A stretch of 62,627 nucleotides of DNA, counting the filler, from Candidatus Babelota bacterium (GTDB lineage: Bacteria > JAGOBX01), in assembly GCA_017999075.1 (NCBI GenBank). It is 10 parts of 10 records of this genome, joined end to end, with 100 filler letters (N's around TTAATTAATTAA, not from the genome) between each part and the next. Parts side by side here need not be neighbours in the genome. Positions count along the whole stretch, not along the records: positions 26,555 to 31,014 come from JAGOBX010000346.1; 9 more parts are not named here. One strand, 5' to 3'. Of this stretch, positions 1 through 62,627 are shown piece by piece; position 1 is the stretch's first letter; each line of letters opens with the position of its first letter. The translations under genes and the position numbers were made by a program. The notes beneath the pieces were generated by a model, which was not told where the DNA came from, did no database searches, and saw only the letters and a list, made by a program, of their open reading frames with translations.

Positions 1-2463
1 GCCTTCAATATCCTGAATAAGATCACCGAAACTGTCGCGTAAAAATTCATTTTTATTTTTATCAAATTTAAAAGTTATGCGTTCTCCATTTTTATCCGAA
101 ATGTATTCTGATTTATAATTTATAACAGTTTCAATCATAGATAAAGGCGCCGGATCAAGTGCGCTTTCAACACGGCCTATTTTACCTACTGTTTCATCAA
201 TTTCAGGAATTGATTTTATCGCAATATTAAGTTTTTTTAAAGTATCTGCAGCTTCGCCTATTGACGCATGAGGCATAGTTGTAGGCATATATAAATATGA
301 TCCTTCGTCAAGGGACGGCATAAACTCTTTACCCAACCCTGGAAATTGGTGATTGAAAAATGACCATGCACTATTAGTTTCAACTGCTATTTCGGAAATT
401 CCTGCTTTTGTCAAAACCCATGGAATAAAATTAAATATCCTGCCGAATCCAAGCCATACAGTCATTCCGAACAGTATAATAAAAATCGGAATTGATAAAA
501 ATAATAATTTATTATTTAAGCACCATCTTAATATCGGCACATAAAATTTCTGTATGATATAAAAAATTACAAACAACGAAATACATACCAAAATTACTGC
601 TGCTGTATTTTTAATCAATCCCTTATCAGGTCCAAGCGGCATCCAATGTTTTGACAATAAAATAAATACTATAAATATTACTGAATAGTTTACAATATAG
701 TTTAATAATTTTTTAATTTTATTACTTGTATAAGATTCTAAAATATTATCTATAGACAACGCAATTATAATCAGTCCGGCCCACCAAAAAAACTTTATGC
801 ATATAATAATTCCCAGAAGTATAACACAAAAATTAAATACCCTTTTTAATACACGACTCCTTATCTTGCCAGTAAATAAAACATGTGCAAGCGGCGGAAT
901 TAAAGTGAGCGCAACAATTACTGAAGCAATAAGCGCAAATGTTTTAGTATAAGCAAGCGGTTTGAACAATTTTCCTTCCGCTCCTTCCATCATAAACACA
1001 GGCAAAAAACTAATTACAGTTGTTGAAATAGCAGCCAACAAAGCCGAACCTACTTCAGATGCTGCTCTGAAAACTACTTGTATTTTTGGTTCTTCCGGCG
1101 GGGCGGCTTCAAGATGTCTGAGAATATTTTCACAAATAATTATTCCCATATCAACTATTGTCCCGATAGCTATCGCAATTCCTGACAATGAAACAATGTT
1201 GGCATCAACTCCAAAAATTTTCATGCCGATAAAACTCATAAGCACAGCTAACGGCAATACTGCTGAAATCAGCAACGAACTTTTCAGATGCAGTACCATC
1301 AATAAAATTACAATAATCGTTATTATGATTTCTTCGGAAATCGCATTCTTAAGAGTTCCTAAAGTTTCCTGAATTAATCCGGTTCTGTCATAAAATGGAA
1401 TAATTTTAACCGAACTTACAGTGCCATCAGCCAAAGTTTTAGCAGGCAATCCCTTTTCAATCTCAGTCATTTTCAATTTTACATTTTTTATTACTTCTAA
1501 GGGGTTCGCTCCGTAACGGACGACAACTACTCCGCCTACAGCTTCGTTTCCATGTTTATCTAAAACTCCATCGCGGTATGCTGGTCCAAACGATACCTGC
1601 GCGATATCTTTAATTCTGATCGGAATATTATTATTCACCCGTACAACCGCTTTTTCAATATCTTCAAGACTTTTAATAAATCCAAGTCCTCGTATAACAT
1701 ATTCCGCTTTATTGATTTCAATAGTTCTGCCGCCAACATCAATGTTTGACATTTTTACAGCATTGTATATTTGTTCAAGCATCACATTATTTGCGTGCAT
1801 AGCATCAGGGTCAATATCAATCTGATATTCTTTTACAAATCCGCCTATTGATGCGACCTCACTCACTCCCTGTACAGATTGAAGCGAATATCGTACAAAC
1901 CAATCCTGTGTTGTACGTAATTCCTGTAAGTCCCAACCTCCGGTTGGTTTATTATTTTTATCGCGGCCTTCAAGTGTATACCAAAAAATCTGCCCCAGCG
2001 GAGTAGCATCCGGGCCAAGCGCCGGCTTTACTCCGGCTGGTAAAATACCGGCAGGAAGAGAATTTAATTTTTCAAGTATCCTTGTACGAGACCAATAAAA
2101 TTCAATATCTTCATTAAAAATCACATACACGGTTGAAAAACCAAACATAGAAAAACTGCGTATTGTTTTTACGCCCGGTATACCAAGCAGCGAAACTGTG
2201 AGCGGATAAGTTATCTGATTTTCAACATCCTGAGGAGAGCGTCCCATCCAGTCCGTAAATACTATTTGCTGATTTTCTCCTATATTAGGAATAGCATCAA
2301 CAGCTACAGGATTCCGGTTCAACCATTTTATATCCCAATCAAAAGGTGCTACAATAACACCCCATAATGTGAAAAATAAAATCAGCAGAAATACTACAAG
2401 TTTATTCTCAAGACAAAATTTTATAATTTTATCAGTAAAAGTTAGATGTTCATTTTTAAACAT
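1..2463 (-). CDS. cusA: CusA/CzcA-type heavy-metal RND efflux permease (runs off window edge)
   Basis: Absent from the ORF track because its stop lies outside the window. Manual translation from ATG 2463: MFKNEHLTFTDKIIKFCLENKLVV, then VDAIPNIGENQQIVFTDW, GPDATPLGQIFWY, GKLFKPLAYTKTFA and FMPSLDEGS motifs. Follows cusB. Confidence 0.93.
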   Translation of the reverse strand, partial: MFKNEHLTFTDKIIKFCLENKLVVFLLILFFTLWGVIVAPFDWDIKWLNRNPVAVDAIPNIGENQQIVFTDWMGRSPQDVENQITYPLTVSLLGIPGVKTIRSFSMFGFSTVYVIFNEDIEFYWSRTRILEKLNSLPAGILPAGVKPALGPDATPLGQIFWYTLEGRDKNNKPTGGWDLQELRTTQDWFVRYSLQSVQGVSEVASIGGFVKEYQIDIDPDAMHANNVMLEQIYNAVKMSNIDVGGRTIEINKAEYVIRGLGFIKSLEDIEKAVVRVNNNIPIRIKDIAQVSFGPAYRDGVLDKHGNEAVGGVVVVRYGANPLEVIKNVKLKMTEIEKGLPAKTLADGTVSSVKIIPFYDRTGLIQETLGTLKNAISEEIIITIIVILLMVLHLKSSLLISAVLPLAVLMSFIGMKIFGVDANIVSLSGIAIAIGTIVDMGIIICENILRHLEAAPPEEPKIQVVFRAASEVGSALLAAISTTVISFLPVFMMEGAEGKLFKPLAYTKTFALIASVIVALTLIPPLAHVLFTGKIRSRVLKRVFNFCVILLGIIICIKFFWWAGLIIIALSIDNILESYTSNKIKKLLNYIVNYSVIFIVFILLSKHWMPLGPDKGLIKNTAAVILVCISLFVIFYIIQKFYVPILRWCLNNKLLFLSIPIFIILFGMTVWLGFGRIFNFIPWVLTKAGISEIAVETNSAWSFFNHQFPGLGKEFMPSLDEGSYLYMPTTMPHASIGEAADTLKKLNIAIKSIPEIDETVGKIGRVESALDPAPLSMIETVINYKSEYISDKNGERITFKFDKNKNEFLRDSFGDLIQDIEG

Positions 2464-2566
2464 AACTCACCAATTTAAAAAAAATAAGAATTATAAATCA
2501 TTTTATAATTCAATCACTTTTTATAAAAAATATTTATCTAAAATTATTAAATATTATTAGGAAAAA

Positions 2567-4420
2567 CTATTTTTTTATTTCACCGCAGCTTTCCATCGCT
2601 TTTCCTAAATATGGATTTTTTATACTAACATTATTCTGCAGCCATTCCGCGCCTTTACCGTCAAATGCCATTGGGCAGTAAACCTTGTAATAATCGGTAA
2701 TATTATAGTATCCGGTTTCTTTTTCAAGTTTGATAAACAATTGCGATAAATTTTTGAAACCTGTCCTTAACCCTTCAATATTTTCAGCCGAAGATAATTT
2801 TGCTATTGTATGATTAAAGTCTTCAAAAATTTGTGTAAAATTATTATATAATTCTGATTTATTTTTTTTTATTAAATTTATTTCAACCGCTAATTTTTTT
2901 ATTTCAGCAATACTTTGTTTGATATTATCCGCAGCTAACTGTTCCTGTAATTTGAAATAAATTTTAAAAATCGAATTCAGTTCATTTTGATTTTCATGTT
3001 TTAAAACATTTTTTTTATTTATCGACTGTTCTTGCTTTTGATGAGCAGTTTCAATTGATGCAACGCCAGATTTCCCAGATAATTTTGTATGTCCGCTGTT
3101 GTCAACCGATTTAATTCCTCCGTCTTTATTCATCATACTAGGTTTAGCCTGTATCTGCATTGCGCTGTCAATCTTGAAATTTCCGTTTGTAACTACTTTC
3201 TCTCCCTCGCGCAAACCTGAAATTACAGAATAATAATTGCCTGCTTTACGGCCCAGTACAACTTCCCTGCCTTCATAAACAGGCTTTTCATTATTAAAAA
3301 GTTCAACATAAACTACTGCTCTGTTTCCTGTTATTAGCGGCGCTGAAGCCGGAATTACAAGCTCTTTTTCCTGATGGCTGTTTGATTTTACAATTGCGCG
3401 GACAAACATTTCAGGTTTTAATTTTCCCGCGATGTTATCAATATCAACCCTTATTTTAGCAGTACGTGCCATTGGGTCTATAACAGGGTCAACGAATGAA
3501 ATTATTCCTTTAAATTTTTCGCCCGGATACGCTTCAGTAGTAAATTCCATACGCTGCCCTTTTTTCACAAAATTCAAATCAGATTCATAAACATCGCATA
3601 ACGCCCACAATTTTGTCAGATCAGCTATCTCATATAAAGCCATACCAGCTTCAACATACATTCCTTCAGTCGCATTACGTTTTATTACTACTCCAGACAC
3701 AGGAGATATAACTTTAAAATGAGTTTCAGCTGCTCCTCTTATTTCAATATCCTTAATCATAGCATCGGATAATCCAAGCAGTTTAAGTTTTTCACGCGCA
3801 GCACCTGCTAAATCAAGATTAATTTTATTCCCGTCGTTAGGACCTGATTTTCCATATTTTGCATTTTCTGAAAGTTTCAGCGATTCGATAAATTCCACCT
3901 GCGCCGCATATAATTCAGGGCTATAAATTAGAGCAAGCGGATCGCCCTTTTTTACAGACTCTCCTGTAAAATTTATATAAATTTTTTCAAGTCTCCCTGA
4001 TATCCAGGCTGATATCACTTTAAATAAAGTCTCATTATAATTTATTTTTCCAGTAACCCTCATTTCATAATCTATATTCCTGCGTTTAACCGTATCAGTC
4101 ATAATTTCAGCTAATTTTACTGCAGATTCAGAAAAACTTATCTGATTCAATCCAACTTCTATATCGTCAGAATGCGCCAAGATCAATTCCATTCCACAAA
4201 TCGGGCATTTGCCAGGAGTATTGCGTTTTATCTGAGGATGCATAGAGCAAGTCCATATTTGTCCGTTCTTGTTTTTTCCATCAGTATGGTTTAGATGTTC
4301 AGCTTTTTCAATTTTACCTGAATGCTTATTAGCCGCATCGTTGCCGGGAAAAATTTTGATAACCGCAACAATAATAATTACCGACGCAAAAAATAAAAAC
4401 ATTTTTTTTAACGTCTTCAT
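2567..4420 (-). CDS. cusB: CusB-type RND periplasmic adaptor with N-terminal heavy-metal-binding domain and C-terminal DUF3347-like domain
   Basis: WTCSMHPQI..PGKCPICGMEL, membrane-fusion core (YSPEL, LKPEMF), C-terminal YCPMAF..GAEWLQ..NPYLG..M..CG. ATG 4420 has AGGAG upstream; ORF track starts at TTG 4453. Confidence 0.9.
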   Translation of the reverse strand: MKTLKKMFLFFASVIIIVAVIKIFPGNDAANKHSGKIEKAEHLNHTDGKNKNGQIWTCSMHPQIKRNTPGKCPICGMELILAHSDDIEVGLNQISFSESAVKLAEIMTDTVKRRNIDYEMRVTGKINYNETLFKVISAWISGRLEKIYINFTGESVKKGDPLALIYSPELYAAQVEFIESLKLSENAKYGKSGPNDGNKINLDLAGAAREKLKLLGLSDAMIKDIEIRGAAETHFKVISPVSGVVIKRNATEGMYVEAGMALYEIADLTKLWALCDVYESDLNFVKKGQRMEFTTEAYPGEKFKGIISFVDPVIDPMARTAKIRVDIDNIAGKLKPEMFVRAIVKSNSHQEKELVIPASAPLITGNRAVVYVELFNNEKPVYEGREVVLGRKAGNYYSVISGLREGEKVVTNGNFKIDSAMQIQAKPSMMNKDGGIKSVDNSGHTKLSGKSGVASIETAHQKQEQSINKKNVLKHENQNELNSIFKIYFKLQEQLAADNIKQSIAEIKKLAVEINLIKKNKSELYNNFTQIFEDFNHTIAKLSSAENIEGLRTGFKNLSQLFIKLEKETGYYNITDYYKVYCPMAFDGKGAEWLQNNVSIKNPYLGKAMESCGEIKK

Positions 4421-4458
4421 AAATTGACTCCTTGCTCCAAAATTATTAATCAATTTTA

Positions 4459-5757
4459 TTAATTCCCAAGAAGCATTTCAATTTCTGCAAGCATTTTATT
4501 ATATTCAGTTTTCATCTGCTCAAACATAATATTAAACTCAAGGTATATTTTAAAATTTTCAATTAAATCTTTAAAATCAGCTTTATTGGTTATATAATCA
4601 TTTTTTATAATTTCTATAGCCTGCTGACTTTTGGGAATAATGGAATCCTGGTATAATTTAATTTTTTTCTCTGAAATTGCAAGGTTGGAAACTGCATTTT
4701 TCAATTGTGAAAGCAATTCATTGGAAATATCTAATCTTTCCGCTTCCAATGCTTCTTTCATATTTTTACGTTCGTCAACCATAGCTGAAAGTTTTTTTCT
4801 CCAAACCGGAAGTTTTATTGAAAACATTAACGTCAATGTATTTTCAGTCTGATCTGCAGAAAGCATTTCTCCATCTTCTTCAGCTTTCATTGTTTCATAT
4901 TCAAGCCCTGCCATTAAATCGGGAACATATTCTTTATTTGCAAGCTCAATCTTTGCAGATGCAGATTCAATTTTAAAATAATAGGCTTTTATTTCAGGAT
5001 TAGATTCCAATACCATTTTCTGCATTTCTTCCTCAGAATAATTAATTTTATTTACATCCAATGTTATGGGTAAAATTATTGATTCAGAATCATTCCGGTT
5101 AAGCAGCTTGTTGAATTTATAAACTAATGGTTTCAACATTTCTCCATACACTTCGAAATCATTGCTAAGTTCGTCAATCTGAATCTGTATTTGAATTAAA
5201 TCAGCGTAATTGCTTTTAGCAGTCTTATATTTAGCAGATAAAACAGCTGCTATGCTTTTTAATAATTCTATATTTTCAAAAGTTAATTTCCGCTGTTTGA
5301 TTAAATAATATATGTCAAAATATATGTTTTTAATTTGAAATATCAGTTTTCTTTTTTCTGTTTCCAACATTTGTAAAAATTCATCAGCTTTAAATTCTGT
5401 AATTTTTTTTTCAAGTTTTAGTTTTGAAGTAAGGGGAAATTCCTGTGATAGCAAAAACTTATGTTTGCGCTGGTCAATGTCGGAAATATTGTAATTATAA
5501 GAAAATACAGGATCCATAAGAATACCTGAAGATGTTATCTCTGCACGCGCTGCTTTTAATTCTGAAACAAGCTTAATTATTTTAAAATTATTTTTTAAAG
5601 CAATATTTTTATAATCTTCCAGCAGTTCTCTCTGATTATTAATATCGCTTAACTTGACAAAAATATTGTTCTCGCATTTGCCTGCATCCGGCATTATTAT
5701 AATCATAATTATAATAAAAAATATTAAAAATATAATTTTGTGAAAATATTTTCGCAT
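4459..5757 (-). CDS. TolC-family outer membrane efflux protein (CusC-like)
   Basis: Signal peptide, two OEP-like helical repeats (SQEFP, YVPDL, IKLPVW), directly upstream of cusB-cusA. Confidence 0.85.
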   Translation of the reverse strand: MRKYFHKIIFLIFFIIIMIIIMPDAGKCENNIFVKLSDINNQRELLEDYKNIALKNNFKIIKLVSELKAARAEITSSGILMDPVFSYNYNISDIDQRKHKFLLSQEFPLTSKLKLEKKITEFKADEFLQMLETEKRKLIFQIKNIYFDIYYLIKQRKLTFENIELLKSIAAVLSAKYKTAKSNYADLIQIQIQIDELSNDFEVYGEMLKPLVYKFNKLLNRNDSESIILPITLDVNKINYSEEEMQKMVLESNPEIKAYYFKIESASAKIELANKEYVPDLMAGLEYETMKAEEDGEMLSADQTENTLTLMFSIKLPVWRKKLSAMVDERKNMKEALEAERLDISNELLSQLKNAVSNLAISEKKIKLYQDSIIPKSQQAIEIIKNDYITNKADFKDLIENFKIYLEFNIMFEQMKTEYNKMLAEIEMLLGN

Positions 5758-5758
5758 A

Positions 5759-6109
5759 TCAAATATTTACTCCTATTTTTTTCAGTATAAATATTTGTAA
5801 ATAATATAATGCTGTCATAACAATTAAAGATAAAAATAACGAAAAATAAAAATTAATTTTAAACTTTAAAAATAACGGCAAAACTAAAAAAAAACTCAGA
5901 GAAGGTATTACCAGCCAGAATATGCTGTAAGACAATTTCGATATTTTATCAATGTCTTTGGTTTCAATATACATCCATATTATTGCCAGCAATGATACAA
6001 GAGGTAATGAAGCCAAAGTTCCTCCGATTAAGCTTGAACGTTTTGAAATTTCAGAGATTGTAGCTATCATTAAAGCTGATAATAAAATTTTAAATATTAA
6101 ATAATACAT
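5759..6109 (-). CDS. DUF3147-like 4-TM membrane protein
   Basis: ISEISKRS..GG.LASLPLVSLLAIIW signature; 1 nt from the tolC-like start. Confidence 0.75.
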   Translation of the reverse strand: MYYLIFKILLSALMIATISEISKRSSLIGGTLASLPLVSLLAIIWMYIETKDIDKISKLSYSIFWLVIPSLSFFLVLPLFLKFKINFYFSLFLSLIVMTALYYLQIFILKKIGVNI

Positions 6110-6121
6110 AAATATTAATTC

Positions 6122-6538
6122 CTAATTTTTCAATTTTAGTTTCATTCCGCATTTAACGCATTTGCCAGGTTTATCTGAAATTATTTCCGGATGCATCGGA
6201 CAAGCATAAATAGTTTTTTCTTTTTTTCCGGATTCGATCGGCTTGTATGCTTTTTGATAATATTTATCGAAATCTTTACTTACTGTTTTTAAACAATATT
6301 CGCAGCATACATATACTTTTCTATTATTTTTTTCAATATATAATTTTTTATCAACAGCTCCTCCCATTACAGGACATGTATCATTTATATTCATAACATC
6401 AGTATCTGCAATCAATTCTGTTTTTTTAATATCATTTTTTTTTTTCATAAGATTGTTTTTATCCTCAGAAATTACTTCTGATGTTAAAATAATTGAAAAA
6501 TAAAAGATAAAAATCATGATAAAAAATAAATTTTTCAT
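6122..6538 (-). CDS. Exported small metal-binding protein (YHS/TRASH-like plus heavy-metal-binding domain)
   Basis: Signal peptide, CPVMGG...VYVCCEYC, and YACPMHPEI..KPGKCVKCGMKL. Confidence 0.8.
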   Translation of the reverse strand: MKNLFFIMIFIFYFSIILTSEVISEDKNNLMKKKNDIKKTELIADTDVMNINDTCPVMGGAVDKKLYIEKNNRKVYVCCEYCLKTVSKDFDKYYQKAYKPIESGKKEKTIYACPMHPEIISDKPGKCVKCGMKLKLKN

Positions 6539-6568
6539 AGGACATTCCTTCCTTATTCATAAATTTCG

Positions 6569-6607
6569 CAAGAAAAACGCAAAATGTTTTATTTCACGTT
6601 TTTCTTG
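6569..6607 (-). terminator. Hairpin downstream of metY (probable terminator)
   Basis: Inverted repeat CAAGAAAAACG...CGTTTTTCTTG between the metY stop and the cus operon. Confidence 0.45.
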
Positions 6608-6617
6608 ATATTAGAAT

Positions 6618-7922
6618 TTAAACTTTTTCAAGAGACTGCTTTAAATCTTTTATTATATCATCAATATGCTCTATCCCTATTGATAATCTTATTAAATCAG
6701 GTGTTATTCCTCCACGTTCCTGATCCTCATCGCTCAGTTGAGAATGTGTTGTGGTCGACGGATGGATAGCTAAGCTTTTCGCATCGCCTACATTCGCAAG
6801 ATGCGAAAATAGTTTCAGGTTTTCTATAAACTTCTGACCTTCAGGTTTTCCTCCTTTTATTCCGAATACTACCATCCCTCCAAAACCGCGTTTTAAATAT
6901 TTTTTTGCCGTTCCGCAATTTGAATCTGAACATCCTATAATTCCAGGATATTTTACCCATTTGACTTTAGGATGACTGTTTAAAAATTCAGCAGCTTTCA
7001 GTGCATTTTCAGAATGACGTTCCATCCGAAGCGCTAATGTTTCGATTCCTTGCAGAAACATCCAAGAATTATCTGGGGATATGCATGCGCCAAGGTTTCT
7101 TAAAGGAACCAGCCTCATTCTCAGTATAAATGCAAGCGGTGATAGAAGTCCTAAATCATGTGCATATTTCAATCCATGATAACTTGAATCAGGTTCGTTA
7201 TATAATTTAAACTTTGGATTCTTCCAATTAAATTTTCCGGAATCCACCACAATTCCTCCTATTGCAGTTCCATGACCTCCTATCCATTTAGTTAATGAAT
7301 GTACTACTATATCAGCTCCGAATTCAATAGGACGAATAAGATAAGGTGTAGTAAACGTGGAATCCACTATTAACGGAAGTTCATATTTATGCGCTATTTC
7401 AGCAATTTTTTCTATATCAGGAACTTCCAATCCTGGATTTCCTATTGTTTCAATAAAAACTGCACGAGTCTTATCTGTTATAGCTCTATCAAATTCTTCA
7501 GGATTAGCAGGATTTACAAATTTTGTTTTTATTCCGAATTGAGGAAGTATATCATTGAACATAGTATACGTTCCTCCGTATAAATTGTTTGCAGATACAA
7601 TTTCTTCTCCTGCAGACAATATATTTATAATAGAATAATATATTGCGGAGGTACCTGATGCAAGAGCAAGTGCTGCGGCTCCGCCTTCAAGCGCTGCAAT
7701 CCTTTTTTCAAGTATATCTGTTGTAGGATTCATAAGTCTTGTATAAATATTTCCTAATTCTTTTAAAGCAAAAAGGTTTGAAGCGTGTTCCGTATTTTTA
7801 AAAACATACGAACTTGTTCTGTAAACAGGAACTCCTCTTGACAAAGTATCAGAGTCAATCTTGTGTCCATAATGCAAAGCATTAGTTTCAAATTTTAAAT
7901 TTTCTAAATTTAATTCTGTCAT
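6618..7922 (-). CDS. metY: O-acetylhomoserine aminocarboxypropyltransferase (sulfhydrylase)
   Basis: GNIYTRLMNPT, PLP lysine in HSLTKWIGGHG, HLANVGDAKSLAIHP. ATG 7922 follows GAGGTG; ORF track starts at 7931. Confidence 0.92.
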   Translation of the reverse strand: MTELNLENLKFETNALHYGHKIDSDTLSRGVPVYRTSSYVFKNTEHASNLFALKELGNIYTRLMNPTTDILEKRIAALEGGAAALALASGTSAIYYSIINILSAGEEIVSANNLYGGTYTMFNDILPQFGIKTKFVNPANPEEFDRAITDKTRAVFIETIGNPGLEVPDIEKIAEIAHKYELPLIVDSTFTTPYLIRPIEFGADIVVHSLTKWIGGHGTAIGGIVVDSGKFNWKNPKFKLYNEPDSSYHGLKYAHDLGLLSPLAFILRMRLVPLRNLGACISPDNSWMFLQGIETLALRMERHSENALKAAEFLNSHPKVKWVKYPGIIGCSDSNCGTAKKYLKRGFGGMVVFGIKGGKPEGQKFIENLKLFSHLANVGDAKSLAIHPSTTTHSQLSDEDQERGGITPDLIRLSIGIEHIDDIIKDLKQSLEKV

Positions 7923-8032
7923 TTGTATCACCTCTTTATTGTTTTAATATATGCTATGTACAAAATGTGTTCTCTATTTTTTACATATCACATTTTTTTA
8001 ATATATATAATTTAATGACGCCTATTTTGCTT

Positions 8033-8956
8033 CTATTCTTCTTCAAACAGCCATGTGCTTAAATATCTTTCTCCAGTGTCAGGCAAAATAACTACTATAA
8101 TTTTTCCTTTATTTTCAGTTCTTTTTGCCAATTCTAAAGCTCCTGCCATAGCTGCTCCTCCTGATATTCCGGTTAATATACCTTCTTTTTTAGCAAGTAT
8201 CCTTGCAGTTTTACCAGCCTGTTCTTCATTTATTTTTATAATTTCATCTATTATTTTAGCGTTTAATACTGCTGGAACAAATCCGGCTCCTATCCCCTGA
8301 ATCTTATGAGGACCAGGGGTTCCTCCTGATAAAACAGGAGATTTTTCAGGTTCTATGGCCACAGTATAAATTTTTTTTCTTTTCTTTATGGTTTCTGAAA
8401 TTCCTGTTATTGTTCCTCCTGTTCCGACTCCTGCCACCAATATATCTATCCTGCCTTCAGTATCTGCCCATATTTCTTCGGCAGTAGTTTTTCTATGGAT
8501 TTCAGGATTTGCAGGATTATCAAACTGCTGGGGAATAAAAGAATTTTTAATTTCCTTATGCAATTCTTCCGCTTTTTGAATTGCACCTTTCATTCCTTTT
8601 TCTCCAGGAGTCAACACAAGTTCAGCGCCGAATATTTTTAAAAGCTTTCTTCTTTCTATACTCATAGTTTCCGGCATGGTTAATATTAATTTATAACCTT
8701 TTACTGCGCAAATATAGGCAAACCCTATTCCGGTGTTTCCGCTTGTAGGTTCAATTATCGTGGTGTGACTGTTCAGTATTCCTTTTTTTTCCGCATCTTC
8801 AATCATAGCAAGCGCTATACGATCTTTTACACTTGATAACGGATTGAAGAATTCAAGCTTTACGAAAATATCGGCAGGCAGATTTTCAGTCAACCGGTTA
8901 ATTCTCACAAGCGGTGTTTTTCCAATAAGTTCTGTTATATTTTTTGCTACTTTCAT
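8033..8956 (-). CDS. cysK: Cysteine synthase A
   Basis: [50 protein letters not shown]. Confidence 0.96.
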
Positions 8957-8996
8957 ATAAGCACCTCCAAAACACTACAATTTCTATGGTTTTAGT

Positions 8997-9025
8997 AGTA
9001 TATATAAGTTGTATTTTTTTGTCAA
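8997..9025 (-). promoter_or_regulatory. Sigma70 promoter of cysK-metY
   Basis: Minus strand TTGACA-N17-TATACT about 40 nt upstream of cysK. Confidence 0.7.
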
Positions 9026-9046
9026 TAGTTTTTTTTAATTTTTTAT

Positions 9047-9295
9047 TTATTCTTTTTCAACAATGTTTGATGCGCGTAAAATTGATTCATTATTTTTAAT
9101 TTCAAATATTACTGTTTGATTTTGTTTTAAAGTTTTGAACTTCCCTGCACCTTTGTATTTAATATCTGAATAATGAAAAAAAATAGGTTCTGAATAATCA
9201 GAATTATCTATTGGAATAATATAGCCGAATCCTTTAATATTATCAAAGGATAATATTTTTCCGGTAAGCAATATTTTTTTTTTTGAAATAATCAT
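9047..9295 (-). CDS. Cold-shock domain protein
   Basis: KGFGYI (RNP1), IFFHYSDI (RNP2), FKTLKQNQTVIFE. Confidence 0.8.
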   Translation of the reverse strand: MIISKKKILLTGKILSFDNIKGFGYIIPIDNSDYSEPIFFHYSDIKYKGAGKFKTLKQNQTVIFEIKNNESILRASNIVEKE

Positions 9296-9403
9296 ATATA
9301 ATACAATAATAATATAATTCTAAAAATATTTGCAAGAATATATTTTTAAGAAAAAGTTGTATTTTTAATTTATCAATTTTTTAACGGAGTTAATTAAATA
9401 ATT

Positions 9404-11299
9404 TTACAACTTATCAATTACATTTGCATTTTGAGTGATAATTTTTCCTTCTCTAAGGATTTTTACTTTTACAGCAGTTCCTATTTTAAGCGAATTCAAG
9501 ATCACCTGATAATCAGTTAAACTTGATAATTTAATATTATTTATTTCGAGCAAAACGTCATCTTTAACAAAAATTTCAGAGTTGATAACTTTTTTTATTA
9601 TCAGGTTTCCGTAAATTGAACCCTGTTCAACTATAATTCCCAAATAAGGATATGCGAGATAACCAAGATTGACTTGTTTTTCTAATATTGTATTAATGAG
9701 TTTTAAAATATTTTCTTCCTCAAATGTTCTGAATTGTTTGGAAGCCATAAGATTTTTTAGTGCGGCATATTCATCTATTGCTTTTTTCCAATATTTTAAA
9801 TATTTATACGTATTTGCGGATGATAAACGGAAATAAATCAGAGAAGCAGGATCATATTTTTCATTGAGCAATTTTTCTTGAAATTGTTTTACAAGCATAT
9901 ACGCGTTATTATAATCTGAAACAGTGCCATCTTCTTTTAAATAACTTTCTATCAATAAAGAAATTATTAAAGGAATATATTCATTTTTACCTGCTGAAAT
10001 AATAGCGTAAGAATAATCTCTGTATTGTTTTAATAAATTGTCGTAATTGAATGACTTTTCCGAAGCATAAAGAAAATATTTAGTCATACATCCTAAAAGT
10101 TCAATATTGTTTTTATAAAAACTTTCATCATATTTTTCAATAAACGATTTTATTAATTCATCGGTTTTTTTAAAATTTTCTGATTTATATGTATAAATAA
10201 TTCTGTATTTTAAATTTATATCAGCGCAATTGTAAGCTGTAATTTTGTTCCAGTTTTGAATGTAATTTTTTATATGAGCGGATATATCCGTAAAATCGCT
10301 GTAAACTTCTTCCCAAATTTTAAGCTTCCCAAGAACAGTATTCCATTCATTTTGTATTAAATGAATATCAATAATATATGTCATTATTGTCTTTATATAT
10401 TCGCTATTTTCAATTGACGGTTTTACAAACTGCAGAGCTCTGTCAAAATAAATATTTGCAGAAATAAGATTGTTGTTTAATAAATGAACAGTTGCTGCTG
10501 TATAGAATATACGATTATCGTAATAACTTAATTTAAACAGGTTTTCAAGAAGCTGTATTGTATCCAGCAAATATGATTTTTTTTCTGTTTTATAAAAAGA
10601 GTAGATATAAAAATTTGAAATTTTCATTATTGCGTTTATAAAAGATTTTATTTCATGTTCCTGACGCAGTGAAAGTTCAGAATATTTTTTCAGCAACAAC
10701 ATTGAAAACTGGTATGCTGATCCGTATTCATTTTCTTCGACTAATTTTACTAAATTATTGAGAGCGCTTGTAAAATCTTCTTTTTTATTATTTAAATCCG
10801 ATATGATCTGGTTATATAATTCATTAGAAGGGTTGATTCCTGAAATATTATCGAATTTCCAAACAGAATTTTCTTTTATAAAAACCAGAAAAATAGGTCG
10901 GCCTTCGTTTGATGTTTCATTTATCAATGTTAAAGTTGCATTATCGTTGTTTAAAAATTTTATATCGCTTATGGATGATTTTGCAATTCCAGTGAAAACA
11001 GATGAATAATAAGAAGACCAGCTTGATTTCATGAATTCAATAACATTGTTGAACTCGCGGATTTTATAACTTTCAGACAACAGTCCCCATATATCCGTAA
11101 TATCGTTGTTTTTTTGAGAAACTAATATTGCCTGCTGATATTTCGTGAATGTCTGAAAAATATCAAAATTCTGTTTTTTTAAAGGAGACAAATCAAGCTG
11201 CTGATTTACAACTACAGGTTTGCTGCATGAAAAAAAAATAAAAATACCAGTTATTAACAGAATAATTTTATTAAGAGATATAAAAATATTTTTCTTCAT
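9404..11299 (-). CDS. Lipoprotein with helical/TPR-like repeats and C-terminal PDZ-like domain
   Basis: Lipobox FFSC; C-terminal PYLGI...DDVLLEINN...GTAVKVKILREGK. Confidence 0.6.
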   Translation of the reverse strand: MKKNIFISLNKIILLITGIFIFFSCSKPVVVNQQLDLSPLKKQNFDIFQTFTKYQQAILVSQKNNDITDIWGLLSESYKIREFNNVIEFMKSSWSSYYSSVFTGIAKSSISDIKFLNNDNATLTLINETSNEGRPIFLVFIKENSVWKFDNISGINPSNELYNQIISDLNNKKEDFTSALNNLVKLVEENEYGSAYQFSMLLLKKYSELSLRQEHEIKSFINAIMKISNFYIYSFYKTEKKSYLLDTIQLLENLFKLSYYDNRIFYTAATVHLLNNNLISANIYFDRALQFVKPSIENSEYIKTIMTYIIDIHLIQNEWNTVLGKLKIWEEVYSDFTDISAHIKNYIQNWNKITAYNCADINLKYRIIYTYKSENFKKTDELIKSFIEKYDESFYKNNIELLGCMTKYFLYASEKSFNYDNLLKQYRDYSYAIISAGKNEYIPLIISLLIESYLKEDGTVSDYNNAYMLVKQFQEKLLNEKYDPASLIYFRLSSANTYKYLKYWKKAIDEYAALKNLMASKQFRTFEEENILKLINTILEKQVNLGYLAYPYLGIIVEQGSIYGNLIIKKVINSEIFVKDDVLLEINNIKLSSLTDYQVILNSLKIGTAVKVKILREGKIITQNANVIDKL

Positions 11300-11333
11300 A
11301 CAGGTTATATTTTATTTTTTTTATTATAAATAG

Positions 11334-13949
11334 TCAACTTTTTTTAATTTCTTTTCTTATAAAATATTTATATATTTCAGAAAAAACAAATATGATTAAC
11401 GTAATAATCAGAGTTAAAGACAATTGCCACGGAGACAGCGGTTCGGTTTTAAAAATGCCGTTCATAACAGGAACATAAATCACTGCAAGCTGTAAAATTA
11501 CAGTTATGACAATAGCGTAAATCAGAGGCATATTTGAAAAAAAATTCATTTTTAAAATAGAATTTTTTAATGATCTTGACGCTATTGTTACTGCCATCCT
11601 TCCAAAAATAAACGCCGTGAAAATAATTGTTAAGCTTTGTGATTTCGGCATTGAAAAATATTTTTCGCAAAACCATTGAAATGTTATCATGATGACTCCT
11701 ATTATTAAACCGAAAACCAGAATAAAATTTCCTACGCCGTTAGAAAAAATAGTTTCATCTGTTTTTCTGGGTTTTCGGTTCATAATATCTTTTTCTGCCG
11801 GCTCCGAAGTAAGTGATAATCCTGGAAGTCCATCGCATAGAAGATTCATCCATAATATCTGAACAGGTTTAAGAATATCCAATCCTAAAAACGGAGCTAT
11901 AAATACTGCCCATAAAGTTCCTGCGTTGCAGGTCATGGTATAAGTAATATATTTTATTATATTATCAAATATCTTTCTGCCTTCTTTTACAGCGTTTACT
12001 ATTGTTGCAAAATTATCGTCAAGCAAAATCATATGAGCAGCTTCTTTTGAAACTGCAGTTCCTGTTATACCCATCGCAACTCCTATGTTCGCATTTTTTA
12101 ATGCTGGCGCATCATTTACGCCGTCGCCTGTCATTGCGACAAAATGATTTTTATTCTGAAGGGCTTTGACGATTTTCAGTTTTTGTTCAGGCGCTACTCT
12201 GGCATATACCTGTATATTTTCAACTTCATTATTAAACTCCTGATCTGAAATTTTTTCAAGCTCTGCACCTGTAACAACGCAGCAGTCGCCTGTTATCATA
12301 TTAAGACTTTTGGCAATTGATTTTGCAGTAAGAGGATGGTCGCCTGTTATCATTACAGGTTTTATTCCTGCTGTTCTGCACAAAGCTATTGCATCTTTAA
12401 CTTCTTCGCGCGCCGGATCTATTAAACTGGCCAATCCGAGAAAAACCATATTTCTTTCAAAAACAACCGGTTCGATTTTGTCGGGGATTGTCTTGATTTT
12501 TTTCATTGCAAAACACATCACCCGTTTCCCTTCATTAGCAAAATTATTGTTTATGTCAATTAATTTCTTCTTGTCAATAACCGTTATTTTTCCATTTTCA
12601 AGAACTTCATCAATATGCTCAAGCATTATATCAAATGCCCCTTTTGTGTATGAAACAAATGTCCCGTCAGGAGTCTTGTGAATTGTAGTCATGCATTTAC
12701 GGTCGGAATCAAAAGGCAATTCATATTTTCTTGGCAGTTTTTGTTCTATAATATTCTTATCAAATTTATGAATTAAGGCAAAGTTATTCAATCCTATTTC
12801 TGTCGCTTCTCCTATTATATCTCCGGCAGCGCTTTTTTTAACATCATTATTCAAACTTACTGCTTCAAAAAAATTTTCAATGCTGTTGTCTGATTTTTCA
12901 GAAGCAGAAAAAAGTTTGCCGTCCACATAATAATCAACTACAGTCATTTTGTTTATTGTCAATGTCCCTGTTTTATCAGAACATATATAGGTGACAGAAC
13001 CAAGTGTTTCCACTGCTGAAAGTTTGCGTATCAGCACATTTTTTCTTACTAATTTTTTTGCGCCGAGAGCAAGAGCTATTGTAATTACAGCAGGAAGAGC
13101 TTCCGGTATAGCTGCCACAGCAAGACTGACTGCGGTAAGAAACATGTCTTTCAAAGCTTCTCCGCGGAAAGTCCCGGCCAGGAAAAAAACTATGCAGATT
13201 ATAAATATTGCTATTGATAATTTTTTGCCGAAAGTTATTAATCTTATTTGAAGAGGAGTTTTTAATTCTTTGTCGGTTTGGATCATTGATGCTATTTTTC
13301 CGAGTTCAGTTTTCATGCCGGTATTTACCACTATTCCGGCCCCGCGCCCATAAGTTATCGAAGTTCCGCTGTAAATCATATTTTTTCTGTCGCCGAGAGG
13401 AATATCGGACAGTTCAATCTCTTTTGTAAATTTGACAACTTCTTCAGATTCGCCTGTTAAAGCAGATTCGTTTGATTTCAAATTGATTGACTCAATTAAT
13501 CTTAAATCTGCGGGAGATATGTTGCCTGCTTCTAAAAACACCATATCCCCAGGAACTAATTCTTCGGAAGAAATATTAATATGTTTGCCATCACGCAATA
13601 TTGTACAATTCGGAGTAGCCATTTTCTTTAAAGCTTCCATAGCTTTTTCTGCACGGTATTCCTGGATAAAGCCTATAATAGCATTTATTATTACAATAAA
13701 TACTATAGGTAAAGAATCGTTTAATTCTCCTACAATTGCAGAAACTATTGCTGATATTATCAGAATTATAATTAAAAAATCCGTGAATTGACCGAGAAAA
13801 ATTACTATAGGTTTTTTTCGCTGTTTTTCAACTAAAATATTTTTGCCGTATTCAGAAAGTCGCTTGTCAGCTTCTTCGGTCGACAATCCTTGTTCTGAAG
13901 TCTTCAGTTTATCATATATCTGATGGATGGAAAAATTATGCCAATTCAT
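11334..13949 (-). CDS. P-type IIA (Ca2+-type) cation-transporting ATPase
   Basis: TGES, IPEAL, DKTGTLT, KGA, TGDH, MTGDGVNDAPAL, QILWMNL. Confidence 0.93.
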   Translation of the reverse strand: MNWHNFSIHQIYDKLKTSEQGLSTEEADKRLSEYGKNILVEKQRKKPIVIFLGQFTDFLIIILIISAIVSAIVGELNDSLPIVFIVIINAIIGFIQEYRAEKAMEALKKMATPNCTILRDGKHINISSEELVPGDMVFLEAGNISPADLRLIESINLKSNESALTGESEEVVKFTKEIELSDIPLGDRKNMIYSGTSITYGRGAGIVVNTGMKTELGKIASMIQTDKELKTPLQIRLITFGKKLSIAIFIICIVFFLAGTFRGEALKDMFLTAVSLAVAAIPEALPAVITIALALGAKKLVRKNVLIRKLSAVETLGSVTYICSDKTGTLTINKMTVVDYYVDGKLFSASEKSDNSIENFFEAVSLNNDVKKSAAGDIIGEATEIGLNNFALIHKFDKNIIEQKLPRKYELPFDSDRKCMTTIHKTPDGTFVSYTKGAFDIMLEHIDEVLENGKITVIDKKKLIDINNNFANEGKRVMCFAMKKIKTIPDKIEPVVFERNMVFLGLASLIDPAREEVKDAIALCRTAGIKPVMITGDHPLTAKSIAKSLNMITGDCCVVTGAELEKISDQEFNNEVENIQVYARVAPEQKLKIVKALQNKNHFVAMTGDGVNDAPALKNANIGVAMGITGTAVSKEAAHMILLDDNFATIVNAVKEGRKIFDNIIKYITYTMTCNAGTLWAVFIAPFLGLDILKPVQILWMNLLCDGLPGLSLTSEPAEKDIMNRKPRKTDETIFSNGVGNFILVFGLIIGVIMITFQWFCEKYFSMPKSQSLTIIFTAFIFGRMAVTIASRSLKNSILKMNFFSNMPLIYAIVITVILQLAVIYVPVMNGIFKTEPLSPWQLSLTLIITLIIFVFSEIYKYFIRKEIKKS

Positions 13950-14074
13950 TTCAGCTCCTGTTCAAAAAAAACATTTAATTCGATTAAAATTAAATTGTAA
14001 GTAATTATAGTAAGTAACAAAAAATTTTCAACTTAAATTATGAATGAAAATGAGTTGTAACTTAAAAATATTAA

Positions 14075-14103
14075 TTGACATTTTAAAAATGATATTTTAA
14101 ATT
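14075..14103 (+). promoter_or_regulatory. Putative sigma70 promoter of the CNNM operon
   Basis: TTGACA-N17-TAAATT in the divergent intergenic region. Confidence 0.45.
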
Positions 14104-14169
14104 AGTGTTATTGATTTGATGACAATATTTTATAATTTGTTTTATCTGGATTATTGAGTCGAACTTAAG

Positions 14170-15495
14170 ATGACCTTTTATATTTTATTTCAGTTGTCCG
14201 TTCTTATTTTATGTTTAAGCTTTTCCGCTTTGTTTTCCTGCAGTGAAACAGCATTATTTTCAATAGGAAAGATTAAATTAAAAGCGTTAAAAACAGAATC
14301 AATGCGCGGAGTTTTGGTAAATGAAGCTTTAAAAAATCCTCAGCGCCTGATTATAGCTATTTTATTCGGAAATATTGCGGTAAACGTACTATCAACTACT
14401 ATCGGAGAAAATTTAATTCACGAATTTGTTAATACTGTCGGCACCGGAAAGTTAAGTTGCATAAAAAATTATGCAAGTATAATAAATATTACAATTATGA
14501 CCACCTTAATTCTTATTTGCGGAGAAATAACCCCAAAAACAATAGCCTTGTCGAATTCAGAAGTTATTTCTTTGAAAGTAAGTAAAATAATTACTAAACT
14601 GATTTTTATCACAACTCCTGTTTACAATATAATAGGCAGAATTTCAGGATACATAATTAATAAAATAACTTCAATTTTCAGAACGGAAACAATGAAACTA
14701 AATGAAGAAGAATTGAAGCTCGCCGTAGAACTTGGTTTAACAGACGGAATGGTAAGTCCTGAAGAAGAAAATATGCTGAAAAGTGTCTTTGATTTCAGTA
14801 AAACAATCGTAAAAGAACTTATGACTCCAAAACCTGATATGATAGCATGTTCAATCAATACTCCGTTGCAGGATTTATTTGCTATGTTTAATGAAACCGG
14901 AATTTCCAGAATACCTGTTTATGATAAAAATCTTAACAACATAAAAGGAATAATATACAAAAAAGATTTATTTTTAAATTATCAGAAAATCAACGATAAT
15001 ATATGGATAAATTTTATAAGACCCGCATATTTTGTTCCTGAAATAAAAAATGCAGCATCACTATTAAAAAGTTTTAAGTTTAAGAAGCAGCATATAGCAA
15101 TAGTAGTTGACGAATATGGCGGCGTGTCAGGACTTGTTACGTTAAAAGATTTAGTGGAAGAAATTTTCGGAGAAATTTTAGACAGAAAAAAAACTGAAGA
15201 CAGTTACATAAAACGTATTGGGCTTTATAAATACAGGGTTAACGGCAGAATGCCTCTTGATTATTTTAATGATGTTTTTAATACAGATATACATGATGAT
15301 TTCATGACTATTAACGGATATATAATAAAAAAACTTGGAAGAATACCTGTGGCCGGTGTTCATATTATAGTCAACGACAATTTGAAAATAACTGTTGAAG
15401 ATATTCAGAAAAATGAAATCAAAACTGTTCGAGTTGAAAAAATAAAAACCACAGGATATGATACTGCAGAAAATAAACTGAATATTGGAAATTGA
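14170..15495 (+). CDS. CNNM (DUF21)-CBS-CorC hemolysin-family Mg/Co transporter
   Basis: SALFSCSETALFS, GEITPK, SRIPVY, VVDEYGGVSGLVT. Confidence 0.9.
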   Translation: MTFYILFQLSVLILCLSFSALFSCSETALFSIGKIKLKALKTESMRGVLVNEALKNPQRLIIAILFGNIAVNVLSTTIGENLIHEFVNTVGTGKLSCIKNYASIINITIMTTLILICGEITPKTIALSNSEVISLKVSKIITKLIFITTPVYNIIGRISGYIINKITSIFRTETMKLNEEELKLAVELGLTDGMVSPEEENMLKSVFDFSKTIVKELMTPKPDMIACSINTPLQDLFAMFNETGISRIPVYDKNLNNIKGIIYKKDLFLNYQKINDNIWINFIRPAYFVPEIKNAASLLKSFKFKKQHIAIVVDEYGGVSGLVTLKDLVEEIFGEILDRKKTEDSYIKRIGLYKYRVNGRMPLDYFNDVFNTDIHDDFMTINGYIIKKLGRIPVAGVHIIVNDNLKITVEDIQKNEIKTVRVEKIKTTGYDTAENKLNIGN

Positions 15496-16774
15496 TATTA
15501 AAATTATGGAATATTTACTTTATATTTTAGGAATACTGTTTTTTATTATGCTTCAGGGTTTTTTTGCATGCAGTGAAATGAGCATAGTTTCATCTAACAG
15601 ACTAAAAATTCATTACCTTGCTAAAAAAGGAGATAAAAACGCTAAAATCATCGAATATTTTTATCATAATTCTCATAAATTTCTTGGGACGACATTAGTA
15701 GGCGTGAACCTGTCTGTTGTTACAAGTTCAGCCTTAACCGCTGCTTTAATGATAAAATTTTTTGACAATTTTTTCCCCGAATACAAATCCTTTCAACCTA
15801 TTGTGTCAACAATACTTATAGGTCCTTTTGTTTTGTTATTCGGCGAAATAATTCCTTTGACATTAGGAAGGTTATACAATAATCATATAGCTCTCCGTGT
15901 TTCAAAGATTATAATTTTATTTTATCATTTTTTATATGTTGTAATTTTTTTTACAACAAATTTCGCAAAATTCCTCGGTAAAATAACCGGAACTTTAAAA
16001 AACAACAGAAAACTTTTTTCTAATATAGACGAATTAAAACTTCTGTTTGAAGAAGGAACAAAAGAAGGCGCATTAAAAAAAGACGATTTGTTTATGATAA
16101 CAAGAATTTTCAATTTTAACAAAAATATCGTGAAAGACATAATGAGTCCGCTGATAAATGTTCAGATGATTTCCGCTGATGATACAATCACTAATTTAAT
16201 TAAACTGTTTAAATCAACAGGATACAGTAAAATTCCGGTTTACAGGGACCGTATAGATAATGTGATAGGAATTGTAAATATAAAAGGAGTTGATCTGTCA
16301 AAACTTGATATTTCTGATAAAATTGAAACAATTATAACCAAACCATATTTTATTCCTGAAACCAAACCTATAAAACAGCTTTTACAGGAAATGAAAGTTA
16401 ATTTAAAACATTTTGCCGTTGTAGTAGATGAATTCGGAGGGGTATCAGGAGTAGTTACAATTGAAGATATTATTGAAGAAATTATCGGAGAAATTGAAGA
16501 TGAACATAAAATCGTAAAAAATATTAATGAATTTGACAATAAAAACAAAACTATTGAATTGGACGGAAATGTAGAACTTGAAACTTTAACAGAACAGCTT
16601 AACATAATTTTTGATACCGAATCAGATGTTGGAACAATAGCCGGTTATATTTTAGATAAATTAGGAAAAATTCCCAAAGCCGGCGTTAAGATCACTGAAA
16701 CAAATAAATATGAAATTACTATTATAGATGCTGACGACCGCAGAATTAACAGGGTTAGAATAGATATATTATGA
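15485..16774 (+). CDS. Second CNNM-CBS-CorC protein
   Basis: GFFACSEM, GEIIP, YSKIPVY, VVDEFGGVSGVVTIED; true start may be ATG 15506. Confidence 0.9.
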   Translation: MEIDIKIMEYLLYILGILFFIMLQGFFACSEMSIVSSNRLKIHYLAKKGDKNAKIIEYFYHNSHKFLGTTLVGVNLSVVTSSALTAALMIKFFDNFFPEYKSFQPIVSTILIGPFVLLFGEIIPLTLGRLYNNHIALRVSKIIILFYHFLYVVIFFTTNFAKFLGKITGTLKNNRKLFSNIDELKLLFEEGTKEGALKKDDLFMITRIFNFNKNIVKDIMSPLINVQMISADDTITNLIKLFKSTGYSKIPVYRDRIDNVIGIVNIKGVDLSKLDISDKIETIITKPYFIPETKPIKQLLQEMKVNLKHFAVVVDEFGGVSGVVTIEDIIEEIIGEIEDEHKIVKNINEFDNKNKTIELDGNVELETLTEQLNIIFDTESDVGTIAGYILDKLGKIPKAGVKITETNKYEITIIDADDRRINRVRIDIL

Positions 16775-17886
16775 TTGTTTATGCAGTTGATGACGAAGAT
16801 TATATCAGAGAAATTTTTGCAATTAATTTCAAGCAGTATAATGAAATTAATTTAACAGTTTTTGAGCATGCAGAAGATTTATTCGAAAAAGTTAAAATAT
16901 GCAAACCTGATGTAATAGTTTCTGATATAATAATGCCGGGGATGACCGGCCTCGAACTCTGTTCTAAAATTAAATCTACTCCTGAATTTGAGGACATATA
17001 TTTTATCCTGCTGACTGCAAAAATATCTGTTGAAGATAAGATTACCGGACTTGAAACAGGAGCAGACGACTATATAACCAAACCTTTTAAATTTAAAGAA
17101 CTGGCTGCAAGAATTAAAGTAGGATATAAGCTTGTAGAATCAATACGAAAAAACAAACATCTGATAAATGAACTTAAAATTAAAAACCAGAAATTAACCG
17201 AAGCTTATGATAAACTCAAGGTTGCTTCTGAAAAACTTCTTAATACTGAAAAACTCGGGGCAATAGGAAAAATAACTTCAATTATATCTCACGAACTTAA
17301 AAATCCTTTATTTGCTGTAACTGGAAGTTTATATTTGATGAAAAATAATTTTTCACAAATTTCCGCTTCAGAAATAGATAAAATAGAAGAAAAAATTAAT
17401 TATTGCATTGAAATTATAGACAATATAAATCAGTTCGCAAAAACCGGAGAGCTTGTCAAAGAAAAGGTTTCTGTGTCAGAACTTATTTTTAATTCTATGC
17501 TTAATTTTAAAATTCCCGAAAATATACAGGTTAGCACTGATGTTGAAGACGCAGATATTACAGTAGATAAAATTCAGTTTAAAATTGTAATATTGAATAT
17601 CATTAAAAACGCTGTTGAAAAATTTTCAGGTAATCCCGGAAAAATACAAATAAAATCTTTTTTTAAAAAAAATGGCAATTCCGATGAATTGAATATAGTT
17701 ATTTCTGATAACGGAGCTCCTCTTACTGAAGACATAGATGTTTTTGCCCCTTTTTACACCACCAAAATTCATGGTTCAGGGTTGGGTCTTTCATTCTCAA
17801 AACTTATTATAGAAAATCATAACGGAAAAATTTCCGCATTTAACGGCGGAGGTTGGGTTAATTTTGAAATCAAATTATATTTATAA
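16771..17886 (+). CDS. Receiver-histidine kinase hybrid (REC-HisKA-HATPase)
   Basis: VDDE, SDIIMPGMTG, GADDYITKPF, SHELKNPL, DNG, GSGLGL; ATGA overlap with the upstream gene. Confidence 0.9.
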   Translation: MIVYAVDDEDYIREIFAINFKQYNEINLTVFEHAEDLFEKVKICKPDVIVSDIIMPGMTGLELCSKIKSTPEFEDIYFILLTAKISVEDKITGLETGADDYITKPFKFKELAARIKVGYKLVESIRKNKHLINELKIKNQKLTEAYDKLKVASEKLLNTEKLGAIGKITSIISHELKNPLFAVTGSLYLMKNNFSQISASEIDKIEEKINYCIEIIDNINQFAKTGELVKEKVSVSELIFNSMLNFKIPENIQVSTDVEDADITVDKIQFKIVILNIIKNAVEKFSGNPGKIQIKSFFKKNGNSDELNIVISDNGAPLTEDIDVFAPFYTTKIHGSGLGLSFSKLIIENHNGKISAFNGGGWVNFEIKLYL

Positions 17887-17896
17887 ATTTTGTAAA

Positions 17897-19873
17897 CTAA
17901 TTATTTCGAATACGAATATCATTCAATATTTTTTTTAACGAAGTAATATCAAATGGTTTTTGAATAAAACTGTATGCTCCGATTTTTTCAAGTTTTTCAA
18001 CTTCAAGCCCGACTTGACCAGAAATAAAAATTACCGGAACTTCTTTATCTAATTTCCTGATTTCATGAAAAATATTTTCTCCTGAAATATCAGGCAGCAA
18101 CATATCAAGAAATATCAAATCAAATTTATTTTCTTTTACAATTTTTAATCCGGCAGCTCCGGAAGTTGCACTTAATACTGAACAATTAAAAAATTCAAGT
18201 ATTTTACTTATAGGTTTAATAAAAGATTTTTCATCATCTATAATCATTATTTTTAAATTTTTATTCGCAATTTCATCATTTGCCATTTCTTTAATATCTT
18301 GAACAATAACTTCGATTTTATTTTCAGGAATGGGGATTTTTATTGTAAATACAGTACCTTTATTTTTTTTGCTTTCAACAGAAATCGTTCCATTATGATT
18401 TTTTACAATAGTATAAGAAACTGCTAATCCTAATCCGGTTCCTTTAATTCCGTAGTTATCTTTCGCATGTGCGCCTTTAGTAGAATAAAACGGAACAAAC
18501 ATATTTTTTAAGCTTTCATCATCCATACCGATCCCGTCATCAGCTATTTTTATTTCAATATTATTTTTTAAAGCCTTTATAGAAATTGAAATCTTCCCTT
18601 GGCCTTTCGGCAGTATTGCATGCCGCGCATTAATTATCATATTTAAAAATACCTGCTGAAACTGATTGACATCAATAAATACTTTTTCCGTATGTCCGTA
18701 ATTACGATCAATTTCAATACGTTCTAATATAATCTGCTGTTTTTGAAGATTTAAAACATCTTCCATAATATCTTCAAGTTTAAACAATTCTTTTTTCGGC
18801 GGACGCGGTTTGGCAAAATCCATCATATTTGAAGCAATTGCGGCTCCACGTTTTATAGCGCTATTAATAATTTTTAAAATTTTGATTGATTCTTCTGATA
18901 ATTTTTTTTCAGTAAACTCCAAAACCTGCACATTAGCTTGAGTTATAGCAAGAACATTATTGAATTCATGGGCTATGCCTGCAGCAAGCTGTCCAACAGC
19001 AGATAATTTTTCTGATTGAATAAGCTGCTGCTGAAGCAATTTTTCATTTGTAACATCAATTGTATATCCCGCAAGTATTTTTTTTTCTTTATGTGTTATT
19101 GGATATTTTATACTTACATAACTCCTGCCATTTAATTCTTCATCAAGTTTCAATATGGTTCCTGTAGAAACAACATTCCAATCATCAGCTGTAATTTTTG
19201 CAGCAAATTCTTCCGGAAACAATTCAGCCATGTTTTTTCCAGTCATAGCAGAACCGGGAACTCCAATCATATCCTTGTAATTCTCACTTGCCTGCAATAC
19301 ACGGCTTTCTGTTGGGGTTACTTCTTTTATATAGGCATAAATAGGAGAATGTTTCATAAACAAAGAAAATATCTCCTTATTTTTATGTAAATCAATTTCA
19401 ATTTTTTTTTGAGCAGTTATATCCTGAGCAATTTCTACAACTGCAACAACGTTTCCTTTGGCGTCTAATATTGGTTCTCCGCTTTCATTCCAAATTCTTC
19501 CATCCGGAGTATAAACAATTTTATGTTCCGAACGACCTGTTTTTATAGCAGAAATCGTAGGACAATTTTCACACGGATTAACCGAATTCCCCCAAAAAGA
19601 ATAACAGAATTTTCCTATCATTTCTTCCGGAATTTTATTTACAGAATCTGCCGCTGCTTTATTCGCCCATAAAATTTTAAGTTCTCTATCTACCAATGCT
19701 ATATTTATACTGATTCCATTAAGGATTGCATTTTTTTGCGCTTCGCTTTCCCTAAGCTTATCTTCAATATGATTTAATTTTGCATGCGCCTTTTCCAGTT
19801 CGGTATTTTTGGCAAGCAGAAATTTTACATCTTCAATAAGTTCTTCTTTTGATTTTTTTGAAATATCATCCAT
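17897..19873 (-). CDS. PAS-PAS hybrid sensor histidine kinase with C-terminal receiver
   Basis: Cys-containing PAS (CY...CENCP), AGIAHEFNN, DDGIG, GTGLGL, IIDDE..DMLLP..KPF. Confidence 0.9.
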   Translation of the reverse strand: MDDISKKSKEELIEDVKFLLAKNTELEKAHAKLNHIEDKLRESEAQKNAILNGISINIALVDRELKILWANKAAADSVNKIPEEMIGKFCYSFWGNSVNPCENCPTISAIKTGRSEHKIVYTPDGRIWNESGEPILDAKGNVVAVVEIAQDITAQKKIEIDLHKNKEIFSLFMKHSPIYAYIKEVTPTESRVLQASENYKDMIGVPGSAMTGKNMAELFPEEFAAKITADDWNVVSTGTILKLDEELNGRSYVSIKYPITHKEKKILAGYTIDVTNEKLLQQQLIQSEKLSAVGQLAAGIAHEFNNVLAITQANVQVLEFTEKKLSEESIKILKIINSAIKRGAAIASNMMDFAKPRPPKKELFKLEDIMEDVLNLQKQQIILERIEIDRNYGHTEKVFIDVNQFQQVFLNMIINARHAILPKGQGKISISIKALKNNIEIKIADDGIGMDDESLKNMFVPFYSTKGAHAKDNYGIKGTGLGLAVSYTIVKNHNGTISVESKKNKGTVFTIKIPIPENKIEVIVQDIKEMANDEIANKNLKIMIIDDEKSFIKPISKILEFFNCSVLSATSGAAGLKIVKENKFDLIFLDMLLPDISGENIFHEIRKLDKEVPVIFISGQVGLEVEKLEKIGAYSFIQKPFDITSLKKILNDIRIRNN

Positions 19874-19941
19874 AATTCAATATTTCCCCTTTATTTTTTA
19901 GTTTTTCAAATATTTATCAAAAATAATCCGGGAAAGCAAAG

Positions 19942-20655
19942 TCATCTCAGTTCTGCTTCAAAAATCGCTTTATATTCTCCGTATATTGATTGAAATAATG
20001 TTATTTTTTCGATTTTTATATTTTTTTCATCAAGAACTTTATTTTTTATTAAATCTTTTTCATCGTCACTCAATCTGGAATTTTTATTTATTCTCCCAAT
20101 TGTTATATGCGGATGAAATTCTTTTTCATCAACTTCAACTCCGTATTTATCCAATTCATTATTAAAAAAACCTGCAATTTCAGAAATCTGTTTTGTCTTG
20201 TCTGTTACTCCAATCCACAAAACCTTTGGTTTTTCAAATCCTGGAAAAACTCCATAGTTTAACCCTGCGGATATTTCAAACTTGTCATATTTCAATGACG
20301 CTTTTTTCATCAAACCTATAATGTTTTTTAATAATTCCTCATTTGTTTCACCTATAAATTTCAAGGTTATATGAAATTTCTCTAAAGGTTCCCATTTGAA
20401 TTTTCCACCAACTTCTGACTGAATATTTTTTTTCAAAACATTAATAAACTTCTTTTGATCAGCGTCAAAATTAATTCCGATAAATGTGCGTATAGATTCT
20501 GAATTTTTGAATAAACGGGAATATCTCAATCCGCTTTCATCATTGTTTTTTTCAGAAATGTTCTGATTCATAGTCTTTTCCTCTACACTATTTGAACAGC
20601 ATAATTGCAATAACAAACCTGCAAGCAATATTATAATACGTAATTTTTTTTTCAT
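19942..20655 (-). CDS. thpR: RNA 2',3'-cyclic phosphodiesterase (2H phosphoesterase) with N-terminal signal-like extension
   Basis: RTFIGI, two HxT motifs (HITLKFIG, PHITIGR), FP...PKVLWIG. Confidence 0.85.
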   Translation of the reverse strand: MKKKLRIIILLAGLLLQLCCSNSVEEKTMNQNISEKNNDESGLRYSRLFKNSESIRTFIGINFDADQKKFINVLKKNIQSEVGGKFKWEPLEKFHITLKFIGETNEELLKNIIGLMKKASLKYDKFEISAGLNYGVFPGFEKPKVLWIGVTDKTKQISEIAGFFNNELDKYGVEVDEKEFHPHITIGRINKNSRLSDDEKDLIKNKVLDEKNIKIEKITLFQSIYGEYKAIFEAELR

Positions 20656-20684
20656 GGTGGTTATTAAAAGCCCTTGGTGGCAGC

Positions 20685-20951
20685 CTAATCTTCAAAAAAT
20701 TTTACAGCTATGAATTTTAAACAATGATTGCATTGAACTGATGAATAACCTGTTTGAGCATTTTTAAACTCGCCGGAATTATATGACAAATCAATAAATT
20801 TATCACAAAACGGACAAATTATTTCATCGTCTAAATAAACCTCCACAAGTTTGCTTATTACTATTTTTTTTAATCCGTTAATCTGAAACATATCCATGAT
20901 GCAATTATTATACTTTTGTTGGTTTATAAAGTCAAAATAAAAATATTCCAA
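20685..20951 (-). CDS. Small putative Zn-ribbon protein
   Basis: CPFC and CNHC pairs; start uncertain. Confidence 0.5.
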   Translation of the reverse strand: MEYFYFDFINQQKYNNCIMDMFQINGLKKIVISKLVEVYLDDEIICPFCDKFIDLSYNSGEFKNAQTGYSSVQCNHCLKFIAVKFFED

Positions 20952-21041
20952 AATTCAGTTGAATAAATTATAATACTTGATTGTAAAAAACTATATTATT
21001 TAGCAGCAGTTTTTAAAATTTAATATTTTTTTTATTTTTAT

Positions 21042-21070
21042 CCCAACCTTTTTAATGGTTGGCGCGTAAT
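21042..21070 (+). promoter_or_regulatory. Candidate ECF-sigma autoregulatory promoter
   Basis: CCCAAC-N17-CGTAAT resembles the AAC...CGT ECF pattern, about 35 nt upstream of the ECF sigma gene. Confidence 0.45.
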
Positions 21071-21105
21071 ACTGATATAATAAAAATTGATGCGGCGCAG
21101 CAATT

Positions 21106-21579
21106 ATGAAAATTAACAATAAATTCGACGGATTATACGAATCTTATAAAGAAGGCGTTTACGCTTTTATACTGTCAAGAACAAAAAACAAAGATGATTC
21201 TTGGGACATTTTTCAGGATGTTTTTACAAAAGTATTTGAAAAAATCAGCGTTTTAGACGAAGAAAAGAATATTAAATCATATATATTTACATTAACTTAT
21301 AACAAAATCGCCGATTATTTCAGAAAAAACAATACCAACATAGAACTTGATGAAAATCTCGAATATCAAAAAAATAGTTTTCAGGATAGTTCGCTGTTAA
21401 AACTTGATATAACCGAAGGACTTAGAAAGGTTACTCAAAGGGAAAAAGAAATTTTTGAATTAAAATACTATTTTAATTATAAAATTTCTGAAATTTCTGA
21501 AAAATTGAATGTCAGCGAAGGAGCAGTCAAACGGTATTTGTTTGATGCAACTCTTAAACTGAAGGAGTTTTTAAAATGA
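21106..21579 (+). CDS. ECF-type RNA polymerase sigma factor
   Basis: Region 2 (DIFQDVF..V) and region 4 (EISEKLNVSEGAVKRYL); 157 aa. Confidence 0.9.
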   Translation: MKINNKFDGLYESYKEGVYAFILSRTKNKDDSWDIFQDVFTKVFEKISVLDEEKNIKSYIFTLTYNKIADYFRKNNTNIELDENLEYQKNSFQDSSLLKLDITEGLRKVTQREKEIFELKYYFNYKISEISEKLNVSEGAVKRYLFDATLKLKEFLK

Positions 21580-21890
21580 ATAAAAACAATTGTGATTTTT
21601 TCAAAGAACAAATTATGCTAAAATTTTACGGAGAACCTTATGAAAATTCTATTTTAACGCATATCGAAAATTGTCCCGGTTGTAAAAAATTCGAAAAAGA
21701 ATTAACAGAAAAATTTGAATTTAATTCTCCGGAAAATAAATTCGATTCTATAAAAAAAGAAATAACTTTAAACCAAAATGTTTTTTTTAAATTTTTCAAT
21801 TCTAATTTTATAAAGTATTCTGCTGCGGTTATTATTATATTGTTTTTACCTGTAATTTTGGTGTTAAATTCAGGAAAAAAAAATATTGAA
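21576..21890 (+). CDS. Zinc-binding (ZAS) anti-sigma factor, truncated at contig end
   Basis: HIENCPGC (HxxxCxxC) followed by a TM helix; ATGA overlap with the sigma gene. Confidence 0.75.
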
Positions 21891-21990
21891 NNNNNNNNNN
21901 NNNNNNNNNNNNNNNNNNNNNNNNNNNNNNNNNNTTAATTAATTAANNNNNNNNNNNNNNNNNNNNNNNNNNNNNNNNNNNNNNNNNNNN
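21891..21990. other. Artificial contig linker
   Basis: N44-TTAATTAATTAA-N44. Same linker at 26455-26554, 31015-31114, 35556-35655, 40096-40195, 44633-44732, 49137-49236, 53635-53734 and 58132-58231. Confidence 0.99.
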
Positions 21991-21992
21991 TA

Positions 21993-24900
21993 AAAATTTA
22001 TTCTGTTAAATTAAAAGATTTTAAAAATAATGCCGGCACTAAAATAAGGTTATTAAAAAAAATTTTAGAGTTAACACCTGACCGCGACGATTTAATTTAT
22101 GATCTTGCCGTAAAATATTTTGAAACTGGAAAAATAAATGAAAGTATAACAAAATTTGAAAACATTTACAAAAAATTTCCTGATTATAAAGATGCGGGAC
22201 AATATCTTGTAAAAGGCTATTTTAAAACAGGCAACACTGATAAAGTGAATAGTTTGCTTGATTCAGGAATAGATATTGCAAATGACAGGGAATTGTTGAA
22301 TCACGGCGCGCGCCTTATGCTGAATCAAAAAAAATATAAAACGGCAATATCTTTTCTTGTAAAACTTAAGTTGCTTGAAGAATCTCCTGAAGTGTACAAG
22401 AGTCTCGGAGATGCTTATTCGGAGGAACAGAATTTTGAATTAGCTATCCAGCATTATGAACGGTATATGAGCATGATTCATCATCAAACTCCTGATTTGC
22501 TAAAAAAAATGGCAGAATTGTGTTTGAAAACCGACGATTCCGTAAAGGCATACAATTATTATAAAAAGTATCATGAATCAGGAACAGGCGCAAAAAATAA
22601 AGAAATTATTTCGATATTAGCAGACCTTGGCAAAAAAATAGGGCAAACCGAATATATAAAATTTTACGAGGAATTGCTTTCTGAAAACAGCGGAGATATC
22701 GGAATATTAATCGAACTTTTTAATTATAATTATTCTGATAAGGCGAAACGTGAAAAATATTGCAATGCAGTAATCAATGCGCTGGCTAAAAGAACAGATG
22801 CAGCAGATTATAAATTTGAAGAATCTGTTTTGGAAAAAATAATTGAAACATTTTATGATAATAAGAGGTATGCGGATATAATAAAATATGGGGAAAAAAG
22901 AAAACTTAATCCCAAGCTCCAAATTATTTTTGAAAATTCATTTGAACTTCTCGGTGATTCTTTTTATGCTGAGAAAAAATATAAAGAAGCTAAAAATTAT
23001 TATGAAATAGCGTATGATTTCAAAAAAAATAAAAATGGCGATTTGACAGGGATATCTGAAAAACTTGGGAATTGCGGATATTATTTAAATGATTATGCTT
23101 TCTCAATAAAATATTATGAAATTTCTCTTAAACATAAGATGCCTCATTTTAAACTCGGAGAATCATATTATAAATTGAATGATTATAAAAATGCCGAAAA
23201 ATATTTTAATCCTGATTCTTCGGATAAGACCGAATTGTTTTACCTGAAAAAAATATTTGCTGCAAACAATAATAAAGATATGTTAGTTAAAGTTTTAAAA
23301 AACATTATTAAAATATCAGGCGAAGATTATTTGACTCAGGTTGAACTTGGAGAATTAATATATGAAACCGGAAATTATAAGGATTCCGAAAAATATTTAA
23401 ACTTGCAGTTTATTGAAAAATGTAAAAATAATATAGATGGAAAACGTTATAAAAAATTGTTGTATTATTCAGGAATTGCTACAAATGGCAAAATTAAACA
23501 AGAGGAAACTATACGTCTTATTGAAAACGGAGTTTCATTAGAAAATTATAAAGAACAGGCAAGTTTTATTATTGCCGGAATATTTTACAGCAGAAATGAT
23601 TTTGCCGCTGCAGAAAAATATTATAGAAATATCAGCAGTTCAAATATTGAGTATAATAATGCAAAACGTAAAATTCTTGAAATAAATAAAATTAACCTGA
23701 AAAATTCTATATCAAAAAAAGATTATAATTCTGCATTGGAGTATTCTTTGAAAATAGAAGAAACAGGCGGAACTGATCTGGAAAATTTATTGATACAGGC
23801 TGATATTTACGGGCAATTAAAAAAATATAATGAAGCCATATCTGTTTGCGATAAAATTATTAAAGAAGGGTATTCTGAACTTGACAGGATAAATTTAAAA
23901 AAAGCCGAATTTTACAAAAGAAAAGGCGATTATGATAATTGGATTAATATTATTTCTAAATATTCGGAAAACAATTCCAATTATATTATGGAAATAGCTG
24001 AGTATTATGAACAGTCCGGGAATAGTGATAAATCAATAGATTATTATGGAAAACATTATGTCAAGACAGGAGATTACTCGACTGCGGCTAAAATAGCGGA
24101 TCTTTATTTGAAAAGCAATAAAGAACCAATGGCTATTCAGTATTTGCTCAAACTTCAGGGAACTCCTAAATTTGAAACCGGATATGCTGAAAAACTGGTA
24201 AAACTGCTGTTTAAATATGAACGTTACGATGATCTTGAAAATTGTCTTGTCTCTCTGAATAAAAATAATTTTAAACCTGAATATTATTATTATTTAGGAG
24301 TGTCGTTTACATATTCTAAAAAATATGAAAAATCAATAGAATCTTTAAATTCGGCAATTAAAAACGGATTTTATGCAGTTGAACTTTTTGAACTCGGAAC
24401 CGAAAATTCTTTTTTAATAAGAAAGTTCGATCAGTCTTTAAAGTTTGCGGTTAAAGGATTGGAATTATATCCTGATAAATCGGAAAAATTAATTGCGTAT
24501 GCAGGAAAATCTTGTTTTGAACTTGGAGACTATACACAAGCTGAAAAATATTTTATGAAATTAAAAAATGATACTGAACTAAAAAAAATCACAGATACTG
24601 CCAGATACAATATGATAAAGAAATTGTTTGAATTAAAGAAATTTGCTGAAATTATTGAAAAATTCAGAATGATAGAAACTGAAGATATTAAACAAAAATT
24701 ATCGTTTGAACTGGCAAAATCATATTTTTATTTAAAAAATTATAAAGAATCAGAAAAATATTTTGGTTTGATGGATAAGAAATTTCTTGCAGGAAAACAA
24801 AACATAGAAACAATTTATGAATATGCTTTTGTCAAAAAAGAGACATCAAGAATTAATGAAGGATTTAAAATATTATCGCAGAACGAAGATTTTCTTGGAG

Positions 24901-26454
24901 AAAATGAACTTAAACTTTATCTTGAATTTTCAAAAAAACTTGAACTTGAAAAAGAATATGTGAAAACTCTAACTAAACTTGCAGATTTGAATAAACAGGA
25001 TATAGACATAGCTATTGAACTGGCAGGATATTATTTTGAAAACAGAGATTATAAAAATGCTATTGCATCTGCAAACCGTCTTATAACTTTAAAAAATGTC
25101 AATCCTGATAAATTGAATAAACTTAAATATTATCTGGCTGTATCGTATTATGCGGCAGGATTATACGATAGCGCTGAAAAATATTTTTTTGATTTAACAA
25201 GTATAAATTATCCTGATAAAAGGATATATACTTATTATTCGTTTATATTAAACAAATCAGGAGATTATCTTCAATCAGCAGCGCTTTTGAAAAAAGATAG
25301 AATAGATCCGTCTATGGAACAGGCGGCCGGTCAATTGATGATTGACAATTCTAAAAAAATAATGGAAGCATATTACAAATCAAAAAATTTCGGGAAATGC
25401 ATAGAATTTTATGAATCATTGTCTAAAGAAATAAAAGTTTCATCTGAAGGAATTATATTTATTGCCGGTGTTTCATATTATCATCTTGATAATTTTGAAA
25501 AATCCGAATTATTGCTGAAACAGATTGAACATTCGGGCTATGATGATTTTTCTGTGAAAAAAATTCTTGCTGAAATTTATGAAAAAAAATCAAATTATAA
25601 AAATCTTGAAGAATATTATTTTGCGTTGAGCAGAACAGATAATACTTATTTAAAAAAGTTGGGAGAATTATACAAAAAAAACAACGAAATAGATTCTGCC
25701 ATAGCGGTATTTGAAAAGATAATAGTTCAAGAAAATAAAACAGAAAATATTATTACGCTTTTTGATTTGTATAAAATAAAGAATGATAAACGGAAAGCTA
25801 TTGACGTTCTTGTTAAATATCTTACTATCGAATATAATGAGAAATATGCTTTAATTTTATCTGAATATTTTCTGTCTGACAAAGATCATATAAGTTCATT
25901 GAAATGGAGCGGAGTTGTTATAAAAAACAATCCTAAATCAGGAAAAGCAAGATTTTTGGCTGGTATGGCATATGAACTTTATGGTGATTACAAGACAGCG
26001 GAAGAAAATTTTAGAATGGCAGGAATTCTGAATTATGATGAACAGCTGATTTTCCCGAAATTGCTTTATTCTATATATAAACAGAAAAAATATGATGAAC
26101 TTACAAAACTTGTTTCGGCTGATTATAAAAAAACTCTGGAATACTTATCGAAATCAGATGAAACCTCTTCAGAATGGGATGATATAAAACTCAAATGTTA
26201 TTACAATACAGGAGATTATGAGAATTCGTCTAAAATAATTTTGAAACAAATCAAAAATTCTGATTCAAATCTTGATTTAGATTTGGCGTTGAACATTTTT
26301 TACAAGACTGGCGAACTGACTGAAGCAGAAAATATAATAAAACGCGAAGGTTTTTCCAGTGATAACATAAAAATAAAATATGAAATTTTCAGGATGTTAG
26401 GCGATAGAAAAAACGAATCGTTATATCTTGGTGAAATAATAAAAAATAAAGAAA
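21993..26454 (+). CDS. Very large TPR-repeat protein, open at both contig ends (>1480 aa)
   Basis: Frame is open from 21993 to the linker; many TPR-like units (LGDAY, YYLGVS, ELAKSYF, AGMAYEL). Confidence 0.85.
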
Positions 26455-26556
26455 NNNNNNNNNNNNNNNNNNNNNNNNNNNNNNNNNNNNNNNNNNNNTT
26501 AATTAATTAANNNNNNNNNNNNNNNNNNNNNNNNNNNNNNNNNNNNNNNNNNNNGT

Positions 26557-27423
26557 CCAGGGGCAAGTTATGCTCGTTTTTATTATTCGACATATTCATC
26601 ATTTTATTATTACGGCAACACATCTTATATTACTCCTACAGGCGATTATATTGAGTGTGCTGTGCCATATTCAAACAGTTATATTACAAATAATGGCATT
26701 AACTATTGGTATGCTCAAATATATTATCCCAATAACTCCAGTATAAGATTTCCTGCATCTATGTATTTTCAATTTGATTCATTTTCTAACTATTTTGCAG
26801 CCAATCCTACTCCAGATATAAACCAGTTAATATCACAAAATGTATATTCTGTTGAAAATGGTCAATTTTTTAAAATATATGCCCCTGGAGCGAGCTATGC
26901 TCGTTTTTATTATTCGACATATTCATCATTTTATTATTACGGCAACACATCTTATATTACTCCTACAGGCGATTATATTGAATGTACTGTGCCATATTCA
27001 AATAGCTATATTACAAACAATGGAATTAATTATTGGTATGCTCAAATTTATTTTCCAAATAATACAAATTTTCGATTTCCAATTTCTGGCTATTTTTATT
27101 TTCCGGTTGCTACATCATATACTATTTCCAACCCTTTACCAGCAAACAATTCTACAGTAACGCCTGGAGCCAATGGTCAAAATTTTAAAATTTATGCTCC
27201 CGCAGCAAAATATGCTCGTATATATTATTCAACATATTCATCATTTTATAATTACAATTATACTTCAAATATTTCACCTACAGGTGGTTATATTGAGTGT
27301 ACTATACCATATTCAAACAGTTATATTACGAACAAAGGAATTAATTATTGGTATGTGCAAATTTATTATAATTATGATACTGTTCGTTATCCATTAAGCG
27401 GATATTTAAATTTTACAGTAAAT
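26557..27423 (+). repeat. Intragenic tandem repeats (offsets 327 and 315 bp)
   Basis: Equivalent positions at 26557, 26884 and 27199; 26569-26654 is identical to 26896-26981 (86 bp). Confidence 0.9.
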
Positions 27424-27426
27424 TAA
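26557..27426 (+). CDS. C-terminal part of a Tyr/Ser/Asn-rich protein with at least 3 tandem ~105-aa repeats
   Basis: Frame is open back to the contig start; three copies of APGASYARFYYSTY...YIECTVPYSNSYITNNGINYWY. Confidence 0.8.
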   Translation, partial: PGASYARFYYSTYSSFYYYGNTSYITPTGDYIECAVPYSNSYITNNGINYWYAQIYYPNNSSIRFPASMYFQFDSFSNYFAANPTPDINQLISQNVYSVENGQFFKIYAPGASYARFYYSTYSSFYYYGNTSYITPTGDYIECTVPYSNSYITNNGINYWYAQIYFPNNTNFRFPISGYFYFPVATSYTISNPLPANNSTVTPGANGQNFKIYAPAAKYARIYYSTYSSFYNYNYTSNISPTGGYIECTIPYSNSYITNKGINYWYVQIYYNYDTVRYPLSGYLNFTVN

Positions 27427-27467
27427 ATTTTATAGAAGTTCAAATCTTATTATGGAATTGATAAAAA

Positions 27468-28262
27468 ATGTCTTGTAAAGAAAAAAAATTATGTCCACCA
27501 AATAATATTTTATACAAATACACAACTGCTGAACGGGGATTAGCTATATTAAATTCTGGGAAAATATTTTTTCCAAAAGCATTTCGGTTTAATGAGCCAT
27601 TTGATTGTACGTTGCCTTTTACTGATGAAATTACTCAAGAAGATTTTATTACAGGCGCATTCAGAATAACGAAAAAAGATAAAGAGAAAATTAAAAATTA
27701 TACTGATAAAATCGAGCAATCTTTTACAGATAATTTTGAATTTAACGAAGATATCAAAAAGAACAATAAAAAAATTTATCAAGAATTCATAGAATCAAAT
27801 GAAAATTCAGGAATTTTATCTTTATCTGAAGATCCTATGAATCCGCTGATGTGGGCGCACTACGCTGAATCGCATAAAGGAATATGTATCGGTTTTAAAC
27901 TTGAAGGATTTGAAGATAAAGATAAAATATTAAAAGTCCAATATAGCAATGAAATACCTGATATTAGACTTGGTGAAATATTATATTTTGATGGAAGACT
28001 TAGTACTAAATTATTTGCTACAAAAGCTATTGACTGGGCATACGAAAAAGAATGGCGTATTCTTACAAAAAAAGGCGATAATTATGAAGATATTCCTGGT
28101 AAAATATGTGAAATTATACTTGGATACCGTATAGATGACACTACCAAAAAAAATGTAAGCAAAATCTGTAATGAAAAAAATATTAAGTATTATTTTTGTG
28201 ATAAAGTTGAGGATAAATTTGAGTTTTATAAATCCGTAATAAAAGTTGAAAAAAATGATTAA
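27468..28262 (+). CDS. DUF2971-family protein
   Basis: LYKY, FNEPFD, SLSE..NPLMWAHYA..HKGICIGF, V.Y, K..DWAYEKEWR, IILG. Confidence 0.85.
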   Translation: MSCKEKKLCPPNNILYKYTTAERGLAILNSGKIFFPKAFRFNEPFDCTLPFTDEITQEDFITGAFRITKKDKEKIKNYTDKIEQSFTDNFEFNEDIKKNNKKIYQEFIESNENSGILSLSEDPMNPLMWAHYAESHKGICIGFKLEGFEDKDKILKVQYSNEIPDIRLGEILYFDGRLSTKLFATKAIDWAYEKEWRILTKKGDNYEDIPGKICEIILGYRIDDTTKKNVSKICNEKNIKYYFCDKVEDKFEFYKSVIKVEKND

Positions 28263-28320
28263 AAGCAGTATATTCAACAAAATTTCAGATTAAATATTTA
28301 AAAACAAGGAGTTAATTTTT

Positions 28321-28563
28321 ATGCAAGATGATGAAAACAAATCTATCAAAAAAAGAATAGTAGAGATGATATCTGAATTTTCTATAAAAAATAATATCGC
28401 TGCAACAAAGCTGTATATTCCGAGAAAAGAAGCGAATTATTTAACATTAGAGGTTCAAAATATTCCCCGCACTGAATCTTTTGAAAGTTATATAAAAAGC
28501 AACGGTAATCGATTTTTGGGAATGGCGGTTATATGGGATGCACAACAATTAAAAGTTGAATAG
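28321..28563 (+). CDS. Hypothetical protein (80 aa)
   Basis: AGGAG RBS; no family recognised. Confidence 0.65.
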   Translation: MQDDENKSIKKRIVEMISEFSIKNNIAATKLYIPRKEANYLTLEVQNIPRTESFESYIKSNGNRFLGMAVIWDAQQLKVE

Positions 28564-28612
28564 ACTAATACGATTTAAAAACTGTCACTATTATGTAAAA
28601 CTGAGGTGAATA

Positions 28613-28942
28613 ATGAATTTATCAGAATTATATGAATACAGTAAACTCGATTTTATTCCCCAAAAAATAGGTTATTATTATTTGTACGACAAATATAAAA
28701 ATTTTATTTATGTCGGTTATACCAACGATTTAAATAGAAGAATAAAAGAACATTTTTCTGAATCAGAAGAAAATAAAATTATAAAAAATAAATTTAAATT
28801 TTTCGAATTACATCTAACAAAAACAATTGATGAAGCAGAAAACAAAGAAGGCGAAAAATATGATGAATATTATTTAAAATATGGTAAACCTCCGGAAGCA
28901 AATTTAATTAAACCTAAAAAATCAAATATTGAGGTAAGTTAA
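28613..28942 (+). CDS. Stand-alone GIY-YIG nuclease
   Basis: GYY-x10-YVG, LNRRIKEH, AENKE, PEAN; GAGGTG RBS. Confidence 0.85.
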   Translation: MNLSELYEYSKLDFIPQKIGYYYLYDKYKNFIYVGYTNDLNRRIKEHFSESEENKIIKNKFKFFELHLTKTIDEAENKEGEKYDEYYLKYGKPPEANLIKPKKSNIEVS

Positions 28943-28943
28943 A

Positions 28944-29537
28944 ATGAAAATAATTAAAAATGCAGGAGTTTGTATCATTGACATTGACGGCTATTCTAAG
29001 AAAAAGATGGAAATTCAATATATAATTGTTCAATCTTTAAATCACGCTATTATAAAAGCCAAAAACAGTGAAGAATGTAAAAATTTTAATAAAACAATTT
29101 ATAAATATATTTCTACTGGTGATGGATTTATAATTATAGGCAAAGATATAGGTTTGCTTTTAACAATGATGAAATCATTTATTATTGAACTTAATAATTC
29201 TCCTGAAAAGGTTTATGATAAAAAAAATAACATCAGTATTTCAGACATGTTTCCTTCATTCCATTTATCTTTTCATATTGGAGATGTGTTTAAATTTACT
29301 GATGTAAATAATGAGGAAAATTATTCGGGCGATGGAATAAATTATTGTCAAAGAATAAACTCGGCAACGGGTTCTAATCAGGTTTTAATTTCAGCAACAA
29401 CATATAATAAAATTAAAGATGATAATTTTTTTAAAGATTTAAACTTTGAAGAATTGATTATTAAAATAAAACATAAAGAACGAATGCGTGTTTATAATGT
29501 ATATAATGAAGCAAATACTTTTGGAAGCAAAAAATAA
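28944..29537 (+). CDS. Stand-alone class III nucleotide cyclase with non-canonical specificity residues
   Basis: IIDIDGYS, STGDGF, FHIGDV, NYSGDGINYCQRI, QVLIS. Confidence 0.85.
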   Translation: MKIIKNAGVCIIDIDGYSKKKMEIQYIIVQSLNHAIIKAKNSEECKNFNKTIYKYISTGDGFIIIGKDIGLLLTMMKSFIIELNNSPEKVYDKKNNISISDMFPSFHLSFHIGDVFKFTDVNNEENYSGDGINYCQRINSATGSNQVLISATTYNKIKDDNFFKDLNFEELIIKIKHKERMRVYNVYNEANTFGSKK

Positions 29538-29578
29538 AAGGAAAATATATTTATTAAAAATTAAAAGGTAGTTTTATT

Positions 29579-29845
29579 ATGAACGATTTTGACAAAAACT
29601 CAAATAAAAAAATAAATCCGTTAGGATTAATTATTAGCATAGCGGGCGTTGGTTGTTTTCTATATGAATTTATCTCAAGAAGCAAAATGAGCAGCAGGAT
29701 TTCTGATATGGGTTTTTCTTCATCAACGGCTTCCGAATTAACACGAATGATAATTAATGATTCTGATTTTGGTTTTGTAAATTTCTATTTGGTTGGAATT
29801 ATATTAGTTATTGCTGGTTTGTTTTTAATCCGGTCAAAAAAGTAA
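29579..29845 (+). CDS. Small two-TM membrane protein
   Basis: Hydrophobic segments LGLIISIAGVGCFLY and FYLVGIILVIAGLFLI. Confidence 0.7.
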   Translation: MNDFDKNSNKKINPLGLIISIAGVGCFLYEFISRSKMSSRISDMGFSSSTASELTRMIINDSDFGFVNFYLVGIILVIAGLFLIRSKK

Positions 29846-29864
29846 ACAATCGGGGTGTAATATA

Positions 29865-30517
29865 ATGAAATTGAAATTATTATTGTTTTCAATTTGTCTT
29901 TTAACTGTAAGCGGTTGCGATGGGGCGTTGCCTATTTCATGGACAGTATTATTGACGGGAATAGGGGTAGCAATCAGTCAAACTTTAAAAGAAAATGAAG
30001 CTAATAAAAAAAGAAGGAAGCTGAAAGGCAGGAATATGAAAAAAAAACTGTTGACACAGATGATGTATTGCAATCATTAGAAAAATCTTATAAACTATTT
30101 GAAAAAAATATGTTGTCTCAAATTGAATTTGCAAATAGAAAAGAAGAAATTTTAAAAGTATTTGAACAGAAAACTGTAAATGATAAATGGGAAAAATTTA
30201 TATTGAAGTTTATACCCTCATATAACAGAAAAATAATAAATTTTAAAGAATTCAGATATATGCTTAAATTTACAGACAAAAATAATACAGATATTTACGA
30301 TGATGTTCTTAAAGGATTATTTGAGTTAAGTGATATTTTTAAAGCAGATGTTATAACAAAAGATGAAATAGATATAATAAAAACTAATTTAATAGATAAA
30401 ATCGAGAAAAGAAATATATCTAACGGAGAGGATTTTTTATTACAAATATCAGATTTGAAAGAAAATAATTTTTTAACTGAAAAAGATATTTTTGAGATTA
30501 AGAAAAAAATATGGTAG
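29865..30517 (+). pseudogene. Membrane/lipoprotein with SHOCT-like repeats, split by a frameshift at an A7 run
   Basis: Adding one A at 30006-30012 joins ORF 29865 to the frame of ORF 30068, reading KKKEAERQEYEKKTVDTDDVLQSLEKSYKLFEKNMLSQIEFANRK. Confidence 0.6.
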
Positions 30518-30622
30518 GTTATAAGTGTATATAAACGGAACAGATATTTCAGAAAATATTTATAATTGCAGATTTTAGGAACTGCTCAAGATTATTTTTA
30601 AAATGTAGCGAGGTTTTTTATT

Positions 30623-31014
30623 ATGAAGAAAATTATGTCATTTATTTTTATTGTTTCAGTTGGATTATGTTTATTTAATTGTTCAAAAACTGATGAATCT
30701 GCAAGTATTAAATTCGACGAAAAATTTAACGACACAGATATAAATATAAATAAGACTGTAGAGCAGGCATTTAGCGGTCACTGGCGCGGGATATGTAATT
30801 TGAATATTAATCGTAATTATTTACAAAAGCTTAGAGAATCTTTAAATGATAAAAAAAATGGTTCAAAAGAAACCGGACAGTTAACTAAAGAAGAATTTTT
30901 TTTAACAAATTTTTTTATAGATGATATGGATCAACAACCTGATACTATTACGTATTCAGTTTATATCTTTGAATGGTTTATAAATAATAATTATGGTAAA
31001 TCCAATGAATATAC
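30623..31014 (+). CDS. Lipoprotein, truncated at contig end
   Basis: MKK + hydrophobic stretch + LFNC; GAGG RBS. Confidence 0.65.
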
Positions 31015-31214
31015 NNNNNNNNNNNNNNNNNNNNNNNNNNNNNNNNNNNNNNNNNNNNTTAATTAATTAANNNNNNNNNNNNNNNNNNNNNNNNNNNNNN
31101 NNNNNNNNNNNNNNAAATTATTCCANNNNNNNNNNNNNNNNNNNNNNNNNNNNNNNNNNNNNNNNNNNNNNNNNNNGGTTCGAAAGGATTATTGAAATGT
31201 TTAAAAAGTAAGAA

Positions 31215-31493
31215 TTGGCGGGAAAAATAAGTGAACTCCAAAACACAAAAGAAAAAGCGGTTAAAATTTCTCAAAAAAATATTCTTGATATTTCTGAGTT
31301 CGGTGATATATTCTTAAAAACAAAAAAAATTAAAATTAAACATTTAAATGATGCAGTCGAAGATTTTAAAAAAGATTATATAATAAAATCATTGAAAGCA
31401 ACTGACAGCAACATTTCAAAATGTTCTGAACTGCTTGGTATTGATAAAAAAAATTTAAACAGTTTTATTTCTAAATATGAAATTATTTTATAA
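31215..31493 (+). CDS. C-terminal Fis-type HTH fragment (probably of a larger regulator)
   Basis: FKKDYIIKSL...NISKCSELLGIDKKNL; N gap immediately upstream. Confidence 0.65.
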   Translation: MAGKISELQNTKEKAVKISQKNILDISEFGDIFLKTKKIKIKHLNDAVEDFKKDYIIKSLKATDSNISKCSELLGIDKKNLNSFISKYEIIL

Positions 31494-32961
31494 GTTATTC
31501 GGTTTAACTGTAATTATCCATATTATTTTTAATTCCAGCATTTTTGCCCAGACTAAAGATTTTCAAAGACTTTATTCTCAGCTTGAATTAAATTTAATAG
31601 AAGAATTAAAAATTTCTATTGACCTAATGGAACTTGATATTGATAATCTAACTGAATCAGAAGTGGAAGAATTGAATTATTTAACAGGAATCTACTACTA
31701 TAAAACAGGAGATTATAAAACAGCCGTTGAATATTTTAAAAAATCTCTTAAACAACGGTATCCCGAATCAAATTATTATCTTAACAAATGTTATATTTAT
31801 ACGCGCCATGATATTTTAGAATTGGAAATTAAACCTGATATTTTCTCGCTTATAGATTTATCTTCATTTCAGCGCGATACCGCGGCAGCTAAATTAAAAA
31901 TACTCCCGAGAAATTATATCAGGGTCTTATTGACATCAAATGAAAAAACTAAACTTGAAGTTCCTGCAGGAAGTAAAATATTCGGAACCGACAATAATTT
32001 GCTGGGAATCACGGATGAATCAAAAGATTTCACGATCAAATATAATTCTGCACAGAAAATTTCAATTTCAAAGTTCGGAAAAGAAAGTTTTATACGAATC
32101 GAACCATCTTCAAAAATAAACGTCGAAGGAAAAATTTATGAATATCCTGTTGAATTCATTCCAAACGAAAAATCAAAAAATATGTTAATTGTCCTTGAAG
32201 TTCCTCTTGAAGAATATCTTAAATGCGTAATTCCTGCGGAAATATCGCATTTATGGCCTATTGAAATGCTGAAAGCCCAATCAATCGCTGCGCGCACCTA
32301 CGCAGTATATCATATGCTTGCTTCTAAAGTAAATTATTATGATGTTAAATCAGACCAATCGTCTCAGGTATTCGGTTCTTCAACCATAAAAAAACGAAGT
32401 ACAGACAGGGCTGTAGATGAAACAAAAAATATAATAATGACTTACAACAATAAACCTATAATCGCTTATTTTTACGCGGATTCAGGTGGATATACTGAAG
32501 ATCCCGGAGATGTTTGGGGAAGAACTCATCCTTATTTAAAAGCTGAAGACGACAAATTCGCCATGGTTACAAAATGGAAAATAAAAGTTTCAGAAAAATT
32601 TCTCCGAAATATTGTAAATTCGTGCGGAACAGGAACTATAAAAAAAATTGAAAAAATATATCCGCATAAAATAACCAAATCAGGAAGATGGAAAGAAATC
32701 GCATTTGACGACGGAAATAATACTGTAATTGCTGACGGAAATAAAATAAGAAACGCTCTCGGAACATTAAAAATGCAGAGTTTGCTTATTACAGATGTTT
32801 CAAGCGAAAACGGAGATTTTACATTGCAGGGAGTGGGACTAGGGCACGGAGTGGGTCTTCCTCAATGGAGCGGGAAAAATATGGCTGACGCTAATTTTCA
32901 TCATACGGATATTTTAAAAAATTATTATAAAGGCGTAAATTTTGCAGAACTTGAATTCTAA
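31477..32961 (+). CDS. SpoIID/LytB-domain lytic transglycosylase with N-terminal TPR
   Basis: Signal peptide; LEEYL..VIPAE..WP.E.LKAQSIAARTYA, SGGYTE, GHGVGLPQW, IL..YY. Confidence 0.9.
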   Translation: MKLFYKLFGLTVIIHIIFNSSIFAQTKDFQRLYSQLELNLIEELKISIDLMELDIDNLTESEVEELNYLTGIYYYKTGDYKTAVEYFKKSLKQRYPESNYYLNKCYIYTRHDILELEIKPDIFSLIDLSSFQRDTAAAKLKILPRNYIRVLLTSNEKTKLEVPAGSKIFGTDNNLLGITDESKDFTIKYNSAQKISISKFGKESFIRIEPSSKINVEGKIYEYPVEFIPNEKSKNMLIVLEVPLEEYLKCVIPAEISHLWPIEMLKAQSIAARTYAVYHMLASKVNYYDVKSDQSSQVFGSSTIKKRSTDRAVDETKNIIMTYNNKPIIAYFYADSGGYTEDPGDVWGRTHPYLKAEDDKFAMVTKWKIKVSEKFLRNIVNSCGTGTIKKIEKIYPHKITKSGRWKEIAFDDGNNTVIADGNKIRNALGTLKMQSLLITDVSSENGDFTLQGVGLGHGVGLPQWSGKNMADANFHHTDILKNYYKGVNFAELEF

Positions 32962-33853
32962 CGGCAAATCTTATTTCAAAAATGAACTTCTGCTTAAGGC
33001 AAGCGGATATACAATTGCGGCAAAAAACATTATGGACAATCTTTTATCAGGTCTGCATAAAAGCAAACTTTCAGGTTTCAACATAGAATTTTCAGAATAC
33101 AAACAATTTAATACCGGCGATGATGTTAAATATATTGATTGGAAATTGTACGGCAAAACAGAAAAATTATTTATGAAAAAATTCGAAGAAGAAAGCGTTT
33201 TTAACGCATCAATACTTCTTGACATTTCAAATTCAATGGGGTTCACATCAAATTCTTCAGTAAATTTATCTAAACTCGAATATGCAAAATTCACAGCCGC
33301 ATGTTTGATATACAAAATACTTCAGCAGAATGATTATTTCGAATTTACGGTATTCAATGATAATTCCGTCAATCTGATTGACACCACAAATTCTCTTTCC
33401 ATCATAAAAAAAGTAGACGATATATTTCTGAAAATAGAGCCTTCTGGCAAAACCGATTATCTTAAAGTTTTCACCGATTATTTGTCAAAACTAAAAAAAC
33501 GAAAACTTCTAATTATTATTTCTGACCTTATTTCAGAAAATAAAAATATTAATTTTCAGGATATAATTTCAAAGATTATCCTATTGCGTAATTCAGGAAA
33601 TAATGTAATATTCATTCAAATACTTGACGATGCAGAAATTAATTTTAATCTTGAAGGAATATCTGAATTTATTTCTATGGAAAACGATTCCAGACTTTTT
33701 ATAGATCCTGTCAAAATTAAAGAAAAATATGTCAGTCTTATGAAACGGTTCCTGGGAAATATTGAAACTGAACTTTTGTCAAACGGCATAAAATACAGAT
33801 TGTTCAACACATCTGTAGATATTGAAAAAAATATTTTAAAACTATTCGGGTGA
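32942..33853 (+). CDS. DUF58 (MoxR-associated, VWA-like) protein
   Basis: G.HKS..GFNIEFSEYK...GDDVKYIDWK, LDISNSM, IISDL. Confidence 0.9.
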   Translation: MQNLNSNGKSYFKNELLLKASGYTIAAKNIMDNLLSGLHKSKLSGFNIEFSEYKQFNTGDDVKYIDWKLYGKTEKLFMKKFEEESVFNASILLDISNSMGFTSNSSVNLSKLEYAKFTAACLIYKILQQNDYFEFTVFNDNSVNLIDTTNSLSIIKKVDDIFLKIEPSGKTDYLKVFTDYLSKLKKRKLLIIISDLISENKNINFQDIISKIILLRNSGNNVIFIQILDDAEINFNLEGISEFISMENDSRLFIDPVKIKEKYVSLMKRFLGNIETELLSNGIKYRLFNTSVDIEKNILKLFG

Positions 33854-35555
33854 CCATGTTATTATTCTGGCAATCTCCATATTTTTTATTTTTTCTGCCT
33901 GCAATTATTCTGCCGGTAATAATACATCTTCTACAACGAAAAAAATTCAAAAAAGTTTTTTTTTCAAATATGCTCATATTGTCGATTGCATCGTCCAATC
34001 TTGCTTATAAACTCAAATTGTATAACATCCTGAATTTAATAATCAGAACACTTATAATATTACTGCTTATATTATATTTTTCAAAACCGTTTATAAGCAT
34101 CTCCGGGGAATCCAGATCAAATTCTTCCAACTTCAATTTTAATTCTTATACTTTTTTTATAGATCTTTCTCCATCAATGTTAACACTTGTGCCAAATTCC
34201 GAAAAGACAGTTCTTGAACATACAAAAGATTTATTGTCTAATTATATAACCGGCAGGGAAAACGCAAAAACTTCCGATAAAATAAAATTTTTGCAGTTTG
34301 ATGAACATAACAACTACAGGATTATAGACAAAAAAAATGAAAAAATAACTTTTATCAATAAACTTGAGGTCAGCAATAATTTCAATATTAAAAGCAAATT
34401 AAACAAAATCATCAGTCATTTTTCCGCAAACAAAAACGATGCGCTTATTATTGTAACCCCTAAATTTTCATATTCCGATTATAATCTTATTTCAGACACA
34501 TCTTCAATGAATATCATAATGTGTTCGCCTTCAAACTCAGGAAGCAATGCAGGAATCAGATCAGTAAACATTTTAAAAAAAATCTATTCAATAACCGAAC
34601 CTGTAATTATTAACTCCGTTTTATATTCAAATTTTGAACATCAGAATTTTTTAAAAATATTTTCAATAACAGAAAACGGGAAAAAACTCGTTGACGAATT
34701 TAATATAAATCTAAAAAAAGGTGAAAATACAGTTTCTTTCAAATTAAATCTGAAAAATTTTAACGGAAAATTTTTCTATGCAGAAATCATGAAAGATATT
34801 CTTGAAATCGACAACGGTTATTTTTTCAATATTGACTTTACCGAACCAGTAAACACTGTTCTAATAGAAAATTCACCTGATTCAAATGTTACAGAACAAT
34901 TGTTAAAAAGTTCAAATTATAATATTTTATCAAAAAAAAATTTGTTATCTGCATCAGATTTTGATATTAAAAAAAACGGTCTTATTTTTATAAATAACCT
35001 AAACAGCATTCCACTTTCACTGGTTCAGCTTTTAAAACAATATGTTATGACAGGAGGAAATTTAGCAATAATTCCTGACGAAACAATCAATCCTAATATT
35101 CTAAACGATTATTTGGGCAAACAATATGCCAACGAAGAACCATTACTTCCGGTTTTCACAACAGGTTTATCCGAAAATGAATTTTTCAAAAATCCCGGTT
35201 TCAGTTTTATAACGCAATTAGAAAAAATGCCCGTAAAACAATGTTTCAACTCAAAACCTTACCTTGGCAGTAATCACGAAAATATTATATTTTTTTCAAA
35301 CAATAATCCTGCAGCTGTTTTCAAGGAATTCGGCAAAGGAAAAATCATATTATTTTTTTATACTCACAAATTAAAAAACGGTTCATTCACTCTTACTCCG
35401 GATTATTTTTTTATTTTTAATCAGATAATGAATTCGATATTCAAATCTTCAAATATTGAATATACTGTTAACAGCATCAATGATTATGAAAAATTTTCAG
35501 AAGTTTCATTAAATAAGATTTCAAATATCGGTACAGGAATTTATTTCAATGACAA
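33850..35555 (+). CDS. BatA N-terminal domain protein, truncated
   Basis: PVIIHLL.RKK.KKV.FS...L..R.LII...SKP, followed by a degenerate VWA-like DLSPSM. Confidence 0.8.
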
Positions 35556-35655
35556 NNNNNNNNNNNNNNNNNNNNNNNNNNNNNNNNNNNNNNNNNNNNT
35601 TAATTAATTAANNNNNNNNNNNNNNNNNNNNNNNNNNNNNNNNNNNNNNNNNNNN

Positions 35656-35728
35656 ACACAGAAGTTAAGCTTCTCATCGCCAATGGTACTGCATGGAACA
35701 CTGTGCGGGAGAGTAGGACGCTGCCAGA
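35656..35728 (+). rRNA. rrf: 5S rRNA, 3' portion
   Basis: ACACAGAAGTTAAGC...CGCCAATGGTACTGC...GGGAGAGTAGGACGCTGCC at contig start. Confidence 0.9.
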
Positions 35729-35747
35729 CTCGGAATTATAAATTCAT

Positions 35748-35779
35748 AAAAAACCTCTTCTGAAAAGAAGAGGTTTTTT
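35748..35779 (+). terminator. Bidirectional intrinsic terminator after 5S rRNA
   Basis: AAAAAACCTCTTCT-GAAA-AGAAGAGGTTTTTT. Confidence 0.85.
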
Positions 35780-35882
35780 ATTACCTAAAAGAGTTTTACT
35801 TTCGTTAATATAATTATAACTTCTTTTTTAAAAATAATTTATTGCCCAATTCATGAAATATTCATTCTATATTTTTACTTAC

Positions 35883-37784
35883 CTACCTGGCTTTAGCTTT
35901 GAACTGAAATAACTCATCAAAAAGAAAATTAACATGATTACGTGAAGAAAAATTTCCTATCTCAGAATCATCCGCAATATCAAGAACCGACTCTACAACT
36001 TTTGAACTTTCTGTATTTATTATGCATTTAGCATTATTTCCAATTACCGCAAATTTTTTAGGTCTCCTGCGATCCTGATATGCAACACTAACAAAAGATG
36101 ACGTTGTCCGTCTAAAAACTGATTTACCTTGAAAATTATCACTATAATCGGCCTCCATCAAATCAAATAGCGTCGGAAATATATCCATATTTGAAGTAAC
36201 AACATCCGGTTTTTGTAAATTTTTAAATTTATCCGGTACAATAATCGCAAGAGGAACTTTTGTCTGAAAATTATTGAGCGAACTTGCATGAAAATAGTTT
36301 CCCTGATCTCCAAACTCCTCGCCATGATCTGATGTAATAATTACAATAGTATTTTTGTCCTTACCCGTACTCACTAATTTATTAATTATTTTATTTATTA
36401 AACTATCTGCATAAAGCAGGCTGTTCTTATATGAATTAATTAACTCCGGTTGCAATTTTTCCAGAAATAAATAATCTTTAGTTGACAACGGTTTTTCTAA
36501 AAAAGGTTTATTATGCTGAAATTCTTTAGGAAAAGTATACGGATAATGCATTGAATCAAAAAATAATCCGTATAGAAAATTATTTTTAACTGATGAAATT
36601 TCAGAAAGCAAATCCTCCACCATTCTACTATCCCTTTCACATCCTCTTGAAGAAAAAGAAGCATAATCTTTGTTTGTATCAAAATTCTGTTTTAAAAAAT
36701 AATCCATATGATGCCAAGACGAATCTCCTGATACATAAAACAATGTATTATAATTATTCTTCTTAAAAACTTCAAATGGAAAAGATTTCTTTCTTTTCGT
36801 CTTCACCTCTTCACTATAATGGGGATTAAGCGAGTAAATAATGCCGAAAACTCCCATATGAGTCGAATTTGATGCCGAGTAATTCTTTGTGAAAAAGAAT
36901 CCCTTTTCTTCAACAAGTTTCATTGTGTTAGGAAAGTTTTCGCTATTAAAATAATCAGATCTGGTTGACTCCAAGATTAGGAGAAGAACGTTATATTTAT
37001 GCTTTAAAATAACATTTTTATCAATTGGATATATTGAATCTAACGTAGAATCAAGTAAAAAATCATAACTTTCTTTTTCATCTTTTATATCCAATTTTAA
37101 TTTTTCAGTTAATATTTCGTGTATTCTAACAATATAGCTCAAATAAAAAACCGGGATATTTCTTTTTAATTGAGAAGTGTAAGCCGGAGAATAAATAAGA
37201 TTAATGGAGAGAAATACTTTTTCTATTATGAGCACAAGTAATACAAATATTGCAATACGCTTCCATATTTTTTTTTCTGCAAGTACAAATGGCTTATTAA
37301 CTCTCTTAAGAATGCGAACAAGTGTCAGGTAAAACAATAATCCAAATAACACAAGAAAAGACACATAAGCAATAAATGAAAAAATAGAAATTCCACTTGC
37401 TGAAAAAAAATTCGGCTGAAGAATCTCCGATATTATATAAGAATTTATGTGGAATCCGTATATGGAAAGTATTATCACGTCGACAACTGAAATCAGCACA
37501 TCAAGAGTAAAAACACAGACAAAAACTGAAAGCGGAGGTAATTTTTTAAAAAGTTTATAAACAAATAAAATACCAACAAAAATCAGAGATATTTCTATTA
37601 GTGTATGAGAGACTATTGCTACAACAGAATGAATCCGATAAAATATTGATATATTTGTATTCAAAATATCACGAATATATAATATATTGACAGGTGTTTT
37701 AACAATAGAAAAAATGACAACCATTAATAAAAATCTTTTAAGAAATAAATTTTTCTGATTATTATAGATAAAAAACTTTTTCAT
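35883..37784 (-). CDS. Membrane-anchored alkaline-phosphatase-superfamily protein (YejM/LTA-synthase-like sulfatase domain)
   Basis: About 5 N-terminal TMs; LILESTR, SNST, HYPY, TSDHGEEF, HAS, VPL, DIFPTL. Confidence 0.8.
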   Translation of the reverse strand: MKKFFIYNNQKNLFLKRFLLMVVIFSIVKTPVNILYIRDILNTNISIFYRIHSVVAIVSHTLIEISLIFVGILFVYKLFKKLPPLSVFVCVFTLDVLISVVDVIILSIYGFHINSYIISEILQPNFFSASGISIFSFIAYVSFLVLFGLLFYLTLVRILKRVNKPFVLAEKKIWKRIAIFVLLVLIIEKVFLSINLIYSPAYTSQLKRNIPVFYLSYIVRIHEILTEKLKLDIKDEKESYDFLLDSTLDSIYPIDKNVILKHKYNVLLLILESTRSDYFNSENFPNTMKLVEEKGFFFTKNYSASNSTHMGVFGIIYSLNPHYSEEVKTKRKKSFPFEVFKKNNYNTLFYVSGDSSWHHMDYFLKQNFDTNKDYASFSSRGCERDSRMVEDLLSEISSVKNNFLYGLFFDSMHYPYTFPKEFQHNKPFLEKPLSTKDYLFLEKLQPELINSYKNSLLYADSLINKIINKLVSTGKDKNTIVIITSDHGEEFGDQGNYFHASSLNNFQTKVPLAIIVPDKFKNLQKPDVVTSNMDIFPTLFDLMEADYSDNFQGKSVFRRTTSSFVSVAYQDRRRPKKFAVIGNNAKCIINTESSKVVESVLDIADDSEIGNFSSRNHVNFLFDELFQFKAKAR

Positions 37785-37837
37785 GGTTTATCCGTCCAAT
37801 TGACCTCAAATAACATATCGTTTACTGCAGTCTATTA

Positions 37838-39247
37838 CTATTTTCCAAATACCGATCCCAAACTGTATTTATAAACTTCTCGCATCAATTCCTGGGCATC
37901 TTTTCCCTTCTGCAGTCTCGGCTGAGAATGATTATATATGAGGTATGGTATCAGTTCAGTCGATATATGCTTCTTTCCGTAAAAATGATGCCGGGCAATC
38001 ATTCCTCTGCGGTGGTTTACCGTCTGCATCTGATCAAATAAAAAATTACCGAGTCCGTAAGATATAAACTTTCCGCCGTGAAATTCCAATCCCATCGCAC
38101 GATGCGAAGAAGAAGATACCATTATTGTCGCGCCCATCTCGGCAGCTTTTCTGAAATATTCTTTTTGAATGGGATATGGAACAGGATCGTTTTCATTGCC
38201 CCATTGAACCGAAACAAAAACAAAATCAGCATTCGAGACGGCTTCGCTTACAGCCGCAAAATACTTAGTCTCAGTCAATCTGCATGCTCCAGGCTGATCA
38301 GCGCTTGCCCATGCCTCAGCAGGCCCCCATTGATTGAATCCGATAAATGCGAATTTGCGACCGCGCACATTTATATATTTTATCTCAGAAGCTTCTTTTT
38401 CATTAAGCCCGCCGCCGAAGTAATTTATTCCGTTCTTTTTATATAGCTCAATCGTCTTTGTGTTATCATCACGGCCGTAATCATTGTTATGATTTCCGGT
38501 AAGTTCAATCATATTAAATCCCGATTTTTTCAATATCTCAAAGTAGCGGTAAGGAGAGCAGAACTTCATGCGGTTAGGAAAAGGATATGAGCAGTTTTCA
38601 TCAAATGAAACTTCATTCGACGTAATAGAAATATCTGCTGCAGAAGTAATACGCCATGTTTCTTTTACAGGCTCACTGACATCATCTCCCTTATCAACTG
38701 CAGGAATAAATGCCCTCGTCATAGCAGTAACACCGGTCTGAATCACGCTGACATGTTCAGAATCACTCCAGGAGGGCACATAATCGCGCCAGAGCGGATA
38801 TCCTGAAGATGAACTGAGAACATAATCAGAGTCAATTTCCCCCCATGGCAAAAAACCGTCTATGTAAAGCGTTTTGGCGCATGGGCTCAAGGCTTCTACA
38901 GAACATATTCCGAGAAAACCTTTACTGGAATAATCCGCTGCCCTAAAATAATCAGATTCCGTAAATTTAAGCCGGGAATATTCTTTTCGAAGATAAGATG
39001 ATATTTTTTTCTCCGCAAATATTTTTATCGGAATATTTTCTCCTCCGATATCCCTGAAATTACTGATTTTCCCTTCCAGAATCTGACCGGCCTGCTCGGA
39101 TGTTATATTTGAAATCACTGAAGTAAAATGAACCTGAATAAAAAGAGGGCCTGCTGTTGAAGATTCAGCTTCCTGATGCATAAATAACGGCATAAAAAAA
39201 GCCGTTATCAATATAAACTTTTTGATCTTATCTGCAGCTATAAACAT
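37838..39247 (-). CDS. CapA/PGA_cap-family metallophosphoesterase-like protein
   Basis: SNEV, LTGNHNNDYG, QWG.E, SSSH, YGLGNFLFDQ; signal peptide. Confidence 0.85.
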   Translation of the reverse strand: MFIAADKIKKFILITAFFMPLFMHQEAESSTAGPLFIQVHFTSVISNITSEQAGQILEGKISNFRDIGGENIPIKIFAEKKISSYLRKEYSRLKFTESDYFRAADYSSKGFLGICSVEALSPCAKTLYIDGFLPWGEIDSDYVLSSSSGYPLWRDYVPSWSDSEHVSVIQTGVTAMTRAFIPAVDKGDDVSEPVKETWRITSAADISITSNEVSFDENCSYPFPNRMKFCSPYRYFEILKKSGFNMIELTGNHNNDYGRDDNTKTIELYKKNGINYFGGGLNEKEASEIKYINVRGRKFAFIGFNQWGPAEAWASADQPGACRLTETKYFAAVSEAVSNADFVFVSVQWGNENDPVPYPIQKEYFRKAAEMGATIMVSSSSHRAMGLEFHGGKFISYGLGNFLFDQMQTVNHRRGMIARHHFYGKKHISTELIPYLIYNHSQPRLQKGKDAQELMREVYKYSLGSVFGK

Positions 39248-39344
39248 CTAAGTCTCCGGTTATAATTTTATATTACGTAAGAGTTAATCAGATTTCGCAG
39301 CTGTCAAATATTTTACATTACACCAAAAGAGACTGATGACATAA

Positions 39345-39374
39345 CAAAAAAGGCAGACCTGCGCAGTCTGCCTT
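39345..39374 (-). terminator. Intrinsic terminator after the SPOR gene
   Basis: Minus strand AAGGCAGAC-TGCGCAG-GTCTGCCTT followed by a T run. Confidence 0.8.
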
Positions 39375-39395
39375 CGGATCAAGCTATTTATAAAT

Positions 39396-40095
39396 TTATA
39401 GTTCCTTAACTATAAACGATTCAGAGTATCTGCTTTCTTCCTGTACTTTATCAAGAAGATCAGATGCTTCAGATTTAGTCGCAAGGCGTCCTATTTTTAC
39501 TCTGAAATACATCTGTCCGTCAACACTTGTCTTGTCGATATAAGCATCAAAATGAAGCGATTTTAGATATGAAACTTCCGATTTAGCCTTTGAAAGAGTA
39601 TCAAAAGAGGCTACCTGGACAGCAAATTTTCCTTTAGAAACCGGCAGACGTACTTCAGAATTCTTTCTGCTGACTGAAGCAAACGCAGGTTTAACATTTG
39701 TATTTTTTACTGCTGAGTCATGTTTTTTTGTTGAAGCAATTTTATTGTTTTTCTTATGCTTGGATGCAATTTTAGGTTTAGAACTGTGAACCGGACTATC
39801 ATTATTCTTTGCAGAAAGAATTGTTTTTTCTTCCTTCTCATCCAAATCAGGTTTTACACTCTGATTATCAGCAAATAAAGGATCTTTTACACTCTGAATA
39901 CCTGTTTCTTTAGAGCCCAAATCAGTTTGTGTTCCCGAAGAAGGAACTTCATCAGGAATAGTACTCAAAGGATCTCCGGTTATAAATCCGTTGTCTGTCG
40001 ACGTTGTTGCAGTTTCCGGAAGTTTAACTGATTCATCATCAGATATTTTCATTCCGATAAGAAATGTAACCGCAACAATCGCTACAATAATAAAA
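39396..40095 (-). CDS. SPOR-domain cell-division protein (FtsN/DedD-like), 5' truncated
   Basis: Frame is open to the contig end with a TM (FIIVAIVAVTFLIG), low-complexity linker, then FAVQVASF...YFRVKIG. Confidence 0.8.
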
Positions 40096-40300
40096 NNNNN
40101 NNNNNNNNNNNNNNNNNNNNNNNNNNNNNNNNNNNNNNNTTAATTAATTAANNNNNNNNNNNNNNNNNNNNNNNNNNNNNNNNNNNNNNNNNNNNATGAA
40201 ATCCGATTTTTTATTTTTCCAACCACATCCAAAAAATAATATAATTTGTAAANNNNNNNNNNNNNNNNNNNNNNNNNNNNNNNNNNNNNNNNNNNNNNNN

Positions 40301-41518
40301 CATATCCCTGCATTTTTTAATAATGCCGGTATAAAAATTATTTGAAGGAGTAATCTGTACAGAATTTTCGTGTTCAATAGCATAATTCAATAACCCTACA
40401 CTTACAGCATATTCTGCTTTTTTAACATAATCGCTTACTCCAGTAATGTTTGAAGGTATTCCTGCCCGCGCAGGAAGTTCTAAAATTTTTTCACAAAGAT
40501 CAAGTATTCCTCTTGTTTCTGCAACTCCTCCTGTTAATACTATTCCGCAAATACAATTATCAAAAACATCAGGAGATTTTTTTTCAATATCATTTTTTAA
40601 TTTTTCAAACAAAGAAACAATGCTTTTATTTATTACTTTAACAAGCTCTATTCTCTTTATTTTTTGAAGCTGCATTGAACCAACAAGCTGAATTTCAATT
40701 TCTTCATCAGGATCACAATGTTCTATAATAGCGCTGCCGTATTTTATTTTTATACGCTCTGCTTCGTTAAAAGATACTGTAAAATTTTTTGAAATATTAA
40801 GTGTTATAATATCTCCTCCTGTATCAAATGACGATATTGTTGATATGCTGCCGTTTTCAAAGGCTGCTATATCAGTAGTTCCAGCGCCTATATCAATAAG
40901 TAAAGCTCCTAAATTTTTTTCTTCTTCATTTAAAACAGAATAACTTCCAGCAAACGAATTTATTGCATAATTATCTATATTTAAAGAAATATCGTTGACG
41001 CTTTTCATTAAGTTATGAAAAACACTTGTTTCGACAGTAACAACTAAAGCTTTTACTTCTAACCTCCACCCGGACATATTTGTAGGGTCTTTTATTCCGC
41101 CTTCGCCGTCAACAATAAATTCTTTAGGCAATATGTTAAGTATTTCAAAATCTCCATTCATTTTAAATGCTTTTGCCAGATCTACGGCTCTATTTATATC
41201 AACAGCAGAAATTTCTTTATCAGGTCTTGCAACTGCAGTAACTCCTACTTTTTCAAAACAGTTTATACGGTTGCCGCTTACTCCTATTGTTACATTTCTT
41301 ATTTCTCTTCCAGACATAGTTTCAGCTTCTTCAACAGCTTTAGCTATAGCATTTGATGTTTTATCTATTTCAACAACCACTCCGTTTTTTAATCCTTCTG
41401 ATTTTGACCTTCCAAAACCGAGTATATTCAGTTCTTTTGTTTGGGAATTATATTCTCCAACGATTACAACTATTTTGCTTGTGCCGATATCTATAATCGC
41501 CTTATAATCGTCAATCAT
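40301..41518 (-). CDS. ftsA: Cell division protein FtsA (3' end in N gap)
   Basis: IDIGTSK, G.RLEV, IDIGAGTTD, AERIKIKYG, VLTGG. Confidence 0.93.
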
Positions 41519-42516
41519 ATTTTTTTCTCCTTTTCTTTAATTTTTGGCATCATATATATATTTTTAAACCTTAAATCTATATAATCAATATATCCTGATT
41601 CACAACTTGATAATATTATATCAATATTTTCAAGTCTGCCTATATAATTATCAGAGTAACAATACACTTTAATTCCATTTTTTAAATATAATACGAAATT
41701 TCCTTTATTATATTCTATTTCAGATACAGTATCTTTTATTTTTGAAGGAATAGTATTAGTGATTTTAATTAACCTGCTCATATCCTGATTGTCAATTTTT
41801 TTCCCTGACATATCAATTTTGTAACCAGAAACTGATAAAACTAAATAATCTGTTTTAAGAGGATCCTTTATATCAAACAAATTAAGTTTTGCATCAATTA
41901 ATTTTATGTTATTATCCTCTCCTATAACAATTCCTACAGGAATTTTTTCAATAATATTAATGCCTACGCTGTAATCAAAATTTCTGCTTATATATAATTT
42001 TTCAATTGCATTACACCGATCAATTATATATTTATGAAGTTCATTTATATCAAATTTAAATATATTGCTGTATTCAGGAATTCCTTTTGAATAACAATAT
42101 TCCAAATATAAATTTTTAATATTTTTTTTAGGAATAATGTTACAGCCGTTTATCTTAATATCACTTATCAAAAATTTCTTTGAGGTAGTCATATAATTTT
42201 TTATATGTTCTGCTCCGAGCCACAGCAGGATTATCGCAAGTGAAGCAACGCTTAGTTTTAAAAATTTAATCAAAAATTTTATAATGTAATCGTTATTAAT
42301 TATTCTGCTGCTGCTATTATCACGTTTTGTTTTTATTTCAAATTTTTTTTTACCAAAAGGCGTTATCTTGTCAAATGCAAAAAACAACAATACTGCAGAT
42401 ATCATATCATATATTTTCTTTAATAATAATTCTACTGACAATGCGCTATTTTTGTTTTTTCTTGCAATTTGCTGATTTTTTAAAAGTTTATGTGACAATC
42501 CGTTATATTTAAACAT
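41515..42516 (-). CDS. ftsQ: FtsQ/DivIB
   Basis: Single TM, POTRA-like region, C-terminal YIDLRF; located between ddl and ftsA. Confidence 0.8.
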   Translation of the reverse strand: MFKYNGLSHKLLKNQQIARKNKNSALSVELLLKKIYDMISAVLLFFAFDKITPFGKKKFEIKTKRDNSSSRIINNDYIIKFLIKFLKLSVASLAIILLWLGAEHIKNYMTTSKKFLISDIKINGCNIIPKKNIKNLYLEYCYSKGIPEYSNIFKFDINELHKYIIDRCNAIEKLYISRNFDYSVGINIIEKIPVGIVIGEDNNIKLIDAKLNLFDIKDPLKTDYLVLSVSGYKIDMSGKKIDNQDMSRLIKITNTIPSKIKDTVSEIEYNKGNFVLYLKNGIKVYCYSDNYIGRLENIDIILSSCESGYIDYIDLRFKNIYMMPKIKEKEKKI

Positions 42517-42534
42517 GTTTTTTCAATATTTACC

Positions 42535-43479
42535 TTACAAATTATTTTTTATAAATGTTTTTATCAAATCTTCAAATTCTATTCCTGCAGCTCGGGCTGC
42601 TTTAGGCAGCAAACTTGTTTCAGTCATGCCTGGTATTGTGTTTATTTCAAGCACAGTGACCTTTCCTTCTTTATCAATAATCATATCAATTCTGGCAAAA
42701 TCTTTGCATTCAAGGGATTTAAAGCATTCTTCTCCGATTTTTTTTATTTTTTCTGTTAATACGGAATCTATTCTGGCAGGGACTATATAATCAGTTTTAC
42801 CTTTTGTATATTTAGCTTCATAATCGAAAAAATCATTATGAGGGGCAATTTCAATTACGGGCAAAGCCATAATATTTCCGCCTTTTTCAATAACTGCAAC
42901 TGTAACTTCTCTGCCGGGTATATATTTTTCAATCATAACTTTTTTAGAATGTTTGAACGCTTCTTCAACTGCATTTTTTAATAAATTTCTATCTTTAACA
43001 ATGCTCAATCCTATGCTTGAACCCTCATCAATAGGTTTTATTACTGCAGGCAGTTCCAATTCATATAAATTTATTTCATTTATATCATTAAAAAGACTGA
43101 AATCAGGAGTTGGAATATTTTTCTGTAAAAAAATTAGTTTGGTATAATATTTATTCAGACATAATGAACTGGACATTACTCCTGAACCGCAGTATTTTTT
43201 TCCCAACAATTCAAGGTATCCCTGAACTGTTCCGTCTTCGCCGTATCTGCCGTGAAGAGCTATAAAAGCGACATCAAATTTTTGTTTAGCAATATCAGAT
43301 ATATTTTCACGGGATAATCTGAAAGGTATCACTTTTATATTTTTCGTATTTAATGCATTTATCACTGCAGTTCCAGTTTTTTCAGAAACTTTATATTCCG
43401 ATGAAAAACCGCAATATATGACTAAAACTGTAGCAGATTCTATATCTACCCTCTCTTCGTTATTCAATATTTCATTCAT
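42535..43479 (-). CDS. ddl: D-alanine-D-alanine ligase
   Basis: LHGRYGEDG, KPIDEGSSIG, FDYEAKY, EINTIPGMT. Confidence 0.95.
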   Translation of the reverse strand: MNEILNNEERVDIESATVLVIYCGFSSEYKVSEKTGTAVINALNTKNIKVIPFRLSRENISDIAKQKFDVAFIALHGRYGEDGTVQGYLELLGKKYCGSGVMSSSLCLNKYYTKLIFLQKNIPTPDFSLFNDINEINLYELELPAVIKPIDEGSSIGLSIVKDRNLLKNAVEEAFKHSKKVMIEKYIPGREVTVAVIEKGGNIMALPVIEIAPHNDFFDYEAKYTKGKTDYIVPARIDSVLTEKIKKIGEECFKSLECKDFARIDMIIDKEGKVTVLEINTIPGMTETSLLPKAARAAGIEFEDLIKTFIKNNL

Positions 43480-43523
43480 TGTAAATCCTCCTGCCAGAAA
43501 AAATTTTTTAACTTACAAATTCA

Positions 43524-44432
43524 TTATTTAATTATTTCCACTTCAAGTTCAAGTTCAATATTGAACTTTTTCAGCACTGTTTCTTTTATTAGTTCTATCA
43601 ATTTTATTATGTCGTTAAAACAAGCATTGTTGTCATTTACAATAAAATTAGCATGTTTTACCGAAACAGATGCGCCTCCGATTCTGTATCCTTTTAGTCC
43701 TGCTTCATCTATAAGCCTTCCTGCAGAATTTCCGGCAGGATTCTTAAAAATGCATCCTGCACTGAACTCTTTCAAAGGCTGTGTATTTTGTTTTATCAAA
43801 AAGTTTTCATTTAATGCGTTTAAAATACTTATACGATCATATTTTTTCAATTTGAACACAGCATCAATCACAATGATATTTTTTTTCTGTTTAATTGAAG
43901 TGGTTCTGTATGAAGGAAATATATCTGCCGGTTTAATAATATTTTTCTCTCCGGAATATGTCATTACATTCATTTTTTCTATTAAATCGTTAACACTATG
44001 ATTTTTTATACCACTATTGTTAACAATTGCCCCGCCAATTGTTCCTGGAATTCCCATAGCCCATTCAAGACCTGATAATCCGAATTCGGCAGTTTTTCTT
44101 ACAACCTGCTGAAGAGATGCACCTGCAGAACAAATCATCGAATCATCGCCAACCGATATTTTGTTAAAATTTTCTCCTAAACTTATAATAACGAATTTTT
44201 CCAGATTATTACTGAAAATCATGTTTGTGCATTTGCCTGTAATGATAATATTTAATTCTCGATTTTTAAAAAATTGCAATGCAATAACCAAATCTTCTAT
44301 TTCTTCAATACTTATAAGAGCCGCAGGTTTTCCTCCGACTTTCATTGAACTGTAATTTTTCAATTCTACATCGTAATAAATATAACTCGTTTTGAAATTA
44401 GAACTCAATTCAGAAAAAACAGACTTATACAT
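43524..44432 (-). CDS. murB: UDP-N-acetylenolpyruvoylglucosamine reductase
   Basis: GLEWAMGIPGTIGGA, SAGCIFKNP, KHANFIVN, LELEV. Confidence 0.95.
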   Translation of the reverse strand: MYKSVFSELSSNFKTSYIYYDVELKNYSSMKVGGKPAALISIEEIEDLVIALQFFKNRELNIIITGKCTNMIFSNNLEKFVIISLGENFNKISVGDDSMICSAGASLQQVVRKTAEFGLSGLEWAMGIPGTIGGAIVNNSGIKNHSVNDLIEKMNVMTYSGEKNIIKPADIFPSYRTTSIKQKKNIIVIDAVFKLKKYDRISILNALNENFLIKQNTQPLKEFSAGCIFKNPAGNSAGRLIDEAGLKGYRIGGASVSVKHANFIVNDNNACFNDIIKLIELIKETVLKKFNIELELEVEIIK

Positions 44433-44732
44433 TTATCTGTTCCTTATAAATAATATAAATTGTTTAATGCTCATTTTTATTTAATTTAATATCCTGAATA
44501 AAAAATATGTTAAACCCAAAAAAACACCATGTATTTTTTATTAATATGTCAACTATTTTTACTTGACATTATTTTTTTTGATAATTTTTCTGATACGGCC
44601 CATATATTTTCTGCTCCAAGAGTCAATACAATNNNNNNNNNNNNNNNNNNNNNNNNNNNNNNNNNNNNNNNNNNNNTTAATTAATTAANNNNNNNNNNNN
44701 NNNNNNNNNNNNNNNNNNNNNNNNNNNNNNNN

Positions 44733-44802
44733 TGCTTGAATTTTTATTTTAACATTCCTAACATTCAAGCGAAAATTTTAATATTTTTTTATCTTTAGCC
44801 AT
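44733..44802 (-). pseudogene. Ribosomal protein L33-like N-terminus with two in-frame stops
   Basis: Reads MAKDKKILKFSLEC*EC*NKNSS, resembling the L33 pattern MAK..R..I.LECTECK.RNY; promoter and AGGGGG upstream; at contig edge. Confidence 0.4.
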
Positions 44803-44837
44803 TTTATCAAAATATCCCCCTAAAAAAAATTCAAAAT

Positions 44838-44867
44838 ATTCTATTAAAAAAAAAAAAAAAATGTCAA
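44838..44867 (-). promoter_or_regulatory. Sigma70 promoter with poly(T) spacer
   Basis: TTGACA-T16-AA-TAGAAT (18-nt spacer); the -35 overlaps the pth stop codon. Confidence 0.6.
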
Positions 44868-45442
44868 GCTTTTTTTATTTTTTTATTAAATTTGTTCATT
44901 GCAGCGGTCAAACCGGATGTTAATATGTGAAAAACTGCATCTGCAGAATCACTTATTATGAACCGAATTTCTTTTTTCTGAGCAATATTAAAATCAGATA
45001 AAACATAATATTCCATCGGAATATTATCTTCAGGCATTCCTATACCTATTCGAATTCTTATAATATTATCCGTTCCAACACAATTAATTACAGACTGCAA
45101 TCCATTATGTCCTCCGGCTCCGCCGTTTTTTCTTATCCTGATGAAACCAAATTCAAGATAAACATCATCCGACAATATAATAATATTTTCTGCTGGTTCA
45201 TTATAAAAATCCATTATTTTTCTAATACTTCTGCCGCTGTTATTCATATAAGTCATAGGTTTGACAAGCATAATTTTTTCGCCGTCACTTGTAAAATCCG
45301 TATAATCGCATTCAAATTTAGAGGAGGATTTAAAACTTTTTTTTTTCTCTGCCGCAATATAGTCTACTACCATGAACCCCGCATTATGTCTGTTAAATTC
45401 GTATTTAGCTCCCGGATTGCCTAACCCAACTATGATTTTCAT
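44864..45442 (-). CDS. pth: Peptidyl-tRNA hydrolase
   Basis: VGLGNPG, RHNAGF, KPMTYMNNSG, GGHNGL. Confidence 0.96.
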   Translation of the reverse strand: MKIIVGLGNPGAKYEFNRHNAGFMVVDYIAAEKKKSFKSSSKFECDYTDFTSDGEKIMLVKPMTYMNNSGRSIRKIMDFYNEPAENIIILSDDVYLEFGFIRIRKNGGAGGHNGLQSVINCVGTDNIIRIRIGIGMPEDNIPMEYYVLSDFNIAQKKEIRFIISDSADAVFHILTSGLTAAMNKFNKKIKKA

Positions 45443-45510
45443 AATTAACTAAAAACCTCTATTTTGATATAAAAAACTTTTTCTATAAAATAATTTAATT
45501 TGATATGCTG

Positions 45511-45897
45511 TCAGGAATAAGCCTTGTTTAAGAGTTCCAGATATTTTATATTCATATTAAATATTTTTTTTACAAGTCCGTCAATTATCTTCAAGGCAAA
45601 ATCAGGGGACATTTTAAATACATCTTTCAAAGTCTCTTTATTAAACACATACAATACTGTAGGTTTAACAGCTCTCACCGAAGCATCTCTGGTTCTACTT
45701 TCAAACAAAGCTGTTTCCCCGAAAAAATCTCCTGCTCCGATTTGAGTCAACGGAATAATTTTTTTTGATTTGGAGGTTTTATATATTTCAAGTTCTCCTT
45801 CTTTAACAATATAAAATTCATTTCCCTGAGTTCCTTCGCTTATAACTATTTCTCCTTCAGAAATTTTTTTTTCAAATTTTAGCAAATTTTCATTCAT
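45511..45897 (-). CDS. Stand-alone cyclic-nucleotide-binding domain protein
   Basis: FYIVKEG, GDFFGETALF..RDASVRA; no HTH. Confidence 0.85.
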   Translation of the reverse strand: MNENLLKFEKKISEGEIVISEGTQGNEFYIVKEGELEIYKTSKSKKIIPLTQIGAGDFFGETALFESRTRDASVRAVKPTVLYVFNKETLKDVFKMSPDFALKIIDGLVKKIFNMNIKYLELLNKAYS

Positions 45898-46004
45898 TTA
45901 ATTTCCCCTCCAAAATCCGGATAATAATTCCGGTAAAATTATTATTATTCAAAAAGGTTTTTTAATTTTTGTGAAATTTATAATTATATTATTTTCAATA
46001 TTTT

Positions 46005-46568
46005 TCACACTTTAAATCTACTTATAGAAATTCCATTTCCCACTACAGCAATTTCAGTTTCCATATTTTTAATATTACTTATAAAATCAATAAAATCCTT
46101 TGTTTCATTTTTATGAGTATTTATATTGTCAGCTACTATCATCCCGTTTTTATCCAACAATTCAAGACTTTTTTTAAAAGATTCAGTATAATGTTTCTTG
46201 ACTATATCCATAAAAATAAAATCATATTTTTTTTCTAATGTTATAAAACCATCAAGACATTCAGGACAATGCCCCAAATGTATATTTATTTTCAATCCCG
46301 AATTTTTAAAATGATTCGATGCAATATCAAATCTTATCTTATTTGATTCTATAGTATCCACTACATAATCCTTATTATCATTCTGAAACGCAGCAGATGC
46401 TAACCATAAAGTCGAATAACCGCCGGAAGTTCCATATTCAAGAATTCTTATATATTTTTTTTTTAAAATTAAATCGTATAAAAATCCAGCTTCATCTTCA
46501 GGAATATTCCATAAATTGTTGTCAATGCAATATTGTTTAATTTTATATATGTAATTTGAATTTATCAT
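46005..46568 (-). CDS. Class I SAM-dependent O-methyltransferase (YrrM/TrmR-like)
   Basis: ILEYGTSGGYSTLWL, DFIFMD..K..Y, VADN. Confidence 0.85.
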   Translation of the reverse strand: MINSNYIYKIKQYCIDNNLWNIPEDEAGFLYDLILKKKYIRILEYGTSGGYSTLWLASAAFQNDNKDYVVDTIESNKIRFDIASNHFKNSGLKINIHLGHCPECLDGFITLEKKYDFIFMDIVKKHYTESFKKSLELLDKNGMIVADNINTHKNETKDFIDFISNIKNMETEIAVVGNGISISRFKV

Positions 46569-46677
46569 TTTATGTTTGCAAGTTAATTATAAATTATTAA
46601 TTTTAATTGATTTCTTATTAAAAATCAACTGTTTTAACAGATTACTTTTAAAATCTAAAAAATGGAAAAATTATTAA

Positions 46678-46705
46678 TTGACTAAATAAATTATATTTAT
46701 ATAAT
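46678..46705 (+). promoter_or_regulatory. Putative sigma70 promoter
   Basis: TTGACT-N16-TATAAT upstream of 46767. Confidence 0.4.
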
Positions 46706-46766
46706 TAAAAAGTTATTTTTATATAAAATTAATGCTCTATCAAAAAAAATTATTGTTTAACAATTT

Positions 46767-48776
46767 ATGTTATACATATTAAAACGATTATCTTTAGGCA
46801 TATTTCTAATTATTCTTGCCGCTTCAGTTCTACTTATTTCAGATTGGGACAGGAGAGTTGTAAAAAAAGAAGTTAAACTAAAAAAAATAGCTTTATTCAT
46901 ATTTTCTTCAAGACCTGTTCTTGAAGATGGTCAAAAAGGTGTCATTGACGCCCTTGCTGAAAACGGGTTTATTGACGGAGAGAATATTTCTATAAAAAAA
47001 TACAATGCTGAAAGCGATATGAATGTTGCAAATTCCATCGCTAAAGAAATCACAAGCGGAATTTTCGATATGGTAATATCTCTTTCAACTCCAGGTCTTC
47101 AAACTACTGCAAATGCAAACAAATCAAATAAAATTACTCATATTTTCGGGATCGTAACATATCCTGCAGGCGCTGGAGTTGGAATTAATGAAGAACCCTA
47201 CGATCATCCAGGGCATATTGCCGGATTCGGCACATTTCAGCCAGTTGATGAAATATTTGAATTAATTAAACAGATCAAACCTGACTTAAAAAAAGTAGGA
47301 GTTGTTTGGACCCCATCAGAAGCATGTTCAGCAGCGTGCCTTGATAGAGCAAGAATAATAACTAAAAAGTTGAATATCAAACTTATAGAAGCTACGATAG
47401 ATAATTCATCCGGAATTTACGAAGCTGCTGCATCCCTGGTTCAGCGAGGAGCTCAAGCTTTATGGATCGGAGGAGACAATATAGTAGAACTTGGTGCTGT
47501 ATCAGTTATTGAAGCTGCAAAAAAAGGAAAAATTCCGGTATTTACAAATAATACCGACCATATAAAACTCGGTGCTTTTTTATCTCTCGGCGCAAATTAT
47601 TATACTGTCGGAAAAGAAACAGGAAAACTTGCAGCATCTGTATTAAACGGGATACTTCCTTCTTCTATCCCCACAAAAAATCTTACTCCTCCGCAGCTTT
47701 ATATTAATCTTAAATCTTTGGAAAACCTTAAAGAAAAATGGACGATTCCTGAAAGCATTTTAAAAAAAGCTGATTCATTGATTGATAAAAACGGTTTCCA
47801 AACAAATAAAAATAACAACAAAGAAAATCCCGTATTAATTCAAAAACAGCAAATAGAAACATCAAAAAAAAAATGGAATATTGTAATTTTACGTTACACA
47901 GAAACAATTAATTCTGACGAAGCAATAGATGGAATAAAAAAAGGGCTTTCTAAAAAAAATTTAAAATACGGAGTTGATTATAATTTAAAAATTGTTTCAG
48001 CTCAAAATGATTTGACTGTTCTGAATTCTTTAGTTGCTTCAATGCCGAACAACAATCCGGACTTAATATTTACAATCACAACTCAGGCAACTCAGGCGTT
48101 AATGAAAAAATATGCAGGAACAAATGTTCCTGTAGTATTTTCTTATCTTGCAGATCCTATATTAGCAGGTCTCGGCGAATCATATACAAAACATATTCCA
48201 AATGTTGCGGGTTCGTGGACTACTTGCGATTATGAAAATACAATAAAAATACTAAAAGAACTTATCCCGGGAATCAAAAGAATCGGAACCCTATATTCAA
48301 CAAATGAATTAAACTCTGATTATCATTATAATAATTTATTGAAGTTTACAAAAAAATAAGGAATTGAATTTATTAAAATAGGCGTCTCTGCATCTTCTGA
48401 TATTCCTGATGCAGCTATAGCTCTATGTTCAAAAAAAATTGATGCAGTATTGCAGGTTATGGATAATTTAACTGATGTTTCTTTCGGTAAAATAAGCGAG
48501 GTATGCCAAAAACATAAAGTTCCTTTGTTCGGTTTTTCTTCAAGTAATGTTGAAGACGGAGCTATACTTGCTTTATCAAGAGATTTTTTCACAGGCGGCC
48601 TTGAAGCAGGAATTATTGCAGCAGAAATTATTAATGGTAAAAATCCCAACGACATTGCTTTTAAACCGGTTCTAAAAAGTTATCTTGCGGTTAATCCTGA
48701 AACGGCAAAATTTTATGGAATTAAAATTCCTGATAAAATAATGAAAAAAGCAATTAAAATTATTGTTAAAAATTAA
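46767..48776 (+). pseudogene. Tandem-domain ABC substrate-binding protein interrupted by one in-frame TAA
   Basis: ORFs 46767-48359 and 48450-48776 are in the same frame; read-through gives TKK*GIEFIKIGVSASSDIPDAAIAL and completes the second domain. Confidence 0.75.
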
Positions 48777-48815
48777 AAAAAATTATATAACTATTATAAA
48801 TAAATATTAAATCAA

Positions 48816-49136
48816 ATGGAAATAACAAAAAATATTCAGAATAATATTATTGAAATAATGGTTGAAGGAAGGTTGGATGCATATTGGTCAGAACATTTAT
48901 CGCGTGAATTATCTGAAATATTAAGAACAGGCGCAGATAAAATTTATCTCAATATGAGTAAAATAAATTATATAAGTTCAGCAGGAGTCCGGATACTGAT
49001 TCAATACTCAAAAAAAATCAAGGAATTAAACGGTGAATTTTCAATTACTGAACCTTCCGAACCTGTAAAATCTGTTCTTGAAATGACAGGTCTTGATTCA
49101 ATTATTTTTAATCCAGGCAATCCAGAAAAAAAATTT
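48816..49136 (+). CDS. STAS-domain anti-sigma antagonist, truncated
   Basis: GRLDA, NYISSAGVR, VLEMTGL. Confidence 0.85.
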
Positions 49137-49236
49137 NNNNNNNNNNNNNNNNNNNNNNNNNNNNNNNNNNNNNNNNNNNNTTAATTAATTAANNNNNNNN
49201 NNNNNNNNNNNNNNNNNNNNNNNNNNNNNNNNNNNN

Positions 49237-49289
49237 TTACAAGTCAATAAAAATAATATAAAAGAAAATAAAACAAGATATCTGCCCAT
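49237..49289 (-). CDS. Start of a probable lipoprotein, truncated
   Basis: MGRYLVLFSFILFLLTC at contig edge. Confidence 0.4.
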
Positions 49290-49555
49290 TATTTAAATTA
49301 TACCACATTATTTTAAAATTTGCAAATTAAGTTTTTTAATTTTAAAAATTTTACATTTTTTTAATTTGATTTTTTTCAATGATTATTTTAAGATTACTAA
49401 AATTTATCGTTTATTTTATTAATTTTTTTTATTTCAAAATTCATTTTTTATATAAATATAATTTATGGAATTGGTTCTAAAATATAGCTATATATTTAAT
49501 ACTCCCATAAATTATCTTACAAATTATCAAAAATTAGTGGTAGGATTATTATAAT

Positions 49556-51874
49556 ATGTCTTTACTCAATTCTGAAAATAATAACTGCATACTGAATTAT
49601 TTTAATGAAAACCATTTTTTTAAAAATTTTTTTGTAAATTCACCTTACAGCATGTGGATATCAAATAATAACGGCGTAATGATAAAAGTGAACGATTCAT
49701 TTAAAAAAATGTGGAATACAAATGAAAGTGAAGTTATAGAAAAATATTGTCTTTTCACAGACAAATTATTAAGTCAGATGGGGATTACAGATAAACTTAA
49801 AGAAGTTTTTGAAAAAGGAAAAACAGTACATTTTTTTCTTGTTAAATACGATCCTGCGAAATTAGGAAATGTTGATATGCCATATAGTTCGGCTAGAATG
49901 ATAGATGTTGCAGTAAACCCTATTTATACCGGAGACAATATAATTTCAGGAGCGCTTATTCAGCATTTTGATTTAACCAACAATTTCGATTTTTTATTTG
50001 AAAACTCAATAGACGCTATTATACATACTGACAAAAACGGAATAATAACAAATGCCAACAATGCTGCGGAAATTCTGTTTGGATGGAAAAAATCAGAACT
50101 TATAGGTTCTGATTTTTCGATTATTTATGCTCCTGAAAAATCATATAAATACGTAAAAAAATTCAAAGAATGGCTCGAAAATAATAAAAGCGAATACAAT
50201 GAAGTAGAAATAATAACTAAAAACAGAAAAATAAAATACTGCGAACTTTCACCTATTGCTGTCAATATAAACGAAAACGTAATAATACAGATGATATTTA
50301 AAGATATCACAAAGCGTAAACAGGATGAAAAGGAATTTAAAGAACTTGCATCACTGAACAGTCAAATAATTGAAAACGCTCAGGATGGCATAATTGTTTA
50401 TGATTTAAATTTGAAATATATTATATGGAACTCCTTTATGGAAAAATTGTCAGGTAAAAAAAAGGAGGAGGTTATCGGAAAATATCCTCATGAAGTTTTT
50501 CCGTTTCTTAAAGAAGAGGGAGTTATTGATCTTCTCAATAGTATTCTGGCAGGAGGACAGCCGGATCTTATTGAATTTTCTATAACGCCCCATGGTGCAA
50601 ATAAAATCGATTGGGTGTGGGATTTAAGTTCTCCTTTAAAAAATGAAAAAGGCGAGATAATAGGAATATTAGGTATAGTTCGAAAAATTACCGAATACAA
50701 AATAATTCAGGAACAATTAATTCATTCTGAAAAATTGTCAGCAGTAGGTCATCTTGCTGCAGGGATAGCCCATGAGTTCAATAACATACTTGCAATAGCC
50801 CAGGGATATACTCAGCTTCTTATTAAAACATCAGAAAAAGTTCTTCCTGAAAAACAGCTCAATTCAATAAAAACGATTGAAAAAGTAATCAAACGCGGAA
50901 AAAATATTGTATCTCAAATGATGGAATTTTCCAAACCCAAATCTCCTCAAAAAGAATCAGCTAACATTGCCGACATACTTGAAAGAATAATTGAATTTCA
51001 TAAAAACATATTTGAATCAGAACATATAACAATAGAAAAAAAATACAATACATCAAAAATGATATTAATTGATATTGGTCAAATGGAACAGGTTTTTTTA
51101 AATATAATTATAAATGCGCGTCATGCTTTAATACCTAAAAACGGAGGATGTATCAAGCTTGAAATATCTGAAAAAAATAACCATATTGATGTAATTATTT
51201 CCGATAACGGAATAGGAATGAATGAAGAAACCAAGAAAAAATTATTCACACCGTTCTTTACAACAAAAGGAGCATATTCTCAAAATAATTATGGAATAAA
51301 CGGTACAGGCCTCGGTTTATCAGTAACATATATGATAATTCAAAACCACGGAGGTAAAATTTTTGTTTCCAGCGAAGAAAATATAGGTACTTCTTTCACT
51401 ATAAGCCTACCATTAGAAAAATCAACTCCATCCATTATAAATAAAAATGGGGTTGAAAAATACACGAATGATTTACAGGAAAAATCCCTTAAAATTTTAC
51501 TGATTGATGATGAAACTCATATAATTGAAATAGTCCGGCAAATACTTGAAATGAATAATTGTGAAGTTATTATAAGCACAAACGGAAAAGAAAGTATTGA
51601 ATATTTCAAAAATAATAATTTTGATGCTGTATTTCTTGATATATTGCTGCCTGATATGAACGGAATAGACGTGCTGAAAAAAATGAAAAAAATAAATAAT
51701 AAAATTAATTTTATATTCCTATCAGGAAAACCTAATCTTGAAGTTGAAGAATTAAAAAAACTCGGCGCATTTGCAGTAATAGAAAAGCCTTTTGAATATA
51801 CAGAAATATCACAAGTAATATCAAATATCAAAATCAAACAACAGACAAATTTATTTGATAGTCAGGCAAATTAA
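49556..51874 (+). CDS. Multi-PAS hybrid sensor histidine kinase
   Basis: Three PAS-like units, AGIAHEFNN, DNGIG, GTGLGL, receiver LIDDE..DILLP..KPF. Confidence 0.92.
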   Translation: MSLLNSENNNCILNYFNENHFFKNFFVNSPYSMWISNNNGVMIKVNDSFKKMWNTNESEVIEKYCLFTDKLLSQMGITDKLKEVFEKGKTVHFFLVKYDPAKLGNVDMPYSSARMIDVAVNPIYTGDNIISGALIQHFDLTNNFDFLFENSIDAIIHTDKNGIITNANNAAEILFGWKKSELIGSDFSIIYAPEKSYKYVKKFKEWLENNKSEYNEVEIITKNRKIKYCELSPIAVNINENVIIQMIFKDITKRKQDEKEFKELASLNSQIIENAQDGIIVYDLNLKYIIWNSFMEKLSGKKKEEVIGKYPHEVFPFLKEEGVIDLLNSILAGGQPDLIEFSITPHGANKIDWVWDLSSPLKNEKGEIIGILGIVRKITEYKIIQEQLIHSEKLSAVGHLAAGIAHEFNNILAIAQGYTQLLIKTSEKVLPEKQLNSIKTIEKVIKRGKNIVSQMMEFSKPKSPQKESANIADILERIIEFHKNIFESEHITIEKKYNTSKMILIDIGQMEQVFLNIIINARHALIPKNGGCIKLEISEKNNHIDVIISDNGIGMNEETKKKLFTPFFTTKGAYSQNNYGINGTGLGLSVTYMIIQNHGGKIFVSSEENIGTSFTISLPLEKSTPSIINKNGVEKYTNDLQEKSLKILLIDDETHIIEIVRQILEMNNCEVIISTNGKESIEYFKNNNFDAVFLDILLPDMNGIDVLKKMKKINNKINFIFLSGKPNLEVEELKKLGAFAVIEKPFEYTEISQVISNIKIKQQTNLFDSQAN

Positions 51875-51882
51875 TTTTTTAT

Positions 51883-51995
51883 AATCAAATATAATTTTTT
51901 TCCATTATAAATGGCAAAATCAATTTTTCTTGATGACTTATCTACTGTTAAATTTAAATTCCACTTTTTTTTATTTTGGGTGCAGGAGTTTGTTC
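51883..51995 (-). pseudogene. DpnII-family restriction endonuclease remnant
   Basis: With one frameshift reads KIKK-KWNLNLTVDKSSRKIDFAIYNGKKLYLI, resembling the DpnII-family core just before E.NFY. Confidence 0.55.
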
Positions 51996-51999
51996 AATA

Positions 52000-52222
52000 T
52001 ATTTGTTGAATAACTTTGTAGCCGATTATTAGTTCTTTATTTATATCCAACAAATACGTTTTTTTACTAAAAAATTATTCTTAAGATAGAAAAAAAAAGC
52101 TCCTCCGCCTAAAAAAGGTTCGATATATGATTCAACAATTTTTGTTTCAAAATTTCAGACGGTAATTTATTGCTCAAATCCGATATAATTTGAGATTTTC
52201 CACCTGCCCATTTTAAAAAACC
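52000..52222 (-). pseudogene. Dam/DpnM-type adenine methyltransferase remnant
   Basis: FLKWAGGKSQ / YIEPFLGGGAFFF / LLDINKELIIGYKVIQ in order, separated by two frameshifts. Confidence 0.85.
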
Positions 52223-52224
52223 TG

Positions 52225-52252
52225 TTGACAAACAAAAAAAACATAGTAAAAT
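52225..52252 (+). promoter_or_regulatory. Putative tRNA promoter
   Basis: TTGACA-N16-TAAAAT upstream of the tRNA. Confidence 0.45.
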
Positions 52253-52305
52253 GAATCTAAATGCTGATAAAATACAGTGTTTTAATGCTTTTTGATACCT
52301 CAAAA

Positions 52306-52381
52306 GCCCATTTAGCTCAGTTGGTAGAGCAGCTCATTCGTAATGAGCAGGCCGGTGGTTCGAATCCACTAATGGGCTCCA
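52306..52381 (+). tRNA. tRNA-Thr (CGT)
   Basis: Cloverleaf: acceptor GCCCATT/AATGGGC, anticodon arm GCTCA-TTCGTAA-TGAGC, TTCGAAT loop, encoded CCA. Confidence 0.95.
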
Positions 52382-52472
52382 CGGAAAAAACGATTAAATG
52401 TAGAGTTTTATATATAATTTGCATCCTGATTATTTAAAATCACAATAATGCCCATAAAATATTCAGAATATA

Positions 52473-52517
52473 ATCCCGAAAACCGCTCAATAATATTTAC
52501 AAGCAATTTTCGGGATG
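52473..52517. terminator. Hairpin between convergent tRNA and xdhB
   Basis: ATCCCGAAAA...TTTTCGGGAT inverted repeat. Confidence 0.45.
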
Positions 52518-52532
52518 AGTAATTTCCAGAAG

Positions 52533-53634
52533 TTATTCATGAATATACATAAACACTTTTTCAGGAGTTAAAGGCAATGATGGAGCAGGTTTATCTTTTC
52601 TTATACAACGCAATGCGTTCAATATTGCAAAATATGCCCCTAATCCGTGTACAAACGGCGGTTCTCCTACAGCTTTTGAATTAGATACGGCAAATGGATT
52701 AAAAGAATTTTCAAGCAAAGTTATATTGAAATTTTTCGGACAAAACTTTATATCCGGAATTTTATAAGAATTTACCGCTGTAAGCACTTTACAATTTTTA
52801 TCATATTTTATCTGTTCAATTGTTGCCCAGCCAATCCCCTGAATAACTGCGCCTTCAACCTGACCTTTATCAATTTCAATGCTTAAAGATTGACCGACAT
52901 CATGAACAACATCAACTGATTCTATTTCGTAAGTTCCGCGAACACAATCAACAATAACTTCAGTAACAGATGTCCCGTAACTATAATAAGCAAACGGTCT
53001 GCCGCGTTCTTTTACCCTATCTATATAAATCGCAGGCGTAGCATAAAAAGAATGACAAGACAAATCAGTTCTGTCCATATAAGCGTCGGTAATAAGTTCT
53101 TCCCACTTATAATCAGTCTGAGCGCTTTTTATAAAAACTATTTCATTTCTTATTGAAATATCATCAGGGTTATCATGATTTAATTTTTTAGCTGCAAATT
53201 TTTTCAATCTGTTCAACAATTCTTCTCCTGCATTTTTTGCAGCCATTCCGTTAAGATCTGCTCCTGTGCTTGCAGACGTGGGAGAAGCATTTGGAATTCT
53301 TAAAGTATTGGTAGTATCAACTCTTACTTTTTCATTACTTATACAAAGTGTTTTTGCCACTATGCTTATTATTTTTGAATTTACTCCTTGTCCCATTTCT
53401 ACAGCACCAGTGCTTACAGATACGCTGCCGTCAATATAAATATTGACAAGAGCGCTTGCCTGATTCAACGTAGTTTGGGCAAATGATATACCAAAACATA
53501 CCGGTATTACAGCGATTCCTTTTTTTGTATCAGAATATTTTTTATTATATTCAGTTACTGATTTTATCCGTTTTTCTATGTTAACGTTTTGATCAAGCGC
53601 TTCCCAGCATTTTATAGCATTTGTAGTTTCAAGC
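52533..53634 (-). CDS. xdhB: Xanthine dehydrogenase molybdopterin-binding subunit, 5' truncated
   Basis: CFGISF...NQA, EMGQG, SPTSAS, GQVEGA..QG.G, SKAVGEPP; frame extends upstream of the ORF-track start. Confidence 0.88.
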
Positions 53635-53734
53635 NNNNNNNNNNNNNNNNNNNNNNNNNNNNNNNNNNNNNNNNNNNNTTAATTAATTAANNNNNNNNNN
53701 NNNNNNNNNNNNNNNNNNNNNNNNNNNNNNNNNN

Positions 53735-54422
53735 ATATTATGCTCATTATTATAAAAGGAAATGCGTAATTTTCCAAAAAACCAGTCAATGCTGTTAATA
53801 TATTTATTGTTGTGGAAGTTATTCCTAAAGATTGAAATATTTTTACAAATTTCGGTAGAACAAACATCAGTAAAAAAATTATACCGCCTGTTGCTACTGT
53901 AAATAAAACCGTAGGATATATCAGAATAGTTTTAAGTTTGTTTTTTAAAGTTTCTCTTCTTTCAATATAACTTGAAATGTTGTCTAAAACTTCAGGAAGT
54001 TTTCCACTGGATTCCCCTGATTTTATTGCAGCTACAAAAGTTGAAGAAAAAATATTCGGATAATTTGATAATGCCGAAGAAAATAACTGCCCATTTTCTA
54101 TCTTAAAAATTATCTGTGAAATTACTGTTCTGAATTCTGTATCACTGAATTGTTTATTTATTAACTTCAAACTTTCTAATATCATTGATCCTGAATTCAG
54201 CATTACGGCAAGTTGCCATGTAAACAGCATTAAATTTTTGGGTTTTGTAGTTATTTCAGTAATCTTATTTTTTAAATTAACTGCGCTTAAATCCGTTACC
54301 TTTGATACGTATAATTGATTGGCAAATGCATATTCCGCTATTTTATTCTGATTCTCAAAAAAAAGTTCTTCCTCTTTTTTATGACCGGAATTATCTATAA
54401 AATGAATCCTGTACTTTTTCAT
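53735..54422 (-). CDS. PilC/GspF platform protein, truncated
   Basis: FTWQLAVMLNSG, GESSGKL, YP..L, VLPKF. Confidence 0.88.
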
Positions 54423-54424
54423 TA

Positions 54425-56107
54425 TTATACACCGTAAAGTACATTTAAGGCTTCATCCAAACTTGTTAATCCTGACGTGATTTTCAATAAAGCATCTTGT
54501 TTTAAAGTTTTCATCCCGCTGTTAACAGCTGCCTTTTTTATTTCTTCAACAGAAGCTTTTTTCAAAATAAGTTCTCTGATTTCATCGTTCATTATTAAAA
54601 GTTCAAAAACGCCTATTCTGCCTTTATATCCGGTATATTTACAACTTTTACATCCTCTGCTTGTATAAAATGTCATAGTCGAATAATCTGCAGTCTGATC
54701 CAATTCCCGTATAAATTCCGTAGGAGGAAGAAAAGTTTCTTTACAATCCTTACACAAAACACGCACTAAACGCTGGGCAAGTATTGCCTGTAAAGTAGAT
54801 ACTATTAAATACGGTTCTATTCCCATATCTATTAATCTTATTAAAGAATCAGGAGCGTTATTAGTATGTAACGTGCTTAGTACAAAATGTCCTGTCAGCG
54901 CAGAACGTATAGCTATCTCAGATGTTTCAAAATCACGTATTTCTCCAACCATTATTATATCAGGATCCTGACGAAGAATGGACCTCAAACCATTGGCAAA
55001 AGTTAATCCTACTCTCGGATTTACTTCAATTTGATTTATGTTTTCAAGCTGATACTCTACTGGATCCTCAATTGTAACTATATTTTTTTTCAAAGAATCA
55101 AGCTGAGACAGCGCAGCATACAAACTGGTTGTTTTACCGCTGCCTGTAGGTCCGGTTACTAGTAAAATACCAGTATTTTTTTTTAATATATCTATCAGGT
55201 TTTCTTTTGTGGATTCTTCCAGTCCTAAATTTTCAACATTATTAAGCATCTGCATTTTATCAAATAGTCTCATAACTATCTTTTCGCCGAATATTGCAGG
55301 CGATGACGAAACTCTTATATCAATATCTTTATCATTTATTTTAGTCTTGATTCTTCCATCCTGCGGCGTACGTTTTTCTGAAATATCAAGGCGCGACAAT
55401 ACTTTTATCCTTGAAATTATTGCAGAAGCAAATTGTTTTGGAGGGGACGGGATCTCATGTAAAACTCCATCTATCCTGTATCTTATCCTCAATCTTGTAG
55501 GCTGCGGTTCAATGTGTATGTCTGATGCCCTGTCTATCACAGCCTGTTCTATAATTAAATTCACCAGTTTTACTATTGGAGCTTCTTCTGCAGCTTCAGT
55601 TAAATCAACGTATACATCTTCTTCTTTTTCAAATCCAACCTGATCTTTTAACTGAGTTATCAGTTCACCCATATAATCCTGTATTCCGAAATATTGGGAT
55701 ATAACATTTTTTAATTTACTTCTGGATATTAAAACAGGACAGATATTTAAGTTGGTGGTTTGTTTTAATTCATCTATAAGATATAAATCCGTAGGATCAA
55801 CCATCCCGACAGTCAAATTATTCTGAATCTTGAATATAGGTAAAATATTCTTGTTTTTTATATCTTCTTCAGAGATTATTGAAATTACATTTTTGTCTAT
55901 AAGAGAAAAAGTAAGATTAATGTATGGAACATTTATTTTTTGAGAAATGATTTTAATTATTTGCTCTTCTTTTAATATTCCTTCATCTTCAATAATTTCA
56001 ATTATACTTTTATTGGATTTATTGTATAATTTTAATATATCATCAAATTGTTCTTTGTTGATTTGATTTTCTTCAAAAAGGTAATTTAATACTGTAATTT
56101 CATCCAT
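54425..56107 (-). CDS. PilB/GspE assembly ATPase
   Basis: ASDIHIEP, PQDGR, GPTGSGKTT, LRQDPD, STLHTN, CxxC...CxxC. Confidence 0.93.
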   Translation of the reverse strand: MDEITVLNYLFEENQINKEQFDDILKLYNKSNKSIIEIIEDEGILKEEQIIKIISQKINVPYINLTFSLIDKNVISIISEEDIKNKNILPIFKIQNNLTVGMVDPTDLYLIDELKQTTNLNICPVLISRSKLKNVISQYFGIQDYMGELITQLKDQVGFEKEEDVYVDLTEAAEEAPIVKLVNLIIEQAVIDRASDIHIEPQPTRLRIRYRIDGVLHEIPSPPKQFASAIISRIKVLSRLDISEKRTPQDGRIKTKINDKDIDIRVSSSPAIFGEKIVMRLFDKMQMLNNVENLGLEESTKENLIDILKKNTGILLVTGPTGSGKTTSLYAALSQLDSLKKNIVTIEDPVEYQLENINQIEVNPRVGLTFANGLRSILRQDPDIIMVGEIRDFETSEIAIRSALTGHFVLSTLHTNNAPDSLIRLIDMGIEPYLIVSTLQAILAQRLVRVLCKDCKETFLPPTEFIRELDQTADYSTMTFYTSRGCKSCKYTGYKGRIGVFELLIMNDEIRELILKKASVEEIKKAAVNSGMKTLKQDALLKITSGLTSLDEALNVLYGV

Positions 56108-56203
56108 TTTTTAAACAGATAAACTAATTTTGATTATTTAGTTCGAAAATTATATTATTTTATAATAAATTACAGACTCAGTATATTTCAAACACTTTTT
56201 TTA

Positions 56204-56752
56204 TTATAATAATTCTCTATATATTTCCGGACGCGGACCTGGAATTACCACTGCGTTTACAAGAAGACCTTTTTCACCTATAACAGTTTTAGCAGATTCT
56301 ACTCCTGCTTTCACATCAGCTACAGTTCCGGTAACTGTAAAAAATGCTTTTCCGCCAAGAGCCATAGCTAACCTTATTTCTATAAGTTCAACCTGTGCGG
56401 CTTTTACAGCAGCATCTGCTCCTTCTATCAATGAAGATATTGAAAAACTTTCTACTATACCGAGAGCATCAGGGTTTTCTATTGTATTCAACCCTCTTAT
56501 CGCAGGAAATACAGATTCATGTATATTAGGAATTATTATACTGTCAACAAAAGCAAAATCAGATGTTCTTATTCCGGTTTCAACGCTTGCTTTTACAGCT
56601 CCTACTTCTCCGCAAACCAATGTTATATGTTTTCCTGAACAAATAGTTCTTGCAATCAAAAGTTCCACTTCTGCTGCTTTTAACATTTCATCTACTACAA
56701 GAAACCCTTGTGAAATACTGGATACTTCGACTAATCCGATAGCATTTTTCAT
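56204..56752 (-). CDS. pduT: Tandem BMC shell protein (PduT-like BMC-T)
   Basis: AIGLVE...DEMLKAA...TICSGK (pore Cys), ADAAVKAA, IRLAMALGGK. Confidence 0.85.
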   Translation of the reverse strand: MKNAIGLVEVSSISQGFLVVDEMLKAAEVELLIARTICSGKHITLVCGEVGAVKASVETGIRTSDFAFVDSIIIPNIHESVFPAIRGLNTIENPDALGIVESFSISSLIEGADAAVKAAQVELIEIRLAMALGGKAFFTVTGTVADVKAGVESAKTVIGEKGLLVNAVVIPGPRPEIYRELL

Positions 56753-56770
56753 CTCTAATCACTCTCTCGA

Positions 56771-58108
56771 TTAAGATTTTTTTATTTTAATATAAGCACT
56801 CGATATTTCTGATACTTTACCGTCTATACTTGCATGAACCGATGCTCCCATTTTACCTTCAGGTGTTCTGCCGATAATTTGACCGCATTTAACTGTTTCT
56901 CCTAATTTTACTAAAACAGAACACGGTACTCCTATATGCTGATTTAACATTATTGTAATCTCTTTAGGCTTAAAATCTATTTTTTCAAAATGAGCAGGTT
57001 TGTCGTATTTAGATAATGTCAATCTTTCCAGCAAACGTTTTGTAGGAAGTTTTCTATATTCACGCATCGGATGAGCTTTTAAAACTTTGTCTTTCGGTAT
57101 AACATATCTTATCCCTTCTTTAGCAAGTTCTCGTTTTGAAATTCCGCACGATTCACCCGGATATAACAATTCAGGGCAAGAAAACAATGTGCATAATTTA
57201 CATTCCACGCATAAAAGAGACCAATTTGAAACAGCTTTAAACTGTTTGCCTGTCAATCCCAGTGACCTCATCACCATATGAGGTCTGACATCATGACCTA
57301 ACAAATATCTCGGGCAAAATTCTGTACAATAAGAACACTGATCACACGAACTTTTACCTATCCGTTGAGTTGATTCAGAAGGCAATGTTTTTCTTATTAT
57401 CAGAGGATGATCGGCCGATAACACGATATAACCTGCAGATGTTTTTGTTACTGCTGAATTTTCATCAAACAAAACTTTACCCATCATTGGACCACCGTCT
57501 ATAAACGCTGGTTTTTTAACCGTAACTCCGCCTGCAAAAGGAAGTATATCTTTTATAGCCGTTCCTACTGGAACCTTTATTGTAACAGGATGCTTAACTT
57601 CACCTGTAATTGTCAAATATTTTTCTGTTACAGGATGACCGGAATTCACAGCATAATGAATATTTAAAAATGTTTCGCTGTTTGATACAACACAACCTAC
57701 ATTTAACGGTATTCCTCCTGGAGGAACGATCCTTTTAGTCACTTCATAAACCAATACCACTTCATCTCCTGAAGGGTAAACGTCATCTATTATTTCAACT
57801 TTAATTCCTTTATATTTTTTACATATATCTTTCAGTTTAGGGATAGCTTCTTTATTCTTAGATTTTAACGCTATTATGCCTGTTGGTGCTCCTGTAATTT
57901 CCATTACTATTTTTAAACCTGACACCATTTCTTCAGGAAACAATCTCATAATTTCTTTATCTTTGTACAAAAGAGGTTCGCATTCTGCGCCATTAATTAT
58001 TACTGTATCAACTTTGGCATTAACCTTAACATTTGTAGGAAATCCTGCTCCGCCTGCTCCTATAATGCCGAATTCACGTATTATATTGATTAGTTTGTCT
58101 TTTTCCAT
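56771..58108 (-). CDS. pduS: PduS-like (RnfC-related) flavin/Fe-S protein of a BMC locus
   Basis: GAGGAGFPT, NGAECEP, SLBB GGPMMG, CDQCSYCTEFCP, CVECKLC...CP, C-terminal QHIG sandwich domain. Confidence 0.88.
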   Translation of the reverse strand: MEKDKLINIIREFGIIGAGGAGFPTNVKVNAKVDTVIINGAECEPLLYKDKEIMRLFPEEMVSGLKIVMEITGAPTGIIALKSKNKEAIPKLKDICKKYKGIKVEIIDDVYPSGDEVVLVYEVTKRIVPPGGIPLNVGCVVSNSETFLNIHYAVNSGHPVTEKYLTITGEVKHPVTIKVPVGTAIKDILPFAGGVTVKKPAFIDGGPMMGKVLFDENSAVTKTSAGYIVLSADHPLIIRKTLPSESTQRIGKSSCDQCSYCTEFCPRYLLGHDVRPHMVMRSLGLTGKQFKAVSNWSLLCVECKLCTLFSCPELLYPGESCGISKRELAKEGIRYVIPKDKVLKAHPMREYRKLPTKRLLERLTLSKYDKPAHFEKIDFKPKEITIMLNQHIGVPCSVLVKLGETVKCGQIIGRTPEGKMGASVHASIDGKVSEISSAYIKIKKS

Positions 58109-58231
58109 AATTTATGTTTTAACCTTAATTTNNNNNNNNNNNNNNNNNNNNNNNNNNNNNNNNNNNNNNNNNNNNTTAATTAATTAANNNNNNNNNNNNN
58201 NNNNNNNNNNNNNNNNNNNNNNNNNNNNNNN

Positions 58232-58691
58232 CTTTAAAACAAAAAGCTTTTCGGCTATCTCCAGTTATCCCGTATTTTATAGAACCAAAGCTTAAACCTA
58301 TCTTTACTGAAAGATTGAAATTTCCGAAAGCAGTTTCGAGATTATTAAATTTTTCAAATATTAAATTGATTTTTATTGCGCTTAACAATGCGTTTGAACA
58401 ACCTTGTTTTTCGAAAATTGCAGTGAATGCATCACCAGCGAAATTAGCAATAAAACCGCCGTTTTCATATATTATATTAATTGCCGGATCTAGTACGCTG
58501 TTTATTATATCAGCAAGAATTTCCGCACCTTCGGTGTTCTGCTCTTTTTTATTTGAACCGGATTTCATTAGTTTTTCTGTAATTTTTGTGAATCCGGAAA
58601 TATCCATGAACAATGCCGCGCCTTTAAATTCTCCTTGAATTTCACCACTTTTTAATTTTTGTTCTATAAAATGAGGTATTAAATTTTTCAT
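58232..58691 (-). CDS. Soluble-AC-like class III cyclase, N-terminal domain (truncated)
   Basis: LFMDISGFT.ITE.L, GAE.L, FAGDA, KIGLSFG. Confidence 0.85.
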
Positions 58692-58788
58692 TTTTTTCAG
58701 TATATATTTTATAGCAATATTCTAAATTTATATTATAAAAAATATTCAAATTCAATGTTAACTATTTGGATAAGTATAATAAAAGTTT

Positions 58789-59508
58789 TTAACGGCGGTT
58801 TATAAGTATCTCTGAAAATAAAAAATTAATTGTATCAATGACATCTTTTAAATTATCGTTGATAAAAAAATGTCCGGCGTTAAATTTATAAAAGTTGCAT
58901 TTTTTATTTGTATAATTTTTCCATTGATATACATCGGATTCCTTTACATCAGCATCATTAGAACCATAAAACACGGCAATATCGTGATTAAATTTTTCTT
59001 TGTGATTAGAAAATTCATACGTCTCTGTAATTTTATAATCAGCCCTTATAATAGGTATAAAGAAATCAAGCAGTTCGTCATTGTTCAGAATTTCTTCTGA
59101 AGTACCGCCTGTTTCCCGAAGATCATTGATAAATTCCGAACGGGGCTGATTATAATGAATTTTTGATGGTTTAATATGCGGCGGAAATCTTCCGGAAAAT
59201 ATTGAAATTACCGGAGGCATTAAATTCAAAAAATTAATTTTATAAAGTAATTCGTATAAAATAAGAGTTCCCATGCTGTGAGCAAAAAATGCATAATGCG
59301 ATTCATTTAAGTTTTTTATTATTGTTTTTAAAACATCATCTGCAGCAGCGGATATTGAATCATACAAAGGTTGAGAAATTTTACTTCCTCTACCAGATAA
59401 TTCACAGGGTATAAGTTCAATATCAGAAATTAAAAGATTTTTCCATTTATAAAAAACAGTAGCAGAACCGCCGGCATAAGGTATGCAAAAAAGTTTAAAT
59501 TTGCTCAT
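58789..59508 (-). CDS. Type II thioesterase (GrsT/RifR-like)
   Basis: LFCIPYAGGSA, AHSMG, IRADY, GHFF. Confidence 0.92.
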   Translation of the reverse strand: MSKFKLFCIPYAGGSATVFYKWKNLLISDIELIPCELSGRGSKISQPLYDSISAAADDVLKTIIKNLNESHYAFFAHSMGTLILYELLYKINFLNLMPPVISIFSGRFPPHIKPSKIHYNQPRSEFINDLRETGGTSEEILNNDELLDFFIPIIRADYKITETYEFSNHKEKFNHDIAVFYGSNDADVKESDVYQWKNYTNKKCNFYKFNAGHFFINDNLKDVIDTINFLFSEILINRR

Positions 59509-59550
59509 ATTTTATTTAAAAAATTGATTAATTAATAACAAAATTCAGAT

Positions 59551-60174
59551 TTATTTTTTTTTATTATATTTATTCTCAAAATATTTTTTTACTTTTGAAG
59601 GATCAAAATCAAGAAAAGTGCCGCCTGATTCATAATGTTGTAAATAAAATTGACCAATATAATAAGTGGCAGCACTGGCAATTCCAGGCATAAATAAAAA
59701 CGATGAAATCGTGCCTATGCCAGGGATCATTTTTAATAAAGTTTTTAGTCCTGAATTTCCTAATGATCCTGAAATTATTGAACTTGTTATTGAAGATAAA
59801 ATAGCCTTGCCCTTTTCTTCTGAAAAATCAAATCTATACAGATTAGTCAACTCAGCAATCATTTTAAGCTGGACTGCAGTTAAAGCAGCAATATCAACCA
59901 ATGGAACAGGTATAACCCCAGCAGCTATTGAAAAACAAGAATATTTTTTTATTATTTGTCTGGCTTTTTCGATTTTTGATGAATCAGGAATATATTCTTC
60001 TGAAATTTCTTTTACGGAAACAGACTCAATATTATCAGGATGTTGAGATGTGATTTCGGATTGAATCTTATCATTTATAGAAATTTCGCTGATTTCCTGT
60101 TCGGATATTGGCTCATATAATCTTCTGCGTTTTCTGGAAACTTTTTTTTTTGAAAAATTTTCCATATTTTCCAT
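59551..60174 (-). CDS. DUF697/YcjF-like protein with basic/acidic N-terminal extension
   Basis: AAGVIPVPLVD...VQLKMI..L...Y, K.IPG.G, A.TY.IG.....H.E.GG. Confidence 0.8.
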   Translation of the reverse strand: MENMENFSKKKVSRKRRRLYEPISEQEISEISINDKIQSEITSQHPDNIESVSVKEISEEYIPDSSKIEKARQIIKKYSCFSIAAGVIPVPLVDIAALTAVQLKMIAELTNLYRFDFSEEKGKAILSSITSSIISGSLGNSGLKTLLKMIPGIGTISSFLFMPGIASAATYYIGQFYLQHYESGGTFLDFDPSKVKKYFENKYNKKK

Positions 60175-60264
60175 TAAGTTTTACTCCTTGGTATTGACTT
60201 CTGAACTAATTAATTTACTGAAAAAATGTTACGCATATTTTTATTTAATTTTCAACTGATTATT

Positions 60265-61227
60265 TCAAAACTGGGCATCAGCTGTTTCTGTGAATTTTAT
60301 ATTCAATAAATTTCTTATGTATTGATCAAAATCAAGACCGGCTTTTGAACTGCTTTGATTTAAAAATATCGTTTCATGCATTGAGATTGTTTTTGAAAAA
60401 ACTGAGCTTGTCCGTATATAATTGGGAATCAGCATATCCGAATATTTATTTTTAAGGAATTCCCATGTTTTTAAAGATATTGCTTCTCTGGCATCAAACT
60501 TCATAAATAATATTTTAATAACTGGAATAGGAAGATTGAAAACTCCGCAAATTGATTTAATTTCTTTTAATGTTATTTCAATTCCTTTAATCGAAAATAC
60601 ATCGCTGCAAACAGGGATGACAATAATATTTGAAGCGCATATTGCAGATATTACTGCTGCTCCGAGAGAAGGAGGGCAATCAATCGAAATCAGTTCAAAA
60701 TTATTATTTTTTAGTTCGTTACACACTCCTGAAACCGCATTTTTTTGGGAAGCAGGGTTTATTAAATTTAAGTCAAGCAAACCATTATCAAGAGAAGATG
60801 GGAGAATATATAAATTATCTTCGATTTTTTTTAAAGCCGGGATAACATCAAGTTCAGGGTTTTGCCATATATCTGAAAAAATCGGCTCGTCATCTTCCGG
60901 AGTCATATTAAAAAGTAAAGTTGCAGATGCTTGAGAATCCATGTCCAGAATCGCTGTTTTGAAACCGTATTGTTTTGCTCTGGTTGCAAGCGAAACTGCA
61001 CAGGTTGTTTTGCCTACTCCTCCGCGCAGATTAATATGAGAAATTATTTTAAAAGAAAAATCGTTTTTATTCTGTAAAAAAACGCGGACAGCCTCAGGAC
61101 TGATTTTATAACGTCCAATCCCTGTATGAAATAAATGTTCTGCATTAATTCTTTTTTTTAATATAGTGCTTTTGCAGCCGGATAAAACAGATAATTCAGT
61201 TAGGGTCAATAAATATTTTGAATCCAT
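60265..61227 (-). CDS. ParA-family ATPase with N-terminal excisionase-like HTH
   Basis: NLRGGVGKTT, DMDSQASAT, IDCPPSLG; N-terminal LTLTELS..SG.....L. Confidence 0.88.
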   Translation of the reverse strand: MDSKYLLTLTELSVLSGCKSTILKKRINAEHLFHTGIGRYKISPEAVRVFLQNKNDFSFKIISHINLRGGVGKTTCAVSLATRAKQYGFKTAILDMDSQASATLLFNMTPEDDEPIFSDIWQNPELDVIPALKKIEDNLYILPSSLDNGLLDLNLINPASQKNAVSGVCNELKNNNFELISIDCPPSLGAAVISAICASNIIVIPVCSDVFSIKGIEITLKEIKSICGVFNLPIPVIKILFMKFDAREAISLKTWEFLKNKYSDMLIPNYIRTSSVFSKTISMHETIFLNQSSSKAGLDFDQYIRNLLNIKFTETADAQF

Positions 61228-61239
61228 AAATAAAAAAAT

Positions 61240-61275
61240 CCGGATAAGAATACAAAATAATAAACTTCTTATCCG
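61240..61275 (-). terminator. Hairpin between the DUF481 gene and parA
   Basis: CCGGATAAGAA...TTCTTATCCGG, followed by ATTTTTT on the minus strand. Confidence 0.55.
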
Positions 61276-61295
61276 GGAAAAATTAATTTATAAAA

Positions 61296-62138
61296 TCAGA
61301 ATGATTTCATCAGAGAAACTGTCAAAGTCCAATCACTTTTTTCCAAATATGATAATGGATTATCAATACAGAAAATTGGTTTGTTAGTGTATTTATAATT
61401 GAAATCCAGGTTTAAAAAAGTGGTTTTTGACAACGGAGTGCTGAGAGTGTTAGTTGAATCAGCTTTGAAATCTTTTCCGAACATAAAATATGTAATGTGT
61501 TTGAATGTGAAATATTCGTTGCGTTTTACATATTTCGGTCTCATTGTTCCGTATAGTCTGTTCCTGTTAGCAGGCTTGATTGGTTGATAAGTAACTAGGT
61601 CATACCAATTGTTCTGCATAAGAAGGTCAGGAGTATCCAAATATCTGATTGTTTCATACATTGCCCCAAAACTTACAGATAAATTATTTTCAACAGTTTC
61701 AGTTTTTTCTTTAAAAAAAGTATATTTGGCGCCTAACATATAATTCATTTTAAGATCAATCAATTGTGTTCTGTTGTAATTTGCGGATATAAACCCGAAC
61801 CAGGAAAGTTTTTCATCAGGTTTATGGTCATAACTTGCGCGCAGATTGTGTTCCTGCACTGTTTTATACTTTGTTTGTATAGCGTTTGGAACGCCTGTTG
61901 AATAATCAATGCTTTTGATTGTCTGATTGCCGTAAATAGTGCTTCCGCTGAATGAAAGCTCATAATCAGAAGATTTTCTTTCGATAGCTCCGCCTAAATT
62001 GATATTTGCATATTTGTTATTTCCGCCTGCAGTTGATATACCGGATTGCATATAAGCGCTCCAATATTGAGGCAAAGCAAACAAGTTGGCTGAAAATATC
62101 AGCAAAATAAATAAAATAAAAAAAAATTTTTTGGGCAT
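61296..62138 (-). CDS. DUF481-like outer-membrane beta-barrel
   Basis: Signal peptide, GN..., alternating beta strands, Y.NKP, C-terminal Phe. Confidence 0.65.
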   Translation of the reverse strand: MPKKFFFILFILLIFSANLFALPQYWSAYMQSGISTAGGNNKYANINLGGAIERKSSDYELSFSGSTIYGNQTIKSIDYSTGVPNAIQTKYKTVQEHNLRASYDHKPDEKLSWFGFISANYNRTQLIDLKMNYMLGAKYTFFKEKTETVENNLSVSFGAMYETIRYLDTPDLLMQNNWYDLVTYQPIKPANRNRLYGTMRPKYVKRNEYFTFKHITYFMFGKDFKADSTNTLSTPLSKTTFLNLDFNYKYTNKPIFCIDNPLSYLEKSDWTLTVSLMKSF

Positions 62139-62156
62139 AAACTCCCCTCCTAAAAA

Positions 62157-62627
62157 TTAATCGCTGCTAATAATTGCAGCCTTTTTTTTTAATAATAACG
62201 AGTTAAAATCAATATCAATTCGTTCAAATTTTTTATTGACAGCTTTATAAAAAAATAAATTATGATTGGTTAAGTCACCGTCTTCGTTAAATTGAAATTT
62301 ATTAGAAATTCCGTCGTAATGATAATTATAATGAAGGATCGGTGAAATATTTGCTGTTCGAAATGAATCAGTTTTTTTTATAGCGTTAACAAGCGTATAT
62401 ATTCCGTCATAAGCAATCAGAGCCATATCATCCGGTTCTTTATTGAACTTTTTTTTGAAATTGTTTTTGAAAGTCAGATATGCGTTAGTGTTTTTATCAG
62501 GGTTATATAAAGACATAGCATAGATATTTTCCGCTTCTTTACCGGTTATTTGAAAAAGTTTGTTTCTATAAAGAGCGCCCCCACCAACTACCGGCTGCTT
62601 AAAACCCATATCTCTGAACTGTTTGAT
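62157..62627 (-). CDS. LivJ-type periplasmic binding protein, C-terminal part
   Basis: F...FKKKFNKEPD..AL.AYD, Y.GI...FQFNEDGD; open beyond the window edge. Confidence 0.8.
   Translation of the reverse strand: MKQFRDMGFKQPVVGGGALYRNKLFQITGKEAENIYAMSLYNPDKNTNAYLTFKNNFKKKFNKEPDDMALIAYDGIYTLVNAIKKTDSFRTANISPILHYNYHYDGISNKFQFNEDGDLTNHNLFFYKAVNKKFERIDIDFNSLLLKKKAAIISSD

Follow-up and report, generated by a model that had tools for sequence, protein, structure and literature searches.

Gene content of the locus

The window analysed here is a 62,627-nucleotide stretch made up of separate contigs, which are arranged in descending length and joined by spacers of the form N44-TTAATTAATTAA-N44. One of these contigs, at 26555..31014 (4,460 bp, unstranded, with such a spacer at both ends), carries the locus of interest. 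Because the window is a concatenation, only genes lying within 26555-31014 are physical neighbours of the locus, and the TPR, SpoIID, DUF58 and sigma-factor genes, located on other contigs, were rejected as its context. All genes of the 4.46-kb contig run in one direction, on the plus strand, and its bin assignment is unstable. DNA of the locus described below is present on two contigs; locus L023 has 100% identity to 29124-31014 and diverges beyond 31014.

The locus comprises three co-directional open reading frames (ORFs): a stand-alone, UvrC-type GIY-YIG nuclease domain protein of 109 aa (28613..28942); 1 nt further on, a divergent, stand-alone class III nucleotidyl cyclase of 197 aa (28944..29537); and, after another 41 nt, an 88-aa protein of no family with two hydrophobic segments at residues 14-33 and 61-88 (29579..29845), hereafter the 2TM protein. 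The nuclease ORF ends in TAA at 28940-28942, a single base follows, and the cyclase ATG is preceded 10 nt upstream by GAGG, a ribosome-binding site read from the sequence, which lies within the nuclease ORF itself (28930..28933). This one-nucleotide gap, together with a ribosome-binding site inside the upstream ORF, suggests that nuclease and cyclase are co-translated. The first-pass annotation had reported these three ORFs over the same span and with the same gaps, the ribosome-binding site inside the nuclease gene, a minimal GIY-YIG gene and an 88-aa 2TM gene 41 nt past the cyclase; the arrangement was confirmed throughout, the nuclease by a match to PF01541 above cutoff and the 2TM gene by ORF and hydropathy analysis. 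A co-fold of cyclase and nuclease, with an alignment supplied for the cyclase, scored 0.00 against a mark of 0.32 and weighs neither way.

The contig opens with a 5'-truncated ORF (26557..27426) holding three ~320-nt tandem repeats (repeat family D1, 3 copies) and encoding a Tyr/Asn/Ser-rich product, whose sole match, to an RbmA-like FnIII domain, is weak (E 0.0077). Shortly before the nuclease gene lies an 80-aa ORF of no family (28321..28563), without a match in Pfam, PADLOC, NCBIfam or PHROGs, which has AAGGAG upstream of its ATG and is possibly the first gene of a transcription unit. That unit was left undefined, because promoter-like sites are no commoner than in shuffled sequence (29 found versus 35.3 expected) and no terminator was detected between the genes; one such site falls at 28246-28274, but its class is not enriched over the shuffles.

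Downstream of the 2TM gene, translation and hydropathy reveal a 71-aa ORF (29865..30080) with a lipoprotein-like signal (…VSGC; lipobox assigned by eye) and one hydrophobic segment, and frame analysis a 149-aa ORF (30068..30517) with weak SHOCT-like repeats (Pfam SHOCT, E 0.08). As these two overlap by 13 nt, they may be one frameshifted gene. The contig end cuts off a 335-aa ORF of no family (30623..31014), which is full length in L023:1500-2507 and matches nothing in Pfam, PHROGs or PADLOC. The 2TM protein is likewise without a match in Pfam, PADLOC or PHROGs, and an Atlas search returned generic helical hairpins with scores of at most 0.85, which are leads only.

A UvrC-type GIY-YIG nuclease

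The GIY-YIG protein passes the Pfam PF01541 cutoff (E 2.1e-10; 41.2 bits versus 22.6). Among solved structures, its closest relative is 1yd6, the N-terminal domain of UvrC (E 2.3e-4), with which its N-terminal half aligns such that GYYY, IYVG and RR are conserved, and it matches the NCBIfam uvrC model in part (2.9e-7). Of the catalytic residues of the superfamily (Tyr, Tyr, Arg, Glu and Asn), the putative Glu (about E75-E81) and Asn (about N97) were assigned by eye only. Weak matches to several PHROGs were also obtained, one of them a GIY-YIG homing endonuclease (0.0062), and the protein is devoid of the DNA-binding extension typical of homing endonucleases. A word-indexed search for homologues returned the query itself alone.

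A sensor-less class III cyclase with an unusual base pocket

Taken alone, the cyclase scores below the Pfam PF00211 cutoff (E 0.05; 13.6 bits versus 21.9), a threshold that many of its relatives pass, and a word-indexed search again returned only the query. An exhaustive phmmer/HMMER search, on the other hand, recovered 316 relatives at E<=1e-3, and a profile built from 20 family sequences matches solved class III cyclases at 5e-14. Folding from the single sequence gave an unusable result (pLDDT 42), and an alignment-based AlphaFold2 model was used instead (pLDDT 91.1, pTM 0.87). Foldseek places this model with guanylyl and adenylyl cyclase domains (E 3.8e-11, TM 0.71, probability 1.0), and its best 50 matches are class III cyclases throughout. 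The palm-like beta-alpha-beta-beta-alpha-beta fold is shared with canonical enzymes such as RhGC (6sir/5oyh), Ma1120 and Pseudomonas aeruginosa CyaB (3r5g) at TM 0.65-0.71 and probability 1.0. Since phmmer relatives, family profile, structural model and Foldseek agree, identity is established: the gene between those of the nuclease and the 2TM protein encodes a true class III nucleotidyl cyclase domain, free of any appended module.

Compared with the canonical adenylyl and guanylyl cyclases, the protein keeps both metal-binding Asp residues and the transition-state Asn/Arg pair, but differs in having no sensor or regulatory domain, in the Ile and Asn at its two base-specifying positions, and in its family's DINxxxN and VKHG motifs. 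The metal ligands D13 and D60 are invariant and N133 and R137 at least 90% conserved in family alignment A1, and each of the four is at least 90% conserved in the 114-row alignment A3. The base-specifying pair is K/D in adenylyl cyclases, which use ATP, and E/C in guanylyl cyclases, which use GTP. Neither pair occurs here; the corresponding positions, mapped by eye on an alignment to the RhGC chain, are I56 and N126. The roles of these base-specifying residues are supported by the title of Foldseek entry 6aoa. The earlier description of a sensor-less class III cyclase with both metal Asp, the N..R pair, Ile and Asn is thus borne out by alignments and model. Because D13, D60, N133 and R137 are all kept and conserved, catalysis can be argued for, and the protein is probably an active, sensor-less cyclase with a non-canonical base pocket, as predicted from its sequence.

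An alternative is that the protein has the cyclase fold without working as a cyclase, acting as a nucleotide-binding regulator or making a non-cyclic product, so that the module would operate without a diffusible messenger. Two non-canonical residues in the pocket (I56 and N126), the invariant DIN...N motif peculiar to the family's substrate arm and the lack of a receptor encoded nearby fit this possibility, as do the catalytically inactive cNMP-cyclase domains described in conflict systems (PMC7159879). We nevertheless consider it improbable, given that the catalytic residues named above are invariant or at least 90% conserved across 114 aligned sequences.

The cyclase family and the contexts of its relatives

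The family is recognized by a succession of motifs, DIVGYS … PTGDG … DINxxxNxAGxGINxAQR … VKHG, of which the window protein carries the substrate-arm element as D120-V-N122...N126. A Pfam scan covered 149 listed relatives, and 30 of them contain a CYTH domain. Single relatives are fused to TIR-CYTH (P0063), TIR (P0052), HD-CYTH (P0027), a pP_pnuc_1 nuclease (P0115), or caspase plus AAA (P0148), and several others carry kinase, iSTAND, TPR or PD40 domains. The nearest sequence relatives of the window cyclase are fusions of an N-terminal CYTH domain with a class III cyclase (~400-450 aa; P0002, P0003, P0005-P0012 and others; loci L005, L010, L020, L021, L025, L028, L038), which share its motifs at 30-35% identity with E down to 2e-15. 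Unlike these, the window cyclase has no CYTH domain and has a separate GIY-YIG gene immediately upstream. Our literature search found no paper on this fusion family.

In a tree of 160 cyclase domains, the window protein, whose composition is atypical, forms a long branch (1.27) that pairs with a second long one (SH-aLRT 88). CYTH-fused forms make up 11 of the 19 rows in the weak grouping around it, and no well-supported clade contains it. A claim of descent from a CYTH-fused ancestor was dropped because of the long branch and the absence of such a clade. The want of a supported clade was also counted against the reading that we favour below, as were the Pfam and PycC scores below cutoff.

Related loci were gathered with a degenerate DNA motif derived from the family alignment, which yielded 50 loci, the window's own bin not among them. 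Some have defence-type neighbours: a PADLOC dGTPase in L005 (4.9e-70) and in L028 (8.4e-11), which also has a DarG-like/Panacea domain, a CapH-like HTH in L047, and HEPN plus NTase in L010. Other contexts look ordinary. Cyanobacterial relatives have CHAD, OYE reductase and BRCT neighbours, while stand-alone relatives in Smithella adjoin a REC-PAS-HD-GYP signalling protein; the ordinary contexts of these relatives were counted against the favoured reading too.

The pairing of nuclease and cyclase has been seen once, and no close relative of either protein was found. GIY-YIG fusions number 0 among the 149 listed relatives, a GIY-YIG or cNMP-binding neighbour occurs at 0 of 47 independent related loci (0/149 scanned proteins), and phmmer gave 0 hits as well; the relatives behind the 0/47 and 0/149 counts are all distant, at no more than 37% identity. 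The first-pass annotation had proposed a search for conserved GIY-YIG plus cyclase (plus 2TM) neighbourhoods, and that search came back empty on these same distant relatives. Conservation thus leaves the pairing unsupported.

These observations bear on a prosaic explanation, namely ordinary second-messenger signalling: a minimal housekeeping cNMP cyclase whose receptor is encoded elsewhere, with the GIY-YIG and membrane genes unrelated to it and merely packed alongside in a compact, AT-rich genome. It is in keeping with a family profile closest to ordinary adenylyl and guanylyl cyclases, with the REC-PAS-HD-GYP and CHAD/OYE neighbours just mentioned, and with the absence of any conserved partner across 47 loci. 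A stand-alone cNMP-binding protein is, moreover, encoded elsewhere in the bin, on a different contig (window 45511-45897; PF00027, 2e-23), as ordinary cNMP signalling would need, and this was likewise counted against the favoured reading; contigs of one bin, however, need not come from a single organism. Further points run contrary to ordinary signalling. The spacing and internal ribosome-binding site suggest co-translation with the nuclease, a defence-type gene stands two genes upstream, TIR, caspase-AAA, nuclease and iSTAND modules occur as fusion partners in relatives, and the branch of 1.27 on which this orphan protein sits is of the sort that fast-evolving conflict genes tend to occupy. 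On balance, we regard ordinary signalling as a serious but somewhat unlikely explanation.

Defence setting and the mobile-element alternative

The defence-type gene in question (27468..28262) encodes a DUF2971 protein, a candidate member of the single-gene antiphage family PDC-S31 (Aristaios-like). It matches PADLOC model PDLC04990 almost end to end (E 3.9e-56; residues 14-253 of 264 aligned to model positions 8-253 of 259), as well as Pfam DUF2971 (6.4e-10) and phrog_1762 (3.4e-42). DUF2971 is the domain of Aristaios, a tested antiphage gene (PMC11381338). The DUF2971 gene of the contig is a separate neighbour, two genes upstream and outside the nuclease–cyclase pair. As a whole, the locus looks like a short co-directional gene string resembling a piece of a defence island.

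A short contig with an unstable bin assignment and all genes in one direction could also be a fragment of a mobile element (phage, plasmid or island), with the GIY-YIG protein as a homing-type or selfish endonuclease standing on its own and the cyclase in the service of the element, e.g., by manipulating host signalling. Such an origin would agree with the phrog_1762 match of the DUF2971 gene, the weak homing-endonuclease match among the nuclease's PHROGs, and the lower GC content of GIY-YIG (21.8%) and cyclase (24.1%) relative to most flanking genes (27-33%). Cyclase-like domains are also found in phage and giant-virus proteins, and a BFVD fold search with the cyclase returned nothing beyond generic cyclase domains from giant viruses and from a few phages. 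Against this, neither the cyclase (tblastn) nor the contig (blastn) finds a match among 50,697 phage records, nor does the cyclase (tblastn) among 72,556 plasmid records. The contig and its 857-bp extension carry no structural, replication or integration gene, and no repeats flank or delimit a cassette on the contig, where the sole real repeat is the tandem one inside the first ORF. The nuclease has its best match in a UvrC domain and no homing-type DNA-binding extension. An origin as mobile-element cargo is therefore quite unlikely in our view.

Comparison with Pycsar and Pucsar

Pycsar, in which the cyclase PycC is combined with a CNBD-TIR or a 3TM effector, and Pucsar, its cGMP branch, share with the locus a stand-alone cyclase of class III fold beside a small membrane protein and a pocket that is not purine-like. 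Under this explanation, a cyclic mononucleotide made upon infection would directly activate the 2TM protein, leading to membrane disruption, and/or the nuclease. The membrane protein gene 41 nt after the cyclase would suit such a design, and marginal matches to PADLOC PycC models exist: that of the window cyclase covers residues 122-174 only, at E 0.0057 and below cutoff, and the most-matched model, PDLC02369, is hit by 9 of the 20 family members, at best with E 8.5e-5. At 1e-5, however, 0 of 12 relatives' cyclases match PycC. The family profile reaches uridylate cyclase 8jsz at 1.8e-3, as against 5e-14 for ordinary adenylyl and guanylyl cyclases, and the 50 listed Foldseek matches include no PycC structure.

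Architecture separates them further. An N-terminal helical extension is described as the hallmark of PycC, whose first metal Asp is D62 or D102 (PMC11224242). The model of the window cyclase opens directly with strand beta-1 (residues 2-14) and its first metal Asp is D13. On the effector side, the transmembrane effectors of Pycsar and Pucsar are pJV1-spdB3-family 3TM proteins (bioRxiv 10.64898/2026.08.12.744502). Effectors of these systems are CNBD or 3TM proteins, and the contig encodes neither; the adjacent membrane protein is only 88 aa long, with two segments and a loop of ~27 residues, which leaves no room for a CNBD, and it has no homologue in any related locus. Among the contig's proteins, there is no cNMP-binding domain and no PADLOC effector match, and both hold for the 2TM and GIY-YIG proteins in particular.

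Direct activation of a Pycsar- or Pucsar-type effector is accordingly very improbable, and Pycsar/Pucsar identity was rejected on three grounds: an effector of the cNMP-binding or 3TM kind is missing, the N-terminal helix of PycC is absent, and matches to PycC models are marginal. The first-pass annotation had proposed a candidate Pycsar-like module, a likeness not supported by a PycC match of 53 residues at E 0.0057, a missing helix and a 2TM protein that fits no effector family; its remark that neither neighbour has a cNMP-binding domain was upheld by Pfam and PADLOC. Its proposal of a defence module fared unevenly, the setting being supported (DUF2971/PDC-S31 on the contig; TIR, HD, nuclease and caspase-AAA in relatives) and the conserved pairing not (0/47 loci). 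The PADLOC check that it suggested was mixed as well, with a PDC-S31 gene detected on the contig, a marginal PycC match and no effector match.

A possible nuclease–cyclase module

Class III cyclases work as head-to-tail homodimers with active sites at the interface. The reading of the locus that we tentatively put first, with a confidence short of even, is a defence-island module of nuclease and cyclase. In this module, the cyclase would, like all class III enzymes, form a homodimer and convert an NTP of unspecified base to a 3',5'-cyclic NMP and pyrophosphate. The UvrC-type GIY-YIG nuclease, whose gene ends 1 nt before that of the cyclase, would be translated together with it and may fill the place held by CYTH, TIR, HD or nuclease domains in the fused relatives, and the two may act jointly as a conflict module that couples a nuclease with a nucleotide signal or with NTP consumption. 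The 2TM protein is the weakest link in such a scheme and may have no part in it at all.

There is precedent for this combination. cNMP cyclases joined with a restriction-type nuclease are described for conflict systems by Kaur et al. (2020; PMC7159879), and a recent preprint (bioRxiv 10.64898/2026.08.12.744502) places in an "immune clade 1" those cNMP cyclases that have STAND, TPR, caspase and TIR modules as fusion partners. Relatives of the window cyclase share the partner kinds iSTAND, TPR, caspase, TIR, kinase and nuclease with that clade and with the VMAP/ternary conflict systems. The window cyclase itself, in contrast to "immune clade 1" as described there, is stand-alone and has none of those partners on its contig, so that any likeness comes from what its relatives are fused to. 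Also counted against the nuclease–cyclase module were a pairing seen once (0/149 fused, 0/47 loci) and the lack of a cyclic-nucleotide receptor on the contig.

A bolder version of the nuclease–cyclase module, which as a conjunction of all its parts is a long shot, can be formulated as well. GIY-YIG and cyclase would constitute a new two-gene cyclic-nucleotide immune module, in which the nuclease displaces the N-terminal CYTH, TIR or HD domain of the relatives. The Ile/Asn pocket and the DINxxxN arm would yield a product other than cAMP or cGMP. The nuclease would sense foreign DNA and turn the cyclase on, or would itself be turned on without a classical cNMP-binding domain. Finally, CYTH-cyclases with HD/dGTPase neighbours would represent an undescribed branch of nucleotide-based immunity.

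Because the pairing comes from one orphan case on a short contig, the window locus is a lead rather than a discovery of a new defence system. If nuclease and cyclase truly cooperate, they would make up a module for cyclic-nucleotide defence that dispenses with the cNMP-binding receptor by which Pycsar and Pucsar are defined, and the known ways of wiring class III cyclases into immunity would be widened. The sturdier by-product is a definition, at family level, of the cyclases themselves: a sharply delimited and apparently undescribed family, CYTH-fused with TIR-, HD- and nuclease-fused variants, with HD/dGTPase-type neighbours and a substrate-arm motif of its own.

A divergent class III cyclase

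The 197-aa protein encoded at 28944–29537 (+) falls below every curated threshold when taken alone (Pfam PF00211, E = 0.05; PADLOC PycC, 0.0057 over residues 122–174), and a search of the indexed protein collection returned no protein besides the query itself. In an exhaustive phmmer search, 316 relatives reached E ≤ 1e-3, and the top ones share 30–35% identity with the query. In an alignment of 20 relatives of stand-alone size, D13, Q25, G59, D60, G61 and G129 are invariant, and D120, I121, N122, N126, N133, R137 and K176 are at least 90% conserved; a 114-row alignment agrees with this pattern. The family signature reads DIVGYS … PTGDG … DINxxxNxAGxGINxAQR … VKHG…YN, and the family profile matches solved class III cyclases, including rhodopsin–guanylyl cyclase (RhGC; 5e-14), Ma1120 (about 5e-13) and P. 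aeruginosa CyaB (9e-12).

The AlphaFold2 model built with the 114-row alignment reached a pLDDT of 91.1 and a pTM of 0.87, and the single-sequence fold a pLDDT of 42. Among the 50 Foldseek matches listed for the model, all were class III cyclases (best 6sir, E = 3.8e-11, TM 0.71), and the protein atlas search agrees on this fold. At the two positions that specify the purine base, adenylyl cyclases carry K and D. The window protein has Ile56 and Asn126 there, as mapped by eye from the profile alignment, and the RhGC counterparts are E497 and C566, named in the title of 6aoa. The window protein is a real class III cyclase with no sensor domain and a non-canonical pocket; profile, model, Foldseek matches and the Ile56/Asn126 pair all bear out the first-pass annotation on this point. 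The fold and the catalytic residues are direct observations. The cyclase is probably catalytic, and the alternative of a non-catalytic or non-cyclising cyclase fold appears highly unlikely.

Coupling to a GIY-YIG gene

The cyclase gene is preceded by a GIY-YIG ORF (28613–28942, +, 109 aa) and followed by an ORF for a two-transmembrane (2TM) protein (29579–29845, +, 88 aa), with intergenic gaps of 1 nt and 41 nt, respectively. The cyclase ATG lies one base after the GIY-YIG stop codon, and a GAGG stands within the GIY-YIG ORF, 10 nt 5′ of that ATG. The anatomy described earlier (coordinates, sizes, gaps and a ribosome-binding site inside the nuclease gene) is therefore confirmed. This tight coupling is seen directly; the cyclase would be co-translated with the nuclease. 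Promoter and terminator scans of the AT-rich DNA were uninformative.

The 109-aa protein scores above the Pfam GIY-YIG cutoff (E = 2.1e-10; 41.2 bits vs 22.6), and its nearest solved relative by sequence is the UvrC N-terminal domain (1yd6, E = 2.3e-4), with which the GYYY, IYVG and RR motifs align; the Glu and Asn of the catalytic site are assignments by eye only. The protein lacks a DNA-binding extension, and the indexed protein collection contains no close relative of it. PADLOC gave partial matches only, to UzuA (1.5e-6 over 48 residues) and to a homing endonuclease model (8e-4). No repeats bounding a cassette were found at the locus, and neither the cyclase nor the locus contig matched phage or plasmid collections; we regard the view that the locus is mobile-element cargo with a selfish endonuclease as distinctly unlikely.

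Contig limits and true neighbours

Every N run in the window reads N44-TTAATTAATTAA-N44, which is a spacer with stops in all six frames; the runs lie at 21891–21990, 26455–26554, 31015–31176, 35556–35655, 40096–40195, 44633–44732, 49137–49236, 53635–53734 and 58132–58231. They separate pieces of descending size (21,890, 4,464, 4,460, about 4,440 … 4,396 bases), and the 2,748-bp public contig L023 (CAZFLS010000164.1) is 100% identical to 29124–31014, the match ending exactly at an N run. The piece with the locus, 26555–31014, has 4,460 bases, exactly the length given as the longest contig for the cyclase. The window thus strings together several contigs of a single bin, so that the physical neighbours of the locus are only those within this piece. 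Adjacency of genes across spacers is meaningless, ORFs reaching spacers are truncated genes, and a large TPR protein, SpoIID, DUF58 and others sit on contigs other than the locus contig. Beyond the downstream end of the locus contig, L023 continues for 857 bp and completes an ORF of 335 aa, for which no family was found. The public record labels L023, and bins it, as Candidatus Peribacteria, whereas RND efflux genes together with an outer-membrane factor, as well as T2SS/T4P genes and a BMC shell protein, occur in the window's bin (compared at contigs 1–21890 and 53735–58131); the bin assignment of the locus contig, and with it the host, is therefore doubtful. The locus represents one orphan case, carried by a 4.46-kb contig whose host is uncertain.

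Upstream of the nuclease lies a DUF2971 gene (27468–28262, +) whose product matches PDC-S31, a candidate antiphage family of PADLOC (3.9e-56), as well as phrog_1762 (3.4e-42). DUF2971 is described as the domain of Aristaios, an experimentally tested lactococcal antiphage gene (PMC11381338). This adjacent defence-type gene is a direct observation, and the defence setting proposed for the locus holds as a flavour. No family was detected for the 80-aa ORF that precedes the nuclease gene, for the 2TM protein (protein atlas included), or for the 71-aa lipoprotein-like and 149-aa SHOCT-like ORFs that follow (29865–30517, +, 13-nt overlap). The frame of the 149-aa ORF is open back to about 30000, next to poly-A tracts, and the sequence is identical in L023; the two ORFs may belong to a single membrane-anchored gene that is read with a frameshift. 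At the start of the contig, a 5′-truncated ORF (26557–27426, +) encodes a Tyr/Asn/Ser-rich repeat protein with three tandem repeats of ~320 nt, the later copies being 86% and 67% identical to the first.

Comparison with Pycsar, Pucsar and other immune cyclases

PycC cyclases are characterized in one account by an N-terminal helix as a hallmark and by a first metal Asp at D62 or D102 (PMC11224242), whereas the window cyclase begins at strand β1 in the AlphaFold2 model and has its first Asp at position 13. The effectors of Pycsar and Pucsar are presented as either CNBD-TIR proteins or members of the pJV1-spdB3 family of 3TM proteins (bioRxiv 10.64898/2026.08.12.744502); the locus contig holds neither a CNBD nor a 3TM effector (Pfam, PADLOC), and the hydrophobic segments of the 2TM protein (14–33 and 61–88) leave no room for a cyclic-nucleotide-binding domain. 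PADLOC PycC models match the window cyclase and its family marginally, and the family profile is much nearer to ordinary cyclases than to the solved uridylate cyclase 8jsz, which it matches at just 1.8e-3. Since none of the three defining features tested was found, membership in Pycsar or Pucsar is rejected. The interpretation in the first-pass annotation is supported in part. It was right that the locus is not canonical Pycsar, given the missing CNBD in the neighbours, the marginal PycC matches and the lack of an N-terminal helix; its core proposal, a Pycsar-like circuit with conserved partners, found no support, there being no CNBD or 3TM effector and no conserved GIY-YIG neighbour. A true Pycsar-like circuit acting through the 2TM protein is most improbable.

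Other immune cyclases offer a likeness, which lies in the fusion partners of the relatives of the window protein and is a comparison by description. Members of a distinct cNMP cyclase group, "immune clade 1", are reported to carry STAND NTPase, TPR, caspase-type, TIR and effector-associated domains as fusions (bioRxiv 10.64898/2026.08.12.744502), and conflict systems combining cNMP cyclases with a restriction-type nuclease have been outlined (Kaur et al., 2020, PMC7159879). Pfam scans covered 149 listed relatives (30 + 119) of the 316 phmmer matches. CYTH lies N-terminal to the cyclase in 30 of them; the architectures seen include TIR-CYTH-cyclase (P0063), TIR-x-cyclase (P0052), HD-CYTH-cyclase (P0027), a pPIWI-associated nuclease domain with cyclase (P0115), caspase-cyclase-AAA (P0148), several kinase, iSTAND, TPR and PD40 fusions, and stand-alone proteins of 180–240 aa. 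We tentatively favour, at rather less than an even chance, a reading in which the cyclase would dimerise and produce a 3′,5′-cNMP, and in which it and the presumably co-translated nuclease would act as a conflict module, with the nuclease in the position that fused relatives give to a CYTH, TIR, HD or nuclease domain.

Conservation of the neighbourhood

A genome collection was scanned with a degenerate motif for D[IV]N…N[YF][AS]G.GIN, which covers 28 of the 50 top relatives. Fifty loci were returned, and 47 independent loci remained once L023 (the window's own DNA), L045 (overlapping L014) and L040 (no cyclase ORF) were set aside; CYTH-fused or short forms occur at 14 of these, and at L023. 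Neither GIY-YIG nor a cNMP-binding domain was detected among 149 proteins within about two genes of the cyclases (60, three being cyclases themselves, plus 89), and a GIY-YIG fusion was seen in none of the 149 listed relatives. When all eight locus-contig proteins were searched by phmmer against every ORF of at least 50 aa from the 50 loci, only cyclase matches and L023 self-matches appeared. The conserved neighbourhood of GIY-YIG and cyclase, with or without 2TM, that the first-pass annotation proposed as a check was thus not seen at these loci; since the relatives are all distant and neither cyclase nor nuclease has a close relative, the pairing is unsupported, not refuted.

Near the closest cyclase forms, an HD phosphohydrolase recurs (L005, PADLOC dGTPase 4.9e-70; L028, 8.4e-11; L044 and L027, both HD-GYP) and is also fused in P0027. 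Further neighbours are HEPN + NTase (L010), a Panacea/DarG-like domain (L028), a CapH-like HTH (L047) and a T4SS coupling protein (L025). Other relatives have ordinary-looking contexts: in Smithella the neighbour is a REC-PAS-HD-GYP protein, and three loci from cyanobacteria have CHAD, OYE and BRCT. Ordinary signalling through an unlinked cNMP receptor is a serious but somewhat unlikely alternative to the conflict-module reading; a possible receptor is a stand-alone 128-aa cNMP-binding protein (45511–45897, −; PF00027, 2e-23) beside peptidyl-tRNA hydrolase on another contig of the bin.

In a tree of 160 cyclase domains, the window protein, of atypical composition, has a long branch of 1.27 and pairs (SH-aLRT 88) with a second stand-alone protein whose branch is also long. 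The weakly supported group (71) holding both comprises 19 rows, with 11 CYTH-fused, 6 stand-alone and 2 others. This position is compatible with a CYTH-rich subfamily and proves nothing. Fusions of CYTH and class III cyclase of ~400–450 aa form a family (P0002–P0027 and others; loci L005, L010, L020, L021, L025, L028 and L038) with TIR- and HD-extended forms and HD/dGTPase-type neighbours. A literature search covering few subscription journals found no description of such fusions or of GIY-YIG + cyclase pairs, and the most useful outcome includes the definition of this CYTH-associated cyclase family. At L032 (4958–6235, −), from a cyanobacterial MAG, the CYTH (5480–6235) and cyclase (4958–5458) parts are separate ORFs, whereas syntenic L020 and L038 carry one fused gene; L032 is a split gene or a frameshift.

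The majority of the 47 loci are from Verrucomicrobiota and encode ~800-aa proteins in which the cyclase is N-terminal; tandem arrays are frequent (L048, L014, L022, L030, L003, L024 and L035; up to five paralogues in L048 and four in L014). These are presumably the cyclase-TPR type that the protein atlas lists for the phylum, and an HTTM-domain protein recurs beside the arrays (L003, L022, L024 and L035). The protein atlas also contains phage (Uroviricota) ankyrin-repeat clusters of 522–593 aa that match the cyclase model (TM 0.79–0.80 by query), which suggests that phage-encoded cyclase-like domains exist.
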